Position numbers and translations under genes: made by a program
Part shown: in pieces, positions 1-64,000 of the stretch
Position numbering within the stretch: the stretch's first letter is position 1
How the letters are laid out: each line of letters starts with the position of its first letter
The notes under the pieces: model-generated
What the model saw: only the letters and a program-made list of their open reading frames with translations
What the model was told of the DNA's origin: nothing
The model's database searches: none
Origin: Candidatus Binatus soli
Lineage (GTDB): Bacteria; Desulfobacterota; Binatia; Binatales; Binataceae
Assembly (NCBI GenBank): GCA_002479255.1
Contig: DLMJ01000005.1
Location: forward strand, 8,664 to 72,663
Reading direction: 5' to 3'
DNA length: 64,000 nucleotides

Positions 1-1303
1 ACCGTCAGCCAGAAGTGCCACTTGCCAAGCCGCTCGTCGAGCATGCGGCCGGTGATCTTCGGCCACCAGTAATAGAATGCCGACATGATCGTGAACATCA
101 CGCCGCCGAACAGCACGTAGTGAAAGTGCGCGACGACGAAGTACGAGTCCGTCTGCTGGAGATCGATCGGCGCCGATGCGTGCATGATGCCGCTGAGTCC
201 GCCGACCGTGAACTCGATCAGCATCCCCAGCGCGAAATAGAATGCGGTCGTCATGCGCAGCGAGCCGCCCCAAACAGTCGCGATCCAACTGAAGATCTTC
301 ACCCCGGTCGGGATTGCGATCAGCATCGAAGTGATCGCGAACGCCGAGTCCGCGACCGGGCCCATTCCCGTCGCGAACATATGGTGCCCCCAAACGCCGT
401 ACGACAGGAATGCGATCAGGCAGATCGAATACGCCATCATGGGATAGCCGAACAGCGGCTTGCGCGAGAACGTCGGAATGACTTCCGAGATGATCCCAAA
501 GGCCGGCAGCGCCATGATGTAGACTTCGGGATGACCGAACAGCCAGAACAGGTGCTGCCACAGAATCGGCGTAGCGCCCGCCGATGCGACGTAGAAATGC
601 GTGCCGAAGAAACGATCGAAGAGCAGAAAGATCAGTCCGATCGTGAGCGCCGGAAACGCGATCAGAATCAGGATCGACGTCACCATCAGCGACCACATGA
701 ACATCGGCATACGCATATACGTCATGCCCGGCGCGCGCATCGCGATGATCGTGGTCAGGAAGTTCAGGCCTGTGAGCACCGTCGAAGCGCCTGACACAAG
801 CAGCCCGATCACCCACCAATCGATCGCGAGGCCCGGCGTGAAATACCGCTCGGTCAGGTTCGCGTAACCGAACCATCCCGCATCGGGAAGTCCGCCGCGA
901 ATCCAGCCGAGATGGAGCAAAATTCCCGCGACCAGCGCCAGCCAGAAGCTCGCCGCATTGAGCCGCGGAAACGCGACGTCGCGTGCGCCGATCTGTAGCG
1001 GGATCAGGAAGTTGCCGAAAAATCCGAGCAGCAGCGGCATCACGACCAGGAAGATCATCGTCGTCCCATGCATCGTGAAAAACGCGTTGTAGGTCGCCGC
1101 CGACAGCGCGTGATTGTCGGGACGCCACAGCTGTACGCGAATCGCCATCGCTTCGAATCCGCCGAGCGCCATGAAAAACAGCGCGCTGACGAGGTACATC
1201 ACGGCTACGCGCTTGTGATCGATCGTCGTCAGCCATCCGAGTATCCCGCCACCTTCGAGGTAGCTCGGCTGATCCGCTGGCAATGTTTTCGGCTGGGCAG
1301 CCA
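1..1303 (-). CDS. coxA: cytochrome c oxidase subunit I (heme-copper oxidase, caa3/aa3 type). N-terminal part only; the 3' end of the gene runs off the window
   Basis: Reverse-strand translation gives HMHASAPIDLQQTDSYFVVAHFHYVLFGG...YYWWPKITGRML and upstream GHPEVYI, classic subunit I motifs. Start ATG is the complement of 1301-1303 (MAAQPKTLPADQPSYLEGGGILGWLTTIDHKRVAVMYL). The plus-strand ORF 15-794 is the antisense artefact. Confidence 0.9.
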
Positions 1304-1314
1304 TTCGACGCTCC

Positions 1315-2343
1315 CTATTTCAGACCCTCGAGATACGCGACCAGGGCGTTCATCTTCGGCCCCGGCAGCAGCAGCGCCGGCATGTTTGCGCCCGGCTTGG
1401 TTCCCTGTGGATTCACGATCCACTTCGCGACGTTTTCCGGCGTGTTCTTCAGCACCCCGGCGGCCAGCGTCGTGCGGCTGCCGAAATGCGTCAGGTCAGG
1501 TCCGATATACCCCTTCGAGATGCCCTGGATCATGTGGCAGGTCGTGCACGGACTGTTGGCGAAAACGTTTGCGCCGTTTAACGCCAGCAGATCGGTCGCC
1601 GGAATTGCGGCCGGCCCCGCAAGCTGCGCCCTATCCCATTTCGCGAAATCATCCGGCGAATCGACGAACACTCGAAAGCGCATGTTCGCGTGCGACAGGC
1701 CGCAAAACTCCGCGCATTGTCCCGGATACATTCCCGGCACCGTCGCGACGAATGTCAGCTCGTTGATTTGGCCGGGCACCACGTCGCGTTTGCCGCCGAG
1801 TTGCGGGACCCAGAAGCTATGTATGATGTCGGCCGATGCCAGTAACAGGCGAATCGGCCGGTTGGCGGGAATATGCAGTTCGTTGCCGGTCTTCGCACCG
1901 TCTGGATAGTCAAACTCCCACCACCACTGATGCGCTGCTACTTTGATCTCCAGCGCCCCCGCTGGCGCGACCGCCGGCTGCGAGCGAAAGATCGTACGTA
2001 CCGTCGGCACCGAGATCATCACCAACACCAGCGTGGGTCCAAGCGTCCACGCGATTTCCAGACCCAGGTCGGACGACGCGGTCGATGCTGGCGCGGCTTC
2101 GCCTACTCGAGACGAGAAAACGAACACCGCCAGGATAAACGCGCAGACCACGATCGCCAGGATAATTGCGTCCCACACCGTTACATCGATGTAAAGACTC
2201 TGAATCCACTGTGCCAGGTCCGACTTCGGCGAGAGGGTCGTCATCGGATGGTCCGTCGCTGAGCATCCCGTAATAGCCAGTGCAATAGCTATTTGCATAA
2301 CTATCGTCGCGATCGAATACCTATTTGAACCCCGCCCGATCAT
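1315..2343 (-). CDS. coxB: cytochrome c oxidase subunit II with fused C-terminal cytochrome c domain (caa3-type)
   Basis: Two N-terminal TM helices, CuA region (HSFWVPQLGGKRD...CAEFCGLSHANM), and a C-terminal CxxCH heme motif (CTTCHMIQG). Start overlaps the upstream gene stop. Confidence 0.85.
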   Translation of the reverse strand: MIGRGSNRYSIATIVMQIAIALAITGCSATDHPMTTLSPKSDLAQWIQSLYIDVTVWDAIILAIVVCAFILAVFVFSSRVGEAAPASTASSDLGLEIAWTLGPTLVLVMISVPTVRTIFRSQPAVAPAGALEIKVAAHQWWWEFDYPDGAKTGNELHIPANRPIRLLLASADIIHSFWVPQLGGKRDVVPGQINELTFVATVPGMYPGQCAEFCGLSHANMRFRVFVDSPDDFAKWDRAQLAGPAAIPATDLLALNGANVFANSPCTTCHMIQGISKGYIGPDLTHFGSRTTLAAGVLKNTPENVAKWIVNPQGTKPGANMPALLLPGPKMNALVAYLEGLK

Positions 2344-3560
2344 TCCGCCTCATCTCCAACCGGTTCTCCCGAGGTCGCCGCCTGCGCGACGCGGTTTAGT
2401 CCCGGCACTGCCGAAATGAGAAATGCGCCCAGGAAACCGATCGATATCAGAAATTGCGTGGCGCCAAACGGGATCGCGTCGAGCGACAGCGACGGAACCA
2501 CCAGCACGTAACGCTCGAGCCACATCCCGGCCAGCCCTAGTCCCGCCACCGTGCCGAGAATCACCGGCGTCTTCTTGGCCCGTACGCTCATCAGCGCCGT
2601 AAATGGAATTAGCCAGATCAAAACCAGGCACGCCACCGATAGCGGTGACCACGGCATGTGATGTACCCGGTGAACGATAAAGAAAGTTTCGACCGGTAGA
2701 TCGCCGTACCAGATCACAATGTACTGCGCGAACAGCAGATATATCCAGAACACCGAGAACGCGAAGACCATCTTGCCAAAGTCGTGCATGACGGTGGGAT
2801 TCGTGAACAGGTTGTTCTCGCCCAAACGACCGCGCAGCACGGCTGCTGTAAGAGCCATCGCGGTCAATCCACTCCAGAAACACCCGGCGAAAAAATACCA
2901 GCCGAAAAGTGTGCTGCGCCACACCGGCGCGAGCGACATGACCAAATCGAATGCGATCAGCGAATAGACCGCCGCGAACAGGACCGCAACCAGCGGAGCG
3001 AACACTCGTATCGAGTGTGGCGGCAACTCGATCTCGTCGGTCGCAATCGTCCACGCCCGTGCGCCGTCACTACGCGAGACGCGAATGAACGCGAAGCTCG
3101 CCGCAGCCATCACGCCGAGCCCGATTCCATCACGTGCAAAAAGAAACGGAGTGTTCAGCCACGCAGCCTTCTGCGCTATCGGATGCGTTACCCACGGGAA
3201 AATCAGGCTGCGGCCGAAGTAGAGCCCAAAGAACAGAAAAAATCCCACCCACAGAAATGGCGCGAACGCCTCGCCGAGCCGATACGGCGTCGAACCGCCC
3301 CACTTTGCCTGCGTCAGATAGAACGACGCGGACGCGACCACCGCGCCCTGCGCGACGCCAAGGAAGAACAGCAGGTTGACGAGATAGGCTTCCCATGCGA
3401 TCGTGGCTCCGCCTCGGATCAGCGCCAGCACGAACGCGATCGCGCCGAGCACGATCATGGCGCCCGCCACCGTCTTCATCGTCGTGCCGGCCACCGACTC
3501 GACGGCTCGCGGCTTCATCGCCGCGCGCTCGCGATGCGCCCGTTGAAGATTGATGCTCAT
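2340..3560 (-). CDS. actF: Alternative Complex III subunit ActF-like (NrfD/PsrC-family polytopic membrane protein)
   Basis: About 10 predicted TM helices and a W-L-E-R-Y-V motif shared with ActC, positioned between actD and coxB. No monoheme ActE gene is visible between actD and this gene. Confidence 0.6.
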   Translation of the reverse strand: MSINLQRAHRERAAMKPRAVESVAGTTMKTVAGAMIVLGAIAFVLALIRGGATIAWEAYLVNLLFFLGVAQGAVVASASFYLTQAKWGGSTPYRLGEAFAPFLWVGFFLFFGLYFGRSLIFPWVTHPIAQKAAWLNTPFLFARDGIGLGVMAAASFAFIRVSRSDGARAWTIATDEIELPPHSIRVFAPLVAVLFAAVYSLIAFDLVMSLAPVWRSTLFGWYFFAGCFWSGLTAMALTAAVLRGRLGENNLFTNPTVMHDFGKMVFAFSVFWIYLLFAQYIVIWYGDLPVETFFIVHRVHHMPWSPLSVACLVLIWLIPFTALMSVRAKKTPVILGTVAGLGLAGMWLERYVLVVPSLSLDAIPFGATQFLISIGFLGAFLISAVPGLNRVAQAATSGEPVGDEAE

Positions 3561-4078
3561 CGCGGCTGCGCCTCGTCTTCGCGAACGACTTCTTCCGCGC
3601 CCGATTCCTTCAGCATCGACTCGACACGCGCCGCTTCCGCCTCGTCACATCGAACCACGATCCCAAATCGATCCTCGCCGAAGCGCCCGTCGTACCCCGG
3701 CGCCATCGTGGTCGTGGGCACACCCGACAGCATCAGCACCCCGAAGAAGCCGAAAATTCCGCCCAGCAGGACCATCAACTCGAAGCAAATCACGATGAAT
3801 GGCGGCCACGACAGCAGCGGTCTGCCGCCCGCGTTGAGACGCCACTCGTAAGTTGTTCCAATCGTTATCGCGAGTCCGGTAAGAACGCCCGAAATTCCGC
3901 CCGCCAGCACCAGCCATCGCACCGGGCTCTTCGACCTGCCTATTGCATGTTCGATTTTGTGGCTCGGGATTGGCGAGAACGTATTGAAATCGCCGACCTG
4001 CGCCGCGCGGAGCTCCTCGACCGCTTGCACGCATTGAGTCTCATCCGCAAACGAACTTATGATCGCTATCGTGCTCAT
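3557..4078 (-). CDS. actD: Alternative Complex III subunit ActD-like (DUF3341-type membrane protein)
   Basis: 173 aa, two central TM helices, acidic C-terminus. Sits between actC and actF with 4-bp start/stop overlaps typical of ACIII operons. Confidence 0.6.
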   Translation of the reverse strand: MSTIAIISSFADETQCVQAVEELRAAQVGDFNTFSPIPSHKIEHAIGRSKSPVRWLVLAGGISGVLTGLAITIGTTYEWRLNAGGRPLLSWPPFIVICFELMVLLGGIFGFFGVLMLSGVPTTTMAPGYDGRFGEDRFGIVVRCDEAEAARVESMLKESGAEEVVREDEAQPR

Positions 4079-5433
4079 GCGGCTTTGACTCGATCCATCT
4101 TGAGCGCCTTCCGAAGCCAGACGATTCCTTCTTTAAGTTCCGTCATCGATATGATCGGCAGGAACTTTGCGAAGAGCGAGAACAGCCCGACAAACCACGC
4201 GAAGCTGCCGACCGTGATCATGATTTCTGTGATCGACGGACGGTAGCCGGCCCACTGCGAAGGCTCGATGTTCGCCGTCAGCGAACCCGCGATAATCACG
4301 AAACGCTCGAACCACATCCCGATGTTTACGAAAATTGTGATTATCCAGAGCGCCCTCATGTTGACCCGGATGCGCGGGGAAAATAGCAACAATGGTATTA
4401 CGCAGTTGCACAAGACCATTACCCAGTACATCCAGCCCCACGGCCCGAAGTAGCGCATGTGGAATGTCATCTGCTCGATCGGATCGCCTGTGTACCAGGT
4501 CATAAAGGCTTCCGTGATGTACGCGTACGAGACTACCAGCGAGGTCAGCAGCACGACCTTGGCGAGATTGTCGAAATGCCACTCCGTCAGCAGGTCCTCG
4601 ATGCCCAGCAGCTTGCGCATCGGAATTAGCAGCGTGATAACCATCGCGACGCCGGAAAAAATCGCCCCGGCGACGAAGTATGGTGCGAAGATCGTGCTGT
4701 GCCAGCCCGGATTTATCGCCATCGCGAAATCCCACGACACCACCGAGTGCACCGAAAGCACCAGCGGAGTCGCCAGGCCCGCCATCAGCAAATACGCCAT
4801 TGAGTAATGCCGCCATTGGCGATCCGTACCCTGCCATCCCATGGCGAGCGCCGTGTAGAATTTCTTGCGCCATCCGGTCGCGGCCTCGCGCGCGTTCGCA
4901 ACGTCGGGAATCAGTCCCATCGTCCAGAACAGCGCGCTAATAGTCAGATAGGTACTTACTGCAAAAGCGTCCCATACCAGCGGCGAGCGGAAGTCGGGTT
5001 GTAAGTATCGCTGATTAGGGTATGGCAATAGCCAGTAGAAAAACCAGACGCGGCCAAGATGGATCAGCGGGAACAGTCCCGCCGTCGCGACCGCAAATAT
5101 CGTCATCGTTTCCGCAGCGCGATAAACCGCGGTGCGCCACTTGGTGCGGAACAGGAACAGAATCGCGGAGATCAACGTTCCCGAGTGCGCGATACCGACC
5201 CAGAAGACGAAGTTAGTAATGTAGATTGCCCACATCACGGGCTGGCGAAGTCCCGTCACGCCCAGTCCCGAGTAGATCTGGCGCAACCAGAACCCAGCCG
5301 CGATCGCCACCAGCGTGAAGCAGAATCCGATCCACGCCCAGTATGCGAGGCCGGCCGGCTCCATCACCCGCAGCACGCTGCGGTCAATGTCGCGGTAACT
5401 CGGCTCGACCGGTATCTTCGGCGCCGCTGCCAC
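4075..5433 (-). CDS. actC: Alternative Complex III quinol-oxidising membrane subunit ActC (NrfD/PsrC family)
   Basis: 452 aa polytopic membrane protein with the NrfD-like motif MWFERFVIIAGSL. Directly downstream of the molybdopterin-like ActB, with stop/start overlap. Confidence 0.8.
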   Translation of the reverse strand: MAAAPKIPVEPSYRDIDRSVLRVMEPAGLAYWAWIGFCFTLVAIAAGFWLRQIYSGLGVTGLRQPVMWAIYITNFVFWVGIAHSGTLISAILFLFRTKWRTAVYRAAETMTIFAVATAGLFPLIHLGRVWFFYWLLPYPNQRYLQPDFRSPLVWDAFAVSTYLTISALFWTMGLIPDVANAREAATGWRKKFYTALAMGWQGTDRQWRHYSMAYLLMAGLATPLVLSVHSVVSWDFAMAINPGWHSTIFAPYFVAGAIFSGVAMVITLLIPMRKLLGIEDLLTEWHFDNLAKVVLLTSLVVSYAYITEAFMTWYTGDPIEQMTFHMRYFGPWGWMYWVMVLCNCVIPLLLFSPRIRVNMRALWIITIFVNIGMWFERFVIIAGSLTANIEPSQWAGYRPSITEIMITVGSFAWFVGLFSLFAKFLPIISMTELKEGIVWLRKALKMDRVKAA

Positions 5434-8352
5434 TCAGGCCCCTCCTTTCTCGCGATAGAGATCGCGTAGATACGTGATAGCTGGTTGCGTGTTGAGTTCT
5501 TCCAGCGCGCGATAGTTGCGCAGCTTGTTGTCCTCGCGCCGGCGCATCATCGCGCTCGCGGGCTCGTTGCTGTCGCCAAACGTGATTGCGCGCGTCGGGC
5601 ACGCCTGCTGGCAGGCCGTGACGATCTCGCCGTCGCGCAGCTCGCGATCTTCAGTCCGCGCGTTGAGCTCGGCGAATTGGATTCGCTGCACGCAGAACGT
5701 GCATTTCTCCATCACGCCGGCGCCGCGCACCGTCACGTCGGGATTGAGTTGCAGGTTCAGCGGCGCGGGCCATTCCGGCACGAACCAGTTGAATCGGCGC
5801 ACCTTGTACGGACAGTTGTTTTCGCAATAGCGCGTGCCGACGCATCGATTGTAAACTTGGCCGTTGATCCCTTCTTCGGTGTGATACGACGCAAACACCG
5901 GGCAGACCGGCTCGCACGGCGCGTGATCGCACTGCTGACACAGCATCGGCGCGAGGTAGAGCTGCGGCGCTTGCGCCGCTTCCCCGGCCGGCGGGAAGTA
6001 ACGCTCGATGCGAATCCACGACATGATTCGGCCCCGATCGACCCCGTCCTTGCCTACCGTCGGGACATTGTTCTCCGCGTAGCACGCGGTCACGCACGCG
6101 CTGCATCCGGTGCACGCATTGACGTCGATCGTCATGCCCCATTTGTGCCGGGAATATTTCCAGGGCGGGTACATTTCGTACGGCCCGGTGACTTCTTCGG
6201 CCTCGCTCCTGGGAACCACGCCGCGCGCCAACTGCTCGATACTCATCGCCTCGACGATCGATCGGCCCATCATGTCGCTCTTGCCCAGCGGTGAAACGAG
6301 CGTGCGCGTCTTGCCGGTCGCGCGCGCGGTCGCGGCGGCACTGGCCGCGCCCGCCGCCAATATCGCCCACGCATTTGCGCCGACGTCTTTTGCATAACGG
6401 CCGTACGCGCGGTGCCCCTGTCCCAAAGGAACCGCGATCACACCCGGACGAACAGTGCTCTCCACCAGGACCGGCGCCTCGATCGCGCCGTGCTCCGTTT
6501 TGATCTCGATGACGTCGTCCTTGGCGACGCCGAGTTTGCGCGCCGTCTCGGGATGGATCTCGGCCCAGCTGTCCCACACGATCTGCGTGACCGGCTCGGG
6601 CAATTCCTGCAGCCACGGCTTGTCCGCGCCGCGGCCGTCGTAAAGGAAAATGTGTGGATAGGCGTAAACGGAAAGTTCCGACTGAGCCGCGGCCGGTACG
6701 GGCGCCTTGAACGCAGACGTGTCGAGGCTGAGCGCCGAGAGATGCTGTTCCTCGAACAATCCGCCTTCGCGCCGCACGCTTACCCAGAAATCTTCGGGAT
6801 CCGCGCCGTCTGCCTTGAGAGCCAGCGCCAGCCATTCAGCTTTGACTGCCTCCGCAGCGCTCGCCCACGGAAGTTTCGCGCTCGACGATCCCGCGGCTGC
6901 CGCAAGCAGGATATCGCCGACCGGCTTGCTGTCGAACACCGGCTGCATCACCGGCTGTCCCAGTCCGCGGATTCCCGCGCGCGGCGCCGTGTCACGCCAT
7001 GCTTCGAGCGGATGATGCGCTGGCAGGAGAAGACTCGCCATCGCGGCGGTCTCGTCCGGCACGCCTCCCGCCCACACGACGAACGGAACTTTCTGGATCG
7101 CCTCGGCTACTCGCGCCGACGCGGGCATCGTGAAGACCGGATTTGCGCCCGCGATGAACACCGCATCGATCTTGCCGCCGCGCATCGCGTCAACCGCCGC
7201 GTCCACTTCATCCGGCGTGCTGGTCTCTTCGGCCGGCGAGCCTTCGAGGAACATTACGGTCTTGCCGAAATTGCCGGTGACCGCATTGAGGATCATCGCC
7301 GCAAGATGAGCCGACGAATCGTTCGTGCCCGCGATCGCCAGCGCGCCTTCGGCCCTGCCGAACGTCTCGCCGAGCCTGGTAATGGTTTCCACCGGCACGC
7401 CGGTCCGCGCGCTCGTGGCGACTGGATCGAAATTCTCGACCGCCTTGGTTAGCGCCGCGAGATCGAAGCCCGAGTTCTGCGAAACCCAGCGCTGCTTGAC
7501 GAGAACGTTGAGCACGCTCCACGCAACATCGGCTTCCACGCCCGGAGCAGTCGCAATCCAGTCGTCGCACTTCGACGCCGTCATGCTGAGCCGCGGGCCG
7601 ACGTAAGTGGCGCGGCCAATGGTCAGCGTGCCGCGCCGCTCATGCGGTGTGCGGAACAGCGAGTATTGGCGCGCGAGTTCCACCGGAGATTGCCAGGTCT
7701 CGAGAAAGTCCGCACCGAAGGAAATCAGCACTTCGGCCTGATCGATTCGATACGACGGCAGATCGCGCCGGCCAAAGATCGTTTTCGCCGCAACCCGCGC
7801 CGGTTCCTGGTTGATGGCCTCGTAAAATATCGCGCGCGACGAGCCATAAGCGCCGACAAACGCGAGCGCGATTTTCCTGAAGGTCGGGCCCTGCGGCGAA
7901 CCGAAGAACGCGACGCGATCCTTGCCCCCCTTCGACGCCGCCGCCAGCCTGTCGCCCAGCATTTTGTCCGCTTGGTCCCACGAAACGGTCCGGATCGCAC
8001 CGTCGTCGCCGCGAACCTGCGGATGCGCAAGGCGATCGGGATTGTACAGACCTTGCAGCGCCGCCTGTCCCCGGGCGCACAAAGAACCCTGACCAATCGG
8101 ATCGGCCGGATTTCCCTCCAGCTTGACGACGCGCCCTTCCCGGATTCGCGCCACCACACCGCATCCCGCCGGGCACTCCGAACACGTCGTGGCAAAAAAA
8201 CTCGGCACGCCGGGGACTACGTTCTCATCGGGCACCACGTAAGGGATCAGCTGCCTCGCCGCCGGCTCGCAGCCAGGGATCGCCGCCGCCGCACCCGCAG
8301 TCGCGGCCAGCTTGATGAATGATCGCCTGGATATCGACGGTCCCTCGCGCAT
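5434..8352 (-). CDS. actB: Alternative Complex III subunit ActB (fused molybdopterin-oxidoreductase-like domain plus 4Fe-4S ferredoxin domain, Tat-exported)
   Basis: 972 aa. Twin-arginine signal (SRRSFIKLAATAGAAAAIPG), Cys-rich N-terminal FeS motif (CSECPAGCG), large MopB-like core, and C-terminal multiple CxxCxxCxxxCP ferredoxin motifs (CTGCSACVTAC; CQQCDHAPCEPVCP; CENNCPYKVRRFN; CQQACP). Confidence 0.85.
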   Translation of the reverse strand: MREGPSISRRSFIKLAATAGAAAAIPGCEPAARQLIPYVVPDENVVPGVPSFFATTCSECPAGCGVVARIREGRVVKLEGNPADPIGQGSLCARGQAALQGLYNPDRLAHPQVRGDDGAIRTVSWDQADKMLGDRLAAASKGGKDRVAFFGSPQGPTFRKIALAFVGAYGSSRAIFYEAINQEPARVAAKTIFGRRDLPSYRIDQAEVLISFGADFLETWQSPVELARQYSLFRTPHERRGTLTIGRATYVGPRLSMTASKCDDWIATAPGVEADVAWSVLNVLVKQRWVSQNSGFDLAALTKAVENFDPVATSARTGVPVETITRLGETFGRAEGALAIAGTNDSSAHLAAMILNAVTGNFGKTVMFLEGSPAEETSTPDEVDAAVDAMRGGKIDAVFIAGANPVFTMPASARVAEAIQKVPFVVWAGGVPDETAAMASLLLPAHHPLEAWRDTAPRAGIRGLGQPVMQPVFDSKPVGDILLAAAAGSSSAKLPWASAAEAVKAEWLALALKADGADPEDFWVSVRREGGLFEEQHLSALSLDTSAFKAPVPAAAQSELSVYAYPHIFLYDGRGADKPWLQELPEPVTQIVWDSWAEIHPETARKLGVAKDDVIEIKTEHGAIEAPVLVESTVRPGVIAVPLGQGHRAYGRYAKDVGANAWAILAAGAASAAATARATGKTRTLVSPLGKSDMMGRSIVEAMSIEQLARGVVPRSEAEEVTGPYEMYPPWKYSRHKWGMTIDVNACTGCSACVTACYAENNVPTVGKDGVDRGRIMSWIRIERYFPPAGEAAQAPQLYLAPMLCQQCDHAPCEPVCPVFASYHTEEGINGQVYNRCVGTRYCENNCPYKVRRFNWFVPEWPAPLNLQLNPDVTVRGAGVMEKCTFCVQRIQFAELNARTEDRELRDGEIVTACQQACPTRAITFGDSNEPASAMMRRREDNKLRNYRALEELNTQPAITYLRDLYREKGGA

Positions 8353-8364
8353 CTACTCCCTCAC

Positions 8365-8931
8365 TCAGTGATGACAGCCCACACAGTCGAGCGTCGCTTT
8401 TTTCTCCGTGTGACAGTCCACGCAGAAACCCATGTTGATTTCAAACGCCGGCGCCACGCGATCCATCGTTTCCACCGGGCCGTGACAACTCTGGCATCGC
8501 AGCCCGGCATGAATATGCGGCCGATGCGTGAAGCGCACAAAGTCGGGCAGCGTGTACACGCGATTCCACTGAATCTCGAACGCCGCCGGCGTGTCGTCCG
8601 TCCACGGCCGCGTCACCGGCTGGATTCCGCCTCCCGCAATCCTGTTGCCGTGGCATCCCACGCACTTGGCTACCGCCGGAATGCCCGGTTCAGACGATCG
8701 ACTTGCATAGGCATGGCAATACGAACAGGGAATCTTGTTCACCCCGGCGTGTACTCGATGGCTAAATGGTATCGGCTGAACTATGTCTGCCCGGGGCGCC
8801 CATGGCCGCTGCGACAGCGCGATCACTGCCCCGCCCAGCATCAGCATCGCCAGGGCAAGCGGCAGCACTATCCGATTCATGCTCACGATCAGGCTTGTGA
8901 ATAGTCCGAAAAAGCGCCGCCGCGCCACCAC
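8365..8931 (-). CDS. actA: Alternative Complex III pentaheme cytochrome c subunit ActA
   Basis: 188 aa. N-terminal membrane anchor/signal and five CxxCH motifs (CSYCH, CVGCH, CQSCH, CVDCH, CVGCHH). First gene of the minus-strand operon. Confidence 0.85.
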   Translation of the reverse strand: MVARRRFFGLFTSLIVSMNRIVLPLALAMLMLGGAVIALSQRPWAPRADIVQPIPFSHRVHAGVNKIPCSYCHAYASRSSEPGIPAVAKCVGCHGNRIAGGGIQPVTRPWTDDTPAAFEIQWNRVYTLPDFVRFTHRPHIHAGLRCQSCHGPVETMDRVAPAFEINMGFCVDCHTEKKATLDCVGCHH

Positions 8932-9135
8932 TCAACGGTTAAACTTTCTAACAACACGATCGTTTCCAATCAAGTAGGGTTAATTTTATACGCTGGATTG
9001 GATCGTTTAATAAAGGACGTACCTGTGGATTCCCATTGTGCGAGAACGCCGATTTATTGCGACAAGTAGTTTCGACAGCCCGCAAAGTATGTTACTTACG
9101 ACTAGGTTCTCGTGGTCTGAGGCTGTTTCGACAGG
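8932..9135. promoter_or_regulatory. Divergent lower-GC intergenic region between the ACIII operon and the aminotransferase gene, containing a direct repeat GTTTCGACAG (x2, ~56 bp apart)
   Basis: AT-enriched relative to flanks. Repeat read at ~9073 and ~9128; no promoter consensus was confidently identified. Confidence 0.3.
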
Positions 9136-10304
9136 TGCAAATCAAGACTGCTTCTCGACTGGGCCTTTTACCGCCCTACCTTTTTGCCGAGCTTGACCGC
9201 CTGAAGAAGGAGGTCGCAGGCAAGGGCGTTGACGTTATCAGCCTCTCGATCGGCGACCCCGACCTGCCCACGCCGCGTCACATCGTCGAGGCTCTCAAGC
9301 GCGCCGCCGACGATCCCAAAAATCACCGCTATCCCGACTACGAAGGCTTGCCGCAATTCCGCCGGGCCTCCGCGGATTGGTACCGGCGGCGTTTCGGCGT
9401 CAGCTTCGACCATCAGCGCGAGGTATGCGCTCTGATTGGCTCCAAGGAAGGCATCGCAAACTTCTCGACCGCCGTCGTCGATCCCGGCGACATCGTGCTG
9501 ATTCCCGACCCCGGATACCCGGTGTACTACTCGGGATGCGTCTTCAACGGGGGCGAGCCGTATTTTCTGCCGCTCAGAAAAGAAAACGGATTCGTTCCCG
9601 ATCTCGCCTCGATTCCCGCCGAGGTCTCGCGCCGCGCCCGGATGCTGTGGCTGAACTATCCGAACAATCCAACCGCCGCAACCGTTGACCTATCCTTTTT
9701 CGAAGATGCGGTCAAATTCTGCCTCAAGCACGGCATCATCCTCGCCCACGACAGCGCCTACTCCGAAATTGCCTACGACGGCTATCGAGCTCCGAGCGTT
9801 TTCCAGGCCCAAGGCTCGCGTGAATGTGCAATCGAGTTCCACTCGTTGTCGAAGACCTTTTCGATGACCGGATGGCGCGTCGGCTTCGCGATCGGCAACG
9901 CCCAGCTGATCGGCGCGCTCGGCAAGGTCAAGACCAACATGGATTCCGGCGTTTTCCAGGCGGTGCAGGAAGCCGCGATCGCGGGCCTGGAAGGCGCCGA
10001 CGGCGATAGGCTCGCCGAATATTGCGCAATCTACAGGGAACGCCGCGACCTGCTGGTCGGCTCGCTGCGCGCGCTCGGGCTGGAATGCGAGAAGCCGCGG
10101 GCGACCTTTTACGTCTGGACCAAAGTTCCGCGTGGTTACACCTCGGTTTCATTTACCGAGCGCGTATTGAAGGAAGCCGGCGTCGCAATTACGCCCGGCT
10201 CCGGATTCGGCAAGGGTGGCGAAGGGTACGTTCGCTTCTCGCTTACGGTGTCGAGCGAACGGTTGGCCGAGGCGGTGGACCGATTAAAAGCGCTGCGGTT
10301 TTAA
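9036..10304 (+). CDS. dapL: LL-diaminopimelate aminotransferase-like class I/II aminotransferase. Annotated ORF start is probably too far upstream; conserved sequence begins ~9136 (GTG)
   Basis: PLP-lysine motif SLSKTFSMTGWRVGFAIGN and N-terminal LLPPYLFAELDRLK, typical of the DapL family. Confidence 0.7.
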   Translation: MCENADLLRQVVSTARKVCYLRLGSRGLRLFRQVQIKTASRLGLLPPYLFAELDRLKKEVAGKGVDVISLSIGDPDLPTPRHIVEALKRAADDPKNHRYPDYEGLPQFRRASADWYRRRFGVSFDHQREVCALIGSKEGIANFSTAVVDPGDIVLIPDPGYPVYYSGCVFNGGEPYFLPLRKENGFVPDLASIPAEVSRRARMLWLNYPNNPTAATVDLSFFEDAVKFCLKHGIILAHDSAYSEIAYDGYRAPSVFQAQGSRECAIEFHSLSKTFSMTGWRVGFAIGNAQLIGALGKVKTNMDSGVFQAVQEAAIAGLEGADGDRLAEYCAIYRERRDLLVGSLRALGLECEKPRATFYVWTKVPRGYTSVSFTERVLKEAGVAITPGSGFGKGGEGYVRFSLTVSSERLAEAVDRLKALRF

Positions 10305-10312
10305 CGGCGAGG

Positions 10313-10867
10313 ATGCCCCATCGGGCTTTCATCGGAATAGGCAGTAATCTAGGCGATCGAGCCGCCAATTATCGCGAGGCGATTCAGCGGATCGCTGAGA
10401 TCCCGGACACGAGGATCGTGCGCCAATCCTCGATCTACGAGACCGAACCGATCGGCGATCTCAAGGGCGCGTTTCTAAACGGCGTCGTCGAAGTCGAGAC
10501 CGAGCTCCCCGCAGAAGTTCTGATGCGCCGCCTGCTCGCGCTTGAGCGGATCATGGGCCGCAAGCGCGTCAAGGGACGCAAGCAATCCCGCGGCAAGTAC
10601 CGGCCGCGAATCATCGACCTTGATTTGCTGTTCTTCAACAAGGAAACCATCGATACCCGAATCCTCAAAGTACCCCATCCCCGCCTTCATGAGCGCCGCT
10701 TTGTGCTCGCCCCCATGAGCGAGCTCGCACCCGCGCTGATCCATCCGAAACTCAACGCATCCATTTCCGAGATGCTCGCGGGACTTAAGTCGCCGTTTCG
10801 TGTTACTCTTGCACGAGCGGACCTGTTGAGGCCGCAACCGTCCAAACGCGAGGCATCCACCCGATGA
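10313..10867 (+). CDS. folK: 2-amino-4-hydroxy-6-hydroxymethyldihydropteridine pyrophosphokinase (HPPK)
   Basis: [24 protein letters not shown]...IIDLDLLFF...[19 protein letters not shown], canonical FolK motifs. ATG at 10313; the longer ORF from 10022 is an artefact. Confidence 0.85.
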
Positions 10868-11514
10868 AATATTTTATCGACACCGCAGAGGTCGCCGAGA
10901 TTCGCGAGGCCGCCAGTTGGGGACTCATCGACGGAGTCACCACCAATCCATCCTTGATGGCGAAAACCGGGCGCCCGTATCACGACGTGCTGCGCGAGAT
11001 TTGCGAAATCGTCGACGGACCGATCAGCGCCGAAGTCATCTCGACTGAAGCGTCCGCAATGATCGAGGAGGGCGAAAAGCTCGCCAAGCTCCACAAAAAC
11101 ATCGTCGTGAAGTGCCCGATGATCGTCGAGGGCCTCAAGGCGACCCACGCGCTCGCCAAACGCGGCATCCGCGTCAACGTCACCCTCATCTTCACTCCGC
11201 TCCAGGCGCTCGCGGCGGCCAAAGTCGGCGCCTCGTTTCTGTCGCCGTTCATCGGACGGCTCGATGACATCGGACAGGACGGATTCGCGATCGTCGAGGA
11301 TATGGTGCAGATACTGTCGAACTACGACTATCCGGCCGAGGTGCTGGTCGCGTCGGTGCGCAACACGACCCATCTGCTGCGTGCGGCCGCGGTCGGCGCC
11401 GATATCGCGACAGTGCCGTTCGCAGTACTCAAGCAGACCCTCCATCATCCGCTGACGGATCTCGGGCTCGAGCGCTTCCTCGCCGACTGGCGCAAGACCA
11501 ATCAGAAGATCTGA
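10864..11514 (+). CDS. tal: transaldolase (short form) / fructose-6-phosphate aldolase family
   Basis: [31 protein letters not shown]...VKCPMI...[11 protein letters not shown]; 216 aa, typical type 3B transaldolase. 4-bp overlap with folK. Confidence 0.85.
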
Positions 11515-11679
11515 TTGCTGTTTCCCTCTTCTGTCGGATTCGCGCGACGCGGTTGCAACAAGCGCGGCACGGCTGAACAATCGAACCGGCCCTCCCGCCG
11601 CCGCTGGAAACTGGAATCTTGCACAGGGAGGCCGTAGACTCTATGCACAGGGGCTGGGCCCCTATATGGAAATTCCGGT

Positions 11680-14600
11680 TTGCGTGAGTCAGTCCATAGG
11701 GGGGATATGAACGGTCGCTCCGCCTTCAAGGTTCTGGGACTTGCCGGATTGGTGGCAATCGTGTTCGTCAGCACGCTGGCGCTCTTGGCCGGCGTGACGA
11801 TGCTTCCGGCGGCGACCACCGCCGCGCCGAGCGGCGCGCCGATTGCTCGCACTCTCGTCACGGATCAAATCGACGAGAACAATCTTGCCACGCTCGCGGG
11901 CAATACGCGTCCAGAAGCGACGGCGGCCAACGATCGCGGCCCGGTCGCGGATAGCTTTCCGATGGAGCACCTGTGGCTCCAGTTGCGGCGCCCTCCCGAG
12001 CAGGAACAGACACTCGACAAATATATCGATGGACTTACGGAACCCAAGTCGCCGAATTTCCATCAGTGGCTCACCGCAAAGCAGTTTGGAGAGCGCTACG
12101 GCCTGGCGCAGAAGGACCTGGCGGCGATCACGCGATGGCTCCAATCGCACGGCTTTACCATCAACCTGATCTATCCCAACAACGTGATCGACTTTTCCGG
12201 GACGGCCGGCCAGGTGCGCGAGGCCTTCCATACCGAGATTCACAATCTCGAGGTGAACCGTAAGAAGCACATCGCCAACATGAGCGACCCGCGGATTCCG
12301 GCCGCGCTGGCGCCGGCGGTAGTCGGAGTCGTGTCGCTGAACAACTTCATGCCGCATCCGATGAACAAGCCGCGCGCCGCATATACCTTTTCCGGCTGCG
12401 GCGATATCACAGGGACCGATTGTTGGGCGGTGGTACCCGCGGACTTGGCCACAATCTACAATCTGAATCCGCTTTTCGCGGCGGGTTATTCGGGCCAGGG
12501 ACAGACGATCGTGGTGATCGAGCCCACTGACGCGTACAACACCAACCCGGCCGGAACCGACAACACGGATTGGGATACGTTCCGCACGACCTTTGGCCTC
12601 TCAAGCGCCTACCCCAGCGGCTCTTTCACGCAGGTCCATCCGGCGCCCGGCACTGGCGGCGCCTGTAGCGATCCGGGCGTCGTCGCCAACGCCGAGTTCG
12701 AACCAATCCTGGACGCCGAATGGGCCAGCGCGGCGGCGCCTAATGCGGCCATCGAACTGGCCTCGTGCAAGAATACCACCAACTTCGGAGGTTTAATCGC
12801 CCTGCAAAACATTCTGAGCAACGGCGGCCCGGTCCCTGGGGTCGTCAGTCTCGGCTATGCCTGGTCCGAGGTGCTGGAGGGCGCGTCGGGGAACTCGAAC
12901 ATCAACGGCCTGTACCAGTTGGCGGCGTCGAGGGGCGTGTCGGTTTTCGTTGCGGCCGGAGATGGTGGCGCGGCGATGAGCGATTTCAACGAAGGAAATA
13001 ATGTCGCGCAATACGGGATCACCGTCAGTGCATTTGCCTCCACGCAGTATAATGTAGCCGTGGGGGGCACCGATTTCGGCGATACTTACGCCAACGCCCC
13101 CGCCGGCACATACTGGAGTGCGACGAACAGTTCCGACTATGGCTCAGCGTTATCTTACATCCCGGAAATTCCCTGGAATGACTCATGCGCCAGTGAGCTG
13201 ATCGCCGAGTACCTTTTTGTCAACTACGGTATCGGTGACGATTTCACTTATGGCTCGAACGGCTCCTGCAACAGCTCGATCGCCTCGCAGTACTCCCTCC
13301 TGAACACCTCCGCGGGCAGCGGCGGCCCGAGCGGATGCGCGACCGGGGCGCCATCGACGGGAGGTGTCGTCGGCGGTACCTGCCAAGGGTGGCCGAAGCC
13401 GCCATGGCAATCGGTCTTTGGCAATCCGAGCGACGGCGTGCGGGACATTCCGGACGTCTCACTGTTCGCGGCTGACGGAGTCTGGAACCATTACTACGTG
13501 GTCTGCTGGTCCGACCCGAGCCAGGAAAGCAACGGCGCAGCATCCTGTTCCGCCGCTCCCAGCGAGTGGGCTGGCGGTGGCGGAACCTCGTTCGCCGCGC
13601 CGATTATGGCCGGCATTCAGGCGCTCGTGAATCAGTATACTGCCAGCAGCCAAGGTAATCCGAATGCCACCTACTACTCGCTGGCCCAAACCGAATACGG
13701 CGCAAGCGGCAGCTCGACCTGCAACTCGGCACTCGGCAACGATGTGGCCGGCTCGTGCATCTTTTATGACGTGACCCAAGGTGACATGGACGTGCCATGC
13801 ACGGCGGGCACAAATAACTGTTACGACCCGTCAGGCACCTATGGCGTCCTGTCCACGTCGACTTCGGCGTATCAGCCCGCGTACGGAACGCAACCCGGCT
13901 GGGACTTTGCGACCGGAATCGGGACGGTGAATGCGTACAATCTTGTGAAGGCATTCGGCGCACTGGGCCCGACGCCCACCCCGACACCGACGCCAACGGC
14001 GACTGCGACCAAAACTGCGACCGTCACGCCGACCGCGACCTCGACCGCGACTCAGACCGCGACCCCGACGCCAACCACCACGGCGACGGCAACGGCAACC
14101 AAAACTGCGACCGTCACGCCGACCACAACTGCAACGGCGACAGCCACCGCCACGGCGACGGCGACCAAAACTGCGACCGTCACGCCGACCGCGACCTCGA
14201 CCGCGACTCAGACCGCGACCCCGACGCCAACCACCACGGCGACGGCAACGGCAACCAAAACTGCGACCGTCACGCCGACCACAACTGCAACGGCGACAGC
14301 CACCGCAACTTCAACGGCTACCAATACGGCGACTGCAACCGCCACTCGCACCGCCAGCCCGACCGCGACGCCCACGCCGACCGCAACTTCAACGGCTACC
14401 AAGACGGCGACTGCAACCGTCACGCCGACGGCGACCATGACGGCCACGCCGACACCGACGGCAACCGCGACGGGGGCGACTCCCACGGCCACTCGTACAG
14501 CCACCGCGACGCCGACTCCCACTGCCACTCAAACCCCGACTGCGACGCCGACTCCGACCTCGGCGAAGCTGACCATCAGTCCCCATTCGCTGGCATTCGG

Positions 14601-14916
14601 GAAAACGGTGAAAGTCGGAAATACCAGCGCGCCCAAGACGGTCACGATCACGAACGCGGGTAAGAAGAAAATACGTCTGGCGGTGAGCGTCGAGAGCTGG
14701 AACGCGTGGCCGCCGGTGTTCGCGGTCAAGTCGGAATGCGAAAAAACGCTCGCACCCGGCAAGAGCTGTAAGGTATCGGTGACCTTCACGCCGCCGGACA
14801 CGACGCGGCAGACTGGAAGCCTGATAATTTATGACAACGTGATCGGCTCGCCGCAGTCCGTTTCGCTGGCGGGAACCGGAAAGGCCAAGAAGAAAAAATC
14901 CCTACTGTCCCAATAG
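11680..14916 (+). CDS. secreted S53 (sedolisin/kumamolisin-type) serine-carboxyl peptidase with pro-domain, Thr/Ala/Pro-rich repeat linker and C-terminal beta-sandwich domain. Start may be at 11707
   Basis: N-terminal signal anchor; pro-kumamolisin-like activation domain ([12 protein letters not shown]...); S53 catalytic region with GQTIVVIEP...[18 protein letters not shown] (SGTSxAxP serine motif); long [18 protein letters not shown] linker; C-terminal domain [37 protein letters not shown]...CKVSVTFTP, resembling choice-of-anchor D / ASH-type beta-sandwich modules. Confidence 0.8.
13975..14570 (+). repeat. Low-complexity Thr/Ala/Pro-coding region inside the S53 peptidase gene. It contains a near-perfect 159-bp tandem duplication (unit ~14011-14169, copy 2 ~14170-14328) encoding a 53-aa TA-rich segment
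   Basis: Direct reading: aaaactgcgaccgtcacgccgaccgcgacctcgaccgcgactcagaccgcgaccccgacgccaaccaccacggcgacggcaacggcaaccaaaactgcgaccgtcacgccgaccacaactgcaacggcgacagccaccgc occurs twice in tandem. Confidence 0.8.
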
Positions 14917-14954
14917 CCACTTCCCTGACAGGGAGAGCTATTCGTTAGCGACGC

Positions 14955-16106
14955 TTAGTTCGCCGCTGCCGTGCGCTCGGCAATCAGCCGATCCAGCTCG
15001 GCGCGCAGCTTGGGCAGCACTTCGTCGTAGCCGAAATAACCGATCTTGCGATCTTTCTTCTTGAGATTCACCGTGGTCGGACCGCACCACAACCCAAGGT
15101 CGGCGTCATCGGTCTCGCCCGGCCCGTTAACCCGGCATCCCATCACCGCAATCGTGATCTTGTACTTCTGGGCGTAAGTCGTGAGTTCCTTGACCTGCTG
15201 CGCCAGCTCGACGAACTTCATGTTCTCGACCCGCGAGCACGACGGGCACGAGATGATATTGAGCCCCGTACCGAAATCGGGCACCGAGATGAACCTGCCC
15301 GCCGCGACGTCCTCGATAATCTTGTGCCCTACTATCACTTCCTCGTGCTTGCGCTCGTTGGGCAGCGTGAGCGAGACCCGGATCGTATCGCCGATACCCT
15401 GCGCGAGCAGCTTTTCGAACGCTATCCGGGTCTTGATGATTCCGTCGGGCGGCAACCCCGCCTCCGTGACGCCAAGATGGATCGGCACGTCCGGCCGCCG
15501 CTTCGAGAAGCGCCGATTCGCGTCCATCACCTTGTTGGGATCGGAATCCTTCAGCGACACGACGAAGCGCGTGAAGCCGAGCTCGTCCATCAGCTCGCAA
15601 TGGTACGCCGCCGACTCCACGATCGCGGCCAGTTGATCGCCCGGATACTTGTCCACAAACGCCGGCGCGACCGAGCCGCAGTTCACGCCGATCCGGATCG
15701 CGAGGTTGTTGTCCCGCGCCGCATCGACGATCGATTTCACCTTCTGCTCGATCGTCTTCGACTTTTCCATATGGTGCAAATGGCCCGGGTTGTAGCGAAT
15801 CTTGTCCACGTGCGGCGCAACCCGGCCGGCGATCTTGTAGTTCTCCTGCAAATCGACCGACAGCACGATTCCCTTCGTCTGCGCGCGGATTTCCTTGAGC
15901 GCCGGGATTTCCTTCTCGCTGTCCATCGCGATCCGGACGATTCCCGCGCCTGCCTTCGCCAACTGATGGGCCTGCGCGACTGTTTGATCGACGTCGATCG
16001 TCCGCGTCGCGCACATCGATTGCACCACGACCGGCGCATCGCCGCCGACCTTGGCGCCGCCGATCGTTATCTGCCGTGTCTTCCGATCTTTTCGTGCCTG
16101 ATCCAT
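14955..16106 (-). CDS. ispG: 4-hydroxy-3-methylbut-2-en-1-yl diphosphate synthase (GcpE)
   Basis: [31 protein letters not shown]...RIGVNCGS...ISCPSCSRV...[12 protein letters not shown], canonical IspG motifs. The ORF extends to 16208, but the conserved start is MDQARK (~16106). Confidence 0.85.
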
Positions 16107-16420
16107 TTCCACCGTTTGCTTTCGGCGAGCGCCACGCTTGCTTCTGACAACTATAGCAGACCGTCCGCTCGTATCGATAACAACTGCCCTTCGCGCCTTT
16201 GAGCGCATCGTTCACCGACGCCCCGAGCGCGTTTGCGACCACGAATTTGCGCTATGACTTTTCCCTTGCAATCGGTCAGCGTTCTCATTAAGTTCTTTTT
16301 CCGTCGATAATATTAGACGGAATGAGGAGTTGCATAAGAGATGTTGCTGGCTTCGCCCATCTCTCGCGGCCACTTTTGGACATTCAAGCTCTTCGCTCGG
16401 GGAGGAGAGGAAGCTGAGCA

Positions 16421-16867
16421 ATGAGTACCGTCGTCTCCACAATCGCTGCCGCCGATCTGCGTCCGTTTCCCGACGTTATCCTTCGCAGCCAGTTCTTCGA
16501 GATGGTCGGGGCGCGATCGTTCTCCAGCGAGCAGCGCCTGATGCTCGCGGTGCTGGCTGACGCGATCAACGTCGTGCAGGAATTCAGCGGCTCAAAGAGC
16601 CTGCGCAAACGCAACTCGTTTAACGACGCGTGGAACTGGTTCTTCACCAAGGGCGTCACTTCTCCGTTGTCATTTGACAACGTATGCGACGCGCTCGGCA
16701 TGGACGCCCGGGGCTTGCGATGGCGGCTGTCCGAACTGGTCGCCGGCCGCGGCGGCGGTCCGCTGCGCCTGCGGCTCAAGGAAGCGAGCCGGATCCAACG
16801 CTTGACGGTTAATCGACCGCGCCGGCGCAATCCGCGCAGGATGCACCGCGTCGATCCCGCCCACTAG
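16421..16867 (+). CDS. hypothetical protein (148 aa), no recognisable family
   Basis: ORF with protein-like composition, preceded by a lower-GC divergent intergenic region shared with ispG. No motif recognised. Confidence 0.4.
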   Translation: MSTVVSTIAAADLRPFPDVILRSQFFEMVGARSFSSEQRLMLAVLADAINVVQEFSGSKSLRKRNSFNDAWNWFFTKGVTSPLSFDNVCDALGMDARGLRWRLSELVAGRGGGPLRLRLKEASRIQRLTVNRPRRRNPRRMHRVDPAH

Positions 16868-17004
16868 CAACTAACACTCCGACTCAATCGCCGGATTCAG
16901 GCCGCGGGCCGAGAAGAAAAGAAACAAACGCCGCGCACGGTTTCATTCTTCCGCCGACTCCTGATACCAATTCGACTTCATCCGAACCAAGGGAGACCGA
17001 TGCT

Positions 17005-18216
17005 ATGGACCGTCCGCTTGAGGGCGTCAGAGTCGTCGAAGTTGCGATGTGGGTCGCAGGCCCGTCCACCACCGCCGTGATGGGCGACTGGGGCGCCGAC
17101 GTTATCAAGCTCGAAGACCCGGCCACCGGAGACCCGATTCGCGGCCTCGTTACGCGCACCATGGGCGATCCCAACGCGCGCATCCGTCCGCCGTTTGAAC
17201 TCGACAATCGCAACAAACGCTCGGTCGCCGTTGACTTGCGCCGCCCCGACGGCCACGCCTTCGCGCTCAAGCTGATCGAACACGCCGACGTCTTCGTCAC
17301 CAGCCTGCGCCTCGACGCCATCGAGCGCATGAAACTCGACTACGCGACCCTCTCCGCAAAAAATCCGCGGCTCATCTACGCGTCGATCAACGGCTACGGG
17401 CATCGCGGACCCGATCGCAATCGCCCTGCCTACGACTACGCCGCCGCGTGGGCGCGCTCGGGCCTGATGGCGACGATCGCCGAGCCGGGACAGTCGCCGC
17501 CTGGGCAGCGGCCCGCGATGATCGATCACGCCGTCGGCCTGGGTCTGGCGGGCGCAATCTCAGCCGCCCTGCTCGCACGCGAGCGTAGCGGCCGCGGCCG
17601 CGAGGTCAACATCTCGCTGTTCTCGATGGGCCTGTGGATGAACGCGTCGGATCTTACCATCGGCCTCATGACCGGCTTTTCTCCCCGATCCGAGTCGCGC
17701 ACCCAGCGCATTAATCCGCTGTGGAGTTCCTATCGATGCGCCGACGCGCGATGGATTTACTTCGTGATGATTCAGAGCGATCGCTATTGGCCGGATTTCT
17801 GCCTCGCGCTCGGCAAACCGGATTGGCTGAACGACCCGCGTTTCAAGGATTCAGTCGCGCGCGCGCAAAACTGCGCCGCGCTCACAGACGAAATAGATCG
17901 CGCGATTGCGGCGAGGAGCTGCGACGATTGGGCGCCGATTTTCGATCGCCACAATCTCATCTGGGCCCCTGTGCGCACCGACGCCGAAGTGCTCGACGAT
18001 CCGCAGGCCGAAGCTATCGGCGCTTTCGCCGCCGTGGACCATCCGAATATTCCCGGATGCCGCGTCGTGAACAGCCCCGTCGAGTTTGGCGACTCCCACC
18101 CACTGCCCCATCGTGCGGCCCCCGAACTGGGCCAGCATACCGAGGAAGTCGCGCTTGAAATGGGCCTGACGTGGGACGAGATCGCGCGTCTCAAAGCCTC
18201 CGGCGCCTTGGGTTAG
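17005..18216 (+). CDS. CoA-transferase family III protein (CaiB/BaiF/formyl-CoA transferase family)
   Basis: N-terminal LEGVRVVEVAMWVAGPSTTAVMGDWGADVIKLE and IxSLRLD...Y, typical of family III CoA transferases; 403 aa. Confidence 0.8.
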   Translation: MDRPLEGVRVVEVAMWVAGPSTTAVMGDWGADVIKLEDPATGDPIRGLVTRTMGDPNARIRPPFELDNRNKRSVAVDLRRPDGHAFALKLIEHADVFVTSLRLDAIERMKLDYATLSAKNPRLIYASINGYGHRGPDRNRPAYDYAAAWARSGLMATIAEPGQSPPGQRPAMIDHAVGLGLAGAISAALLARERSGRGREVNISLFSMGLWMNASDLTIGLMTGFSPRSESRTQRINPLWSSYRCADARWIYFVMIQSDRYWPDFCLALGKPDWLNDPRFKDSVARAQNCAALTDEIDRAIAARSCDDWAPIFDRHNLIWAPVRTDAEVLDDPQAEAIGAFAAVDHPNIPGCRVVNSPVEFGDSHPLPHRAAPELGQHTEEVALEMGLTWDEIARLKASGALG

Positions 18217-18317
18217 ATTTCCATCTGTACGATGCACCAAACCCGCTACTGACAGGCGATTTTGAACTTCGTGTGCAATCAAAACGCCATTATAAAACTG
18301 CACTTTCCTGAAAAGGT

Positions 18318-18347
18318 TTGACTCTGATGAACGCGCCTCCGTATGAT
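18318..18347 (+). promoter_or_regulatory. near-consensus sigma70-type promoter (TTGACT - 18 nt - TATGAT) upstream of the 18380 cassette
   Basis: Read directly: ttgact ctgatgaacgcgcctccg tatgat. Followed by a 6-bp inverted repeat cctccg...cggagg overlapping the -10 region and transcript start. Confidence 0.4.
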
Positions 18348-18379
18348 CTTTATCACCTGTCAGCGGAGGTCGCCTGCTC

Positions 18380-18910
18380 GTGCGAATGATTGTTCCTCCT
18401 GTCGCTCATCGCCGCGAAATCGATCGCAACCTCGCCGAATTTTTCCGCGGCCATCGCGCCGCGCATTTCAACCGCGCCATTTCCTCGATGTGCCGATACT
18501 TCAAACTGCGCCGCCCGCGTGTCAAATGGTTCGAGTATATCGATTGGGGCAAGACCGCCGGCCGCACCTACGAAGACGGCCGCATCCATCTCGTGCATCC
18601 CGAAAACTGGAAACGCGGACGCGTCTATTTCAGCGAGCGCCTGTGGATTCAAATGATCTACCACGAGATGGGTCATTTCCTGTTCTGGTCTGACGCCGAG
18701 CGCAAGGCCGACCTGTTCTCGCGCCGGATGGTGACCGGGCTTAAAGTCCCCGGCCGCCGTAGTGCATCGCGCTCGCGCATGCGGGCGGGAATCTCGAGCA
18801 CGCGTCGCGCTGCAAATCGCGTCCGCAAGCGCCGCCCGCGTATTTCGATCGCACGAAAATCGAGGCGCTCTGCGCGGATCGACGCTCGCAAATCTCGCCG
18901 GGTTGCCTGA
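18380..18910 (+). CDS. hypothetical HExxH-motif protein (putative zinc metallopeptidase-like) with an extremely basic Arg/Ser/Lys-rich C-terminal tail
   Basis: Contains IYHEMGHFLFW (HExxH) about 105 aa in. C-terminal ~60 aa are poly-basic (RRSASRSRMRAGISSTRRAANRVRKRRPRISIARKSRRSARIDARKSRR). Its stop overlaps the next start by 1 nt (TGATG). Confidence 0.5.
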   Translation: MRMIVPPVAHRREIDRNLAEFFRGHRAAHFNRAISSMCRYFKLRRPRVKWFEYIDWGKTAGRTYEDGRIHLVHPENWKRGRVYFSERLWIQMIYHEMGHFLFWSDAERKADLFSRRMVTGLKVPGRRSASRSRMRAGISSTRRAANRVRKRRPRISIARKSRRSARIDARKSRRVA

Positions 18911-19461
18911 TGCCGCAAAAGCCCAACGTCGAAAACCGCTGGTGGGTCGAAACCACCTTCAAGAAACCCAAAAAGGCCAAGTCCGAAACTGAGATGCCGC
19001 AGTTGCCGGTCGCGATGGCCTTTTACCAGGTCGCGCGCGATTACGATCAGGATCGCGCCAAGGAAGACCTGACCGACAACAACCTGCGCGTCGCGCGCGA
19101 GGCCAATCCTCCGCAGGGAGATTGGGCCTACGTCGCGATGACCGAGCAGCATGCGCCGCCCAATGTCATCAAGCGCGTCAAGGACGAGTTTCGCCTCCCG
19201 CGCGAGGCGCGCGGCATCGTAATCGATCACGGGCGCGTCGTGCGCCTGCTGATTTGCGGCCCGCAGCTCGAGGACTGGATGATCGACATCACGCTCGGCG
19301 AGGAGCCGTCGGTCGATGCGTACGTATGGTCCGTGATGCATCGCGAGCGAATCTTCCGCCGCGCCGAGGACGCGCTGCGCCAGGCGCGCAAATGGGCCGT
19401 CAACCTGCTCCAGTTCCCTCCCCAGCGCGACGAGCCCTTCCGCGGCTCCCTGCTGGTCTAG
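18910..19461 (+). CDS. hypothetical protein (183 aa) translationally coupled to the HExxH protein
   Basis: Diverse amino-acid composition with W/Y/K/E-rich segments (NRWWVETTFKKPKK...), unlike the R/L/A-rich antisense ORF 18673-19509. No family recognised. Confidence 0.45.
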   Translation: MPQKPNVENRWWVETTFKKPKKAKSETEMPQLPVAMAFYQVARDYDQDRAKEDLTDNNLRVAREANPPQGDWAYVAMTEQHAPPNVIKRVKDEFRLPREARGIVIDHGRVVRLLICGPQLEDWMIDITLGEEPSVDAYVWSVMHRERIFRRAEDALRQARKWAVNLLQFPPQRDEPFRGSLLV

Positions 19462-19523
19462 CCAAGCTTCGCGTTCAGGGTAAGCTCGATTGTGGACTTG
19501 ACCCTCCACCGCTCGGTTGCGCC

Positions 19524-20669
19524 ATGAAATACCTGTCGCTCGTGCTCATAAACCTGACCCGCAACAAGCGGCGCACGATTCTTACCACGCTGTCGATCAC
19601 CGTCTCGGTATTCATCTTCGCGTCCCTGATCAGCCTGCCGGGACTGCTCAACCAGGTCCTGCGCGACCGCGCCAACTCGCTGCGCCTGATCTGTCACAGC
19701 AAGGCGGGCTTCTACTATATGTTGCCCGAAGCGTATCGCCGGCAGATCGAAAAAGTTGCACACGTGGAGGCAGTGGCCGGCTACAGCGTCTTCATGGGAA
19801 CCTACCGCGATCCGAACGAGCAGATCGGCATCCTCGCCACCGACGACGATCATATCCCCGAAATCTTTCCCGATTGGGAAGTCAGCGCGGAAGCCGAACG
19901 CGAATTCAAAAGCATGCGCACCGCAGGCCTCGTCGGAGCCACCTTGATGAAGATTTACGGCTGGAAAGTCGGCGACACGATCATGCTGCGCGGTACGGTG
20001 TATCCGGTCGATCTGCAACTGACAATTGTGGGCGTGCTGAACGAGAAAGCCGCAGGGCCTCAAATTATTTTCAGGCGCGACTACATGGAAGAACTGCTGG
20101 GCAGGCCCGGCACCGCGAACCTGTTCTGGGTGAAAATAGACCGCTCGCAATCGGCGCCCGAGGTGATCGCCGCAATCGATGAAATGTTCGCCAATTCGGC
20201 GCACGAGACGGCCACCGAAACCGAAGTCGCGCTGATCAAGAGCGAGATGGCCGGCAATCTTGCCCTTCTGGTTAATGGCGCAAAATTTCTTGCGGTGATC
20301 GTGATCTTCACGATCGCGCTGGTCGCCGTCAACACGGCTGCGATGGCGGTGCGCGAACGGCGCCACGAGATGGCGGTGATGCGCGCGATTGGATTCACGC
20401 GCAACTCGATCATTGCGCGAATCCTCGTCGAGGGACTGGTCGTCGGCATGGCCGGCGGTGTCCTCGGATGCGCCTTGGCGCTCCTGGGATTCGAACTGTT
20501 GCCGCACGTTTCCGGAGCGCTCGGTCCGCTCGCGCTCTCCCTGACGCTATCGCCGCGAATCGTTGCCTACAGCTTCATGATCGCCGCCCTGATCGGAGCA
20601 GCCAGCGGGTTCATACCTGCGACTCTGGCCACCCGCGGCGACATTTCGACCGAACTCCGCGCCGTGTAA
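19524..20669 (+). CDS. ABC transporter permease, FtsX-like (MacB/LolE family); no ATPase gene adjacent
   Basis: MKYLSLVLINLTRNKRRTILTTLSITVSVFIF N-terminal TM, large periplasmic domain, then C-terminal 3-TM FtsX block (MAVMRAIGFTRNSIIARILVEGLVVGMAGGVLG). ATG at 19524; the longer ORF from 19122 is an upstream artefact. Confidence 0.75.
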   Translation: MKYLSLVLINLTRNKRRTILTTLSITVSVFIFASLISLPGLLNQVLRDRANSLRLICHSKAGFYYMLPEAYRRQIEKVAHVEAVAGYSVFMGTYRDPNEQIGILATDDDHIPEIFPDWEVSAEAEREFKSMRTAGLVGATLMKIYGWKVGDTIMLRGTVYPVDLQLTIVGVLNEKAAGPQIIFRRDYMEELLGRPGTANLFWVKIDRSQSAPEVIAAIDEMFANSAHETATETEVALIKSEMAGNLALLVNGAKFLAVIVIFTIALVAVNTAAMAVRERRHEMAVMRAIGFTRNSIIARILVEGLVVGMAGGVLGCALALLGFELLPHVSGALGPLALSLTLSPRIVAYSFMIAALIGAASGFIPATLATRGDISTELRAV

Positions 20670-20700
20670 GGCCCCTTCGAGGCCGCTCAGCCTCACGGTC

Positions 20701-21945
20701 TTAATCAGGCTGCGATTTACCAGAATCGAGGCAACACTTCTTGTATTTCAGGCCGCTGCCACAGGGGCAAGGGTCGTTCCGCCCTGTTCGAGGAGAGGCT
20801 TCGCCATCCTCGGAGCGCAGATGATCCATGAGCCGTTCCACTGGTACGCCTGACCGCATCAGCGACGCGATCTTCCGCAGGCGTGGGCGGCTATGGGTGA
20901 AAAACTTTTTCAGGCCCGGGCAAAGATAGTTAAGACCCTGTTCGCCGTCGGGTGTCCGGGCAAACCGGTCCTTTGGACACCCGCCATTGCACGACTTCAG
21001 GACCTCGCAATCCCGGCAGTATTGGGGCAGTCCGTCCCGCTTCTTGCGTCCGAATTCGCGCTGCGCCGGGTCCTCCAGTATTTCCACGAGCGGTGTTTCG
21101 AGAATGTTCCCGATGCGGTGCTCCGGATCGACAAAATGATCGCAGGAGTAGAAATCTCCGTTATGCTCGACGACCACGACATCGCCGCAGGTCTCCTTGA
21201 AAATGCACAAAGCATGCTCCACCCCGAGCAAGGGTCTGAGCGCCTCATCGAAGTTCTGGATGGCGATCCGGCCGATATCGTGCCTGAACCACTCGTCGAA
21301 AATCGTGCACAGGAACTCTCCGTAGGCTTCTGCCGGCGCCGTCTCCGCGCTTACCCCGCTCCCGCCTTGCCGCGCGACCAGCGGAAGGAATTGCAGGAAC
21401 TCCACGCCGAGCTCCTTGAAAAAGCGATAAACCGCAGTCGGCTGCCCGACGTTCCCACGATGCACGACGCACAGCACGTCGCATGGAATCCGGTAGCGCT
21501 TCAAGAGCCGGATGGACTGGATCACCCGCTTGTGGGTCGTACCGCCGCCCTTGGTCACGCGATAGCGGTCGTGGAGCGCCTTCGGTCCGTCGATGCTGAT
21601 GCCGACCTGGAAGCGTTCCGCGGCGAGGAAGCGGCACCATTCGTCGTCGATCAGCGTGCCGTTGGTCTGAATGCCATTGAGGATCTGCCGTCCCGCAGGT
21701 CGGTGCTTGCGCTGGAGCTCGACGATTCGGCGGAAATAATCGAGCCCTAGGATGGTCGGCTCGCCGCCGTGCCACTCGAAGAAAATCATGTCCTTAGGGC
21801 AGGCCTCGATGTGCTGGACGATGTAGCGCTCCAGCAGATCATCGGTCATCCGAAGCGATCCGCCGTTCGGATACAGGGCCGACTTGTCGAGGTAATAGCA
21901 GTAGCTACAGTCGAGGTTGCAGACCGCGCCCGCCGGTTTTGCCAT
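20701..21945 (-). CDS. radical SAM/SPASM-domain enzyme of the anaerobic sulfatase-maturating enzyme (anSME/AslB) family with a C-terminal SEC-C zinc-binding motif
   Basis: CNLDCSYCYY (CxxxCxxC radical SAM cluster), GGEPTIL, Cys-rich SPASM-type C-terminal half (CDHF...CRDCEVLKSCNGGCP), and terminal NDPCPCGSGLKYKKCC (SEC-C motif). Confidence 0.8.
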   Translation of the reverse strand: MAKPAGAVCNLDCSYCYYLDKSALYPNGGSLRMTDDLLERYIVQHIEACPKDMIFFEWHGGEPTILGLDYFRRIVELQRKHRPAGRQILNGIQTNGTLIDDEWCRFLAAERFQVGISIDGPKALHDRYRVTKGGGTTHKRVIQSIRLLKRYRIPCDVLCVVHRGNVGQPTAVYRFFKELGVEFLQFLPLVARQGGSGVSAETAPAEAYGEFLCTIFDEWFRHDIGRIAIQNFDEALRPLLGVEHALCIFKETCGDVVVVEHNGDFYSCDHFVDPEHRIGNILETPLVEILEDPAQREFGRKKRDGLPQYCRDCEVLKSCNGGCPKDRFARTPDGEQGLNYLCPGLKKFFTHSRPRLRKIASLMRSGVPVERLMDHLRSEDGEASPRTGRNDPCPCGSGLKYKKCCLDSGKSQPD

Positions 21946-22078
21946 CACCTGGAATTCCCGCGAAGCTGCCACCATTCAGTGATACACTCCCCACCTGGCG
22001 TGAGCTATCAAAAAAGAGGCAGTTGAATCTGCACGTCGGGCGACAAACAGGGACGCGGTAGCGCGCCGATTCTGTCTG

Positions 22079-22498
22079 CTACTTTCTGAACTCGACGGTC
22101 GCCGTCCCTGTCACGAGGCGCTCCGACTCCTCGTTTTCCATCCAGACGTCGATCTCGGTCGTGCGCTCTTCGGGATTCTTGTTCGTGATAAAGCCGTGAA
22201 TCGTGACCGTGTGATCGGGTTGCACCGGCACGCGATAGGTCGTGTTCATCCGCGTCAGCCACGCATTGCTCGAGCCGATCCAGTCCGTCACCAGCTTCGA
22301 GAGCAGTCCGAGGCTCATGTTGCCCGGGATGATCATCCCGGGCAGCCCTTCCTTCCTGGCGGCTTCATCGTCGGTGAAGCGTCCCGCGCCTTCACCCATG
22401 CCCATCGTCCTGGCGTAGGCGCGGCACTGATCCTTGCTCACGAACAGCTCAAGCGGGCCGAGCGTGTCGCCGATATTGATCTCTTCGAAACTATTCAC
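22079..22498 (-). CDS. MaoC-like (R)-specific enoyl-CoA hydratase, hotdog fold
   Basis: 139 aa with hotdog-fold MaoC dehydratase signature (GDTLGPLELFVSKDQCRAYA...GMIIPGNMSLGLLSKLVTDW). Confidence 0.7.
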   Translation of the reverse strand: MNSFEEINIGDTLGPLELFVSKDQCRAYARTMGMGEGAGRFTDDEAARKEGLPGMIIPGNMSLGLLSKLVTDWIGSSNAWLTRMNTTYRVPVQPDHTVTIHGFITNKNPEERTTEIDVWMENEESERLVTGTATVEFRK

Positions 22499-22526
22499 GC
22501 AATTCGACTTCCCGATCCCGATGCGC

Positions 22527-22973
22527 TCAGGGGCGGTTCATGAAGCGATGGTCGATATGGGCCAGCACTTGATCGTTCTGGTTCTTCAGTGTCGAGCGGA
22601 TTACGACGAACACCATCGTGCCCGTCCGTCCCGTTTTCTCGTAGATTTCCTTTACGTGCGAGCTGAGCGTTACCTGGTCGCCTGGCCTTATCGGCGCGAC
22701 GAACTCGACATCCTTGCCGGCGTCGAAGCCGCGCAGTCCGAAGCGCGGAACGTTGTCGAAGAAATGCCGCCCGTTGCGGAACGTCACCGCGAACGACGGC
22801 GGCGCGACGATCCCTCCGTACGGGCCTTTTTTCGCCGCCTCCTCGTCCGTGTATATCGGATTGGTCTCGCCGAGCGCCGCGCAGTACCGTTTTATCTTGT
22901 CGGCCTTGACTTCGACCGGCTCGGTGATTTCGAAGGTCTTGTTGATCAGCGCCGGATCGTAATTCACTGCCAT
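22527..22973 (-). CDS. MaoC-N/FAS1-like hotdog-fold protein, probable partner subunit of the adjacent MaoC hydratase
   Basis: 148 aa; hotdog-fold N-terminal dehydratase-like sequence, arranged in tandem with the MaoC gene as in heteromeric ChsH1/ChsH2-type hydratases. Confidence 0.65.
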   Translation of the reverse strand: MAVNYDPALINKTFEITEPVEVKADKIKRYCAALGETNPIYTDEEAAKKGPYGGIVAPPSFAVTFRNGRHFFDNVPRFGLRGFDAGKDVEFVAPIRPGDQVTLSSHVKEIYEKTGRTGTMVFVVIRSTLKNQNDQVLAHIDHRFMNRP

Positions 22974-23011
22974 CTTGATTTTCTCACTGTCTTGCTATCG
23001 CAGTCGCGGCG

Positions 23012-23695
23012 TTACCTGGATTCCATCGCGACCGCATGCGGCACGGTTTTGCGCCGCGGCCGGAAATCCACCGGCTCGTAATTGCCGGTCTTCAATTCCC
23101 GCACCAGGTCGTCGATCGTCTTGATGTACGCGCTGAATTTTGTCGCGCACAGCCCTATCAGGCTCACCAGATGGCTGTCGGAACCGCCGGTCGCGGCAAA
23201 ACCGTATTTCGCGATCAATTCCGCGCTGCGCTCGTCCTCGCCCTTGCGCGAGCCGCCGTTCAGCGCCTCGACCGCGACCACGTTCTCCAGCGGCGGCCTC
23301 GATTGATAGTGCTCGTAGAGCCCGATATTGGGGCGGCCGGGATGACACGGCACGACAATTCCGCCCATGCGCGCCACTTCATCGATCAAGGTCTGCGCGT
23401 CGAGCCGCACGTCGGCAAAATCGAAGCGCGCCACCATGTCATCGTTCACCCCGAACACGAGCATGTGTCCGTAGTTGGTCTCGACTTCCGACGCGCGCAG
23501 CACCAACGTTCCGAATTTGTCCTCGAGATGGCGGTAGTCGGCGTCGCGATTGAACTGGCGATGCTCGGTCAGGACGATTCCATCGACCGGCCGCTCGGCC
23601 TGACGCAGCTTGATCCAGTTGAGGTACGCCTCTACCGGTGCGCGGCTGTCTTCCGATGCTTCGCTATGCGTGTGCAGATCAAGGATTGTACTCAC
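23012..23695 (-). CDS. PHP-domain (polymerase and histidinol phosphatase) metal-dependent phosphoesterase
   Basis: MSTILDLHTHSEAS...GIVLTEH...CHPGR...GGSDSHL: His/Asp metal-ligand pattern of PHP domains. Confidence 0.7.
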   Translation of the reverse strand: MSTILDLHTHSEASEDSRAPVEAYLNWIKLRQAERPVDGIVLTEHRQFNRDADYRHLEDKFGTLVLRASEVETNYGHMLVFGVNDDMVARFDFADVRLDAQTLIDEVARMGGIVVPCHPGRPNIGLYEHYQSRPPLENVVAVEALNGGSRKGEDERSAELIAKYGFAATGGSDSHLVSLIGLCATKFSAYIKTIDDLVRELKTGNYEPVDFRPRRKTVPHAVAMESR

Positions 23696-23708
23696 CAGGA
23701 TTGAGCCC

Positions 23709-24137
23709 TCACCTCGCCGGGCGAAATTTCGCGAGCGTCACCGCGGGCGTGACGTCCTCGAATACGACCTCGACGGGCATCCCTATTTTAGCCTGTTCCG
23801 GCCGGCAGTCGACAAGGTTGGTGAGCATTTTCACGCCCTCTTCCAACTCGACGTACGCCATGATGTACGGTATCGATTCGCGAAACCCCGGTGCCTGGTT
23901 CTGATACGTCGTGGTGAAGGTATAGACCTTGCCGCGCCCGCTGCATTTTATCCATTGCACCTGCGACGACATGCAATTCGTGCACAGCGCGCGCGGATAG
24001 TAGCGGATGTCGCCGCAAGTTGCGCATTTCTGGATGTAAAGTTCGTGCCGTTGAAGCGCCTCCCACCACGGACGGTTCTCTTCGTCGAGATGCGGGAGCG
24101 GCTTCGAGTATTTTTTCGCTTGCGTCTGTTCCACCAT
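23709..24137 (-). CDS. DUF35 / Zn-ribbon plus OB-fold acyl-CoA-associated protein (ChsH2-C / SCP-x partner family)
   Basis: C4 zinc ribbon (CATCGDIRYYPRALCTNC) followed by an OB-fold-like segment, located immediately upstream of an SCP-x type thiolase. Confidence 0.75.
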   Translation of the reverse strand: MVEQTQAKKYSKPLPHLDEENRPWWEALQRHELYIQKCATCGDIRYYPRALCTNCMSSQVQWIKCSGRGKVYTFTTTYQNQAPGFRESIPYIMAYVELEEGVKMLTNLVDCRPEQAKIGMPVEVVFEDVTPAVTLAKFRPAR

Positions 24138-24158
24138 GATTTATCGTCCGCCCCGAGG

Positions 24159-25322
24159 TTACTGATTGCTGAGGATAAGCGTCGCGCCCGAATGGCGCGT
24201 GCCGAGCGCGCCGCCGGTGCCGTGCGCGAGTGCGATTTCGCAATCCTTGACCTGCCGCGGACCGCATTCGCCGCGCAGTTGCTTGGCCGCCTCGATCACC
24301 AGGAAGATTCCGCGCATCCCCGGATGGTTCGACGACAACCCCCCGCCGTCGGTGTTGATCGGAAATTCGCCGTCGAAGCGCAGCCTTCCGCCCGACACGA
24401 ACGCGCCGCCTTCGCCGCGCTTGCAAAAGCCGAGATTCTCCAGCGTGGCCAGCACGGTGATCGTGAACGAGTCGTAGATCATCGCCATGTCGATGTCCTT
24501 GTGCGCGACGCCCGCGCGCTCGAACGCAAGCCGGCCCGATTGCGCCGCCGCGATTTCCAGAAAATCGCGCTGCCCGCGCGCCGCGTGCCGCACCGTCTCG
24601 CCCGCGCCAAGAATGTAAACCGGCTTCTTCTTCAAATCGCGCGTGCGCTCCGCCGACGTGATCACCAGCGCGCCGCCGCCGTCGCTGATGATGCAACAAT
24701 CCAGCAGATGCAGCGGCGACGAGATGATTCGCGACGCGAGTACGTCTTCCACCGTGATCGGGTCTCGGTACTTCGCGGCCGGATTCATGGACGCATGCAG
24801 CCGCGTCGTGACCGCTATTTCGGCCAGCTGCGCCGAGGTCGTCCCGTAGTCATGCATATGGCGCTGCGCGACCATCGCATACGCCCCGACGGTCGTCGGC
24901 CCGAACGGAATCTCGTACTGGTCGCACGGATCGCCTGCGCCGCCGCGTTCTCCGCCCGTGCCAATCGCAAACCGCGACGAGGCCGCCGTCGAGCCATAGA
25001 CCACCACGCATACGTCGCACAGCCCGGCGTGGATGGCGGCCGCCGCGTGCGCGGTGTGCGCCACGAACGACGACCCGCCGATCGAAGTCGAGTCGACAAA
25101 GTTCGGCGTCAGGTTCAGGTAATCGCAGAAGCCGACGATTCCCATCCCGCTCATCCCCATTCCGGTCGTGCACAGCCCGTTTACGTCCTTGATCGTCAAC
25201 CCGGCGTCGTCCAGCGCGCCACGCAGGCTCTCCGCCATTATCTGAAACAGACTTTTGTCCGGCGCGAAGCGGGTGGGATGCTCGAACACGCCGGCCACTG
25301 CGGTTTTGCGGCTTAAACTCAT
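24159..25322 (-). CDS. thiolase-like protein, SCP-x / Ltp2 / benzoylsuccinyl-CoA thiolase (BbsB)-type (lipid-transfer-protein thiolase)
   Basis: 387 aa thiolase fold with C-terminal GGGLSSNHPGMRG...AHGTGG motifs, lacking the classical catalytic Cys context of biosynthetic thiolases, and paired with DUF35. Confidence 0.75.
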   Translation of the reverse strand: MSLSRKTAVAGVFEHPTRFAPDKSLFQIMAESLRGALDDAGLTIKDVNGLCTTGMGMSGMGIVGFCDYLNLTPNFVDSTSIGGSSFVAHTAHAAAAIHAGLCDVCVVVYGSTAASSRFAIGTGGERGGAGDPCDQYEIPFGPTTVGAYAMVAQRHMHDYGTTSAQLAEIAVTTRLHASMNPAAKYRDPITVEDVLASRIISSPLHLLDCCIISDGGGALVITSAERTRDLKKKPVYILGAGETVRHAARGQRDFLEIAAAQSGRLAFERAGVAHKDIDMAMIYDSFTITVLATLENLGFCKRGEGGAFVSGGRLRFDGEFPINTDGGGLSSNHPGMRGIFLVIEAAKQLRGECGPRQVKDCEIALAHGTGGALGTRHSGATLILSNQ

Positions 25323-25337
25323 CTCGAATTCCTATCT

Positions 25338-26147
25338 TCAGTTAGCCAACGAAAAAACGAACTGTTCGATCGCGGCGTTGTACTCGGGGGGACGCTCGCG
25401 CGGGATATAGTGACCGGCGTCCGCGATAATCTTGCAGGTCGCGCCGCGAATCTTGCCCGCGATAAACTCCGCGTCGGCCGGCGTGGTGCCCTGGTCGTCG
25501 GCGCCGGCAATCACCAGCGCCGGTTTGTCGATCTTTCCGATCGCGTCGCGCAAATCGAGCTGCGAGCAGGCGACGATGTCGGTGTAGCGCACGCGCGGAT
25601 CGGTCTTGATTTGTTCCATCCAGCCTTCGCGGACCACGTCGAAGTTTTCCTTCACCGTGCGGGGCGAATAGCCGTCAGTGTTGAAGGCCTGCGGCGCCCG
25701 GCCCATCGTGATTGCCCGCAATGCCTCGATTCGATCGGCCGTGATGTTGAACTTCGGCGCCGTGCAACTGAGGATCAACGCCTCGACGCGCGCGGCGTGG
25801 CGGATCGCCAGGTCCATCGCAATCGCGCCGCCCATCGAATGCCCCAGTATCACCGCCGCTTTGATCTTCAACATGTCAAGAAAAGCCGCAACGAAGTCGG
25901 CATAGTCCTGAACCGTGCGCAGCCCCTCGACGCCCGCCGAGCGTCCATGCCCGGGCAGATCGAGCGCGATCGGACTGTGCCGGCCGCCGAACGCGTCGAT
26001 CTGGCGATGCCAGGTGTGACCGTTCGAGCCGGCGCCGTGAACGAACAAAATCTTGCGGCCGCGTGAAAAGTCCGGCGCCACGTCGGGCAGCGTCGTAGCG
26101 CCGCTATAGAAGTAGTAGGTCGCGTATCCCCTCACATCGGTGTATTT
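25338..26147 (-). CDS. alpha/beta hydrolase fold protein
   Basis: ILFVHGAGSNGHTWHRQI and nucleophile elbow GHSMGG; conserved start near MAESFAPMPTKYTD (the longer ORF to 26396 is probably over-extended). Confidence 0.7.
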   Translation of the reverse strand, partial: KYTDVRGYATYYFYSGATTLPDVAPDFSRGRKILFVHGAGSNGHTWHRQIDAFGGRHSPIALDLPGHGRSAGVEGLRTVQDYADFVAAFLDMLKIKAAVILGHSMGGAIAMDLAIRHAARVEALILSCTAPKFNITADRIEALRAITMGRAPQAFNTDGYSPRTVKENFDVVREGWMEQIKTDPRVRYTDIVACSQLDLRDAIGKIDKPALVIAGADDQGTTPADAEFIAGKIRGATCKIIADAGHYIPRERPPEYNAAIEQFVFSLAN

Positions 26148-26233
26148 CGTTGGCATCGGCGCGAAACTCTCCGCCATCTGCTTTTGTGGGTTAGCTATTA
26201 GGTTGAGCGCGCGCTTGTCAAACGGCGCCAGAC

Positions 26234-27049
26234 TCAGACATCCCGCCTGCCAAGGATCAGCGGTTCGCGCAGGGTCAAGCTGCGCGACGCGCCCGCCTTG
26301 GCGACTTCCGCCAGCATCGCGTCGGCCTGTTGGCGCTCGCCCTCGGGTATCAATGGCATCCATCTGATGCTGATCCACTCTTCGATATCCGCCCACTGGA
26401 TTGTAAATGGCGCCGCGCGTTCCTCGACGCGCAGACCGGACCTGGCAAACGCCCGCTGGTAGCGATCATCGGGAGCCGCGTCGGCTTGGCGGCGGCCCGC
26501 ACGCTGAAAGATCACGTCGCGATATTCGCGCCATCGGTCCGGACCGACGATCGCGCTCAGCATCTGCCGAAAACCTTCGTCCCGCTGCCCGGTTGCCACC
26601 AGCAACCCGCCGGGCCGCACGCATCGCGCGAACTCCGCCACGACGCCGTCGAGATCCGCAACGAACTGAAGCACGTGGCTTGCGAAAATGAAATCGAACG
26701 ACTCCGGCTTGAACGGCAGCCGTGACACGTCCGCGCAAAGCAGCCGGCATTTCACGCCGACGCGATTGCGCGCGGACAGCAGCATGTCGATCGACAAGTC
26801 GACGCCGGTCACCCCACGAACGCGATTTCCGGGCGCCGCCGCAAACTTCGCGAGATAGGCGCCATTGCCGCATCCGACATCGAGCACGTCGCGCGCATCC
26901 GCGATTTCCCCCGCGATCGTCTCGAGGACGGCGCGGCGCCGATTCCCGTAGTACTCGCCATCGCCATAAGTGGCGGCTAAGCGGCCGAAGTACTCGGCTA
27001 CCGGTAAAGGTCTGCGATGCCCTGAGGTTTCACTTTCGCTGGAGTCCAT
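26234..27049 (-). CDS. class I SAM-dependent methyltransferase
   Basis: SAM-binding motif VLDVGCGNGAYL and downstream acidic loop (CADVSRLPF); probable start at MDSSESETSG (the longer ORF to 27394 is over-extended). Confidence 0.7.
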   Translation of the reverse strand: MDSSESETSGHRRPLPVAEYFGRLAATYGDGEYYGNRRRAVLETIAGEIADARDVLDVGCGNGAYLAKFAAAPGNRVRGVTGVDLSIDMLLSARNRVGVKCRLLCADVSRLPFKPESFDFIFASHVLQFVADLDGVVAEFARCVRPGGLLVATGQRDEGFRQMLSAIVGPDRWREYRDVIFQRAGRRQADAAPDDRYQRAFARSGLRVEERAAPFTIQWADIEEWISIRWMPLIPEGERQQADAMLAEVAKAGASRSLTLREPLILGRRDV

Positions 27050-27150
27050 GTCGCGCCGTCCCTTCTTCCTTCCGTCAGTCCGAGCGGAGCGTGGCCGCTC
27101 GATTTCGCTGAGGATGACAGAAAAGCAGGCGCGCGGAGAAGAGTTTGCCG

Positions 27151-27384
27151 CTACTTTCGTGCCTTGCGGCCTTTGGGTTTGCGCGTGGGCGCGGATTTTT
27201 CGTCGATTGGATCGGCTTGCCCGTGCTCCCAGATTTCGATCGCCGCGCGGCTGAATCGCCACGCACTGCCTACGCGGAAGCCCGGTATTCGTCCTTCGTG
27301 CAGCAAGCGGTAAATCGTAGTTGGATGGACGCGAAGATGCGCCGACAACTCCGAGATGGTCAGAATATCTTTCGAGGATGCCAT
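27151..27384 (-). CDS. excisionase-family helix-turn-helix DNA-binding protein (HTH_17/MerR-like Xis type)
   Basis: MASSKDILTISELSAHLRVHPTTIYRLLHEGRIPGFRVGSAWRFSRAAIEIWEHG, a textbook Xis/AlpA-like HTH. Paralogous to the 53038 and 33127 genes. Confidence 0.7.
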   Translation of the reverse strand: MASSKDILTISELSAHLRVHPTTIYRLLHEGRIPGFRVGSAWRFSRAAIEIWEHGQADPIDEKSAPTRKPKGRKARK

Positions 27385-27681
27385 CGTAAGCCAAGCCCCC
27401 CCCTCGGTGAAATTTATCAATTCCCCCTTAAACGAGAGGTATCGCTTGATGCCGCACAAAAACCCACAATGCAGCCTCTAACCGTGCCACGAATAAGTCA
27501 ATACTGACCATTCGCGCCCGTCAGAGGCTGAGAATCTTGGTAAAGGTGCGTCACATTGCGTTATGGTTAGCGAAAGATGGCTAAAAGAACTCAACGCCTC
27601 ACTTCAAAATCCTGCGGATTACCAGTTTTCCAGGAGAGAAAGACGCTTCATCGACGCGCAACGCGTGATGTGCAAAGAAAA

Positions 27682-27704
27682 GGGGCGGTTCCATAACCGC
27701 CCCT
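27682..27704 (-). terminator. probable rho-independent terminator downstream of gltA (minus strand)
   Basis: Perfect hairpin ggggcggtt-ccat-aaccgcccc followed (on the minus strand) by a T-rich run. Confidence 0.5.
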
Positions 27705-27789
27705 AAAGCATTCGCCATAACAGCGCCACTCGCTACCGGCTCACCATCATCGCCGCCGCGCGACGCTTTTGAAATCATCTAACCTGACG

Positions 27790-29121
27790 TTAGATTGCCT
27801 CGCTAACCGCATCTTCGTGCTGCGTCGGCTTGGGCCGCGACTGTATCGGCGTGTAGTGCCGCGTCGATTCGCCGATATAGACTTGGCGCGGCCGCGCGAT
27901 CTTCTGTTCGGGATCGCGCACCATCTCCGCCCATTGCGCCATCCATCCCGAAGTCCGCGGGATCGCGAACAACACCGGAAACATCGTCATCGGGAAGCCC
28001 ATCGCCTGGTAAATTATTCCCGAATAGAAATCGACGTTGGGATACAACTTGTGCGAGATGAAATAGTCGTCCTGGAGCGCGATCCGTTCGAGCTCTACCG
28101 CTATATCGATCAGCGGATTGCGGCCGGTCACCTCGAACACCTGCTCCGCAAAATGCTTGAGGATTTTCGCGCGCGGATCGTAGTTTTTGTACACTCGATG
28201 CCCAAAGCCCATCAGCCGGCGCTCGCCCTCCTTGACCTTCTTAATCAGCGCGGGAATGGCCGACACTGAACCGATTTCCATAAGCATCCGGATCGCAGCT
28301 TCGTTCGCGCCGCCATGCAGGGGGCCGTAAAGCGCCGAGATAGCAGCGGACGCGCAGGCGTAGGGATCAGGCTGCGAGCTTCCCACCGCGCGCATCGCAT
28401 TGGTGGAGCAGTTCTGCTCGTGATCCGCGTGCAGGATGAAGAGTACGTCGAGCGCGCGCTCGAGCACCGGGTTCGGTTTGTATGTAAGCTCGGTCATTTT
28501 GAACAGCATCGCAAGCAGATTGCCGGTGTAGCTGAGGTCGTTGTCGGGATAGACGTAAGGAAGTCCCCGGGTATGCCGAAAGGCGAACGCCGCCAGGGTC
28601 GGGATCTTGCCGATCAGGCGGCGGGTCTGCAGCCGGCGCGATTCGAGGTCGTGTATAGCGCTGGCGTCGGGATAAAAGGTCGAGAGCGCGCCGACGGTAC
28701 TGAGCAACATTCCCATCGGATGCGAATCGTAGCGGAAGCCCTCCATGAACATCTTGATATTCTCGTGCACCATCGTGTGAATCGTGATGTTGTGTTTCCA
28801 GCGGTCGTAGTGCGCTTGGTCCGGCAGCTCGCCCTTGACGATCAGGTACGCAGTCTCGAGGTAGTTGCTTTTCTCGGCGAGTTCTTCGATCGGATATCCG
28901 CGATAGCGCAGTATCCCCTTGTCGCCGTCGATGTACGTGACGCGGCTGCGGCAGGACGCCGTGTTGCCGAACGACGGATCGTAGGTCATCAGGCCGAAGT
29001 CATCGGCGCCGGTCTTGATTTGACGCAAATCCATCGCGCGAATCACTCCGCCCTCCTCGATCGGTACATCGTATTTCTTGCCGGTCCGATTGTCGGTGAT
29101 TGTCAACGTGTTGTTTGCCAT
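27790..29121 (-). CDS. gltA: citrate synthase (type II, hexameric family)
   Basis: 443 aa with canonical motifs GYRGYPIEEL, LHADHEQNCSTN, MGFGHRVYKNYDPRA, NVDFYSG. Confidence 0.9.
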   Translation of the reverse strand: MANNTLTITDNRTGKKYDVPIEEGGVIRAMDLRQIKTGADDFGLMTYDPSFGNTASCRSRVTYIDGDKGILRYRGYPIEELAEKSNYLETAYLIVKGELPDQAHYDRWKHNITIHTMVHENIKMFMEGFRYDSHPMGMLLSTVGALSTFYPDASAIHDLESRRLQTRRLIGKIPTLAAFAFRHTRGLPYVYPDNDLSYTGNLLAMLFKMTELTYKPNPVLERALDVLFILHADHEQNCSTNAMRAVGSSQPDPYACASAAISALYGPLHGGANEAAIRMLMEIGSVSAIPALIKKVKEGERRLMGFGHRVYKNYDPRAKILKHFAEQVFEVTGRNPLIDIAVELERIALQDDYFISHKLYPNVDFYSGIIYQAMGFPMTMFPVLFAIPRTSGWMAQWAEMVRDPEQKIARPRQVYIGESTRHYTPIQSRPKPTQHEDAVSEAI

Positions 29122-29336
29122 TGATGTTGCCTCAACTGGTTTGTGGCGTTCTGGTTCTTTATATTCCGTTTAAGATACACAAATATATACATAAGAAATA
29201 TAGATATATACAAGTGTGCAGCATTAGTTCTCCAAGGCCGGCGCATGCCCCTTTTAAGCTGCCGGGCGTCTCGCAACCGCCGCCGCGCCATGCCACTGTG
29301 TGCGCTTGCGCGTTGGCTTAAGAGTGCATCGAAAAA
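29122..29336. promoter_or_regulatory. extremely AT-rich divergent intergenic region (gltA <-> dedA) with repeated ATATATAC/TATAC elements
   Basis: Read directly: tatattccgtttaagatacacaaatatatacataagaaatatagatatatacaagtg, roughly 25-30% GC in a ~67% GC genome. Confidence 0.4.
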
Positions 29337-29972
29337 ATGCTCGATAAAATAATCTCCGGACTCTCCGCCTTCATCATCGCGACGATTTCTGCGCTCGGCT
29401 ACGGCGGGGTTGTCCTGATGATGGCGATCGAAAGCGCATGCATCCCGTTGCCCTCCGAAATCATCATGCCGTTCTCGGGCTACCTGGTCGTCACCGGCCG
29501 CTTCGGTTTGCAGATGGTCGCGATAGCGGGGGCGGTCGGATGCCTGCTCGGCTCGTACGTGGCGTATTTCGTCGGCTCCTGGGGCGGCCGCCCTTTCATC
29601 GAGCGTTACGGCCGTTACGTTCTCATCGCTCAGCACGAACTCGAAACCGCCGACCGCTTTTTCGCGCGATGGGGTTCGCACACCGTCTTCTGGAGCCGCA
29701 TGCTGCCGGTAGTGCGCACCTTCATCGCATTTCCCGCGGGCGTATCGCGGATGAAACTCGTCCCGTTCACCATCTACACGCTGATCGGGTCATACATATG
29801 GTGTCTCGCGCTGGCCTACGGCGGGATGAAACTCGGGCAGCACTGGAAGGATCTCGCGCCGTATTTTCATCGCTTCGACGCATTGATCGCGATACTCTTG
29901 ATAGTGGGCGGCGTCGCCCTGATCTATAATCGGGTGAAGGGAATCGCGTCCGCATCGACTTCCGCCAATTGA
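29337..29972 (+). CDS. dedA: DedA/SNARE-associated (TVP38/TMEM64) family membrane protein
   Basis: 211 aa; typical DedA core (GYGGVVLMMAIESACIPLPSEII...RMLPVVRTFIAFPAGVSRM). Confidence 0.8.
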   Translation: MLDKIISGLSAFIIATISALGYGGVVLMMAIESACIPLPSEIIMPFSGYLVVTGRFGLQMVAIAGAVGCLLGSYVAYFVGSWGGRPFIERYGRYVLIAQHELETADRFFARWGSHTVFWSRMLPVVRTFIAFPAGVSRMKLVPFTIYTLIGSYIWCLALAYGGMKLGQHWKDLAPYFHRFDALIAILLIVGGVALIYNRVKGIASASTSAN

Positions 29973-29999
29973 ATCCATCGCGGCCAGGAAAGGAACCAA

Positions 30000-30245
30000 A
30001 TGCCCGCAATAGAACCGCCCGACCCTTCCGAACTCGAGGAAATATTCGCCAGCATCGATCCGACTCCGGTCCGGATGGCTCATGACTACCTGAACGAAGC
30101 CGGCATCGAATCATTCGTCTTTGACGCCGGATCGTCGCGGCTGCTCGGTACGACCGCCGCGGTGCCGACCCGCCTGATGGTTCATCGGGACGCCGCCAAA
30201 GACGCGCGCGACCGCTTAAACGAACTCGGCTTCACGGACAAGTGA
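30000..30245 (+). CDS. small DUF2007-like protein (putative signal-transducing, PII-like fold)
   Basis: 81 aa, acidic, resembles the DUF2007 family; weak assignment. Confidence 0.45.
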   Translation: MPAIEPPDPSELEEIFASIDPTPVRMAHDYLNEAGIESFVFDAGSSRLLGTTAAVPTRLMVHRDAAKDARDRLNELGFTDK

Positions 30246-31840
30246 TCGTACACAACCGGAATCCTGGATGGTGGCAGCGCGCCGTTTTCTACCAGATCTA
30301 TCCGCGCTCGTTTGCCGATTCGAACGGAGACGGTGTCGGCGATCTCGACGGCGTTACCGCGCATCTCGACTATCTCAATGACGGTACGCCGAACTCGCTC
30401 GGCATCGACGCCATCTGGCTGAACCCCATCAATCCGTCGCCGCTCGACGACTGGGGCTACGACATCAGCGACTATTGCGGCATCCACCCGGAACTCGGCG
30501 ATCTCGCCGCCTTCGATCGCCTGGTTGCACAGGCGCATCGCCGCGGGATACGCGTGATCGTCGATCTGGTGCCCAACCATACCTCGAATCAGCATCCATG
30601 GTTCGTCGAGTCGCGCGCGTCGCGCGCCAATCCCAAACGCGACTGGTACATCTGGATTCCCGGCCTGCCGGATCGTCCGCCCAGCAACTGGCAGAGCTAC
30701 TTCGGCGGCGATGCGTGGAAGTACGACCCCGCCACCGCGTCATGGTACCTGCACACGTTCCTCGAGGAGCAGCCCGACCTGAATTATCGAAATCCCCAAG
30801 TGGTCGAGGCAATTCACGACGTCATCCGGTTCTGGCTCGATCGCGGCGCTGACGGTTTTCGCATCGACGTGATCCAGGGGCTCATCAAGGATGACCAGCT
30901 CCGCGACAATCCGGTCCGGGCCGAGCACGACCCCGACATCCCGTGGTACGCGGAGGGCACGCAGGATCCGCTCTACAGTTCGGACCGGCCCGAGGTTCAC
31001 GAAATCATTCGCGGGTTGCGCCGCGTCACCGACAGTTACGAACAGCGGATGATGGTCGGCGAGACGTGGCCGCGCGAGCAGGAACGGCTGGCGGACTATC
31101 TGCGGCCCGACGAACTTCAGCTCGCGTTCAACTTTCGCTTTCTGCTCGCGCACTACGACGCGCGCCGCTTCCGGGCCGCAATCGAGCTGACGGAAAAGAC
31201 CTTCGGACCCGGCGCGTGGCCCACCTGGACGCTCTCGAATCACGATTTCCCGCGCCATATCTCGCGCTACTCGTACGATGGCGACGGTGACGCACGCGCC
31301 CGCGTCGCTGCGGTGATGATCATGGCTTTGCGCGGCACGCCCTTCATTTACTACGGCGAAGAAATCGGGATGCGCGAAGCGGAAATTCCCGCCGGTCGCA
31401 AACTCGATCCGGTCGGACGCGACGGTTGCCGCTCGCCGATGCAATGGAGCGGCGCCCGCAACGGCGGATTCTCCGCGAACGCGAGGACATGGCTGCCGTG
31501 CGGAGACTTCAAGGCGGTCAACGTCGCACGCCAGTTGAACGATCCGCACTCGATGCTCTCGCTCTATCGCCGGCTGATCCAAATCCGCAAATCAACCCCG
31601 GCGCTGACCGAGGGCAGCTATCGCGCCCTGGACAGCGCGCCCGAAGATTGTCTCGTGTTCCATCGCGATACGCCCGCGCAGCACATTGTCGTCGCGCTGA
31701 ATTTCACCGCCGAGCCACGCGAGATCGATTTGCCCGCGGGCAAAATCATTCTGAGCACGATTGCCGCCGGGCGGGCCGAGTCCACGAAATCTCCCCTGCG
31801 GCTGGGCCCAAACGAAGCCGTCATCGTGGAAGCCGGCTGA
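30242..31840 (+). CDS. glycoside hydrolase family 13 alpha-glucosidase / oligo-1,6-glucosidase / trehalose-synthase-like enzyme
   Basis: WWQRAVFYQIYPRSFADSNGDGVGDLDGV..., GIRVIVDLVPNHTS, GADGFRIDV, and YYGEEIGM motifs of GH13 subfamily alpha-glucosidases. Confidence 0.85.
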   Translation: MIVHNRNPGWWQRAVFYQIYPRSFADSNGDGVGDLDGVTAHLDYLNDGTPNSLGIDAIWLNPINPSPLDDWGYDISDYCGIHPELGDLAAFDRLVAQAHRRGIRVIVDLVPNHTSNQHPWFVESRASRANPKRDWYIWIPGLPDRPPSNWQSYFGGDAWKYDPATASWYLHTFLEEQPDLNYRNPQVVEAIHDVIRFWLDRGADGFRIDVIQGLIKDDQLRDNPVRAEHDPDIPWYAEGTQDPLYSSDRPEVHEIIRGLRRVTDSYEQRMMVGETWPREQERLADYLRPDELQLAFNFRFLLAHYDARRFRAAIELTEKTFGPGAWPTWTLSNHDFPRHISRYSYDGDGDARARVAAVMIMALRGTPFIYYGEEIGMREAEIPAGRKLDPVGRDGCRSPMQWSGARNGGFSANARTWLPCGDFKAVNVARQLNDPHSMLSLYRRLIQIRKSTPALTEGSYRALDSAPEDCLVFHRDTPAQHIVVALNFTAEPREIDLPAGKIILSTIAAGRAESTKSPLRLGPNEAVIVEAG

Positions 31841-32012
31841 ACTTTCCAGTTTGCGCGCCGCCACTTCCGTTCATAGGATCACCGCCGATCGGGCAATTTC
31901 TACCATCCGTTGGTACTGTCTCAGTTTGGGACTCGGCTCCGGGTAGGAAGTGGACCTTAGCGCTCATCCGCCCTCGGCGCTATGTTGACCGGAAAACCGC
32001 GTGAGGTGTTCC

Positions 32013-32477
32013 ATGATGCGGATTATCCAAGGCGACCTGAGCGACCAGCGCGTGGTCGATCTCCTGCATATTCACCTGACAACGTTTCCGTCCGGGCCTC
32101 CGGAGAGCGGGCACGCTTTGGACATCACCGGGCTTCAATCTTCTGACATCAGCTTTTGGACGATCTGGGAGGATGAAACGCTCTTGGGATTCGGTGCGCT
32201 GAAGCGGCTCTCGGCCGATCATGGTGAGGTCAAGTCGATGCATACCGCTCAGGCCATGCGGGGAAGGGGAGTGGGAACCGCGATGCTGCGGCACATCATT
32301 GCGACCGCGCGGGTAAGAGGCATGTCCCGCCTTAGCCTCGAGACAGGCACAAAGGATTATTATCGGCCAGCGCGCTCGCTTTACAGGAGCCATGGCTTCG
32401 TGGAGTGTCCGCCGTTCGCCGACTATGTGCTCGACCCGAACAGTGTCTTCATGTCGCTCGACCTGCACGAATCCTGA
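32013..32477 (+). CDS. GNAT family N-acetyltransferase
   Basis: Acetyl-CoA binding motif AMRGRGVGTAMLRHII. ORF begins with GTG at 32001; ATG at 32013. Confidence 0.7.
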   Translation: MMRIIQGDLSDQRVVDLLHIHLTTFPSGPPESGHALDITGLQSSDISFWTIWEDETLLGFGALKRLSADHGEVKSMHTAQAMRGRGVGTAMLRHIIATARVRGMSRLSLETGTKDYYRPARSLYRSHGFVECPPFADYVLDPNSVFMSLDLHES

Positions 32478-32497
32478 TCCGGAGGTCCACTCAGGGC

Positions 32498-32529
32498 GTG
32501 AAAGCCGAATGTGAAACTGAGACACTACC
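32498..32529. repeat. copy 1 of a ~32-bp direct repeat (gtgaaagccgaatgtgaaactgagacactacc)
   Basis: Read directly. Copy 2 at 33293-33324 (ctgaaagccgaatgtgaaactgggacactacc); 30/32 identical, both in the same orientation. Confidence 0.8.
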
Positions 32530-32570
32530 CGTCGTCGCGTTGGCGAGAAGTCGGCTGTGAAGAGGGGCGT

Positions 32571-33092
32571 ATGTCTGAAATTCAAACCAGGCACTTGGTT
32601 CTTCGACAATTCAGAGATTCCGACGTCGACCCGCTATACGAGATTCAAGGCGACCGGGAGTACATGAGGTTCACCTTCTGCGCAGAATCCAGAGCGGTAT
32701 GTGAGACCTGGCTTCGTCGATATGCTGAGAGCCGGCGCGTAAATGGCTTTGCTCCGTGGACGATAGTGCTCCGCTCGGACGATCGTGTGATCGGATGGGG
32801 AGGGCTGAATATCGATCCTAAGGCGCCTGAATGGGGCCCCGAGGTGAGCTACTTCATCCACCCGGCGTATCAAGGTCGAGGATTCGCTACCGAGCTCGTG
32901 CATTGCTCTCTGCAGTACGGGTTCAACGACTTGCAGCTGAAGCGGATCGGCGCATTCGCGATGCCGGAGAACGAAGCCTCCATCAGGGTTCTTACAAAGT
33001 GCGGGTTCAAATTCCTTCGGTACGAACCGGCACTTCGTCGCAACCACTACGAGTTAGGGGCAGAGGAGTGGACACCGCCGACCGAAAATTGA
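32571..33092 (+). CDS. GNAT family N-acetyltransferase (RimJ/RimL-like)
   Basis: HLVLRQFRDSDVDPLYEI...VIGWGGL...QGRGFATELV...AFAMPENEASIRVLTKCGF. Start MSEIQTRH at 32571; the ORF from 32511 would read through repeat copy 1. Confidence 0.75.
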   Translation: MSEIQTRHLVLRQFRDSDVDPLYEIQGDREYMRFTFCAESRAVCETWLRRYAESRRVNGFAPWTIVLRSDDRVIGWGGLNIDPKAPEWGPEVSYFIHPAYQGRGFATELVHCSLQYGFNDLQLKRIGAFAMPENEASIRVLTKCGFKFLRYEPALRRNHYELGAEEWTPPTEN

Positions 33093-33126
33093 CGAAATGC
33101 CTTTAGACTTAAGATTTCCCAGAAAC

Positions 33127-33507
33127 TCACGCCGCCTGTTTCTCGCGCTCGGCGATGAAGCGCTGGATTTCCTCGGCTTTGAATCGGACGTAATGGCCCA
33201 ATCTGATGGATGGAAGAGTGCCAAGTCTCGCTTGCTCTCGGACCCACGATTCGGGGACATCGAATAGCTTCGCGACCTGAGGAGCTCCAGGCCTGAAAGC
33301 CGAATGTGAAACTGGGACACTACCATCCGTGGTGGTTTTGGGACGGATGCTCTCTAGGGGTAGTTTCGTTCCGTCAGAAATTATTTCTGCTGGAAGCGGG
33401 GCTCGCCCGATTTCAGGCGAGCCCAGCGAGTACGGGATATCCTGGCGATTGACCATAGCGTACGCATAGCACGCCAAATCCCGGCGGGGGCAGGCTGAAT
33501 AGTTCAT
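33127..33507 (-). CDS. excisionase-family HTH protein, possibly degenerate. The C-terminal 55 aa are Xis-like; the N-terminal 70 aa are of doubtful coding quality and overlap repeat copy 2
   Basis: C-terminal VAKLFDVPESWVREQARLGTLPSIRLGHYVRFKAEEIQRFIAEREKQ matches the Xis/HTH_17 pattern. No ATG/GTG/TTG start lies close to the HTH; the N-terminal region contains several DNA hairpins. Confidence 0.45.
   Translation of the reverse strand: MNYSACPRRDLACYAYAMVNRQDIPYSLGSPEIGRAPLPAEIISDGTKLPLESIRPKTTTDGSVPVSHSAFRPGAPQVAKLFDVPESWVREQARLGTLPSIRLGHYVRFKAEEIQRFIAEREKQAA
33293..33324. repeat. copy 2 of the ~32-bp direct repeat flanking the second GNAT gene
   Basis: See copy 1. Followed by inverted repeats catccgt...acggatg and gggctcgcc...ggcgagccc. 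Confidence 0.8.
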
Positions 33508-33552
33508 CCCCCAAATCCGGTTAATCGAAACCGAACCAGTGCCAAAAGAAAG

Positions 33553-33580
33553 CGACGGGCCATCGGCCCGCCGCCTTCGA
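33553..33580 (-). terminator. probable rho-independent terminator of glnA
   Basis: cgggccatcggcccg hairpin followed on the minus strand by a T-rich tract (tcgctttcttttgg). Confidence 0.5.
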
Positions 33581-33602
33581 TCTGACGATTGACTATCCCT
33601 GC

Positions 33603-35030
33603 TTACGCGTCGTAGTAGAGCGCGAATTCGTACGGATGCGGCCGCAGGCGAATCGCGCTGACTTCGTTCGCCATCTTGTAATCGATCCAGGTCTCGATCA
33701 GGTCCTCGGTAAAGACATCGCCCTTGAGCAGGAACTCGTGATCCTTCTTCAGGTTGGCCAGTGATTCCTCGAGCGACGCGGGCATGCTCGGCACCTCGGC
33801 CAACTCGGCCGGCGTAAGTGCATAGATGTCCTTGTCGAGCGGCTGGCCCGGATCGAGCCGGCGCTGAATTCCGTCGAGCCCCGCCATCAGCATCGCGGAG
33901 AACGCGAGATACGGATTGCAGGTCGGGTCGGGGAAGCGTACTTCGATTCGCTTGGCCTTCGGCGACGGCGAGTACATCGGGATTCGCACCGAGGCCGAGC
34001 GGTTGCGCGACGAGTACGCCAGGTTGATCGGCGCCTCGAAGCCCGGCACCAGCCGGCGATACGAGTTGGTGCCCGGACAGGTGAAAGCCGCCAGCGTCGG
34101 CGCGTGATGCAGGATGCCCGCGATGTAGTGCATCCCAAGTTCCGACATCCCGGCGTAGCCGTTGCCGGCGAACAGGGGAGTGTCACCCTTCCAGATGCTC
34201 TGATGCGTGTGCATGCCGGTGCCATTGTCGCCGAAGATCGGCTTGGGCATGAAGGTGGCAGTCATCCCATGGCGCACCGCGACGTTCTTGACGATGTATT
34301 TGTACCAGGTCAGCCAGTCGGACATTTTGGTCAGCGTCTGAAAGCGCATGTCGATTTCAGCCTGGCCTGCGGTGGCGACTTCGTGATGCTGTTTCTCGAC
34401 GCGGATACCTACCCGCTCCATCTCGAGCACCATCTCGGTGCGGATGTCCTGCAGGGTGTCCACCGGCGGGACCGGGAAGTAGCCGGCTTTGTTCTTGACC
34501 TTGAAGCCCAGGTTGGCGCCTTCCTTGACCGCGCCCTCGCGCCCGCTGTTCCAGTTACCTTCGTTCGAGTCGATGTAGTAGTAGCTCGAATTCTGCGTGG
34601 TGTCGTAGCGCAGCGAGTCGAAGATAAAAAACTCCGGTTCGGGTCCGAAGTACGCCGAGTCGCCGATGCCGGTGGTCTTCAAATAGGCTTCGGCCTTGCG
34701 CGAGATATTACGCGGGTCGCGTGTGTAGTCGGCGCGGGTGATCGGATCGGAGATGTTGGCGATCATACTCAGCGTGGGATCCTTGGTGAACGGATCCATC
34801 ACCGCCGTATCCGGATCGGGAATCACCAGCATGTCGCTGTTGTCGATCGCCTGCCAGCCGCGAATCGACGACCCGTCGAAGCCGAGGCCCTCGTCGAAGG
34901 GCGCTTCATCCTTGAACTCGGAGATCGGGGCAGTGAAATGCTGCCACGTGCCGAGCAGATCGATGAATTTCACATCGACCATCACCACGCCCTTATCCTT
35001 GATCATTTGCAGAACTTGTTTAGGCGTCAT
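33603..35030 (-). CDS. glnA: glutamine synthetase type I
   Basis: 475 aa; canonical GSI motifs ([47 protein letters not shown]) and adenylylation-site region. Confidence 0.9.
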
Positions 35031-35338
35031 CGAACCCGTAACCCTCCTGGCCGCTTAACGGGGGCGGCATACCCATACTTGTTGGTTGATTGAACGATCT
35101 ATAGAAACCGCGCGCCGTCCGCACCTGCGGACGATGGCATGAGACGCATCAGGAATTACACCGGCCGTCACACCAGACTCATTCGAACGTTACGACCGAC
35201 AACGCTTTCTGTCACGAAAACTCCCTTAATGCAACGCCCATCGAACGGGCGTCTGCCGCACATTCGAGCAGCATCGCACGCCCGATGACTTGCGTTTCGG
35301 TGGAGGATCCAGCATCGGAGCCTCTATTTTTCCGCCCA

Positions 35339-36352
35339 TCAGCCCAACAGTTTGATCATTGCAAAATAAATGCCGAGCATGACCAGCCCCATCGGCACTC
35401 CAATCTTCGCCCACGCGGCGCTCTCGATTCTGAGCGCCCCCGCGCTAACGATGTTGGGGATATTGCCCGGTATCAGCATCCCGCCCGAAACCAGCAGCGC
35501 CAGAATCGCCTCGCGCGCGCGCGCAATGGCCATGCCGTGGACTTCGAGCGCGACCAGGGTCGCATTGTCGAGCGCGGCGGACACGGTATTGACCCAGAAC
35601 AGAAGATCGTTGCTCATTTTGCTGACGTACTCATTCGCAATCGGGCCGTAAGCGCTGCTGATCAGCACCAGGCCCGCGATGAACGCAAACACCTTGGCTG
35701 CTTGAACGAAAATCGCGCTGTAGGATTGGCGTACGTGCGCGCCCGCGGGCGCCTCGTCGTATTCACCGCGGGCAAACCCGCCTGCGACTATCGAACTCAC
35801 AAACACGCCGGGAAATACCCAGGGCGCCAGCAAATGGAACAGCCCGAAGAAGCCCAGATTGAGCGCTCCCGTGGCAAGCGTCGAGAGCGGCTCGCCCAGC
35901 GGCGTCAGCGATGCGCCCAGGCCGATGGCGAAGCATCCCGCAACCGTCACGCGCACCCGCTTGTCGCGTGCGAAATGAAGCAGGCCTATCACCTCGACCA
36001 GCACCAGGGCGGCGACGATCGCGGTGATGACGCTGGAGATAGATGCGATCGCGAAAATCGTCGCGGCGGTCAGTACCGGTCGCGACACTCGCTTGCGCAG
36101 CCGGTTGAAGACCCGGTCGAGCATCCGCCGCATCCATCCGAACAGGAGAGCGGCGACCATCACGGCGACGCTGATAGCGACCGGCTCGTGCAACGCCTCT
36201 GAAATCAACTCCCGCGTGAAGCCGCTCCCAAGCATGGTCGCAAGCACGCCGAGCGCGAGGAAGTAGAGCTCGATATTGTGCTCGATCTTCGCGATGGCGA
36301 GCGGTCCGAACAGGAGCAGGACAAGGATTGCGACGGCAGAAGTGTGATTCAT
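35339..36352 (-). CDS. polytopic membrane protein, DUF1646-like (putative cation transporter family)
   Basis: 337 aa, ~10 TM helices, no soluble domain. Family assignment is from recall only. Confidence 0.45.
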   Translation of the reverse strand: MNHTSAVAILVLLLFGPLAIAKIEHNIELYFLALGVLATMLGSGFTRELISEALHEPVAISVAVMVAALLFGWMRRMLDRVFNRLRKRVSRPVLTAATIFAIASISSVITAIVAALVLVEVIGLLHFARDKRVRVTVAGCFAIGLGASLTPLGEPLSTLATGALNLGFFGLFHLLAPWVFPGVFVSSIVAGGFARGEYDEAPAGAHVRQSYSAIFVQAAKVFAFIAGLVLISSAYGPIANEYVSKMSNDLLFWVNTVSAALDNATLVALEVHGMAIARAREAILALLVSGGMLIPGNIPNIVSAGALRIESAAWAKIGVPMGLVMLGIYFAMIKLLG

Positions 36353-36473
36353 GAGTTGCGCGCGAAAAAACTACTATCACGCATCGATCGCGTGCAATAA
36401 AGAAGCGGCGGGTCCGCTTCTTCGGACCCGCCGCCGGCGCATCGTTGCGCGACTAACTGGTCAGGTTCCTCCC

Positions 36474-38072
36474 TCAGAAGGCGTAAATGATGTTGGCGGC
36501 CAAAGTATCCTGGCCGTGCCACAGATGCTGCTGGCCGGTCACCGGGCTGACGAAATTGTTGTTGGGGAACACGTTCACATCGGAATTGTCATGCCGGTAT
36601 TCCAAGCGAGCGATGAGTCCCGTCACTTGGGGTATCTTGTAGCTCAGCGTCTGGGTAATTTCCCACAACGTCTGGGTAGTCCCGGTACGCGCGCCATCCT
36701 CGTCGTCGAAGAATTCGCCGCGCGTGGCCAATTCCAGCGAAGGGGTACAGTCATAAACCAAGTACTGCGCCAGTCCCTGCCACGTCGCGCTGTGCCCGGC
36801 GGTAAACGGGGTGGCGGTTGCCGGGCCGCTCTGGCTTGCATACAGATACTCGGTCTCAAGCGTGAGATTTGGTATGAACGACGGCTTCCAGGTCGCGATC
36901 GGATCGATCGTTCCCACATTTTCATTGGATTTGTGCAGACCTAAGGGGTTGGGTAGCGAGGGCAGAACATTGGGCCCCCACATGCCGTTGACTACAAAGC
37001 TCAGCGACTTGTCCTTGTTGTTGAGCGTGAGCTGACCCTCATAGTTCGGACCGCCGTTTGTGGTGCTCGCGGGATTATCCCAGCCATTGTTGAGACCGGC
37101 CGCCGCCGACACGTAGTCGTTGAAGGTGTAGCTGGCGCGGATGCCGGTGTGGGCGGTTGGTTCGCCCAGGGTAAACAGCAGGCCGCGACTCTCGTTGTAA
37201 TTCTGGTTGTTGTAAACCGGAACGACCTCGGCGCTCAGCAGCGTTACGAAGCGGCCGGCTTGAAAACTAATGCCCGACCCGATCGGCGCGGTGTAGGTCA
37301 GGTAGTACTGCGTCGGATCGAACCATTGGGCGCCAACGCGCGAGGTGTTCGAGTAGTTTGTAATGGCGGAAATCGAGTTGGCAACCTGCCCGAAGTTGAG
37401 GTCAGTCACGAATCCAACCGTCCCGTCGCGCTCGATATGCAGGTTGCCCTGCGTGAGCTGGAATCCATCCTCGTCCCAGTCGCGAATGTAATTCGTGTTG
37501 CCGTTGGGCTGATTGAAGTTATGCTCGTAGCCCGCATCAACCAGCGCGTGGACGCTGATGCCAAGGTTGTCCGACAGATTCTTCTGGATGGCGGCGATGT
37601 TGGTCTCGGCCAGGCCGACGTGCTGGCCGATGGTGACCGGCGACGCGGAAGCCGCCGGCTGTGCGATGGTCATCGCGGCCTCTATCTTTTTAACCTCGCT
37701 GGTTGTGTCGTCGGTCTGCTTCTGCAGATTGCTCATCTGGCCAGACAGCGCGTCGAGCCGTTGCTGCTCGGGGGTGGGGGTGACGACAGTGGTGGTGGTC
37801 GTCGTCGTGGCCATCTTCATCCTGTGGTGATGATGCGTCGTCGTTGTCGTCGTCGCTGGATCTGCGGTCGATGGATCTGCCGCCCAGGCATTCGTGTTGC
37901 ACAGCAATCCAATCACTGCGACGCCGGCGATTAGGTTGATCCAGGCAGCGACCTTTGTCGTTTTCCTTCTGTTCACTCTTCTCCTTCCTCCTACGATGCG
38001 CGGCCTTAAGCCGCGGCTTCCGGTGCCCGCACGTAGCGGGCTACGGTGATGAACCGGTTGGCTTGGTTTCAA
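36474..38072 (-). CDS. outer-membrane beta-barrel porin-like protein with N-terminal His4/poly-Thr low-complexity segment and coiled-coil. Real start probably internal (signal peptide KTTKVAAWINLIAGVAVIGLLCNTNAWA)
   Basis: Signal peptide; TTTTTHHHHRMKMATTTTTTTVVTPTP; coiled-coil (QQRLDALSGQMSNLQKQTDD); alternating beta-strand pattern; C-terminal aromatic residue (…NIIYAF), typical of OM barrels. Confidence 0.55.
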   Translation of the reverse strand: MKPSQPVHHRSPLRAGTGSRGLRPRIVGGRRRVNRRKTTKVAAWINLIAGVAVIGLLCNTNAWAADPSTADPATTTTTTHHHHRMKMATTTTTTTVVTPTPEQQRLDALSGQMSNLQKQTDDTTSEVKKIEAAMTIAQPAASASPVTIGQHVGLAETNIAAIQKNLSDNLGISVHALVDAGYEHNFNQPNGNTNYIRDWDEDGFQLTQGNLHIERDGTVGFVTDLNFGQVANSISAITNYSNTSRVGAQWFDPTQYYLTYTAPIGSGISFQAGRFVTLLSAEVVPVYNNQNYNESRGLLFTLGEPTAHTGIRASYTFNDYVSAAAGLNNGWDNPASTTNGGPNYEGQLTLNNKDKSLSFVVNGMWGPNVLPSLPNPLGLHKSNENVGTIDPIATWKPSFIPNLTLETEYLYASQSGPATATPFTAGHSATWQGLAQYLVYDCTPSLELATRGEFFDDEDGARTGTTQTLWEITQTLSYKIPQVTGLIARLEYRHDNSDVNVFPNNNFVSPVTGQQHLWHGQDTLAANIIYAF

Positions 38073-38394
38073 GATTCATACCGGAGTAATAATTGAACGA
38101 TGCCGAAAATCCTCAGTATCGGCGATGAGTTTCGGCCGGCGGTAGATGCTGGTGATGCACGTATATGATGCATTTGCCGCATAGTTAATCAGTCCAATGC
38201 TCGAGGGTGAATATCGAAGCTGATCACTTATCCACAGCTCGCAAAGTACGCGTAAACATTTCAGTCTGAACCGGGTTGCAACATGAAAATTGAATTGACC
38301 GAGGCCCAGGACGAGATCGTCAGGCAGGTGCTCCTGCTGTGCGCGAACTTCCCGGACGAATACCGGCGCGAGCGCGTACTAACCTGTGCCGCGC

Positions 38395-38748
38395 ATGCGT
38401 AAAGGCGCGATCATCGTTCTGCTCGGCGCGCTATGCTTCGCGGGCTACGTGTTCTTCGCCTTGGTCGGCGCGGAACCGGTCAAGGTGGCCGAAACTCGCC
38501 TGGTGCGAAGCGGCGGCCAGGTGTTGGTCGAAGGCGAGGTTCGCAATACAGGCGACGACACGGGCCCTCTCCAGGTCGAAGTCCATTATTTCGATCGCGA
38601 CGGCCACTCGATCGGCAAGGATATCGTTTCGGTGGATGGCCTCCGTCGCGGAGCTGCCGTGCGCTTCAAGAGTTCACCGCGTCCCGACGACGGCGTCGCC
38701 GATTTTTCCATTTATCTCAATCACGGGCGAAATCCCTACGGAAATTGA
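38395..38748 (+). CDS. small membrane-anchored hypothetical protein
   Basis: N-terminal TM helix (GAIIVLLGALCFAGYVFFALV) followed by ~90 aa of soluble sequence; no family recognised. Confidence 0.4.
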   Translation: MRKGAIIVLLGALCFAGYVFFALVGAEPVKVAETRLVRSGGQVLVEGEVRNTGDDTGPLQVEVHYFDRDGHSIGKDIVSVDGLRRGAAVRFKSSPRPDDGVADFSIYLNHGRNPYGN

Positions 38749-39028
38749 CAAGAATCGCCCGTGAAAACCATTAATAGTACTTATTCGCAAAATAAGTCCA
38801 TTTTCCAACGGATATTCCTAAGTTCGCGAAGTCTAAACAGTTTGTGAACGACGCTATTTGCAAACGTATGGCGCTGTTGAAGGTGTCCATACAAATCCAC
38901 CGGCAGTCTGTTTGTCTTTAAGTCGTTTTGATGGTACTAACTGTAAGTATCGAATATCACCTTTTTGATGAGGATGCGGTCAAATCACGGACCGCGCCAA
39001 ATCAGCACAAACAAGGGGAATCGGATCA

Positions 39029-39457
39029 ATGGTACGCATCAAGGAACGCAGTTTTGGACAGGTTATTCGTGAGCGCAGACGGCAACTCAACCTCACTCAA
39101 GAGGAAGTAGCCCTTCGCATCAAAATCTCCACGCCATACGTCGGCCACCTGGAATCAGGCAAACGCCATCCTTCCGATAAGATTGTATCGCGCCTGGCGG
39201 AAGTACTCGGACTCGGTCGCCGTGAACTGTTTTTTCTCGCCAATCCTCGCGCGCAGGCGCTGCTGAGTCCCGAGACCGAGTCCGAGGCCGATTCGGCCTG
39301 GGATGATTTCAAGAAGAACGAGCAACTGCGGCGCGTTCACAACATTGCGGGCGACGAGATGGAGGTTCTTTCGCGAGTGGCGTTACTCGGCGACGTGCGT
39401 TCGGCGCGCGACTTCATCTATATCCTGAACACCGTGCGCCACGCAGTCGGAAGATAG
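39029..39457 (+). CDS. XRE-family (Cro/C1-type) helix-turn-helix transcriptional regulator
   Basis: FGQVIRERRRQLNLTQEEVALRIKISTPYVGHLESGKRHPSDKIVSRLAEVLGL, canonical HTH_3. Preceded by a ~270-bp lower-GC region. Confidence 0.7.
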   Translation: MVRIKERSFGQVIRERRRQLNLTQEEVALRIKISTPYVGHLESGKRHPSDKIVSRLAEVLGLGRRELFFLANPRAQALLSPETESEADSAWDDFKKNEQLRRVHNIAGDEMEVLSRVALLGDVRSARDFIYILNTVRHAVGR

Positions 39458-39602
39458 GAAGTATCCGCAGCGCCGATTCGACCTTAAGCGCAACCGATTC
39501 GTTAAAGACGCGAGAGGAGTGCCTCCCGCGTCTTTTTCTTGCGCGCGCCAAAATCGCCGGTCTGGTCAAGATTGCATCGCACAGCCTAAGCTCCACTGCA
39601 TC

Positions 39603-40895
39603 ATGGGCGAGCCTGCACGTGCGCGCGATACCCCGCCTGGAATTCCGCGATGGCCGCAACGCTATACGGTCGTCGCGCTATTCTTTCTCGGCACCGCGCT
39701 TTGCTACATCGATCGCGTCAGCATCTCGGTCGCGATAATCCCGCTCGCCCGCCAATTCGGCTACAACTCCACCGCGCAGGGGCTCGTGCTGTCGGCGGTG
39801 TTCTGGGGATACCTGTGGACGCAGCTCGTCGGTGGATGGATGGCCGATCGATTCGGCGGCCATCGCGTGCTGGCGGCCGGGGTCGCGATCTGGTCGCTGG
39901 CAACCTTCATTACGCCTTTCGCCGCTGCCGCGGCATTTTCCGCGTTGCTCGCGGCTCGCGTGCTGCTCGGGCTGGGCGAGGGGGTGAACTTTCCATCGAT
40001 TCACAGTCTGACTGCTCGCTGGACGTTGCCGTCCGAGCGCGCGCGCGTGTTATCCGTCAACTATAGTGGGATGTACGTGGGGACAGTCGCGGCGCTCAGT
40101 GCAAGTCCGCTGATCATTACGTCTTTCGGATGGCCCGCACTGTTCTATATTTCGGGCGCGCTCGGCGCGGTGTGGGTCGTAGCCTGGATGTACTTGGCCG
40201 CCGACCGGCCTGAGACGTCATCGCGCATCGGCGCCGCCGAACTCGAACTGATCGTGTCGTTGCGCTCGGCAGCGCCGCGCGCGATCCGGGTGCCGTGGGC
40301 GGCAATCGCGCGCGAGAAAGCGGTATGGGCGATCGTCGTCGCGCATTTTTGCAGCAACTTCGGATTTAACATTCTGCTGCTCTGGCTGCCGACCTATCTG
40401 CATCACAGCTTTGGCGTGCCGCTGGAACGCGTCGGCGGGTATTCGATAATTCCATGGATCGCGACATTCTTCGTGATAACTTTCTCGGGCTGGCTGGCCG
40501 ACGCCCTTATCGGGCGCGGCTTCGGCGTCGGGACGGTACGAAAGTCGATGCAGACCACGGCATTTGCGATCGGTGCGATATCGCTGCTGGTAGTGCCCGC
40601 AGCGGGTTCGCCGGCGATGGCGATTGCGCTGCTCACGGTCGCAGCCTCGGCTAACGGCATCAGTTCCGCGGCCTTCGGGGTGAATCACCTGGACGTCGCC
40701 CCGACCTACGCCGGAATCCTGATGGGAATCTCGAACACCATCGCGACCATCCCCGGTATCATCGGCGTCGCCGCAACGGGCCTGATTGTGCAGGCGACCA
40801 GGTCGTTCAGCGCGGTCTTTTTTCTGATCGCGGCAGTCTATGGCCTCGGAATGTTCTTCTACCTGCGATGGGCCAGCGGCGAGCAGATGATCTGA
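39603..40895 (+). CDS. MFS transporter (anion:cation symporter ACS-like)
   Basis: 12-TM MFS topology with the motif GGWMADRFGGHRV between TM2 and TM3. Confidence 0.8.
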   Translation: MGEPARARDTPPGIPRWPQRYTVVALFFLGTALCYIDRVSISVAIIPLARQFGYNSTAQGLVLSAVFWGYLWTQLVGGWMADRFGGHRVLAAGVAIWSLATFITPFAAAAAFSALLAARVLLGLGEGVNFPSIHSLTARWTLPSERARVLSVNYSGMYVGTVAALSASPLIITSFGWPALFYISGALGAVWVVAWMYLAADRPETSSRIGAAELELIVSLRSAAPRAIRVPWAAIAREKAVWAIVVAHFCSNFGFNILLLWLPTYLHHSFGVPLERVGGYSIIPWIATFFVITFSGWLADALIGRGFGVGTVRKSMQTTAFAIGAISLLVVPAAGSPAMAIALLTVAASANGISSAAFGVNHLDVAPTYAGILMGISNTIATIPGIIGVAATGLIVQATRSFSAVFFLIAAVYGLGMFFYLRWASGEQMI

Positions 40896-40985
40896 AGTCT
40901 CGCGCGACGCGGCGCCGGCTTTCCGGTGGCGCGGTGGCCGGGAGCCGGACTATACCGTGAGCACGAACAGGATCGCGAATAATCG

Positions 40986-42260
40986 ATGAGCCAGCCGGGC
41001 AAACTCTCGCCCTACCGATGGATTATCGAGGTCCTGCTGCTGTTGCTGTTGACCGCGCAGTCGCTCGCCTGGCTCGCGCCCGCACCAATACTCCAGGAAA
41101 TAAGGAACGGGCTCAAAATCTCGCTCGGCGATGCGGGCCTGATCATCTCGATCATCGCGCTATGCATCGGCATCTTCTCGCTTTTGGGCGCTGTGGTCGC
41201 CGAGCGGATCGGCGCGCTGCATGCGCTGGTGATCGGAATCTGGTTGCTGGCGATCGGACAGGTCGCCAGCGGCTACGCGCCTAATTTTGCCGCGCTGCTC
41301 GCCTGCCGCGTGCTGGAGGGGATCGGCTACGGGCTCGTGATCGCGCCGCCCGGAACGCTCACGATGCAATGGTTCGGCGAAGGCGAATGGCCGTACATCA
41401 ATATGATCAACTTCGCCTTCAGCTTCGTCGGACTCACCGCCGTGTTCCGCGCGACACCGGCGCTGTTCGCGGCGGTCGGGTCGTGGCGGATGGTCCTGCT
41501 GTGGTACGGCGTCGGATCGGCGGGCGTCGCGCTGTTGTGGACGCTTTTCGGCCGCGAGCATCGCAGCGGAACCAGCGTGTCCGCACCGGGCGCGATCGAA
41601 GCGCCGGCCGAGCGCGGGTCAGCACTGATGGAAGTCGCGAAGATGCGCAACGTGCTCTTGATCGCGGCCGGGCTGTTCGGCGGGATGTGGGTGTTCCAGA
41701 TTTACACCGCGTTTCTCCCCGAGTTCTTCCGCACCTACCGCGGCATGACGCTCTCGCGAGCCTCGCTGATGACGCAGGTGCTGCCGTTCGCCGGCCTGTT
41801 CGCGGCGTTGGGCGGCGGAATCGGCACCGGGATGTCGGGGCTGCGCAAGCCGTTCACATGGCCGATCGCGTTCACAAACCTGGTCGGATGCGCCGGTGCG
41901 ATTGTGCTGCGCGATCCGATGTGGATCAGGCTCTCGCTGGTGCTGGTCGGGATCGGAGCGGCGGGATCGCTCGCCGCGCTCACAACCCTGCTGATGGAAT
42001 TACCCGGCATGAATCCGACGCGGCTGGGAGCCGCAATCGGCTTCGTTTGGGCGATCGGCTACTTCGGCGCGTTCATCTCGCCCTTTCTGGGCGGCGCGCT
42101 CGCGGCGCGGATCGGACTGCGCACCGTGATGCTTGGCTTTCTGGTCTTCCAATTCCTGCCGATCGTGATGTTTTACCTGCTGCCGGAAACCGGGCCGGGC
42201 CGCACGCGTTATGAAATCGCCGCCGCCTCCGCGGCGCCTCATCCGGCGCCCAAGGCCTAG
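40986..42260 (+). CDS. MFS transporter
   Basis: 424 aa, 12 predicted TM helices with MFS-like loop motif (ERIGALHALVIG). Confidence 0.75.
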   Translation: MSQPGKLSPYRWIIEVLLLLLLTAQSLAWLAPAPILQEIRNGLKISLGDAGLIISIIALCIGIFSLLGAVVAERIGALHALVIGIWLLAIGQVASGYAPNFAALLACRVLEGIGYGLVIAPPGTLTMQWFGEGEWPYINMINFAFSFVGLTAVFRATPALFAAVGSWRMVLLWYGVGSAGVALLWTLFGREHRSGTSVSAPGAIEAPAERGSALMEVAKMRNVLLIAAGLFGGMWVFQIYTAFLPEFFRTYRGMTLSRASLMTQVLPFAGLFAALGGGIGTGMSGLRKPFTWPIAFTNLVGCAGAIVLRDPMWIRLSLVLVGIGAAGSLAALTTLLMELPGMNPTRLGAAIGFVWAIGYFGAFISPFLGGALAARIGLRTVMLGFLVFQFLPIVMFYLLPETGPGRTRYEIAAASAAPHPAPKA

Positions 42261-42313
42261 CAGAGTGTTCAAAAACTGATCTCGATCTTTTTCTTAACAC
42301 TGGCTACCCGTGC

Positions 42314-43168
<855 letters not shown>

Positions 43169-43361
43169 CGTTCCTTCCAGGCCTCGAGATGCGGCGCGAG
43201 TTGACCGGCAACGGCCTCTCGATCAGCCGCGGAAATCCTATCGTCACCTCGGCGGCGATTCCATCGCAGACTGGTTTGCCCTATCTGCGATCATAAATCT
43301 AAGATGGCGGCGGGGACCAGGGAAGAACGAAAGACGAAACTCGCCGGCTTGGGGAGCATCG

Positions 43362-44180
43362 ATGGCGGTTATCGCGATCAGTCAGCAGATAGGCAGCAGG
43401 GGCGTCGAACTCGGCGAACTCGCGGCGCGGGAACTCGGTTATCGGTTCCAGACCGGCGAGCAACTAATCGCCGAGACGGCGAAGCGCTTCAACGTGAGCG
43501 CCGAGCAAGTGAAATGGTTTGACGTACACAACCCCCACTTCTGGGAGCGGAAGACCGAGAGCAGCCGTTTCGCCGCGTACTATCGCGCCGTCTTCCTGCA
43601 AGCGGCCGCGCAAGACCGGATCGTCTTCGCAGGACGCGGTTCGGCGCATTTTCTCCCAGAAGGCGGATGCGGCATCAGGGTGCGTACGATGGCTCCGGTG
43701 GCCGAGCGCATCAAACAGGTGGCGAAAGACGAGAACCTCGCAGTGGTGGCGGCCGACAAGCGCGTTCGCGACTTCGACACGGAAGTGAAAGCGCGCACTC
43801 AGAGTCTGTTCGGGCAGGATATAGACTCCCCCGCGATTTACGACCTGGTTATCAACACCGCGCGCCTTTCGCTGAGATCGCACGCGAAAACTCTTGCGGC
43901 GCTCGCGACTCATATCGACAGTGAGGGCAACCCGGAGCGAACGAAAGTGATGCGCGACGCCGCGATCGCTGCTCTGGTCAATGCGGCATTGGTGGCGCAT
44001 CCGAAAATTCGCGACGCGCAGATGTCAGTCAATTGCTCGGCGGGATGCGTGCGCGTGAGCGGTCCGGGACTGGTGCCGCCGTGGGACGATCTCGTGATCG
44101 GAGTCGCGCAAACCATCGAAGGAGTCGCATCGGTCGAGGTCGGCGCCGAAGAAGACCCTGTAACCTTGACGAACAGCTAG
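43362..44180 (+). CDS. cytidylate-kinase-like family P-loop protein with C-terminal BON-like segment
   Basis: MAVIAISQQIGSRGVELGELAARELGY matches the cytidylate kinase-like family (AAA_28-type) N-terminus. ATG at 43362; the longer ORF from 43092 is an artefact. Confidence 0.6.
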   Translation: MAVIAISQQIGSRGVELGELAARELGYRFQTGEQLIAETAKRFNVSAEQVKWFDVHNPHFWERKTESSRFAAYYRAVFLQAAAQDRIVFAGRGSAHFLPEGGCGIRVRTMAPVAERIKQVAKDENLAVVAADKRVRDFDTEVKARTQSLFGQDIDSPAIYDLVINTARLSLRSHAKTLAALATHIDSEGNPERTKVMRDAAIAALVNAALVAHPKIRDAQMSVNCSAGCVRVSGPGLVPPWDDLVIGVAQTIEGVASVEVGAEEDPVTLTNS

Positions 44181-44280
44181 CTGCTGGTCGCGGATGCTCC
44201 TGCATCTGCGGCCCGCGCACTCGATCGCACTTACCCCGCTGCGGCCTGCCATGCTATCTTGGCGCAATCCGTTTCAGCCG

Positions 44281-44742
44281 ATGCGCTCGCTCATCATCTT
44301 CTTCGCCACTGGATTCTATTCCGGTTACTCTCCGATTGCGCCGGGAACCGCAGGCTCGGTGGTCGGGCTGGCGGTAGTATGGCTGGTTTTCGGCCCGCTC
44401 TGGGAGCATTCCCATCCGCTATGTTTGCTGGTCTTCGCGATCGCGTTTGCGATCGCGTGCTGGATTTCCGATCGCGCCGAGAAAATATTCGATCAGCACG
44501 ACGATTCGCGCATCGTGATCGATGAAGTGCTCGGCATGGTCGCCACGATGTTCGGCAATCCGCTTACGGTCGGCTATATGATCATGGGATTCATTCTGTT
44601 TCGAGTGGCCGACGTGATTAAACCGTGGCCGGCGAACCTGATCGATCGCCGCATGCGCAACGGCGCGGGCGTAATGCTGGATGATTTGGTGGCGGCGATT
44701 TATGCGAATATCGTGCTGCAGGTGATCGTGCGCGTGCTCTGA
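44281..44742 (+). CDS. pgpA: phosphatidylglycerophosphatase A
   Basis: FFATGFYSGYSPIAPGTAGS...RIVIDEVLGM...FRVADVIKPWP, PgpA signature. Confidence 0.75.
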   Translation: MRSLIIFFATGFYSGYSPIAPGTAGSVVGLAVVWLVFGPLWEHSHPLCLLVFAIAFAIACWISDRAEKIFDQHDDSRIVIDEVLGMVATMFGNPLTVGYMIMGFILFRVADVIKPWPANLIDRRMRNGAGVMLDDLVAAIYANIVLQVIVRVL

Positions 44743-44768
44743 ACATACGCGCCCGCGAGGAGCTCCCG

Positions 44769-46052
44769 ATGATTCAAAGCGCTGTGATTCTTTCAACCGG
44801 CGACGAAATCACCAGCGGCAAGGTCGTCGATACCAACGCCAACTACCTTTCCGACAAGCTCTCGGAAATTGGAATCGATCTCGTCGCGGTGATTACGGTC
44901 GGCGACGTTCCCGACCGTCTGGAATGGGCATGGCGCACAGCCATCGCGATGGGCGATGTCGTGATCTCGACCGGCGGCATCGGACCGACCGCCGACGACC
45001 TGACCACCGAAACCGTTGCGCGCGTCGCGGGCGTGAAATTGTGGCGCGACGAGGCCACCGTCGAAAACATGAAGCGCTTGTTTGCGGCGATTGGCCGCCC
45101 AATGCCCGACAACAATCTCAAGCAGGCGCTCTTTCCCGACGGTGCGGCGGTCATCCAGAATCCGCTCGGCACGGCGCCCGGCTTCCGGATGCCGGCAACG
45201 ATCGGCGGCCATACCGCGCATCTGATCGTCCTGCCCGGCGTGCCCCGCGAAATGAAACCGATGATGGAAAATACGCTGATACCGTGGATCTCCGCGAATC
45301 GCGGCACCGACAAAGTTTACGCGGTTCGCGTCTTCCAGACCTTCGGGATGAGCGAGTCGGCGCTCGACGAAGCGGTGGCGGGATTGATCAAACCGGAAGA
45401 GGCCAAGGTCTCGTTCCGCGCGAGCTTCCCGCAGATTTCATTGAAGATCAGAGTCGAGGGACAACCCGGCGAAGTCGATCGCAGGGTCGAAGAGCTGTCC
45501 CGGCGGGTGCGCGAGAAAATCTCGCAGTTCGTTTACGCCGAAGGCGATACCTCGATGGAGGAAGTCGTCGGCCGCTTGTTCATAGAAAAGAAATTTACTC
45601 TGGCGGTCGCCGAATCATGCACCGGCGGGCTGATCGGACATCGCATCACCAACGTTCCCGGCTGCTCGCAATACTTCAAGGGTGACCTCGTCACCTATTC
45701 CAACGACGTGAAGTCCGGCGTGCTCGGCGTTTCCGAGGAGACGCTGAAAACGCACGGCGCCGTGAGCGAAGAATGCGTGCGCGAGATGGCGGCCGGCGTT
45801 CGCAAACGCACGGGCGCGAGCGTGTCGGTCGCGACCTCGGGCATCGCGGGCCCCGACGGCGGCACACCGGACAAGCCGGTCGGCACGGTCTGCATCGCGC
45901 TGTCAGCCGACGATCGGAGCTTCACGCGCCGATACCAGTTCCGCGGCACTCGCGACTGGGTGAAACTGATCACCTCGCAAGTCGCGCTCGACTGGTTGCG
46001 GCGCTACGCGCTGGGTCTGCCGATCGCGGATTCCACGCTGTTCCGCCGCTAA
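44769..46052 (+). CDS. cinA: CinA-family protein (MoCF-biosynthesis-like domain plus nicotinamide-nucleotide amidohydrolase PncC domain)
   Basis: AVILSTGDEITSGKVVDTNANYLS N-terminal MoCF-type domain and C-terminal AESCTGGLIGHRITNVPGCSQYF CinA domain. Confidence 0.85.
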   Translation: MIQSAVILSTGDEITSGKVVDTNANYLSDKLSEIGIDLVAVITVGDVPDRLEWAWRTAIAMGDVVISTGGIGPTADDLTTETVARVAGVKLWRDEATVENMKRLFAAIGRPMPDNNLKQALFPDGAAVIQNPLGTAPGFRMPATIGGHTAHLIVLPGVPREMKPMMENTLIPWISANRGTDKVYAVRVFQTFGMSESALDEAVAGLIKPEEAKVSFRASFPQISLKIRVEGQPGEVDRRVEELSRRVREKISQFVYAEGDTSMEEVVGRLFIEKKFTLAVAESCTGGLIGHRITNVPGCSQYFKGDLVTYSNDVKSGVLGVSEETLKTHGAVSEECVREMAAGVRKRTGASVSVATSGIAGPDGGTPDKPVGTVCIALSADDRSFTRRYQFRGTRDWVKLITSQVALDWLRRYALGLPIADSTLFRR

Positions 46053-46088
46053 CGCGCCCGGTATTGATGGCGCGCGCGCATCTCCATT

Positions 46089-46829
46089 TCAGCTCGCGTG
46101 CTTGACGTCGCCGTTGGCGGCCGCGTTGGCTGCGGCCGTGAAAATATCCATCGGCGCCAGCGGCGGCCGGCGCTTGCGCTTCAAGTCCGCCAGTTCGGCC
46201 TGAGCCTTGGCCTCGGCGTTGCGCTGACGGATCGCCTCGAGCTTGTCGCCGAGTTCGGAGCCGGCGATTTCGTGATTGACGCCCGCCTGCGCGAGCATCC
46301 GCTGAATCGACTCGCGCACTTCTTCGAGCGCGCGAACGTCGTCATCGTAGGAAATCTCCTCGAGCGCACGCTGGATTCGTACCCGCGCCTGCGCGTTCTT
46401 CAGCCGTGCGATCATTCGCACCTTTTCGACCTTGAGCTTCTCGATCTCGCCCTTGAACGCGATCAAATTCTTCTTCGCGTCCTCGGCTTCCGAAGTCAGT
46501 TCGCCGAGTTCTTCGCGCAGCCGCGTGCAATCGCCGTCGAGGATGTGTTTGCGCTGAATCAGAATCAGCGCGCATTGATCCTCGTTCATGTCGGCGGCCT
46601 GCCCCGCTTCTTCGTCGACTTCCGCCATCTCGGCGAGCTTTTCACGCAGCTCGCGCTCGAGCTTGTTGCGCATGTAGATGACGCCGGCCGCCGCGGTCTT
46701 GAGCTGGTGATAGCGCCACACCCGATCCGAGATTGCGGACTCGTACACCGCCTCGGGGTCGCGCGCCTCGCGCGCTTTAATCCAGCGGCTGAACTTGCCT
46801 CCGATCAATTTGAATAATCTTGACAGCAC
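46089..46829 (-). CDS. pspA: PspA/IM30/Vipp1 family protein (phage-shock protein A-like)
   Basis: MLSRLFKLIGGKFSRWIKAREARDPEAVYESAI and extended coiled-coil sequence, typical PspA. Confidence 0.8.
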   Translation of the reverse strand: MLSRLFKLIGGKFSRWIKAREARDPEAVYESAISDRVWRYHQLKTAAAGVIYMRNKLERELREKLAEMAEVDEEAGQAADMNEDQCALILIQRKHILDGDCTRLREELGELTSEAEDAKKNLIAFKGEIEKLKVEKVRMIARLKNAQARVRIQRALEEISYDDDVRALEEVRESIQRMLAQAGVNHEIAGSELGDKLEAIRQRNAEAKAQAELADLKRKRRPPLAPMDIFTAAANAAANGDVKHAS

Positions 46830-46889
46830 TTTCGTTCTCCTTTCGGCGCCGAGCGTGATGCGCTCGCGTAGCCGCCTGTTATTAAAGTT

Positions 46890-47372
46890 TCAGATCCAAC
46901 GTCTGACGCGATTCTTGTAAGCGACGTAATCATTGCCGAAGAGGCGCTCCAGCGTTTCCTCCTCGCGCGGAATTACCATCCGATCGATCACCGCATAGAA
47001 CACCGCCGGCGCCAGCAGCATCGCGATCGAACTGAAGAAGATTGCCAGTCCGAACAACGCGGTCGCGACGCCCAGGTACATGGGGTTTCGCGTCCAGCTG
47101 TACGGCGCCTGCGCGACGAACGCGGTCGGCTCGCCATACGGATTCCTGGTCGTCTCGCGGGCCTGAAAAATCGCGGCCGCGAAGCACGACACTCCCACGC
47201 CGGCCGCAACGACCAGCAGGCCGATCACCTGATACCATCCCACCGTGCGCTCTTCGGGCAGGATGAAGTGCAGCACCAGCGTGCCCAGCACCAGCGCGCC
47301 CGCCAGCAGGGGAGGATAAATCTTCGTCGTCGAGAGCACAGTGCCAGGGGACTCAGGTTCGGTGGAGTTCAT
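46890..47372 (-). CDS. isoprenylcysteine carboxyl methyltransferase (ICMT)/phospholipid methyltransferase family membrane protein
   Basis: 160 aa, 4 TM, RNPMYLG and GNDYVAYKNRVRRWI C-terminal motifs characteristic of ICMT/PEMT-like enzymes. Confidence 0.7.
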   Translation of the reverse strand: MNSTEPESPGTVLSTTKIYPPLLAGALVLGTLVLHFILPEERTVGWYQVIGLLVVAAGVGVSCFAAAIFQARETTRNPYGEPTAFVAQAPYSWTRNPMYLGVATALFGLAIFFSSIAMLLAPAVFYAVIDRMVIPREEETLERLFGNDYVAYKNRVRRWI

Positions 47373-47400
47373 CGCTTACCGTCTCCGTATCTGCGCGAAA

Positions 47401-48855
47401 TCAATTCCCGTCACCCTTGGGCGCAAGCCCGATATCCGCGAGTGTGATCCCGAGTTCGCGCATTTTTTGTTGAAAGCTTTGCCGGTACATCCCGGTTCGT
47501 TCCGCGGCGCGCGAGATATTGCCGCCCGTCGCCCGCAGCGCGCGGATGAAAAAATCGCGTTCCCAATCGCCGACGAATTTTTCTTTCGCCTCGCGAAACG
47601 TCAGCGCCGGGTCGCTGCCTTCGCCGGTCGCAGGTGTGTGATTCGACGCGCCCGGCGCGGGCAGACTGGCGTGGTCGCCATCCGGTTCCGAGCCGGCGAA
47701 AAGATCTTCGGCGGTGATCTCGGCGCCTGACGACAGGATCACCGCCTGTTCGATTGCCGCCTTGAGCGAACGCGCGTTGCCTTTCCACGGCGCCTCGACA
47801 CACGCGCGCATCGCCTCCGCCGTAAGCTGCTTCCGGGGCGCGGAGAAACGTTGGCATGCCTCCGCGATGAAGTGCTGGACCATCAGCGGAACGTCTTCGC
47901 GCCGCTCGCGAATCGGCGGCACCCGAATCTCCACCACCTTCAGGCGGTAGTAGAGATCCTCGCGAAACTTTCCCTGCGCGATCATCGCTTCGAGGTCCTG
48001 ATTGGTCGCCGCGATTATCCGCACGTCCACGCTCAGCGGTTGATTCCCGCCGATCCGCTCGAACCGCTGCTCCTGCAGCACGCGCAGCAATTTGGCCTGC
48101 GTCTCGAGCGCCATGTCGCCGATCTCGTCCAGGAACAATGTGCCGCCGTCGGCGGCTTCGAATTTGCCTTCGCGGCGCGCGACGGCGCCGGTAAACGCGC
48201 CCTTTTCGTGGCCGAACAGCTCGCTCTCGACCAGCTCGCGCGAGAACGCCGCGCAATTGACCGGGATAAACGGCTTGCGCGCGCGCGGACTTCGAAAATG
48301 GATCGCGCGTGCAACCAGCTCCTTGCCGGTGCCGGATTCGCCGCGTATCAAAACCGTGACGTCGGTCGGCGCGACCTTGTCGATCGTCTCGAACACGCGC
48401 ATCATCGTGCGCGATCTCCCGACCATATTCTCGAAAACTCCGGTCTCCAGACGCACCTGTTCGAGCAGTTGGCTATGCGCGCGCTTGAGCAGCTGCGTCT
48501 CCATCACCTTGCGCACTTTCAGGCGCAGCTCGTCGTTGTCGAACGGCTTGGGCAGGTAGTCCTCCGCCCCCGCCTTCATCGCTTCGACTGCGATTCGCTG
48601 CGTGCCGAACGCGGTGATCATCAGCACGGCGCACGCGGGATCGAGTTCGCGGACCTGCTTGAGCAATTCAAGCCCGCTCATTCCCTTCATGCTGAGATCG
48701 GTGATGATCACGTGGAACAGGCCGGCCTTGACCTTCTCGAGCGCTTCCTCGCCCGATTCCGCGGTCTCGACTTCGTAGCCCTCCTTGGTGAAGAGCCCCT
48801 TGAGCGCGATGACGATTCCGCGCTCGTCGTCAACTACCAGCAATCGGCCTTTCAA
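47401..48855 (-). CDS. sigma54-dependent two-component response regulator (NtrC family: REC + AAA+ sigma54-interaction + Fis-type HTH)
   Basis: [10 protein letters not shown] receiver, [15 protein letters not shown] Walker A, GAFTGA sigma54-contact motif, C-terminal HTH. Confidence 0.85.
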
Positions 48856-50366
48856 TTGCGCGCCCTCGAGCTCTCGGTGGACGGCGAACCCGATCCCGGC
48901 GGGACGATCGGCGCGTCCACCGCGCCACGACCGTTGTTTCCCGGCGCCGGTTCCACGGCCGTTTCGATCGCCGGCTCGGCGGACGATTCGATCGATGAAT
49001 CGGCGCTGTCGCGCACCGCGTCGCTGAGCGGAATCGCCAGCACGAATTCGGTTCCCTGGCCCACTTTGCTTTGCACCTCGATCGTTCCGCGATGCGCGTC
49101 GATTACTTTTTTCGCGACGCCCAGCCCGAGCCCGGTGCCATTGGTCTTCGACGTGTAGAACGGATTGAAAATCTTGGCGATCTTGTCGTCCGCAATTCCG
49201 CAGCCGTTGTCGCGAATCCTGACCGCGGCCATTCCCGCGCCATTGTTCTGTATCGCGAACTCGAGCCGGCGCTCGCCGCTCGTCGATTCCATCGCGTCGA
49301 TGGCGTTGTCTATGATGTTGGAAAAAACCTGCCGCAGCTTGTCGGCGTCGGCGCGCACGGTCGGACCGCTCAGGTATGCGCGCGACACCGCCACCGAGTT
49401 CGCCTCCAGCTTGCTGCGCATCTGCGTCAGCGCGCCGTCGAGCACCGACGCGAGATTTGCGTTTTCAAACTTGTAGTCTTCTTCTTTCGCGTATTTGAGC
49501 AGATGCGACACGCTGCGCTCGACACGTGCAAGCTCGTCGAGCGCGACCTTCGCGTATTCCACGTTCTCGTGCGAAGTCGGATCCTCGCCCATCTGCTGCA
49601 CCAGGCTCTTCGCCGCCGCGATCGGATTTCGGATTTCGTGGGCAAAGGTCGCGGTCAACTCGTCCAGCGACGCCTGCTTCTCCGTCCGCAGTTGCTCCTT
49701 CTCCTGCAAAACTTCGCGCTGAACTTCGCGTGCGATCGCGGGATCGAAAACCCGCTGATGAACCCATCGCCAGCCGTACACCGCCGCAAAGTGGCTCGCG
49801 ACTCCAAATCCCCAGAAAAGCGCCGGCCACAGGAACCACGGATATCCGCCGAACCCTCCCGTCAGCAGATTGATGATGAACAGGAAGCCGATGACGATGC
49901 CGTACCACATCAGGTGCACGAAGAAACCCGCCTCGGCCTGGGCGCGTTTGTGCGCGCGCTCGTAGGTCTGGCGCTCGGCGTCGTTCTTGAACTGCGGTGG
50001 CGGCGGCAAATCATTGGCGGGATCCAGGCTGACGCCGCCGTATTTCTGCGTCTGCCGATCGAATCGCGCCCGCAGCTTGCGCTCGAATCGCTCGGCCTTG
50101 GCCTCGAACTTGCGCGCCATCTTGGTATCGAAGTCGCGCTTTATTTTGGAATGAAGATCGTTTGCGAAGCGCTCAGCCGACGCCGTCGTCGAAACCTTCG
50201 CGTCTTCCGCCCACTTCGACCAGTCACGGTGCGACCACTTTGACCAGTCGTGCTTCGACCAGTCGTGCTTCGACCAGTCGCCGTATTTCATCCAGCGCAG
50301 ACGGTTCCGCTTTCGATGTTGCACGACGGCGTAAATGATTAACGCTGCTAAAAGGATGCCCCACAT
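48852..50366 (-). CDS. sensor histidine kinase with N-terminal DWSKH repeats and a 2TM-type membrane module
   Basis: H-box [15 protein letters not shown]1/G2 boxes ([24 protein letters not shown]). N-terminal [27 protein letters not shown] repeat and [42 protein letters not shown] 2TM segment. 4-bp overlap with the response regulator gene. Confidence 0.8.
50217..50285 (-). repeat. 15-nt tandem repeat (cgaccagtcgtgctt x3 plus a degenerate copy) encoding the DWSKH repeats of the histidine kinase
   Basis: Read directly: gaccagtcgtgcttcgaccagtcgtgcttcgaccagtcgccg. Confidence 0.7.
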
Positions 50367-50859
50367 TTTGTCTCACCTGGGGCCGGAAATGCCGGTCCGT
50401 GTAATTGACCTATCGTAGTCGTCAGAACTAACACAATCGATGCCATCTGCCAGTCCTGACCTCTAACTGCAAAGCCGATGCCGACGCACGATTGCGCCAA
50501 AAGCCGAGTATTCGTGCGGATTCCAACGATCGCTCGCGCGTGCGTGACGGCTGAGTGCAGTCGCAACGATGCAGTCTCCACGCTGCATCGCGATCCGCGG
50601 GGGCGCCGACTACGTCGTCGTCGGCAGTCCCATCTGGCGCGCTGCCGAGCCGATCCGCGCCGTGCGCGAGATTACCGACGACATCGAGCGTGGGCTGCGC
50701 AACAGTCCCCGGCGCACGTTTGAAATTCTCAATCCCCGTCCCGTGTAGTCCATCTTCGTTCCGCGTCTGTCTTTCCTATTCGAACCAAACTACGATTGCG
50801 CGAAATGCCCGAGCCAATCATTTGAACTTCAAGTCTGAGCCTGCACTCGGAGCCCGTTC

Positions 50860-51687
50860 TTGCTCGAAATCCTCATCTACCTGTTAGCGCTTGCAGTCGG
50901 CGCCGGATTCATCGGCGCGATCTCGGGCCTCGGTGGCGGAGTCTTCATCGTGCCGGGGCTGGTCATCCTGGCGCACATGCCGATGAAGGTTGCCGTCGGC
51001 GCGAGCCTGATCTCCGTCGTCGCGACCAGCGCCGGAGCCAGCGTCGCATTCGTGCGCGACGGATGGACCAATCTGAAAGTCGCGATGGTGCTGGAATGCG
51101 CGACGGTTACCGGCGCCGTGATCGGCGCCTATCTCGCCGGCGTCGTGCCGACCGTGGTGCTCGAATTGCTCTTCGCCGCCATGATGCTCCAGTCGGCATA
51201 CTTCTCGATGACCAGGCGCGGCGACGACATTCTCACCAGGGGCGACCCGCTCGCCGAGCGCCTGGAACTCTCGGGCGAAGTGCCCGACCTCAGCGGCAAC
51301 ACGGTCCACTATGAAGTCGTGAATGTACCCCAGGGCGGCGCGCTCATGGTCGTCGCGGGCCTCATGTCTGGCCTGCTCGGAATTGGGTCGGGCGCGCTCA
51401 AGGTGACGGCGATGGACTACATCATGCACCTGCCGCTCAAGGTTTCGAGCGCGACCAGCAACTTCATGATCGGCGTCACCGCCGGCGCCGGCGCACTCGT
51501 GTTCCTCGCGCGTGGCGACGTTGCCACCACCATCGCAGCCCCGGTGGCGATTGGAGTCACCGCCGGCGCGCTCGCCGGCAGCCGCGTCCTGCCGCATCTC
51601 AGGGTCGAGTCGCTCCGGACCGTATTCGTGATAATTCTTCTGCTGATCGCGGCCGAGATGGGATGGCGCGCATTATCGGGAATCTAA
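50860..51687 (+). CDS. TauE/SafE family sulfite exporter-like membrane protein (DUF81)
   Basis: Two internally repeated 4-TM halves with GxGGG motifs (ISGLGGGVFIVPGL; LGIGSGALKV). Confidence 0.8.
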   Translation: MLEILIYLLALAVGAGFIGAISGLGGGVFIVPGLVILAHMPMKVAVGASLISVVATSAGASVAFVRDGWTNLKVAMVLECATVTGAVIGAYLAGVVPTVVLELLFAAMMLQSAYFSMTRRGDDILTRGDPLAERLELSGEVPDLSGNTVHYEVVNVPQGGALMVVAGLMSGLLGIGSGALKVTAMDYIMHLPLKVSSATSNFMIGVTAGAGALVFLARGDVATTIAAPVAIGVTAGALAGSRVLPHLRVESLRTVFVIILLLIAAEMGWRALSGI

Positions 51688-51690
51688 GCG

Positions 51691-52080
51691 ATGCCGAAAC
51701 ACGAAGAAGACCGGATACTCAGGGAATGGACGCCGATTCTGCTGCGGTCGATTCTCATCGTCGCGATGCTCGTACTCGGCGCCGGACTCGTCCTGACCTA
51801 CACCTTCGCCCCGGACTACTATGTCGAGCGCTACCAGGCGGCGCAGCATGGTCACCTGATCGGCAAGGAAACGATTGGCCGGTTGTTTGACGGGGTCCGG
51901 CAAGGCAATCCGCATGCGGTGCTGACGATCGGGCTGTTCGTGCTGACGCTGGTCCCGCTCGCGCGCGTCGCGTTCTGCTTCGTCCTCTTCATCCGGGAAC
52001 GCGACTACACGTATGTTGCTCTTACGGCCTACGTGCTCGCAGGGTTGATCGTTGGTGTGCTGGTAGGGAATGTCGGTTAG
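51691..52080 (+). CDS. DUF1634-family small membrane protein (commonly paired with TauE/SafE)
   Basis: 129 aa, 3 TM; the gene pairing with DUF81 is a known conserved arrangement. Confidence 0.55.
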   Translation: MPKHEEDRILREWTPILLRSILIVAMLVLGAGLVLTYTFAPDYYVERYQAAQHGHLIGKETIGRLFDGVRQGNPHAVLTIGLFVLTLVPLARVAFCFVLFIRERDYTYVALTAYVLAGLIVGVLVGNVG

Positions 52081-52113
52081 TGATCGATTAGTATTCGGAC
52101 GGAGGATCGCGCA

Positions 52114-52893
52114 ATGGAAATAAAGGGAAAGGTCGGCGTCGTCACCGGCGGCTCATCGGGGATCGGGCGTGCAACGGCACAGCGGTTGGCGAAAGAAGGC
52201 GCCGCGATCGTGGTCGCCGATCTCGACGAAGCCGGCGGCGCCGAAACCGTCAAGCGTATCAAGACCGCCGGCAGCCGTGCCGTTTTTGTGAAGGCAGACG
52301 TCACCAGGATCGAGGACGCTCGCCGGATGCTCGACACCGCGGTCTCCGAGTTCGGCCGCCTCGACATCCTGCACAACAACGCCGGCATCGGCGTGGGCGC
52401 GCCCGGCTTTCCCGAAGCACCGCCTGAGCGATGGCGCCTGGTGATCGAGATCGACCTGCAGGCCGTCATTCTCGGCACCGGCCTCGCGGCTCCGCTGATG
52501 CAAGCGAACGGCGGCGGCGCCATCGTCAACACGGCCTCGATGGCCGGCTTGTATCCGCATCGCCAGGACGTGGTTTATGGCGCGGCCAAGGGCGGCGTTG
52601 TGAACTTCACGCATTCCCTGGCGTTCTGGGAAGCGGAACGGAAAATCCGCGTCAACTGCGTCTGCCCGGGAATCGTCGATACTCCGATGGTGCACAAGGG
52701 ACTCGAGGCGGCCACCAAACTTGGGTTTTTGGCGAGAGCTTGGATACCGGCGAAGATGATTCAGCCCGAGGAAATCGCCGACGCAGTCGTCAGCCTCGTC
52801 CGCGACGATTCGCTGTTCGGATGCGCGCTGGAAATTCGCCCGAGTGGCCGCCAAATCGTCGATCCGCGTCGCGCCCCCGGCTCCCTGAGATAA
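52114..52893 (+). CDS. SDR family NAD(P)-dependent oxidoreductase
   Basis: GKVGVVTGGSSGIGRA cofactor motif, NNAG, and catalytic YGAAK. Confidence 0.85.
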   Translation: MEIKGKVGVVTGGSSGIGRATAQRLAKEGAAIVVADLDEAGGAETVKRIKTAGSRAVFVKADVTRIEDARRMLDTAVSEFGRLDILHNNAGIGVGAPGFPEAPPERWRLVIEIDLQAVILGTGLAAPLMQANGGGAIVNTASMAGLYPHRQDVVYGAAKGGVVNFTHSLAFWEAERKIRVNCVCPGIVDTPMVHKGLEAATKLGFLARAWIPAKMIQPEEIADAVVSLVRDDSLFGCALEIRPSGRQIVDPRRAPGSLR

Positions 52894-53037
52894 AAAAACA
52901 GAGGCGGTCGATGACCGCCTCCGCTGCGAGCTGAATGTAGCGCGCGTCGATTGAAGCGCGACTCTGCGGCGACGGAGACTACTCCGCATTCGCGTCCGGG
53001 CTGCCGCCGGGCGCGCGCGACTCGATGATCTCGCGCG

Positions 53038-53262
53038 TCAGTTCTGGCTGGAGGTGCCGCCGTCCGGAGCCTTCATGTTTCGCTCCAGACACCAACGGTC
53101 GATCACCTCGGCGTTGAAACGCCAATCGGTGCCGATCCGAAAGCCCGGCAGCTCTCCGCGACGAAGCAGCTTGTAGATTGTCGATGGATGCACACGCAGA
53201 TATTCGGACAATTCCTTGACCGTCATCACGCGCGGCAGGTTATACTTGGTTTCATTAGCCAT
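53038..53262 (-). CDS. excisionase-family helix-turn-helix DNA-binding protein
   Basis: MANETKYNLPRVMTVKELSEYLRVHPSTIYKLLRRGELPGFRIGTDWRFNAEVIDRW, closely paralogous to the 27151-27384 product. The longer ORF to 53400 is probably over-extended. Confidence 0.7.
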   Translation of the reverse strand: MANETKYNLPRVMTVKELSEYLRVHPSTIYKLLRRGELPGFRIGTDWRFNAEVIDRWCLERNMKAPDGGTSSQN

Positions 53263-53547
53263 GATACTCCCCGGTAACGTCCCCGTCGGTCGCCTACTCC
53301 CTGGATTTGATGCCTTTTTTCGCATCTCGAATGATTCAATCCGCCCGTTACGCCCACCATGAGCCTGTATGAGAGTCTCAAAATAATCACTGGCGGTCAA
53401 GAGGTGCTTAAGGGGACTTCTGGTACTTTTCGCGTTTCTCTCCTTTATTGTATGTGAAGTCAGCTATTCTTGCAGAGATTTCGATAACAAAATGCTCAGC
53501 TAAGCTCTAAACGATGCCTGTGAGTGCCTTGAAATGAGGTCATAAGC

Positions 53548-54087
53548 ATGCCAAGTACGCGAATTTCAATTTTGCTAATCTTCGCCTGGCTTGGCCTTGC
53601 TCACGCCCAACCAGCCCAAGCCCAAATGAGGCTGACCAGCCCCGCGATCGCTCCCGGAGCCGCAATTGCCGATGACTACGCATGTACTGGCGCCGATCGA
53701 TCCCCCGCGCTCGCATGGAGCGATGCGCCGCAATCAACGAAAACGAAATCATTTGCATTGATCGTCGACGACCCCGACGCTCCCCATGGAACATTTTTTC
53801 ATTGGGTGGCGTACAATATTGCGGCTGGCGAAACTTCGCTGCCGGCAGGCGTGCCGCAAACCGCGGAAATTGCCGGCGGCGGAACAAATGGAATCAACAG
53901 CTTCGAGCATATCGGCTACAATGGACCGTGTCCGCCGCCGGGGAAAATGCATCACTATCGTTTTCATCTCTTCGCGCTGGATTCGACGTTGACTCCCGGC
54001 GACCCGGCGGACGCGGCCGCCGTCCAGTCCGCGATGAGAGGTCACGTCGTCGCGACCGCGGAATTGGTCGGCACATTCGAACGATGA
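53548..54087 (+). CDS. YbhB/YbcL family (PEBP/Raf-kinase-inhibitor-like) secreted protein
   Basis: Signal peptide plus conserved LIVDDPDAPHGTFFHWVAYNI and GYNGPCPPPGKMHHYRFHLFAL motifs. Confidence 0.75.
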   Translation: MPSTRISILLIFAWLGLAHAQPAQAQMRLTSPAIAPGAAIADDYACTGADRSPALAWSDAPQSTKTKSFALIVDDPDAPHGTFFHWVAYNIAAGETSLPAGVPQTAEIAGGGTNGINSFEHIGYNGPCPPPGKMHHYRFHLFALDSTLTPGDPADAAAVQSAMRGHVVATAELVGTFER

Positions 54088-54106
54088 GGTAAAAGCGGAT
54101 TCATCG

Positions 54107-54706
54107 ATGAAGACAGTACTCAAAATCCTGGCTGGAGTGATTGTTCTCGCAGTCGTCGCGATCGTGGGATGGCGTTACTATCAAATACATCGCGCGCGGC
54201 AGGCCGGCCTGCTCACCGAGAACATCGGGCATGACGGCAACGTCTGGAAGGCCGATTTCACCGCGCGCATCCCGGCCCCCGAGCAGACCGTCTTCACCGC
54301 GATTCGCGACGTCGAAAAAATGCACAACGATCAGGTCAAGGCGGTGCGCGTCGTATCCCAGAGCGGAAATAAAAAGACCGTCGATATGGATATCGCGGGA
54401 CCGGGCGGACAAACGATTACCACCGAGCTTGAGTTCGAGTACCTGCCCGACCAGAACAAGATCGCCTATCACACCGTCGACAATCCGCTGCTCGATACTC
54501 AGGCCGTGTACCAACTCGGCGATGAAGGCGCGAGCACGTTCATCGACTACCACGAAACCACGCATCTGCTGCAGTCGTTTCCCGTCCCCGACGGCGTCAT
54601 CAAGCAGGTCATTCGCGGCATCTTCATCGCGCAGCTCGAAACCTTGAAGCGCACCCTCAACATCAAGACCGCCGACGAGACCCCCTCCCGTGACGACGAA
54701 CCCTGA
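54107..54706 (+). CDS. membrane-anchored SRPBCC (START/polyketide-cyclase-like) superfamily protein
   Basis: N-terminal TM helix then ~170 aa with SRPBCC-like alternating pattern; assignment tentative. Confidence 0.45.
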   Translation: MKTVLKILAGVIVLAVVAIVGWRYYQIHRARQAGLLTENIGHDGNVWKADFTARIPAPEQTVFTAIRDVEKMHNDQVKAVRVVSQSGNKKTVDMDIAGPGGQTITTELEFEYLPDQNKIAYHTVDNPLLDTQAVYQLGDEGASTFIDYHETTHLLQSFPVPDGVIKQVIRGIFIAQLETLKRTLNIKTADETPSRDDEP

Positions 54707-54879
54707 CGGCGCCCGCCGTTTCCGCGCGAGCAGTACGATGAACGTAATGACTTGCCGCAGGCAGGCGGAAGGCGCGAAATTGATGACGATCAAAGATACA
54801 GCGCAAATCGAGTGGGACGAGATCCGTAAGATCGACCATTACGCGTTGTCGGTGAAGGATCTCGCAAAATAACACGAAG

Positions 54880-55797
54880 ATGCATTTTCCAGACAGCGTT
54901 GCGCGTGCACTCAAAAAGGCTCTCGTCAATGTATTCTGGACGAAGAAAGACCTTCGCGAATTGTTTAGCCGCTGCGATGTTCCAGCCAATCTGACAAACG
55001 CCCAAGATTGGAACGGATACAAGTTTCACATCATCGATCCCGTCATTGACTCCCTCAACGGATCACCGGACGGGCTTGGACCATTACGCCGAATCCTCGC
55101 CGAAACCCTTCACTACAAAGATGGCAATCACCTTCTGTGGCTCTCGGACGGCCAGAAGCGAAAACGAGAGGCGGAAGATTCGTTGGAGCATCTGAGGGTC
55201 TTGGTCGAAAAGCACGATGCGTCGCTGGAAGCGGAACGTACGAAGCAGGAACAGCGGCGTCGCGAGCAGGACGAGAGAGCTCGAAAGCAATCGTTCTCGG
55301 AGACGCGCGAACATCTAAAGCAGCATTTCTTAACCTTGTATGCCGCGCTCGACCGGCAGCAGAGCGGCTACGGATTAGAAGATCTCCTGTACCAAGTCTT
55401 CGATCTTTTCGAATTGCAGCCGCGCGGGCCATTTCGCCTTGCCGGAGAACAGATCGACGGCGCGTTCGTCCACGAGTCGACCGATTTTTTGCTTGAGGCG
55501 AAGTGGTAGAAGGCCCCTGCAAATCTGGAAGCGCTTCGCGATCTCGATGGCGCAGTCGGGTCAAACCTGGACAATACACTTGGGCTGTTCATTTCGATCC
55601 ATGGGTACACCGGGGAAGCACTCGATCGGTATCGGCAGGGAAATCGGCCGCGAATTGTCTGCATGGACGGCGCTGACCTGATGGCCGTCCTGGAGGGTCA
55701 GATTGATCTCAACGACCTCTTGCGCCGAAAGAAGGCGATCGCCGCGCAACGAGGCGAAGTATTTGCGCCCGTTTCCAAAATAATCCTAGGAGAGATG
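54880..55797 (+). pseudogene. Mrr-like PD-(D/E)xK restriction-endonuclease-domain protein with N-terminal coiled-coil/sensor region, interrupted by an in-frame TAG at 55507-55509
   Basis: Reading through the TAG gives ...GYGLEDLLYQVFDLFELQPRGPFRLAGEQIDGAFVHESTDFLLEAKW*KAPANLEALRDLDGAVGS...LGLFISIHGYTGEALD...RPRIVCMDGADLMAVLEG. This matches the Mrr_cat layout (G..E..v..Lf...G......GDgGIDg.......iQaKry....v...v..l.G........G.liTts.ft..A.......i.LiDG..L), with the stop directly after the E-x-K catalytic motif. Lower GC (~52%) than the flanks. Confidence 0.55.
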
Positions 55798-55800
55798 TAG

Positions 55801-56811
55801 ATGACCGCGGGGAAGATTGCATGTCCGCTCTGCGACTTGAGCCAACCGCTCGCTGCCAGCTCATCTGATCCCGATGGCGATCGCACGGCGGTTCGTTGTC
55901 GGCGATGCGGGGAGTTCTCAATTCCGTCCCGGATTCCTGAAAACTGGGATATAGGACGGATACCTCAGTTTCTGCTTGAGAAGAGAGTCAGACGCTCCGA
56001 TCAGCCGCGCGGCCGCGAGCTCCTACGGAAGTATCTGTCTATCTACAGCCGTGAATGCCAGGAAACCGGCAGGCGGGCTGAATTTCCAGTACCTTTCGAC
56101 CTTTCTGAGATGGAGCTGCTAGCCGAAACCTACGCGCATACGTCTGTTCCAGACCGTGCAGATAGGCTGCTTCGCTTTCTCGCGCGACGGACTGACTACC
56201 CCGGAAAACCCGTAGGGGTAAACGCGTACTACGATTATCCTGTGCCACATGCTATCGAGGCCGAGGAATTCGACTATTATCTGGAATACCTCGCTCACGC
56301 AGGTTGGATCGAACGACCAGCAGGTTTGGACGCAAAGATCTCCGGGCAGGATCCGGAGATAGAGTACGATCGCGAAACCATCGTCACGGTTGAGGGTTGG
56401 AAACGCATCGCTTCGCTCGGCGGCGGTCGTGTCGCTTTCGTCGCCATGTCATTCGCCACGGAACTGGACGACGCCTTTCTCGAAGGTCTCACTCCGGGCA
56501 TATGCGACGCTGGCTACCAGGCATTGCGGGTAGACAAGATCGAGCATAACGAGAAAATTTGCGACCGAATCGTCTCCGAGATTCGAAGAGCCAGGTTTCT
56601 TGTAGCCGACGTGACAAATCAGCGGCCAGGCGTTTATTTCGAGGCCGGATTTGCAATGGGATTGGGCATGCCGGTCATCTGGTGCTGCAGAAAGGACGAT
56701 CTCGCTAACGTCCATTTCGACACTCGGCAGTACAACCACATCGTCTGGGAAACGCCAGCGGAGCTGCGTACCAGACTTCGTGACAGGATTCTCGCCACGC
56801 TTGCGGCCTGA
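55801..56811 (+). CDS. hypothetical protein: N-terminal C4 zinc ribbon, central unknown domain, C-terminal nucleoside 2-deoxyribosyltransferase-like (NDT/Rcl/TIR-related Rossmannoid) domain
   Basis: CPLC...CRRC zinc ribbon. C-terminal RVAFVAMSF...ARFLVADVTNQRPGVYFEAGFAMGLGMPVIWCC follows the NDT-family pattern (strand, then sDlvvA..d......GtafElGyA.alGKPvi) including the catalytic-position Glu. Starts 4 bp after the Mrr-like ORF; low GC. Confidence 0.5.
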   Translation: MTAGKIACPLCDLSQPLAASSSDPDGDRTAVRCRRCGEFSIPSRIPENWDIGRIPQFLLEKRVRRSDQPRGRELLRKYLSIYSRECQETGRRAEFPVPFDLSEMELLAETYAHTSVPDRADRLLRFLARRTDYPGKPVGVNAYYDYPVPHAIEAEEFDYYLEYLAHAGWIERPAGLDAKISGQDPEIEYDRETIVTVEGWKRIASLGGGRVAFVAMSFATELDDAFLEGLTPGICDAGYQALRVDKIEHNEKICDRIVSEIRRARFLVADVTNQRPGVYFEAGFAMGLGMPVIWCCRKDDLANVHFDTRQYNHIVWETPAELRTRLRDRILATLAA

Positions 56812-57131
56812 ATGAATGGTATCCAAGGAATGCAAGACAGCTAGCAGAGATAAGGTCTCCAATTGCGTTGGTGAGCGTGCATTCGGCACTTGAAAAATCC
56901 GTCCGGCATGGGCATCCGAGCACGCTCCATCTCTGGTGCGCGCGACGGCCGCCAGGCCGCCCGCCGCGCAACGCTGCTGGCGCTGCTGCTCCCCGACCCG
57001 TGCGATGAGGACTGTCCGGAAGAGTTCAAGGACACAGTGAGGATCTGTGACCAAAGACGACGCGGTGCGTCAGCGTCGCCCGAGGTACCGACGAGTAGGA
57101 CCTGATTAGTCATGTTCAAGCGACCCATACC

Positions 57132-58427
57132 ATGATCCGCTTCAACGCAGAATTCGTAGCATCCGCGTTCGCTCTCGACGGATGCCCGCGATGGAAGCGC
57201 GCCGAGGTCGCGCTCGCCGGCCGCTCCAACGTGGGCAAGAGTTCCCTGCTCAACGCGCTCGCCGGAGTGAAGGGTCTCGCGCGGACCAGCAAAACCCCCG
57301 GACGCACGCGATGCCTCAACTTCTTCTCGGTCGGCGACACGCTCGCGCTATGCGACCTGCCCGGCTTCGGCTACGCGAAGATGGGTCATGAGGAAGCGGC
57401 CAAAATCGCTTTTATGATGCACGAATACATCCACGAGCGCGTCAATCTCGCCGCCATCGCGATTCTCGTCGATTGCCGCCGCGGTCCTCAGCACGACGAA
57501 CTCGATCTGGCGGCGATGGCCGCGGAGCGCGGCATCGAAGTAATTCCGGTCGCGACCAAGTGTGACAAGCTGCGCCGTTCGGAGCGCGCAGCCGCGCTCA
57601 AACGTTTCGACTCGATGCGCGTGGCGCCGATCTTCTGTTCGGCGACGTCCGGCGAGGGAATCGACGATCTGCGCCGCCGAATCCTTGCCGTCGATCGGAT
57701 GGATGCCGCTGAACCCGGGCCGCATAGCGAATCGAATTCTGCGACTTTCGACGAATGGCTGAAATGGGTTTTCGACCACCCGGTTGCAGAAAACACGTCG
57801 GACGAATGGTGGTGGCAGGAGCCTGACTACGATGAAGGCGGCAGGTGGTTGGACCGGCCGCCGATGCCGGCATTAGCGTTCGTTGCAAAACTCTTCGAGA
57901 ATCCGTTGCAGTACCTGTCTTGTTATAGCGACGCTCAGATCAATCAGGGTCTCGATTTCATTGTCAGTACATCCTGCTCTAAACATTTCCACTGGCTCAT
58001 AGACGGCAGAGTCGATCTTAATCTTCGAAAGCGTTGCATCCGATCAATTGAGGGTCTTTCCCGCGAGTTGTTCGCGCCGAGGTGTTCGGACGATGTCTGC
58101 AAAGGCACGAAGCCACTGGATTACATTTGCTTCATGCTCTGGGATCTTGCGATACACCATGCTTGTCACCGTGAGGATAATCCCGACGGTACTTACTCGG
58201 AGGTCCGCGATCCTGAAATCGACAAGGAATCCGTCAATACGCTCGCCCGCATAATCACAATACCAAGCCTCGCGTGTCAGCAATCGGCTCTGCATGGACT
58301 CGGCCACCTGGTTGACGACGCTTGTCTGGGAGCGAACATTATCCAGAAATATTTGGATGACCATCCAAACCTGCGTAGCGATATTCGGACATACGCGCAG
58401 CGGGCTCTGTTGGGCAAAGTACAGTAA
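57132..58427 (+). CDS. engB: ribosome-biogenesis GTPase EngB/YihA/YsxC fused to a ~230-aa Cys/His-rich C-terminal extension of unknown function
   Basis: N-terminal ~200 aa with GRSNVGKSSLLNAL (G1), KTPGRTR, DLPGFGYAK (G3), TKCDKL (G4), SA (G5). One continuous ORF continues for ~230 aa (…CYSD…CSKHFHW…CIRS…CSDDVC…HHACH…) with markedly lower GC (~52%) than the GTPase part (~66%). Confidence 0.7.
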   Translation: MIRFNAEFVASAFALDGCPRWKRAEVALAGRSNVGKSSLLNALAGVKGLARTSKTPGRTRCLNFFSVGDTLALCDLPGFGYAKMGHEEAAKIAFMMHEYIHERVNLAAIAILVDCRRGPQHDELDLAAMAAERGIEVIPVATKCDKLRRSERAAALKRFDSMRVAPIFCSATSGEGIDDLRRRILAVDRMDAAEPGPHSESNSATFDEWLKWVFDHPVAENTSDEWWWQEPDYDEGGRWLDRPPMPALAFVAKLFENPLQYLSCYSDAQINQGLDFIVSTSCSKHFHWLIDGRVDLNLRKRCIRSIEGLSRELFAPRCSDDVCKGTKPLDYICFMLWDLAIHHACHREDNPDGTYSEVRDPEIDKESVNTLARIITIPSLACQQSALHGLGHLVDDACLGANIIQKYLDDHPNLRSDIRTYAQRALLGKVQ

Positions 58428-58470
58428 GGCTGAAGACCCGAGGCGCTGCCGTCCGGGACGCTGCATCAGG

Positions 58471-59385
58471 ATGAGACCAGAAGTTTCGGTAATTATCCCG
58501 GCTTACAATCGATGCGCGATGCTGCTTGAGGCGATCGATTCCGTGCTCGCCCAATCGACCCCGGCGTTCGAGTTGATCGTCATCGACGACGGCTCGACCG
58601 ATGGGACCGCCGAGCACCTGGCGCGGCTGGCTGAAACGATCCGAATGAAAATTGACCGCATCGATCATCGCGGTCCGGCCGCGGCGCGAAACCGCGGCGT
58701 CGCCATCGCGCGCGCGCCGCTGATCGCATTCCTCGATTCCGACGATCTCTGGTCGCCGACCAAGCTCGAACGCCAGCTCGCGTTCATGCGCGACAACCCC
58801 GGCTGCGCGATCTCGCAAACCAACGAAATCTGGATCCGCAACGGGCGGCGCGTGAATCCCGGCCACCGCCATCGCAAGCGCGCCGGCGATATTTTCATCG
58901 ACTCGCTCCGCACCTGCCTGATTGCCATGTCGTCGGTGATGATACGCACCGATCTTTTCCGCTCATTTGGCGGCTTCGACGAGCTCATGACCGCCGCCGA
59001 AGACTACGATCTATGGCTGCGAATTCTCATCGACCATGAAGCCGGCCTGCTCGACGAACCGCTGGTGACGCGCCGCGGCGGGCATCCCGATCAAACCTCG
59101 GCCACGACTCCTGCCCTCGATCGCTTCCGCATTCTCGCGCTTGCAAAATTGCTCGCGGACGACCGGCTTTCCCCGGCGCGGCGAACTTCGGTGGTCGAAG
59201 TATTGGCCGAAAAATGCCGTATCTACGCGGGCGGCCTTCGGCGACGAGGCAGAATCGACGAGGCGCGACTGTACGAATCGGTCGCTGAACAGGCGCGAGG
59301 CTGGGATACGCGTGCGGCTCCTGAAATCGGATGCACGGTCAAGGCGATGCGATCCATGATTCGCGAAATTCCACATGAATGCTGA
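58471..59385 (+). CDS. family 2 glycosyltransferase
   Basis: VSVIIPAYNRCAMLLEAIDSVLAQS...IVIDDGSTDGT...AFLDSDDLW...AEDYDLWLR, canonical GT-A/GT2 motifs (DxD, ED). ATG at 58471. Confidence 0.8.
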   Translation: MRPEVSVIIPAYNRCAMLLEAIDSVLAQSTPAFELIVIDDGSTDGTAEHLARLAETIRMKIDRIDHRGPAAARNRGVAIARAPLIAFLDSDDLWSPTKLERQLAFMRDNPGCAISQTNEIWIRNGRRVNPGHRHRKRAGDIFIDSLRTCLIAMSSVMIRTDLFRSFGGFDELMTAAEDYDLWLRILIDHEAGLLDEPLVTRRGGHPDQTSATTPALDRFRILALAKLLADDRLSPARRTSVVEVLAEKCRIYAGGLRRRGRIDEARLYESVAEQARGWDTRAAPEIGCTVKAMRSMIREIPHEC

Positions 59386-59911
59386 CGAGATCGACGCGCA
59401 GATTCGGATGCTCGCTGCCGAGCGACGGCTGCCGCCGAGCCATCTTGCGCGATGGCTCGCGATGGACCCGGCGTCGCGTGCCGCGATGCTCGATATCGCG
59501 CGCGTCATCCGCCTGCGGACCGGTCAATTGATGACCGCACTGGAGACGCTTGAGGAAATCGCCGTGCGCGAGCACGTCACAGCCGCCGGCGTTCTCGGCC
59601 GCCCCGAAATCAGGCGCATTGCGGGCGGTCCCGGCTCCGCGCCGTCGCGCGCGAGCGCGCTGCTCGAAGCGCTTCGAACGCTTCGCTACCCCCTCCTTAA
59701 GAAAATGCAGGAGCAGATCCGCTCTGAAGTCTCGGCGCTGAAGCTCCCCCGCGGAATTTCGGTGGTCTTGCCCAAAGAGCTTGGCTCTGATGAGCTCACC
59801 GTTTCGCTTCGGGTGCGAAGCGCCGCCGAACTGGCGCGCCTGCTCGAGGCGCTGGATCGCTCGCGCACGGGACTGACAAGGATTATTGAAATGCTTGGCG
59901 GTAAAAGGTGA
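59375..59911 (+). CDS. hypothetical protein (178 aa)
   Basis: ORF overlapping the GT2 stop by 11 bp, Ala/Arg/Leu-rich helical sequence; no motif recognised. Real coding status uncertain. Confidence 0.35.
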   Translation: MNADEIDAQIRMLAAERRLPPSHLARWLAMDPASRAAMLDIARVIRLRTGQLMTALETLEEIAVREHVTAAGVLGRPEIRRIAGGPGSAPSRASALLEALRTLRYPLLKKMQEQIRSEVSALKLPRGISVVLPKELGSDELTVSLRVRSAAELARLLEALDRSRTGLTRIIEMLGGKR

Positions 59912-59921
59912 AAAGTGAAAA

Positions 59922-61022
59922 ATGAAATTTGACCTCGACGCCGTGCTTGTCGAGCACGGATGCGCCGGCTCTGCGCTGGCGACTCGCATCCTGCGCGCGC
60001 TCCCGCGCCATGTGCCCGTCACGCATGTCGCCGACAACGAAACGCGCGAGGCGACCAGGCCCGCATCCGGCGCGCGCGATCCGTTCGGGGCAGGCAAACG
60101 CCGGATGGTGATCGCGCGGCGCAAGACTCCGTTCCTGATGCCGTGTCACGCAGGCTCCTCCAGGTTCGCCTGCTGCGGATACCTCGTGCTCACGCTCGCA
60201 TCGAACTGCCCGATGGATTGCTCGTACTGCTTTCTGCAGGAATATCTGGCTGACAATCCCGCCTTCCAGGTATATGCGAATTTCACCGATTCATTCGACG
60301 AGCTCGACCGGCTCATCGACAACGCTCGCGGGCGCAGCTTCCGCGTCGGCACCGCTGAGCTGGCGGATTCGCTCGCGTTCGACTCGATTACCTCGATCAG
60401 CCGCGACCTGATCGATTTTTTTGCCTCGCGCGAGAATCTGACGCTCGAGCTCAAGACCAAAACCGACGAAATTGAAAATCTTCTTGGCCGGGACCCGCGC
60501 GGCCGCGTGCTCGTCTCGTGGACCTTGTCGCCGGCCGCCGTCTATCGAAGCTCGGAGCATCTCACCGCCTCGCCCACGGCGCGAATCGCGGCGGCGCGCG
60601 CCGTCCTCGACGCCGGCTACCGCGTGGCGTTCCATCTCGATCCGTTGATCGCATATCCCGGCGCCGAGCGCGATTACCTGCTGCTGATCGACGAGTTGCT
60701 GGACACTATCGCGCCCAAACAAATCTCGTTCATCAGCATGGGCGGTCTGCGGATGACGCCGCGGTTGCGCGGCGCCGCGCGCAGCCGTTTCCCCGGCGAT
60801 CCGATGCTATGCGGCGAGGACGTGCTCGCCGCTGACGGACGGTTTCGGACATTCACCCCGCTGCGCCTCAACCTCTACCGCACGCTTGCCGATCGCTTCC
60901 GAAAAGCGGGCGCGGAAATCCCCGCCTATCTGTGCATGGAAGCGGCCAGCGTCCATGAAAGCGTCTTTGGCGCGGCGCCCTCACGGCCGGCTATAATCGG
61001 CAACCGCCTCGCGCGCGACTGA
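59922..61022 (+). CDS. radical SAM protein of the spore-photoproduct-lyase (SplB)-like DNA repair family
   Basis: CPMDCSYCFLQ radical-SAM cluster motif in the SPL-like context (LTLASNC...YCFLQEYL), 366 aa. Confidence 0.65.
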   Translation: MKFDLDAVLVEHGCAGSALATRILRALPRHVPVTHVADNETREATRPASGARDPFGAGKRRMVIARRKTPFLMPCHAGSSRFACCGYLVLTLASNCPMDCSYCFLQEYLADNPAFQVYANFTDSFDELDRLIDNARGRSFRVGTAELADSLAFDSITSISRDLIDFFASRENLTLELKTKTDEIENLLGRDPRGRVLVSWTLSPAAVYRSSEHLTASPTARIAAARAVLDAGYRVAFHLDPLIAYPGAERDYLLLIDELLDTIAPKQISFISMGGLRMTPRLRGAARSRFPGDPMLCGEDVLAADGRFRTFTPLRLNLYRTLADRFRKAGAEIPAYLCMEAASVHESVFGAAPSRPAIIGNRLARD

Positions 61023-61054
61023 GCACGGGCCGCACACCCGCGGATTCAAAAATA

Positions 61055-61927
61055 ATGCCGACCCGTAAAAAATCTGCAACCCGGCCAAATTCGATCGCGC
61101 CTTCCAACGGACTTCTTCGCGGCTCGCGCGCGGCGATCGATCGGCCCATCGGCGTGTTCGATTCGGGAATCGGCGGACTCACCGTCCTGAAAGCGCTGAC
61201 CGCGGCTCTGCCCAATGAAGATTTCATCTACCTCGGCGACACTGCCCGGCTTCCCTACGGCACGAAATCCAACGAAGTCATCGTCCGCTACTCGAAGGAG
61301 AACACCGGCTTCCTGCTCGCCAAGGGAATCAAGATGCTGGTGGTCGCCTGCAACACGTCCAGCGCGGTCGCGCTCGACGCAATCGCGTCGGACACGATGA
61401 TCCCCGTGATCGGCGTGATCGAGCCGGGCGTGCGCGCCGCCGTCAAGGCTTCGCGCAACGGCAGAATAGGCGTGATCGGCACCGAAGCAACGATCGCGTC
61501 CGGCGCTTACACGCGCGCGATCCAGCGGCTAAGCCCGCGCTCCGAAATCTACACGCGCGCGTGCCCGCTGCTGGTGCCGCTGGCCGAGGAAGGATGGACC
61601 GACAATGCGGTCGCGGAATTGACCGTCGCCCACTACCTCGAGAGTCTCAAACAGAGCGGCATCGACACGCTGCTGCTGGGATGCACCCATTACCCGCTGC
61701 TGCGCGATATGTTCGCGCGAATTCTTGGGCCCCGCGTGAAGATCGTGGACTCCGCGACTGCGACCGCGGCCGACGTGCGCGACCGGCTGCGGATTCTCAA
61801 GCTCGCCCGGCGCACCGGCAAAGGGATTCAGAGTTTCTTCGTGACCGAGACCCCCGATCGTTTCGTCCGCGTCGGTCGCAGATTTCTCGGCCCGCAGGTC
61901 GAATCCGCCGTCCGAATCGAGCGCTAG
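61055..61927 (+). CDS. murI: glutamate racemase (ORF start probably over-extended; conserved core starts ~61145)
   Basis: IGVFDSGIGGLTVLKAL, YLGDTARLPYG, VVACNTSS, GCTHYPLL: canonical MurI motifs. Confidence 0.85.
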   Translation: MPTRKKSATRPNSIAPSNGLLRGSRAAIDRPIGVFDSGIGGLTVLKALTAALPNEDFIYLGDTARLPYGTKSNEVIVRYSKENTGFLLAKGIKMLVVACNTSSAVALDAIASDTMIPVIGVIEPGVRAAVKASRNGRIGVIGTEATIASGAYTRAIQRLSPRSEIYTRACPLLVPLAEEGWTDNAVAELTVAHYLESLKQSGIDTLLLGCTHYPLLRDMFARILGPRVKIVDSATATAADVRDRLRILKLARRTGKGIQSFFVTETPDRFVRVGRRFLGPQVESAVRIER

Positions 61928-62117
61928 TCCGCTCTCCTTACCCTGGTGCAGGGAATGACCCCCTGCCTACCGACCCGATTTCGGGATAAGATGATTTCCA
62001 GCTAAACTTGCGGAGTTGTTTCACTCTTTCACTGTGCCACCGGTCAGACCGCATCGCTCTGGCTCGTCGAGAACCTGATCTCAAAAAAACACTTGCCGCG
62101 AAAATCGCTCATATAAG

Positions 62118-64000
<1,883 letters not shown>

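Follow-up and report, generated by a model that had tools for sequence, protein, structure and literature searches.

The EngB GTPase of Candidatus Binatus soli is fused to an uncharacterised domain with a predicted helical-repeat fold

The GTPase EngB of Candidatus Binatus soli is genuinely fused to an uncharacterised domain, which structure prediction places among helical-repeat folds. In the window, the stretch of 64,000 nucleotides of contig DLMJ01000005.1 analysed here, one open reading frame encodes a complete EngB GTPase, an 18-residue linker and a further 226 residues, hereafter called the extension (Table 1). The 431-residue product is identical to WP_428127318.1 / MGD1027637.1 of Candidatus Binatus soli. 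The annotation of WP_428127318.1 reads only "ribosome biogenesis GTP-binding protein YihA/YsxC", and RefSeq is silent on the extension. A literature search yielded nothing on this gene in Binatus and no description of a C-terminal domain on a bacterial EngB.

Table 1 Features of the fused engB locus, in window coordinates
Feature	Position	Strand	Basis or remarks
Fused engB-extension ORF	57132..58427	+	ATG start, TAA stop, 431 aa, no internal stop
EngB/YihA/YsxC GTPase domain, residues 1–187	57132..57692	+	TIGR03598 score, G motifs, dN/dS
P-loop (G1) GRSNVGKS, residues 30–37	57219..57242	+	Motif scan
Remodelled junction, now linker DRMDAAEPGPHSESNSAT, residues 188–205	57693..57746	+	Alignment with unfused relatives
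Extension domain, residues 206–431, predicted all-helical and ARM/HEAT-like, lower-GC DNA	57747..58424	+	Homology, model, GC
Most conserved motif of the extension family, ACQQSALHGLGH, residues 381–392	58272..58307	+	Family alignment
GT2 glycosyltransferase gene, probable true start MRPEVSVIIP	58471..59385	+	Domain match and locus comparison
Surviving right-hand copy of the 22-bp repeat, ATGAGACCAGAAGTTTCGGTAA, equal to the first 22 nt of GT2	58471–58492	+	

The N-terminal half of the product has all the hallmarks of EngB. Residues 6–184 match the YihA/YsxC equivalog model TIGR03598 over model positions 1–185/186 with 183.5 bits, against a cutoff of 124.45, and the GTPase half is matched by Pfam MMR_HSR1 at 1.7e-16. 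In addition to the P-loop it carries the G3 (DLPG, residues 75–78), G4 (TKCD, 142–145) and G5 (SAT, 170–172) motifs, while the G2 threonine was read from the sequence by eye in KTPGRT. A preliminary description of this DNA had listed G1 to G5 as all present, which is borne out by the motif positions. The orthologues of sister genomes have 199 residues, and the fused gene, which departs from the single-domain architecture of about 200 residues, is syntenic with the 199-residue engB of other Binatus genomes.

The extension contains 9 Cys, 9 His and 8 Trp residues, which together make up 11.5% of it compared with 5.9% of the GTPase half. Its DNA has a GC content of 52.4% (GC3 59.9%) compared with 64.2% (GC3 77.8%) for the engB part, and in all relatives measured the extension lies 6–12 points below engB. 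The earlier characterisation of this part as rich in Cys, His and Trp and low in GC holds, with a GC drop of 12 points rather than about 14; the junction itself, previously placed at 57730–57760, lies slightly upstream of that position. A scan for promoters and terminators around the fused gene gave nothing above shuffle expectation.

Independent assemblies carry the same fusion, and related species carry orthologous ones. The exact 431-residue protein was called on 93 contigs of independent ENA, JGI, Logan and NCBI assemblies, short-read ones included; 202 index blocks list it, and the 24 contigs that were read include Illumina k141 contigs from ENA as well as contigs from JGI, the longest of 273 kb. 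The 90% cluster of WP_428127318.1 has four members, each of 431 residues. In-frame fused orthologues were found in four other Binatus species, three of them with 431 residues (L011, L020 and L021) and one with 429 (L013), and the length of 431 residues is identical in four species at pS values of up to 0.6. A homology search with the extension alone returned standalone proteins only, because the 90% clusters that hold the fused orthologues are represented by 199-residue EngBs. That search first suggested a fusion unique to the window, an idea ruled out by the fused orthologues that searches at the DNA level recovered. An exact search of metagenome contigs for the junction 22-mer found none; the exact protein nonetheless occurs on JGI metagenome contigs, and the negative search was not relied on. 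The contig of L019, identical to the window, begins just past the junction and is uninformative about it. The genuine fusion considered in the preliminary description is supported by these genomes, which contain the extension both as a standalone gene and fused to engB.

Comparison of Binatus loci shows that the fusion arose in two steps. In the genomes that have no extension (L102–L104), the 199-residue engB overlaps the GT2 gene by ATGA (junction ...gcggaggcgcgATGACTCCCGAAGTCTCAGTAATCATCCC), and this is the ancestral arrangement in Candidatus Binatus. In the unfused relatives that bear the extension, the TGA of engB lies inside an ATGA overlap with the extension start, and the junction region consists of a 12-residue engB tail, an upstream GGAGG Shine-Dalgarno sequence and the ATGA stop/start overlap. 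The same 22 nt, a copy of the first seven codons of GT2, stand at both ends of the extension in L001 (19/22 identical), and the insert comprises the extension ORF and a spacer of 0–43 nt. Both marks of an inserted cassette are present, namely a flanking direct repeat (L001) and an empty site (L102–L104). The insert carries no recognisable transposase or integrase of its own, the extension being without a Pfam or NCBIfam match. An extension ORF of about 0.7 kb and lower GC was inserted after codon 7 of GT2, flanked by the 22-bp duplication, and it consequently took over the start codon and Shine-Dalgarno sequence of GT2 and its overlap with the engB stop.

A later small deletion in the non-conserved tail of engB then put both ORFs in frame in several lineages, including Ca. 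B. soli. The junction of the window is a net 5 nt shorter than that of unfused relatives, as are those of L011, L020 and L021, while 11 nt are missing in L013; as a result of these missing nucleotides the stop, start and Shine-Dalgarno sequence have been lost in the fused lineages. A peptide that spans the linker of the fusion is, for example, ILAVDRMDAAEPGPHSESNSATFDEWLK. The view that the C-terminal part is acquired DNA is supported by its absence from some Binatus genomes and by the duplication of the GT2 start that flanks it in unfused genomes. The accompanying suggestion that the insertion destroyed the native stop of engB is not, as most extension-bearing relatives keep the engB TGA in ATGA and the fusion came later, by the 5- or 11-nt deletions.

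The extension belongs to a large family (2,593 clusters at 50% identity) of mostly standalone proteins of about 220 residues, members of which were returned by the homology search of the extension residues alone that the preliminary description had recommended; it is not a widespread known appendage of EngB. The 226 residues have no match in Pfam, NCBIfam or PADLOC, and a Pfam search with the extension and 36 family members likewise gave no match. Close homologues (60–65% identity) reside at two loci other than engB, one beside a tRNA-Arg and the other between hydantoinase-like and CoA-transferase genes. Among 47 distant loci surveyed, engB was upstream of a family member at none, and the upstream census revealed no consistent partner except efp in one Verrucomicrobial clade, where the homologue lies directly 3' of this translation gene. 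At two Terriglobales loci (L017 and L018) the homologue is immediately 3' of an Rhs C-terminal toxin ORF and is followed by further small ORFs. No toxin gene lies upstream of the extension in the window or at the Binatus loci, where engB takes that position, and none is found among the commoner families in the 47-locus census. The family is sporadic and its contexts are variable; tandem duplications and LRR fusions occur.

An AF2 model of the extension, of a kind that had been suggested at the outset, predicts a defined all-helical fold of 12 helices and one hairpin (pLDDT 89.7, pTM 0.88). The predicted fold resembles ARM/HEAT-type helical repeats, a likeness in which the best Foldseek matches (CpcE/F, TOG, alphaRep and beta-catenin), though all to HEAT/ARM/TOG solenoids, are weak, with E values of at least 0.012 and TMq of at most 0.40. 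The best PDB profile match, to the ARM repeats of beta-catenin, is borderline (E ~0.005), and the Pfam ARM/HEAT models gave no match to the extension. In the most conserved motif of the family, which lines up with the first ARM repeat of beta-catenin, residues C382, A386, L387, H388, L390 and H392 are invariant. A full-length AF2 run reached a pTM of 0.54, with pLDDT <50 for linker residues 193–201 and for EngB residues 1–94; because the EngB half was modelled poorly, it gives nothing on domain docking.

Among the fused orthologues, dN/dS is 0.13–0.20 for the EngB part and 0.07–0.23 for the extension at pS 0.36–0.73, values that indicate purifying selection on both halves, while the linker is variable. 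The EngB domain has a median dN of 0.101 in fused and 0.049 in non-fused lineages at similar dS, corresponding to dN/dS of 0.154 versus 0.084. A tree of the flanking genes (836 columns), which replaced unresolved NJ trees of EngB plus the extension alone, has the absent, separate and fused states interleaved. In particular, it groups L006_U with L021_F (199/200), L001_U with L020_F and window_F (198/200), and L013_F with L103_0 (189/200).

Could the fusion be an artefact or a gene in decay, in which an indel hides the true stop, or a recent, non-functional read-through leaves the extension to degenerate? We find this scarcely credible. One base added in the CCCGGG run at about 57714–57719 would create an in-frame TAG and give an EngB of about 198 residues, and two fused relatives come from long-read MAGs. 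A single-base error in this run was rejected: the 93 contigs carry an identical ORF, and the extension would be left with no start upstream of its conserved N-terminus, since residues 240 and 245 are the first in-frame start positions after residue 190. The exact length kept in four species and the dN/dS of the extension also argue against this reading. There is no sequencing error near 57740 of the sort that the preliminary description had considered, one that restores a stop codon and separates the two ORFs. A second alternative, in which the extension senses Zn/Fe or redox state as a Cys/His domain and brings an essential GTPase under metal or redox control, is very unlikely. Residues C318, C333, C382, H388 and H392 (C113, C128, C177, H183 and H187 in extension numbering) are invariant or at least 90% conserved across the family, H388 and H392 form an HxxxH spacing on one helix, and the conserved Cys and His sit on three consecutive predicted helices. 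However, 6/9 Cys and 7/9 His of the protein of the window are not conserved, the counterpart of the C...ALH.L.H motif in beta-catenin is a normal ARM repeat that binds no metal, no match was obtained to any metal-binding family, and the His are lost in the N-terminal copies of tandem-duplicated family members. The term "metal-binding domain" used previously and the notion that the domain places EngB under its control are not supported as they stand, given that three Cys and two His are conserved, that the predicted fold is ARM/HEAT-like and that close homologues reside at loci unrelated to engB.

A functional partnership of the Rosetta stone type is possible, and we are doubtful of it. The extension would in that case be an accessory factor directed at EngB or the pre-50S particle, acting, for instance, as an adaptor, as a chaperone of ribosomal proteins or as a regulator of the GTPase, and fusion would improve a physical interaction that already existed. 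Translational coupling to engB by the ATGA overlap in most extension-bearing Binatus genomes is consistent with this, and the passage from strict coupling in unfused species to fusion is classically read as a sign that two proteins interact. The occurrence of at least two junction types, the purifying selection on both halves, the position of a homologue next to efp and the typical role of ARM/HEAT-type solenoids as protein- or RNA-binding scaffolds point in the same direction, as does the approximate doubling of the EngB non-synonymous rate in fused lineages. Yet the coupling was inherited from GT2 through the 22-bp duplication and so did not evolve for the extension. It seems unlikely that the extension came to serve EngB and the nascent 50S subunit in Binatus as a dedicated partner or, alternatively, that it protects EngB against a toxin. 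The explanation that we favour as fairly probable is a real, selectively maintained two-step fusion in which an ordinary EngB carries a tethered, essentially passenger, protein-binding module. The product would be an ordinary EngB GTPase of 50S assembly, and the flexible 18-residue linker would tether to it an ARM/HEAT-like module whose own role is dispensable for EngB and which is itself independent of EngB. The fusion, within easy reach given the 4-bp overlap, would be nearly neutral and would fix 1:1 co-expression. The lack of the extension in some Binatus species, its close homologues at unrelated loci, the 0/47 distant loci with engB upstream and the variable, apparently flexible linker count against a partnership and for a passenger. 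The passenger reading is further in line with the predominance of standalone family members, the low confidence of the linker in the model and the interleaved states on the flanking-gene tree. It also agrees with a C-terminal YsxC-mVenus fusion in B. subtilis, which retained the nucleoid-occluded localisation of other ribosome-assembly GTPases (PMC9670183). Against a passenger, the existence of at least two junction types (5-nt and 11-nt) and the retention of the fusion in five species could reflect advantage and not drift, and the excess of non-synonymous changes in fused EngB could mean co-adaptation with the attached domain.

The GTPase half resembles EngB/YihA/YsxC (TIGR03598; human GTPBP8, yeast Mrx8) in its full-length, above-cutoff match over the N-terminal 187 residues with all G motifs; bacterial EngB in its canonical form has one domain of about 200 residues, whereas the present protein adds a linker and a second domain. 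Era (KH), Der/EngA (KH-like), Obg (C-terminal domain) and RbgA each combine a TRAFAC GTPase with a C-terminal nucleic-acid- or protein-binding module. The resemblance to these multi-domain ribosome-assembly GTPases is by analogy only, as their accessory domain is universal and required, whereas the extension is genus-specific and optional (absent, separate or fused) and has a different, ARM/HEAT-like predicted fold. With ARM/HEAT solenoids such as beta-catenin, the HEAT-like lyase CpcE/CpcF and the alphaRep designs, the extension is predicted to share an all-helical make-up apart from one hairpin, but its FDEWLKWVFDHP/EWWW N-terminal segment and its CYMWWD motif have no counterpart in them. 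Its likeness to the immunity proteins of polymorphic (Rhs/YD-repeat) toxins is the adjacency of a homologue to an Rhs toxin in one Terriglobales lineage only, whereas the extension matches no Imm Pfam family and no toxin adjoins it in Binatus. Fusion by loss of an ATGA stop/start between coupled genes is an exact match in mechanism, a frame-changing deletion in the upstream tail; what differs is that the pre-insertion, post-insertion and post-fusion states and the 22-bp duplication all survive in sister species of one genus. On present evidence, the locus clearly exemplifies an ongoing gene fusion and reveals no new biochemical mechanism.

These data correct an annotation, since the RefSeq label "YihA/YsxC" covers a two-domain protein of 431 residues, and they define a widespread family that has no Pfam model and now has a confident fold prediction. 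If the extension were a partner of EngB, co-adaptation would account for the recurrence of fusion and for the doubling of the non-synonymous rate in fused EngB, and the extension would be a bacterial HEAT/ARM-type ribosome-assembly cofactor, of a kind so far typical of eukaryotes. A single genus displays every stage of the process, from the empty site through an inserted gene that hijacked the start and coupling of its neighbour to two independent in-frame fusions, with signs of alleles moving between Binatus species. The fusion provides a natural experiment on the cargo that an essential ribosome-assembly GTPase tolerates and on the effect of fusion on evolutionary rate.

The engB gene of the window, which encodes the ribosome-assembly GTPase EngB (YihA/YsxC), runs without interruption into a 226-residue C-terminal domain, here called ext, that is joined to the GTPase by a short linker. 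Residues 6–184 of the product match the whole YihA/YsxC equivalog model TIGR03598 (183.5 bits versus a cutoff of 124.45), and the G1 (GRSNVGKS), G3 (DLPG), G4 (TKCD) and G5 (SAT) motifs were found in this half. The 226 residues after the linker have no match in Pfam, NCBIfam or PADLOC and contain nine Cys, nine His and eight Trp (11.5%, compared to 5.9% in the GTPase half). The preliminary description of an intact ORF with a Cys/His/Trp-rich, unannotated C-terminal part is accurate. It also gave a GC fall of ~14 points; the fall is real and amounts to about 12 points, from 64.2% (GC3 77.8%) in the engB part to 52.4% (GC3 59.9%) in the ext DNA. The term compositionally foreign is apt, as ext is 6–12 points lower in GC than engB in all relatives measured, whether fused or unfused.

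Features of the engB-ext locus (nucleotide positions in the window, unless residues are stated)
Feature	Position	Strand	Remark
Polyketide_cyc2-like gene	54107-54706		199 aa
Fused engB-ext ORF	57132-58427	+	uninterrupted, 431 codons
Linker between EngB and ext	residues 188-205		18 residues
GT2 (glycosyltransferase) ORF, longest form	58294-59385
178-aa protein (p178)	59375-59911		no Pfam family
SPL-like radical SAM gene	59922-61022

The EngB-ext fusion protein of Candidatus Binatus soli and its relatives is genuine, which was one of the two readings first proposed. An exact-sequence look-up placed the 431-aa product in 202 index blocks, and the gene neighbours are identical on each of the 24 contigs read with an identical product. 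Among these are two JGI contigs (273 kb and 62 kb) and, from ENA, a k141 short-read assembly (166 kb). By cluster look-up the protein is WP_428127318.1 / MGD1027637.1, present on 93 contigs and named 'ribosome biogenesis GTP-binding protein YihA/YsxC [Candidatus Binatus soli]'; its 90% cluster has four members, each of 431 aa. Other species have in-frame fusions too. Loci L011 (a GTDB MAG), L020 (a 142-kb JGI contig) and L021 encode fusions of exactly 431 aa in which the linker ...AVDRKKAxKTxPxSASNSAT is followed by FDEW, while the L013 fusion has 429 aa and a different junction, ...AVNPADRINRVTPEVLAT followed by FDEW. Among the five fused orthologues (pS 0.36–0.73) dN/dS is 0.13–0.20 in the EngB part and 0.07–0.23 in the extension, demonstrating that both halves are under purifying selection when fused. 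A sequencing error hiding a stop codon near the junction, also considered in the preliminary description, would be a base missed in the CCCGGG run near 57714–57719; adding it puts a TAG in frame. We rejected this candidate: ext would be left without a start codon before its conserved N-terminus, since the next in-frame starts are residues 240 and 245, and many independent assemblies contradict it. We regard an artefact or decay behind the read-through as extremely improbable.

With the extension alone as query, 64 homologues of 167–313 aa were retrieved, all standalone and mostly from Candidatus Binatus, with a few from Terriglobales and Verrucomicrobiia. Ext is not a widespread known EngB appendage. 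In the unfused Binatus loci L001–L010 and L012, a homologue of 224–234 aa lies directly 3′ of a 199-aa engB, the two genes overlap by 4 bp (ATGA), and a GGAGG Shine-Dalgarno sequence is located within the engB tail. The gene order 3′ of ext, which is GT2, p178, SPL-like radical SAM, Asp/Glu racemase and secA, is common to these loci and the window. Relative to the unfused loci the engB tail is net 5 nt shorter in the window, L011, L020 and L021 and 11 nt shorter in L013, and each change brings engB into the frame of ext; the 5-nt junction type has lost ATG, TGA and Shine-Dalgarno sequence alike.

Unfused ext (ATGACTCCCGAAGTTTCGGTAA, MTPEVSV) and the downstream GT2 (ATGACTCCTGAGGTCTCGGTAA, MTPEVSVIIP) are nearly identical over their initial seven codons, with 19 of 22 nt in common in L001, which predicts that ext entered the 5′ end of GT2. 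The prediction was checked in further Binatus genomes, obtained via p178. In L102, L103 and L104 ext is absent, the 199-aa engB overlaps GT2 directly by ATGA, and the junction ...gcggaggcgcgATGACTCCCGAAGTCTCAGTAATCATCCC runs into GT2 precisely at the point where ext-bearing genomes branch into ext. The repeated GT2 start and this empty site identify ext as a ~0.7-kb insert between 22-bp direct repeats, which took over the start codon, the ribosome-binding site and the coupling to engB from GT2. The data show a two-step origin, in which ext was inserted with a 22-bp duplication at the start of GT2, and the ATGA overlap later underwent a small deletion that placed engB and ext in one frame. The earlier suggestion that an insertion destroyed the native stop fails, as the stop survived the insertion and the fusion arose later. 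Candidate starts of GT2 in the window are 58294 (mechanical ORF, overlapping the fusion gene), 58519 (database call, 288 aa) and 58471; 58471 is favoured as the true start by the MxPEVSVIIPxYN motif, which relatives conserve.

In a tree built from the neighbouring GT2, p178 and SPL (836 columns) the absent, separate and fused states are mixed with strong support. This flanking-gene tree joins L006 (separate) to L021 (fused) in 199/200 replicates, L001 (separate) to the fused L020 and window in 198/200 (L020 with the window, 199/200) and L013 (fused) to L103 (absent) in 189/200; the outgroup L024 carries ext too. The EngB-domain tree groups the fused L011, L020 and L021 (169/200; 'KKAAKTTP' linker alleles), and its conflict with the flanking-gene tree suggests that engB-ext alleles were exchanged homologously between Binatus species. 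The states would be explained most simply by repeated loss via the 22-bp repeats together with two or more fusions and a degree of allele exchange. In the EngB domain (57132–57692), fused–fused pairs (window, L011, L013, L020, L021) have about twice the non-synonymous divergence of non-fused pairs (L001, L006, L031, L032, L102–L104) at a similar dS of ~0.6; median dN is 0.101 versus 0.049 and dN/dS 0.154 versus 0.084, from few, non-independent pairs. Because of this non-independence and the small sample, the raised amino-acid rate is only a lead.

Among 1.84 billion representatives, a profile search gave 2,593 ext-family clusters (50% identity) that reach E ≤ 1e-3, 828 of them with E ≤ 1e-30. 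The best 150 of the 2,593 matches are mostly ~220 aa long, and the longer members examined among them include six tandem domain duplications and at least three proteins with N-terminal LRRs; EngB fusions are absent from these 150 because the Binatus subfamily collapses to one representative. None of 36 family members has a match in Pfam. The AF2 model of ext from the family alignment is confident (pLDDT 89.7, pTM 0.88) and consists of 12 helices and one hairpin. The family profile best matches β-catenin ARM repeats in the PDB (E about 0.005), where the ACQ(E/Q)SALHGLGH motif aligns with ARCTAGTLHNLSHH, and the top Foldseek matches, although weak (E ≥ 0.012, TMq ≤ 0.40), are all HEAT/ARM/TOG solenoids. 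These data show that ext belongs to a large unannotated family with an apparent helical-repeat fold. Among its residues that are invariant or nearly so are F255, C318, C333, W337, D338, C382, A386, L387, H388, L390 and H392 (full-length numbering); by this list three Cys and two His are conserved, while the other six Cys and seven His are lineage-specific. Ext may possibly hold a metal site.

The genes engB, GT2, p178, SPL, racemase and secA form a conserved block. Throughout Binatus p178 is strictly conserved between GT2 and the SPL-like gene; it has 428 homologues at E ≤ 1e-5 and is named 'YcaO accessory factor' in two JGI records. In the ext-less L102 a BrnT/CopG-type toxin-antitoxin pair (6127–6658) is inserted so that it separates the racemase gene from secA; the window and the other loci lack it. 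Between the Polyketide_cyc2-like gene and engB lies a ~2-kb island of lower GC (54880–56811; about 52–58%). Every Ca. B. soli contig read (L099–L101) has this island, and the syntenic L001, L006 and L102–L104 lack it. A 209-aa protein encoded there matches EAD1, an effector-associated domain, weakly (E 0.003), and a 336-aa protein carries a CxxC...CxxC segment at its N-terminus and a TIR/nucleoside-2-deoxyribosyltransferase-like domain at its C-terminus (Pfam 3.5e-6; PADLOC TIR effector 9.4e-10); the island resembles a small defence or conflict module.

Homologues of ext were also located elsewhere. In L029 and L030 one (60% identity; 2480 onward) lies ~60 nt 3′ of tRNA-Arg(TCG) at 2342–2418, away from engB. 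In L014, L034, L036 and L096, from one Verrucomicrobial clade, the homologue lies 30–60 nt 3′ of efp (elongation factor P), and in L014 a XerC-like integrase follows on the opposite strand. In a Terriglobales MAG (L017 2198–3762, L018 2145–3709) the homologue P0045 is directly 3′ of a 283-aa Rhs-repeat ORF that ends in a DPxG-like core boundary and a ~85-aa tail without known family; further small ORFs follow P0045.

The product is probably a normal EngB to which a binding module is tethered as a passenger. Several observations count toward independence of ext from EngB: it is optional within Binatus (absent in L102–L104), its coupling to engB came from GT2, and close homologues (60–65% identity) stand beside the tRNA-Arg gene and, in L025, between hydantoinase-like and CoA-transferase III genes, so that with engB the close subfamily occupies at least three different loci. 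Upstream of the homologue engB was found at 0 of 47 distant loci, where efp alone recurs as a neighbour, and this in a single Verrucomicrobial clade. The position after the Rhs toxin ORF in Terriglobales is immunity-like, the pair sharing the layout of a toxin and its immunity protein, and the EngB-ext linker is variable and of low confidence in the model. B. subtilis YsxC with a C-terminal mVenus shows the nucleoid-occluded localisation of other ribosome-assembly GTPases (PMC9670183), which we also count as evidence for independence. A true functional partnership, to which the retention of a fusion that arose at least twice and the higher EngB amino-acid rate in fused lineages would point, is on balance unlikely. 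In a full-length AF2 run on a shallow alignment, which was to address docking, the EngB half was poorly modelled (pTM 0.54). Metal or redox control of EngB by ext, for which the conserved Cys and His residues might be invoked, we consider very unlikely. Architecturally the fusion is a new variant of a known GTPase; no new mechanism is shown by it, and the locus is a clear case of gene fusion in progress.
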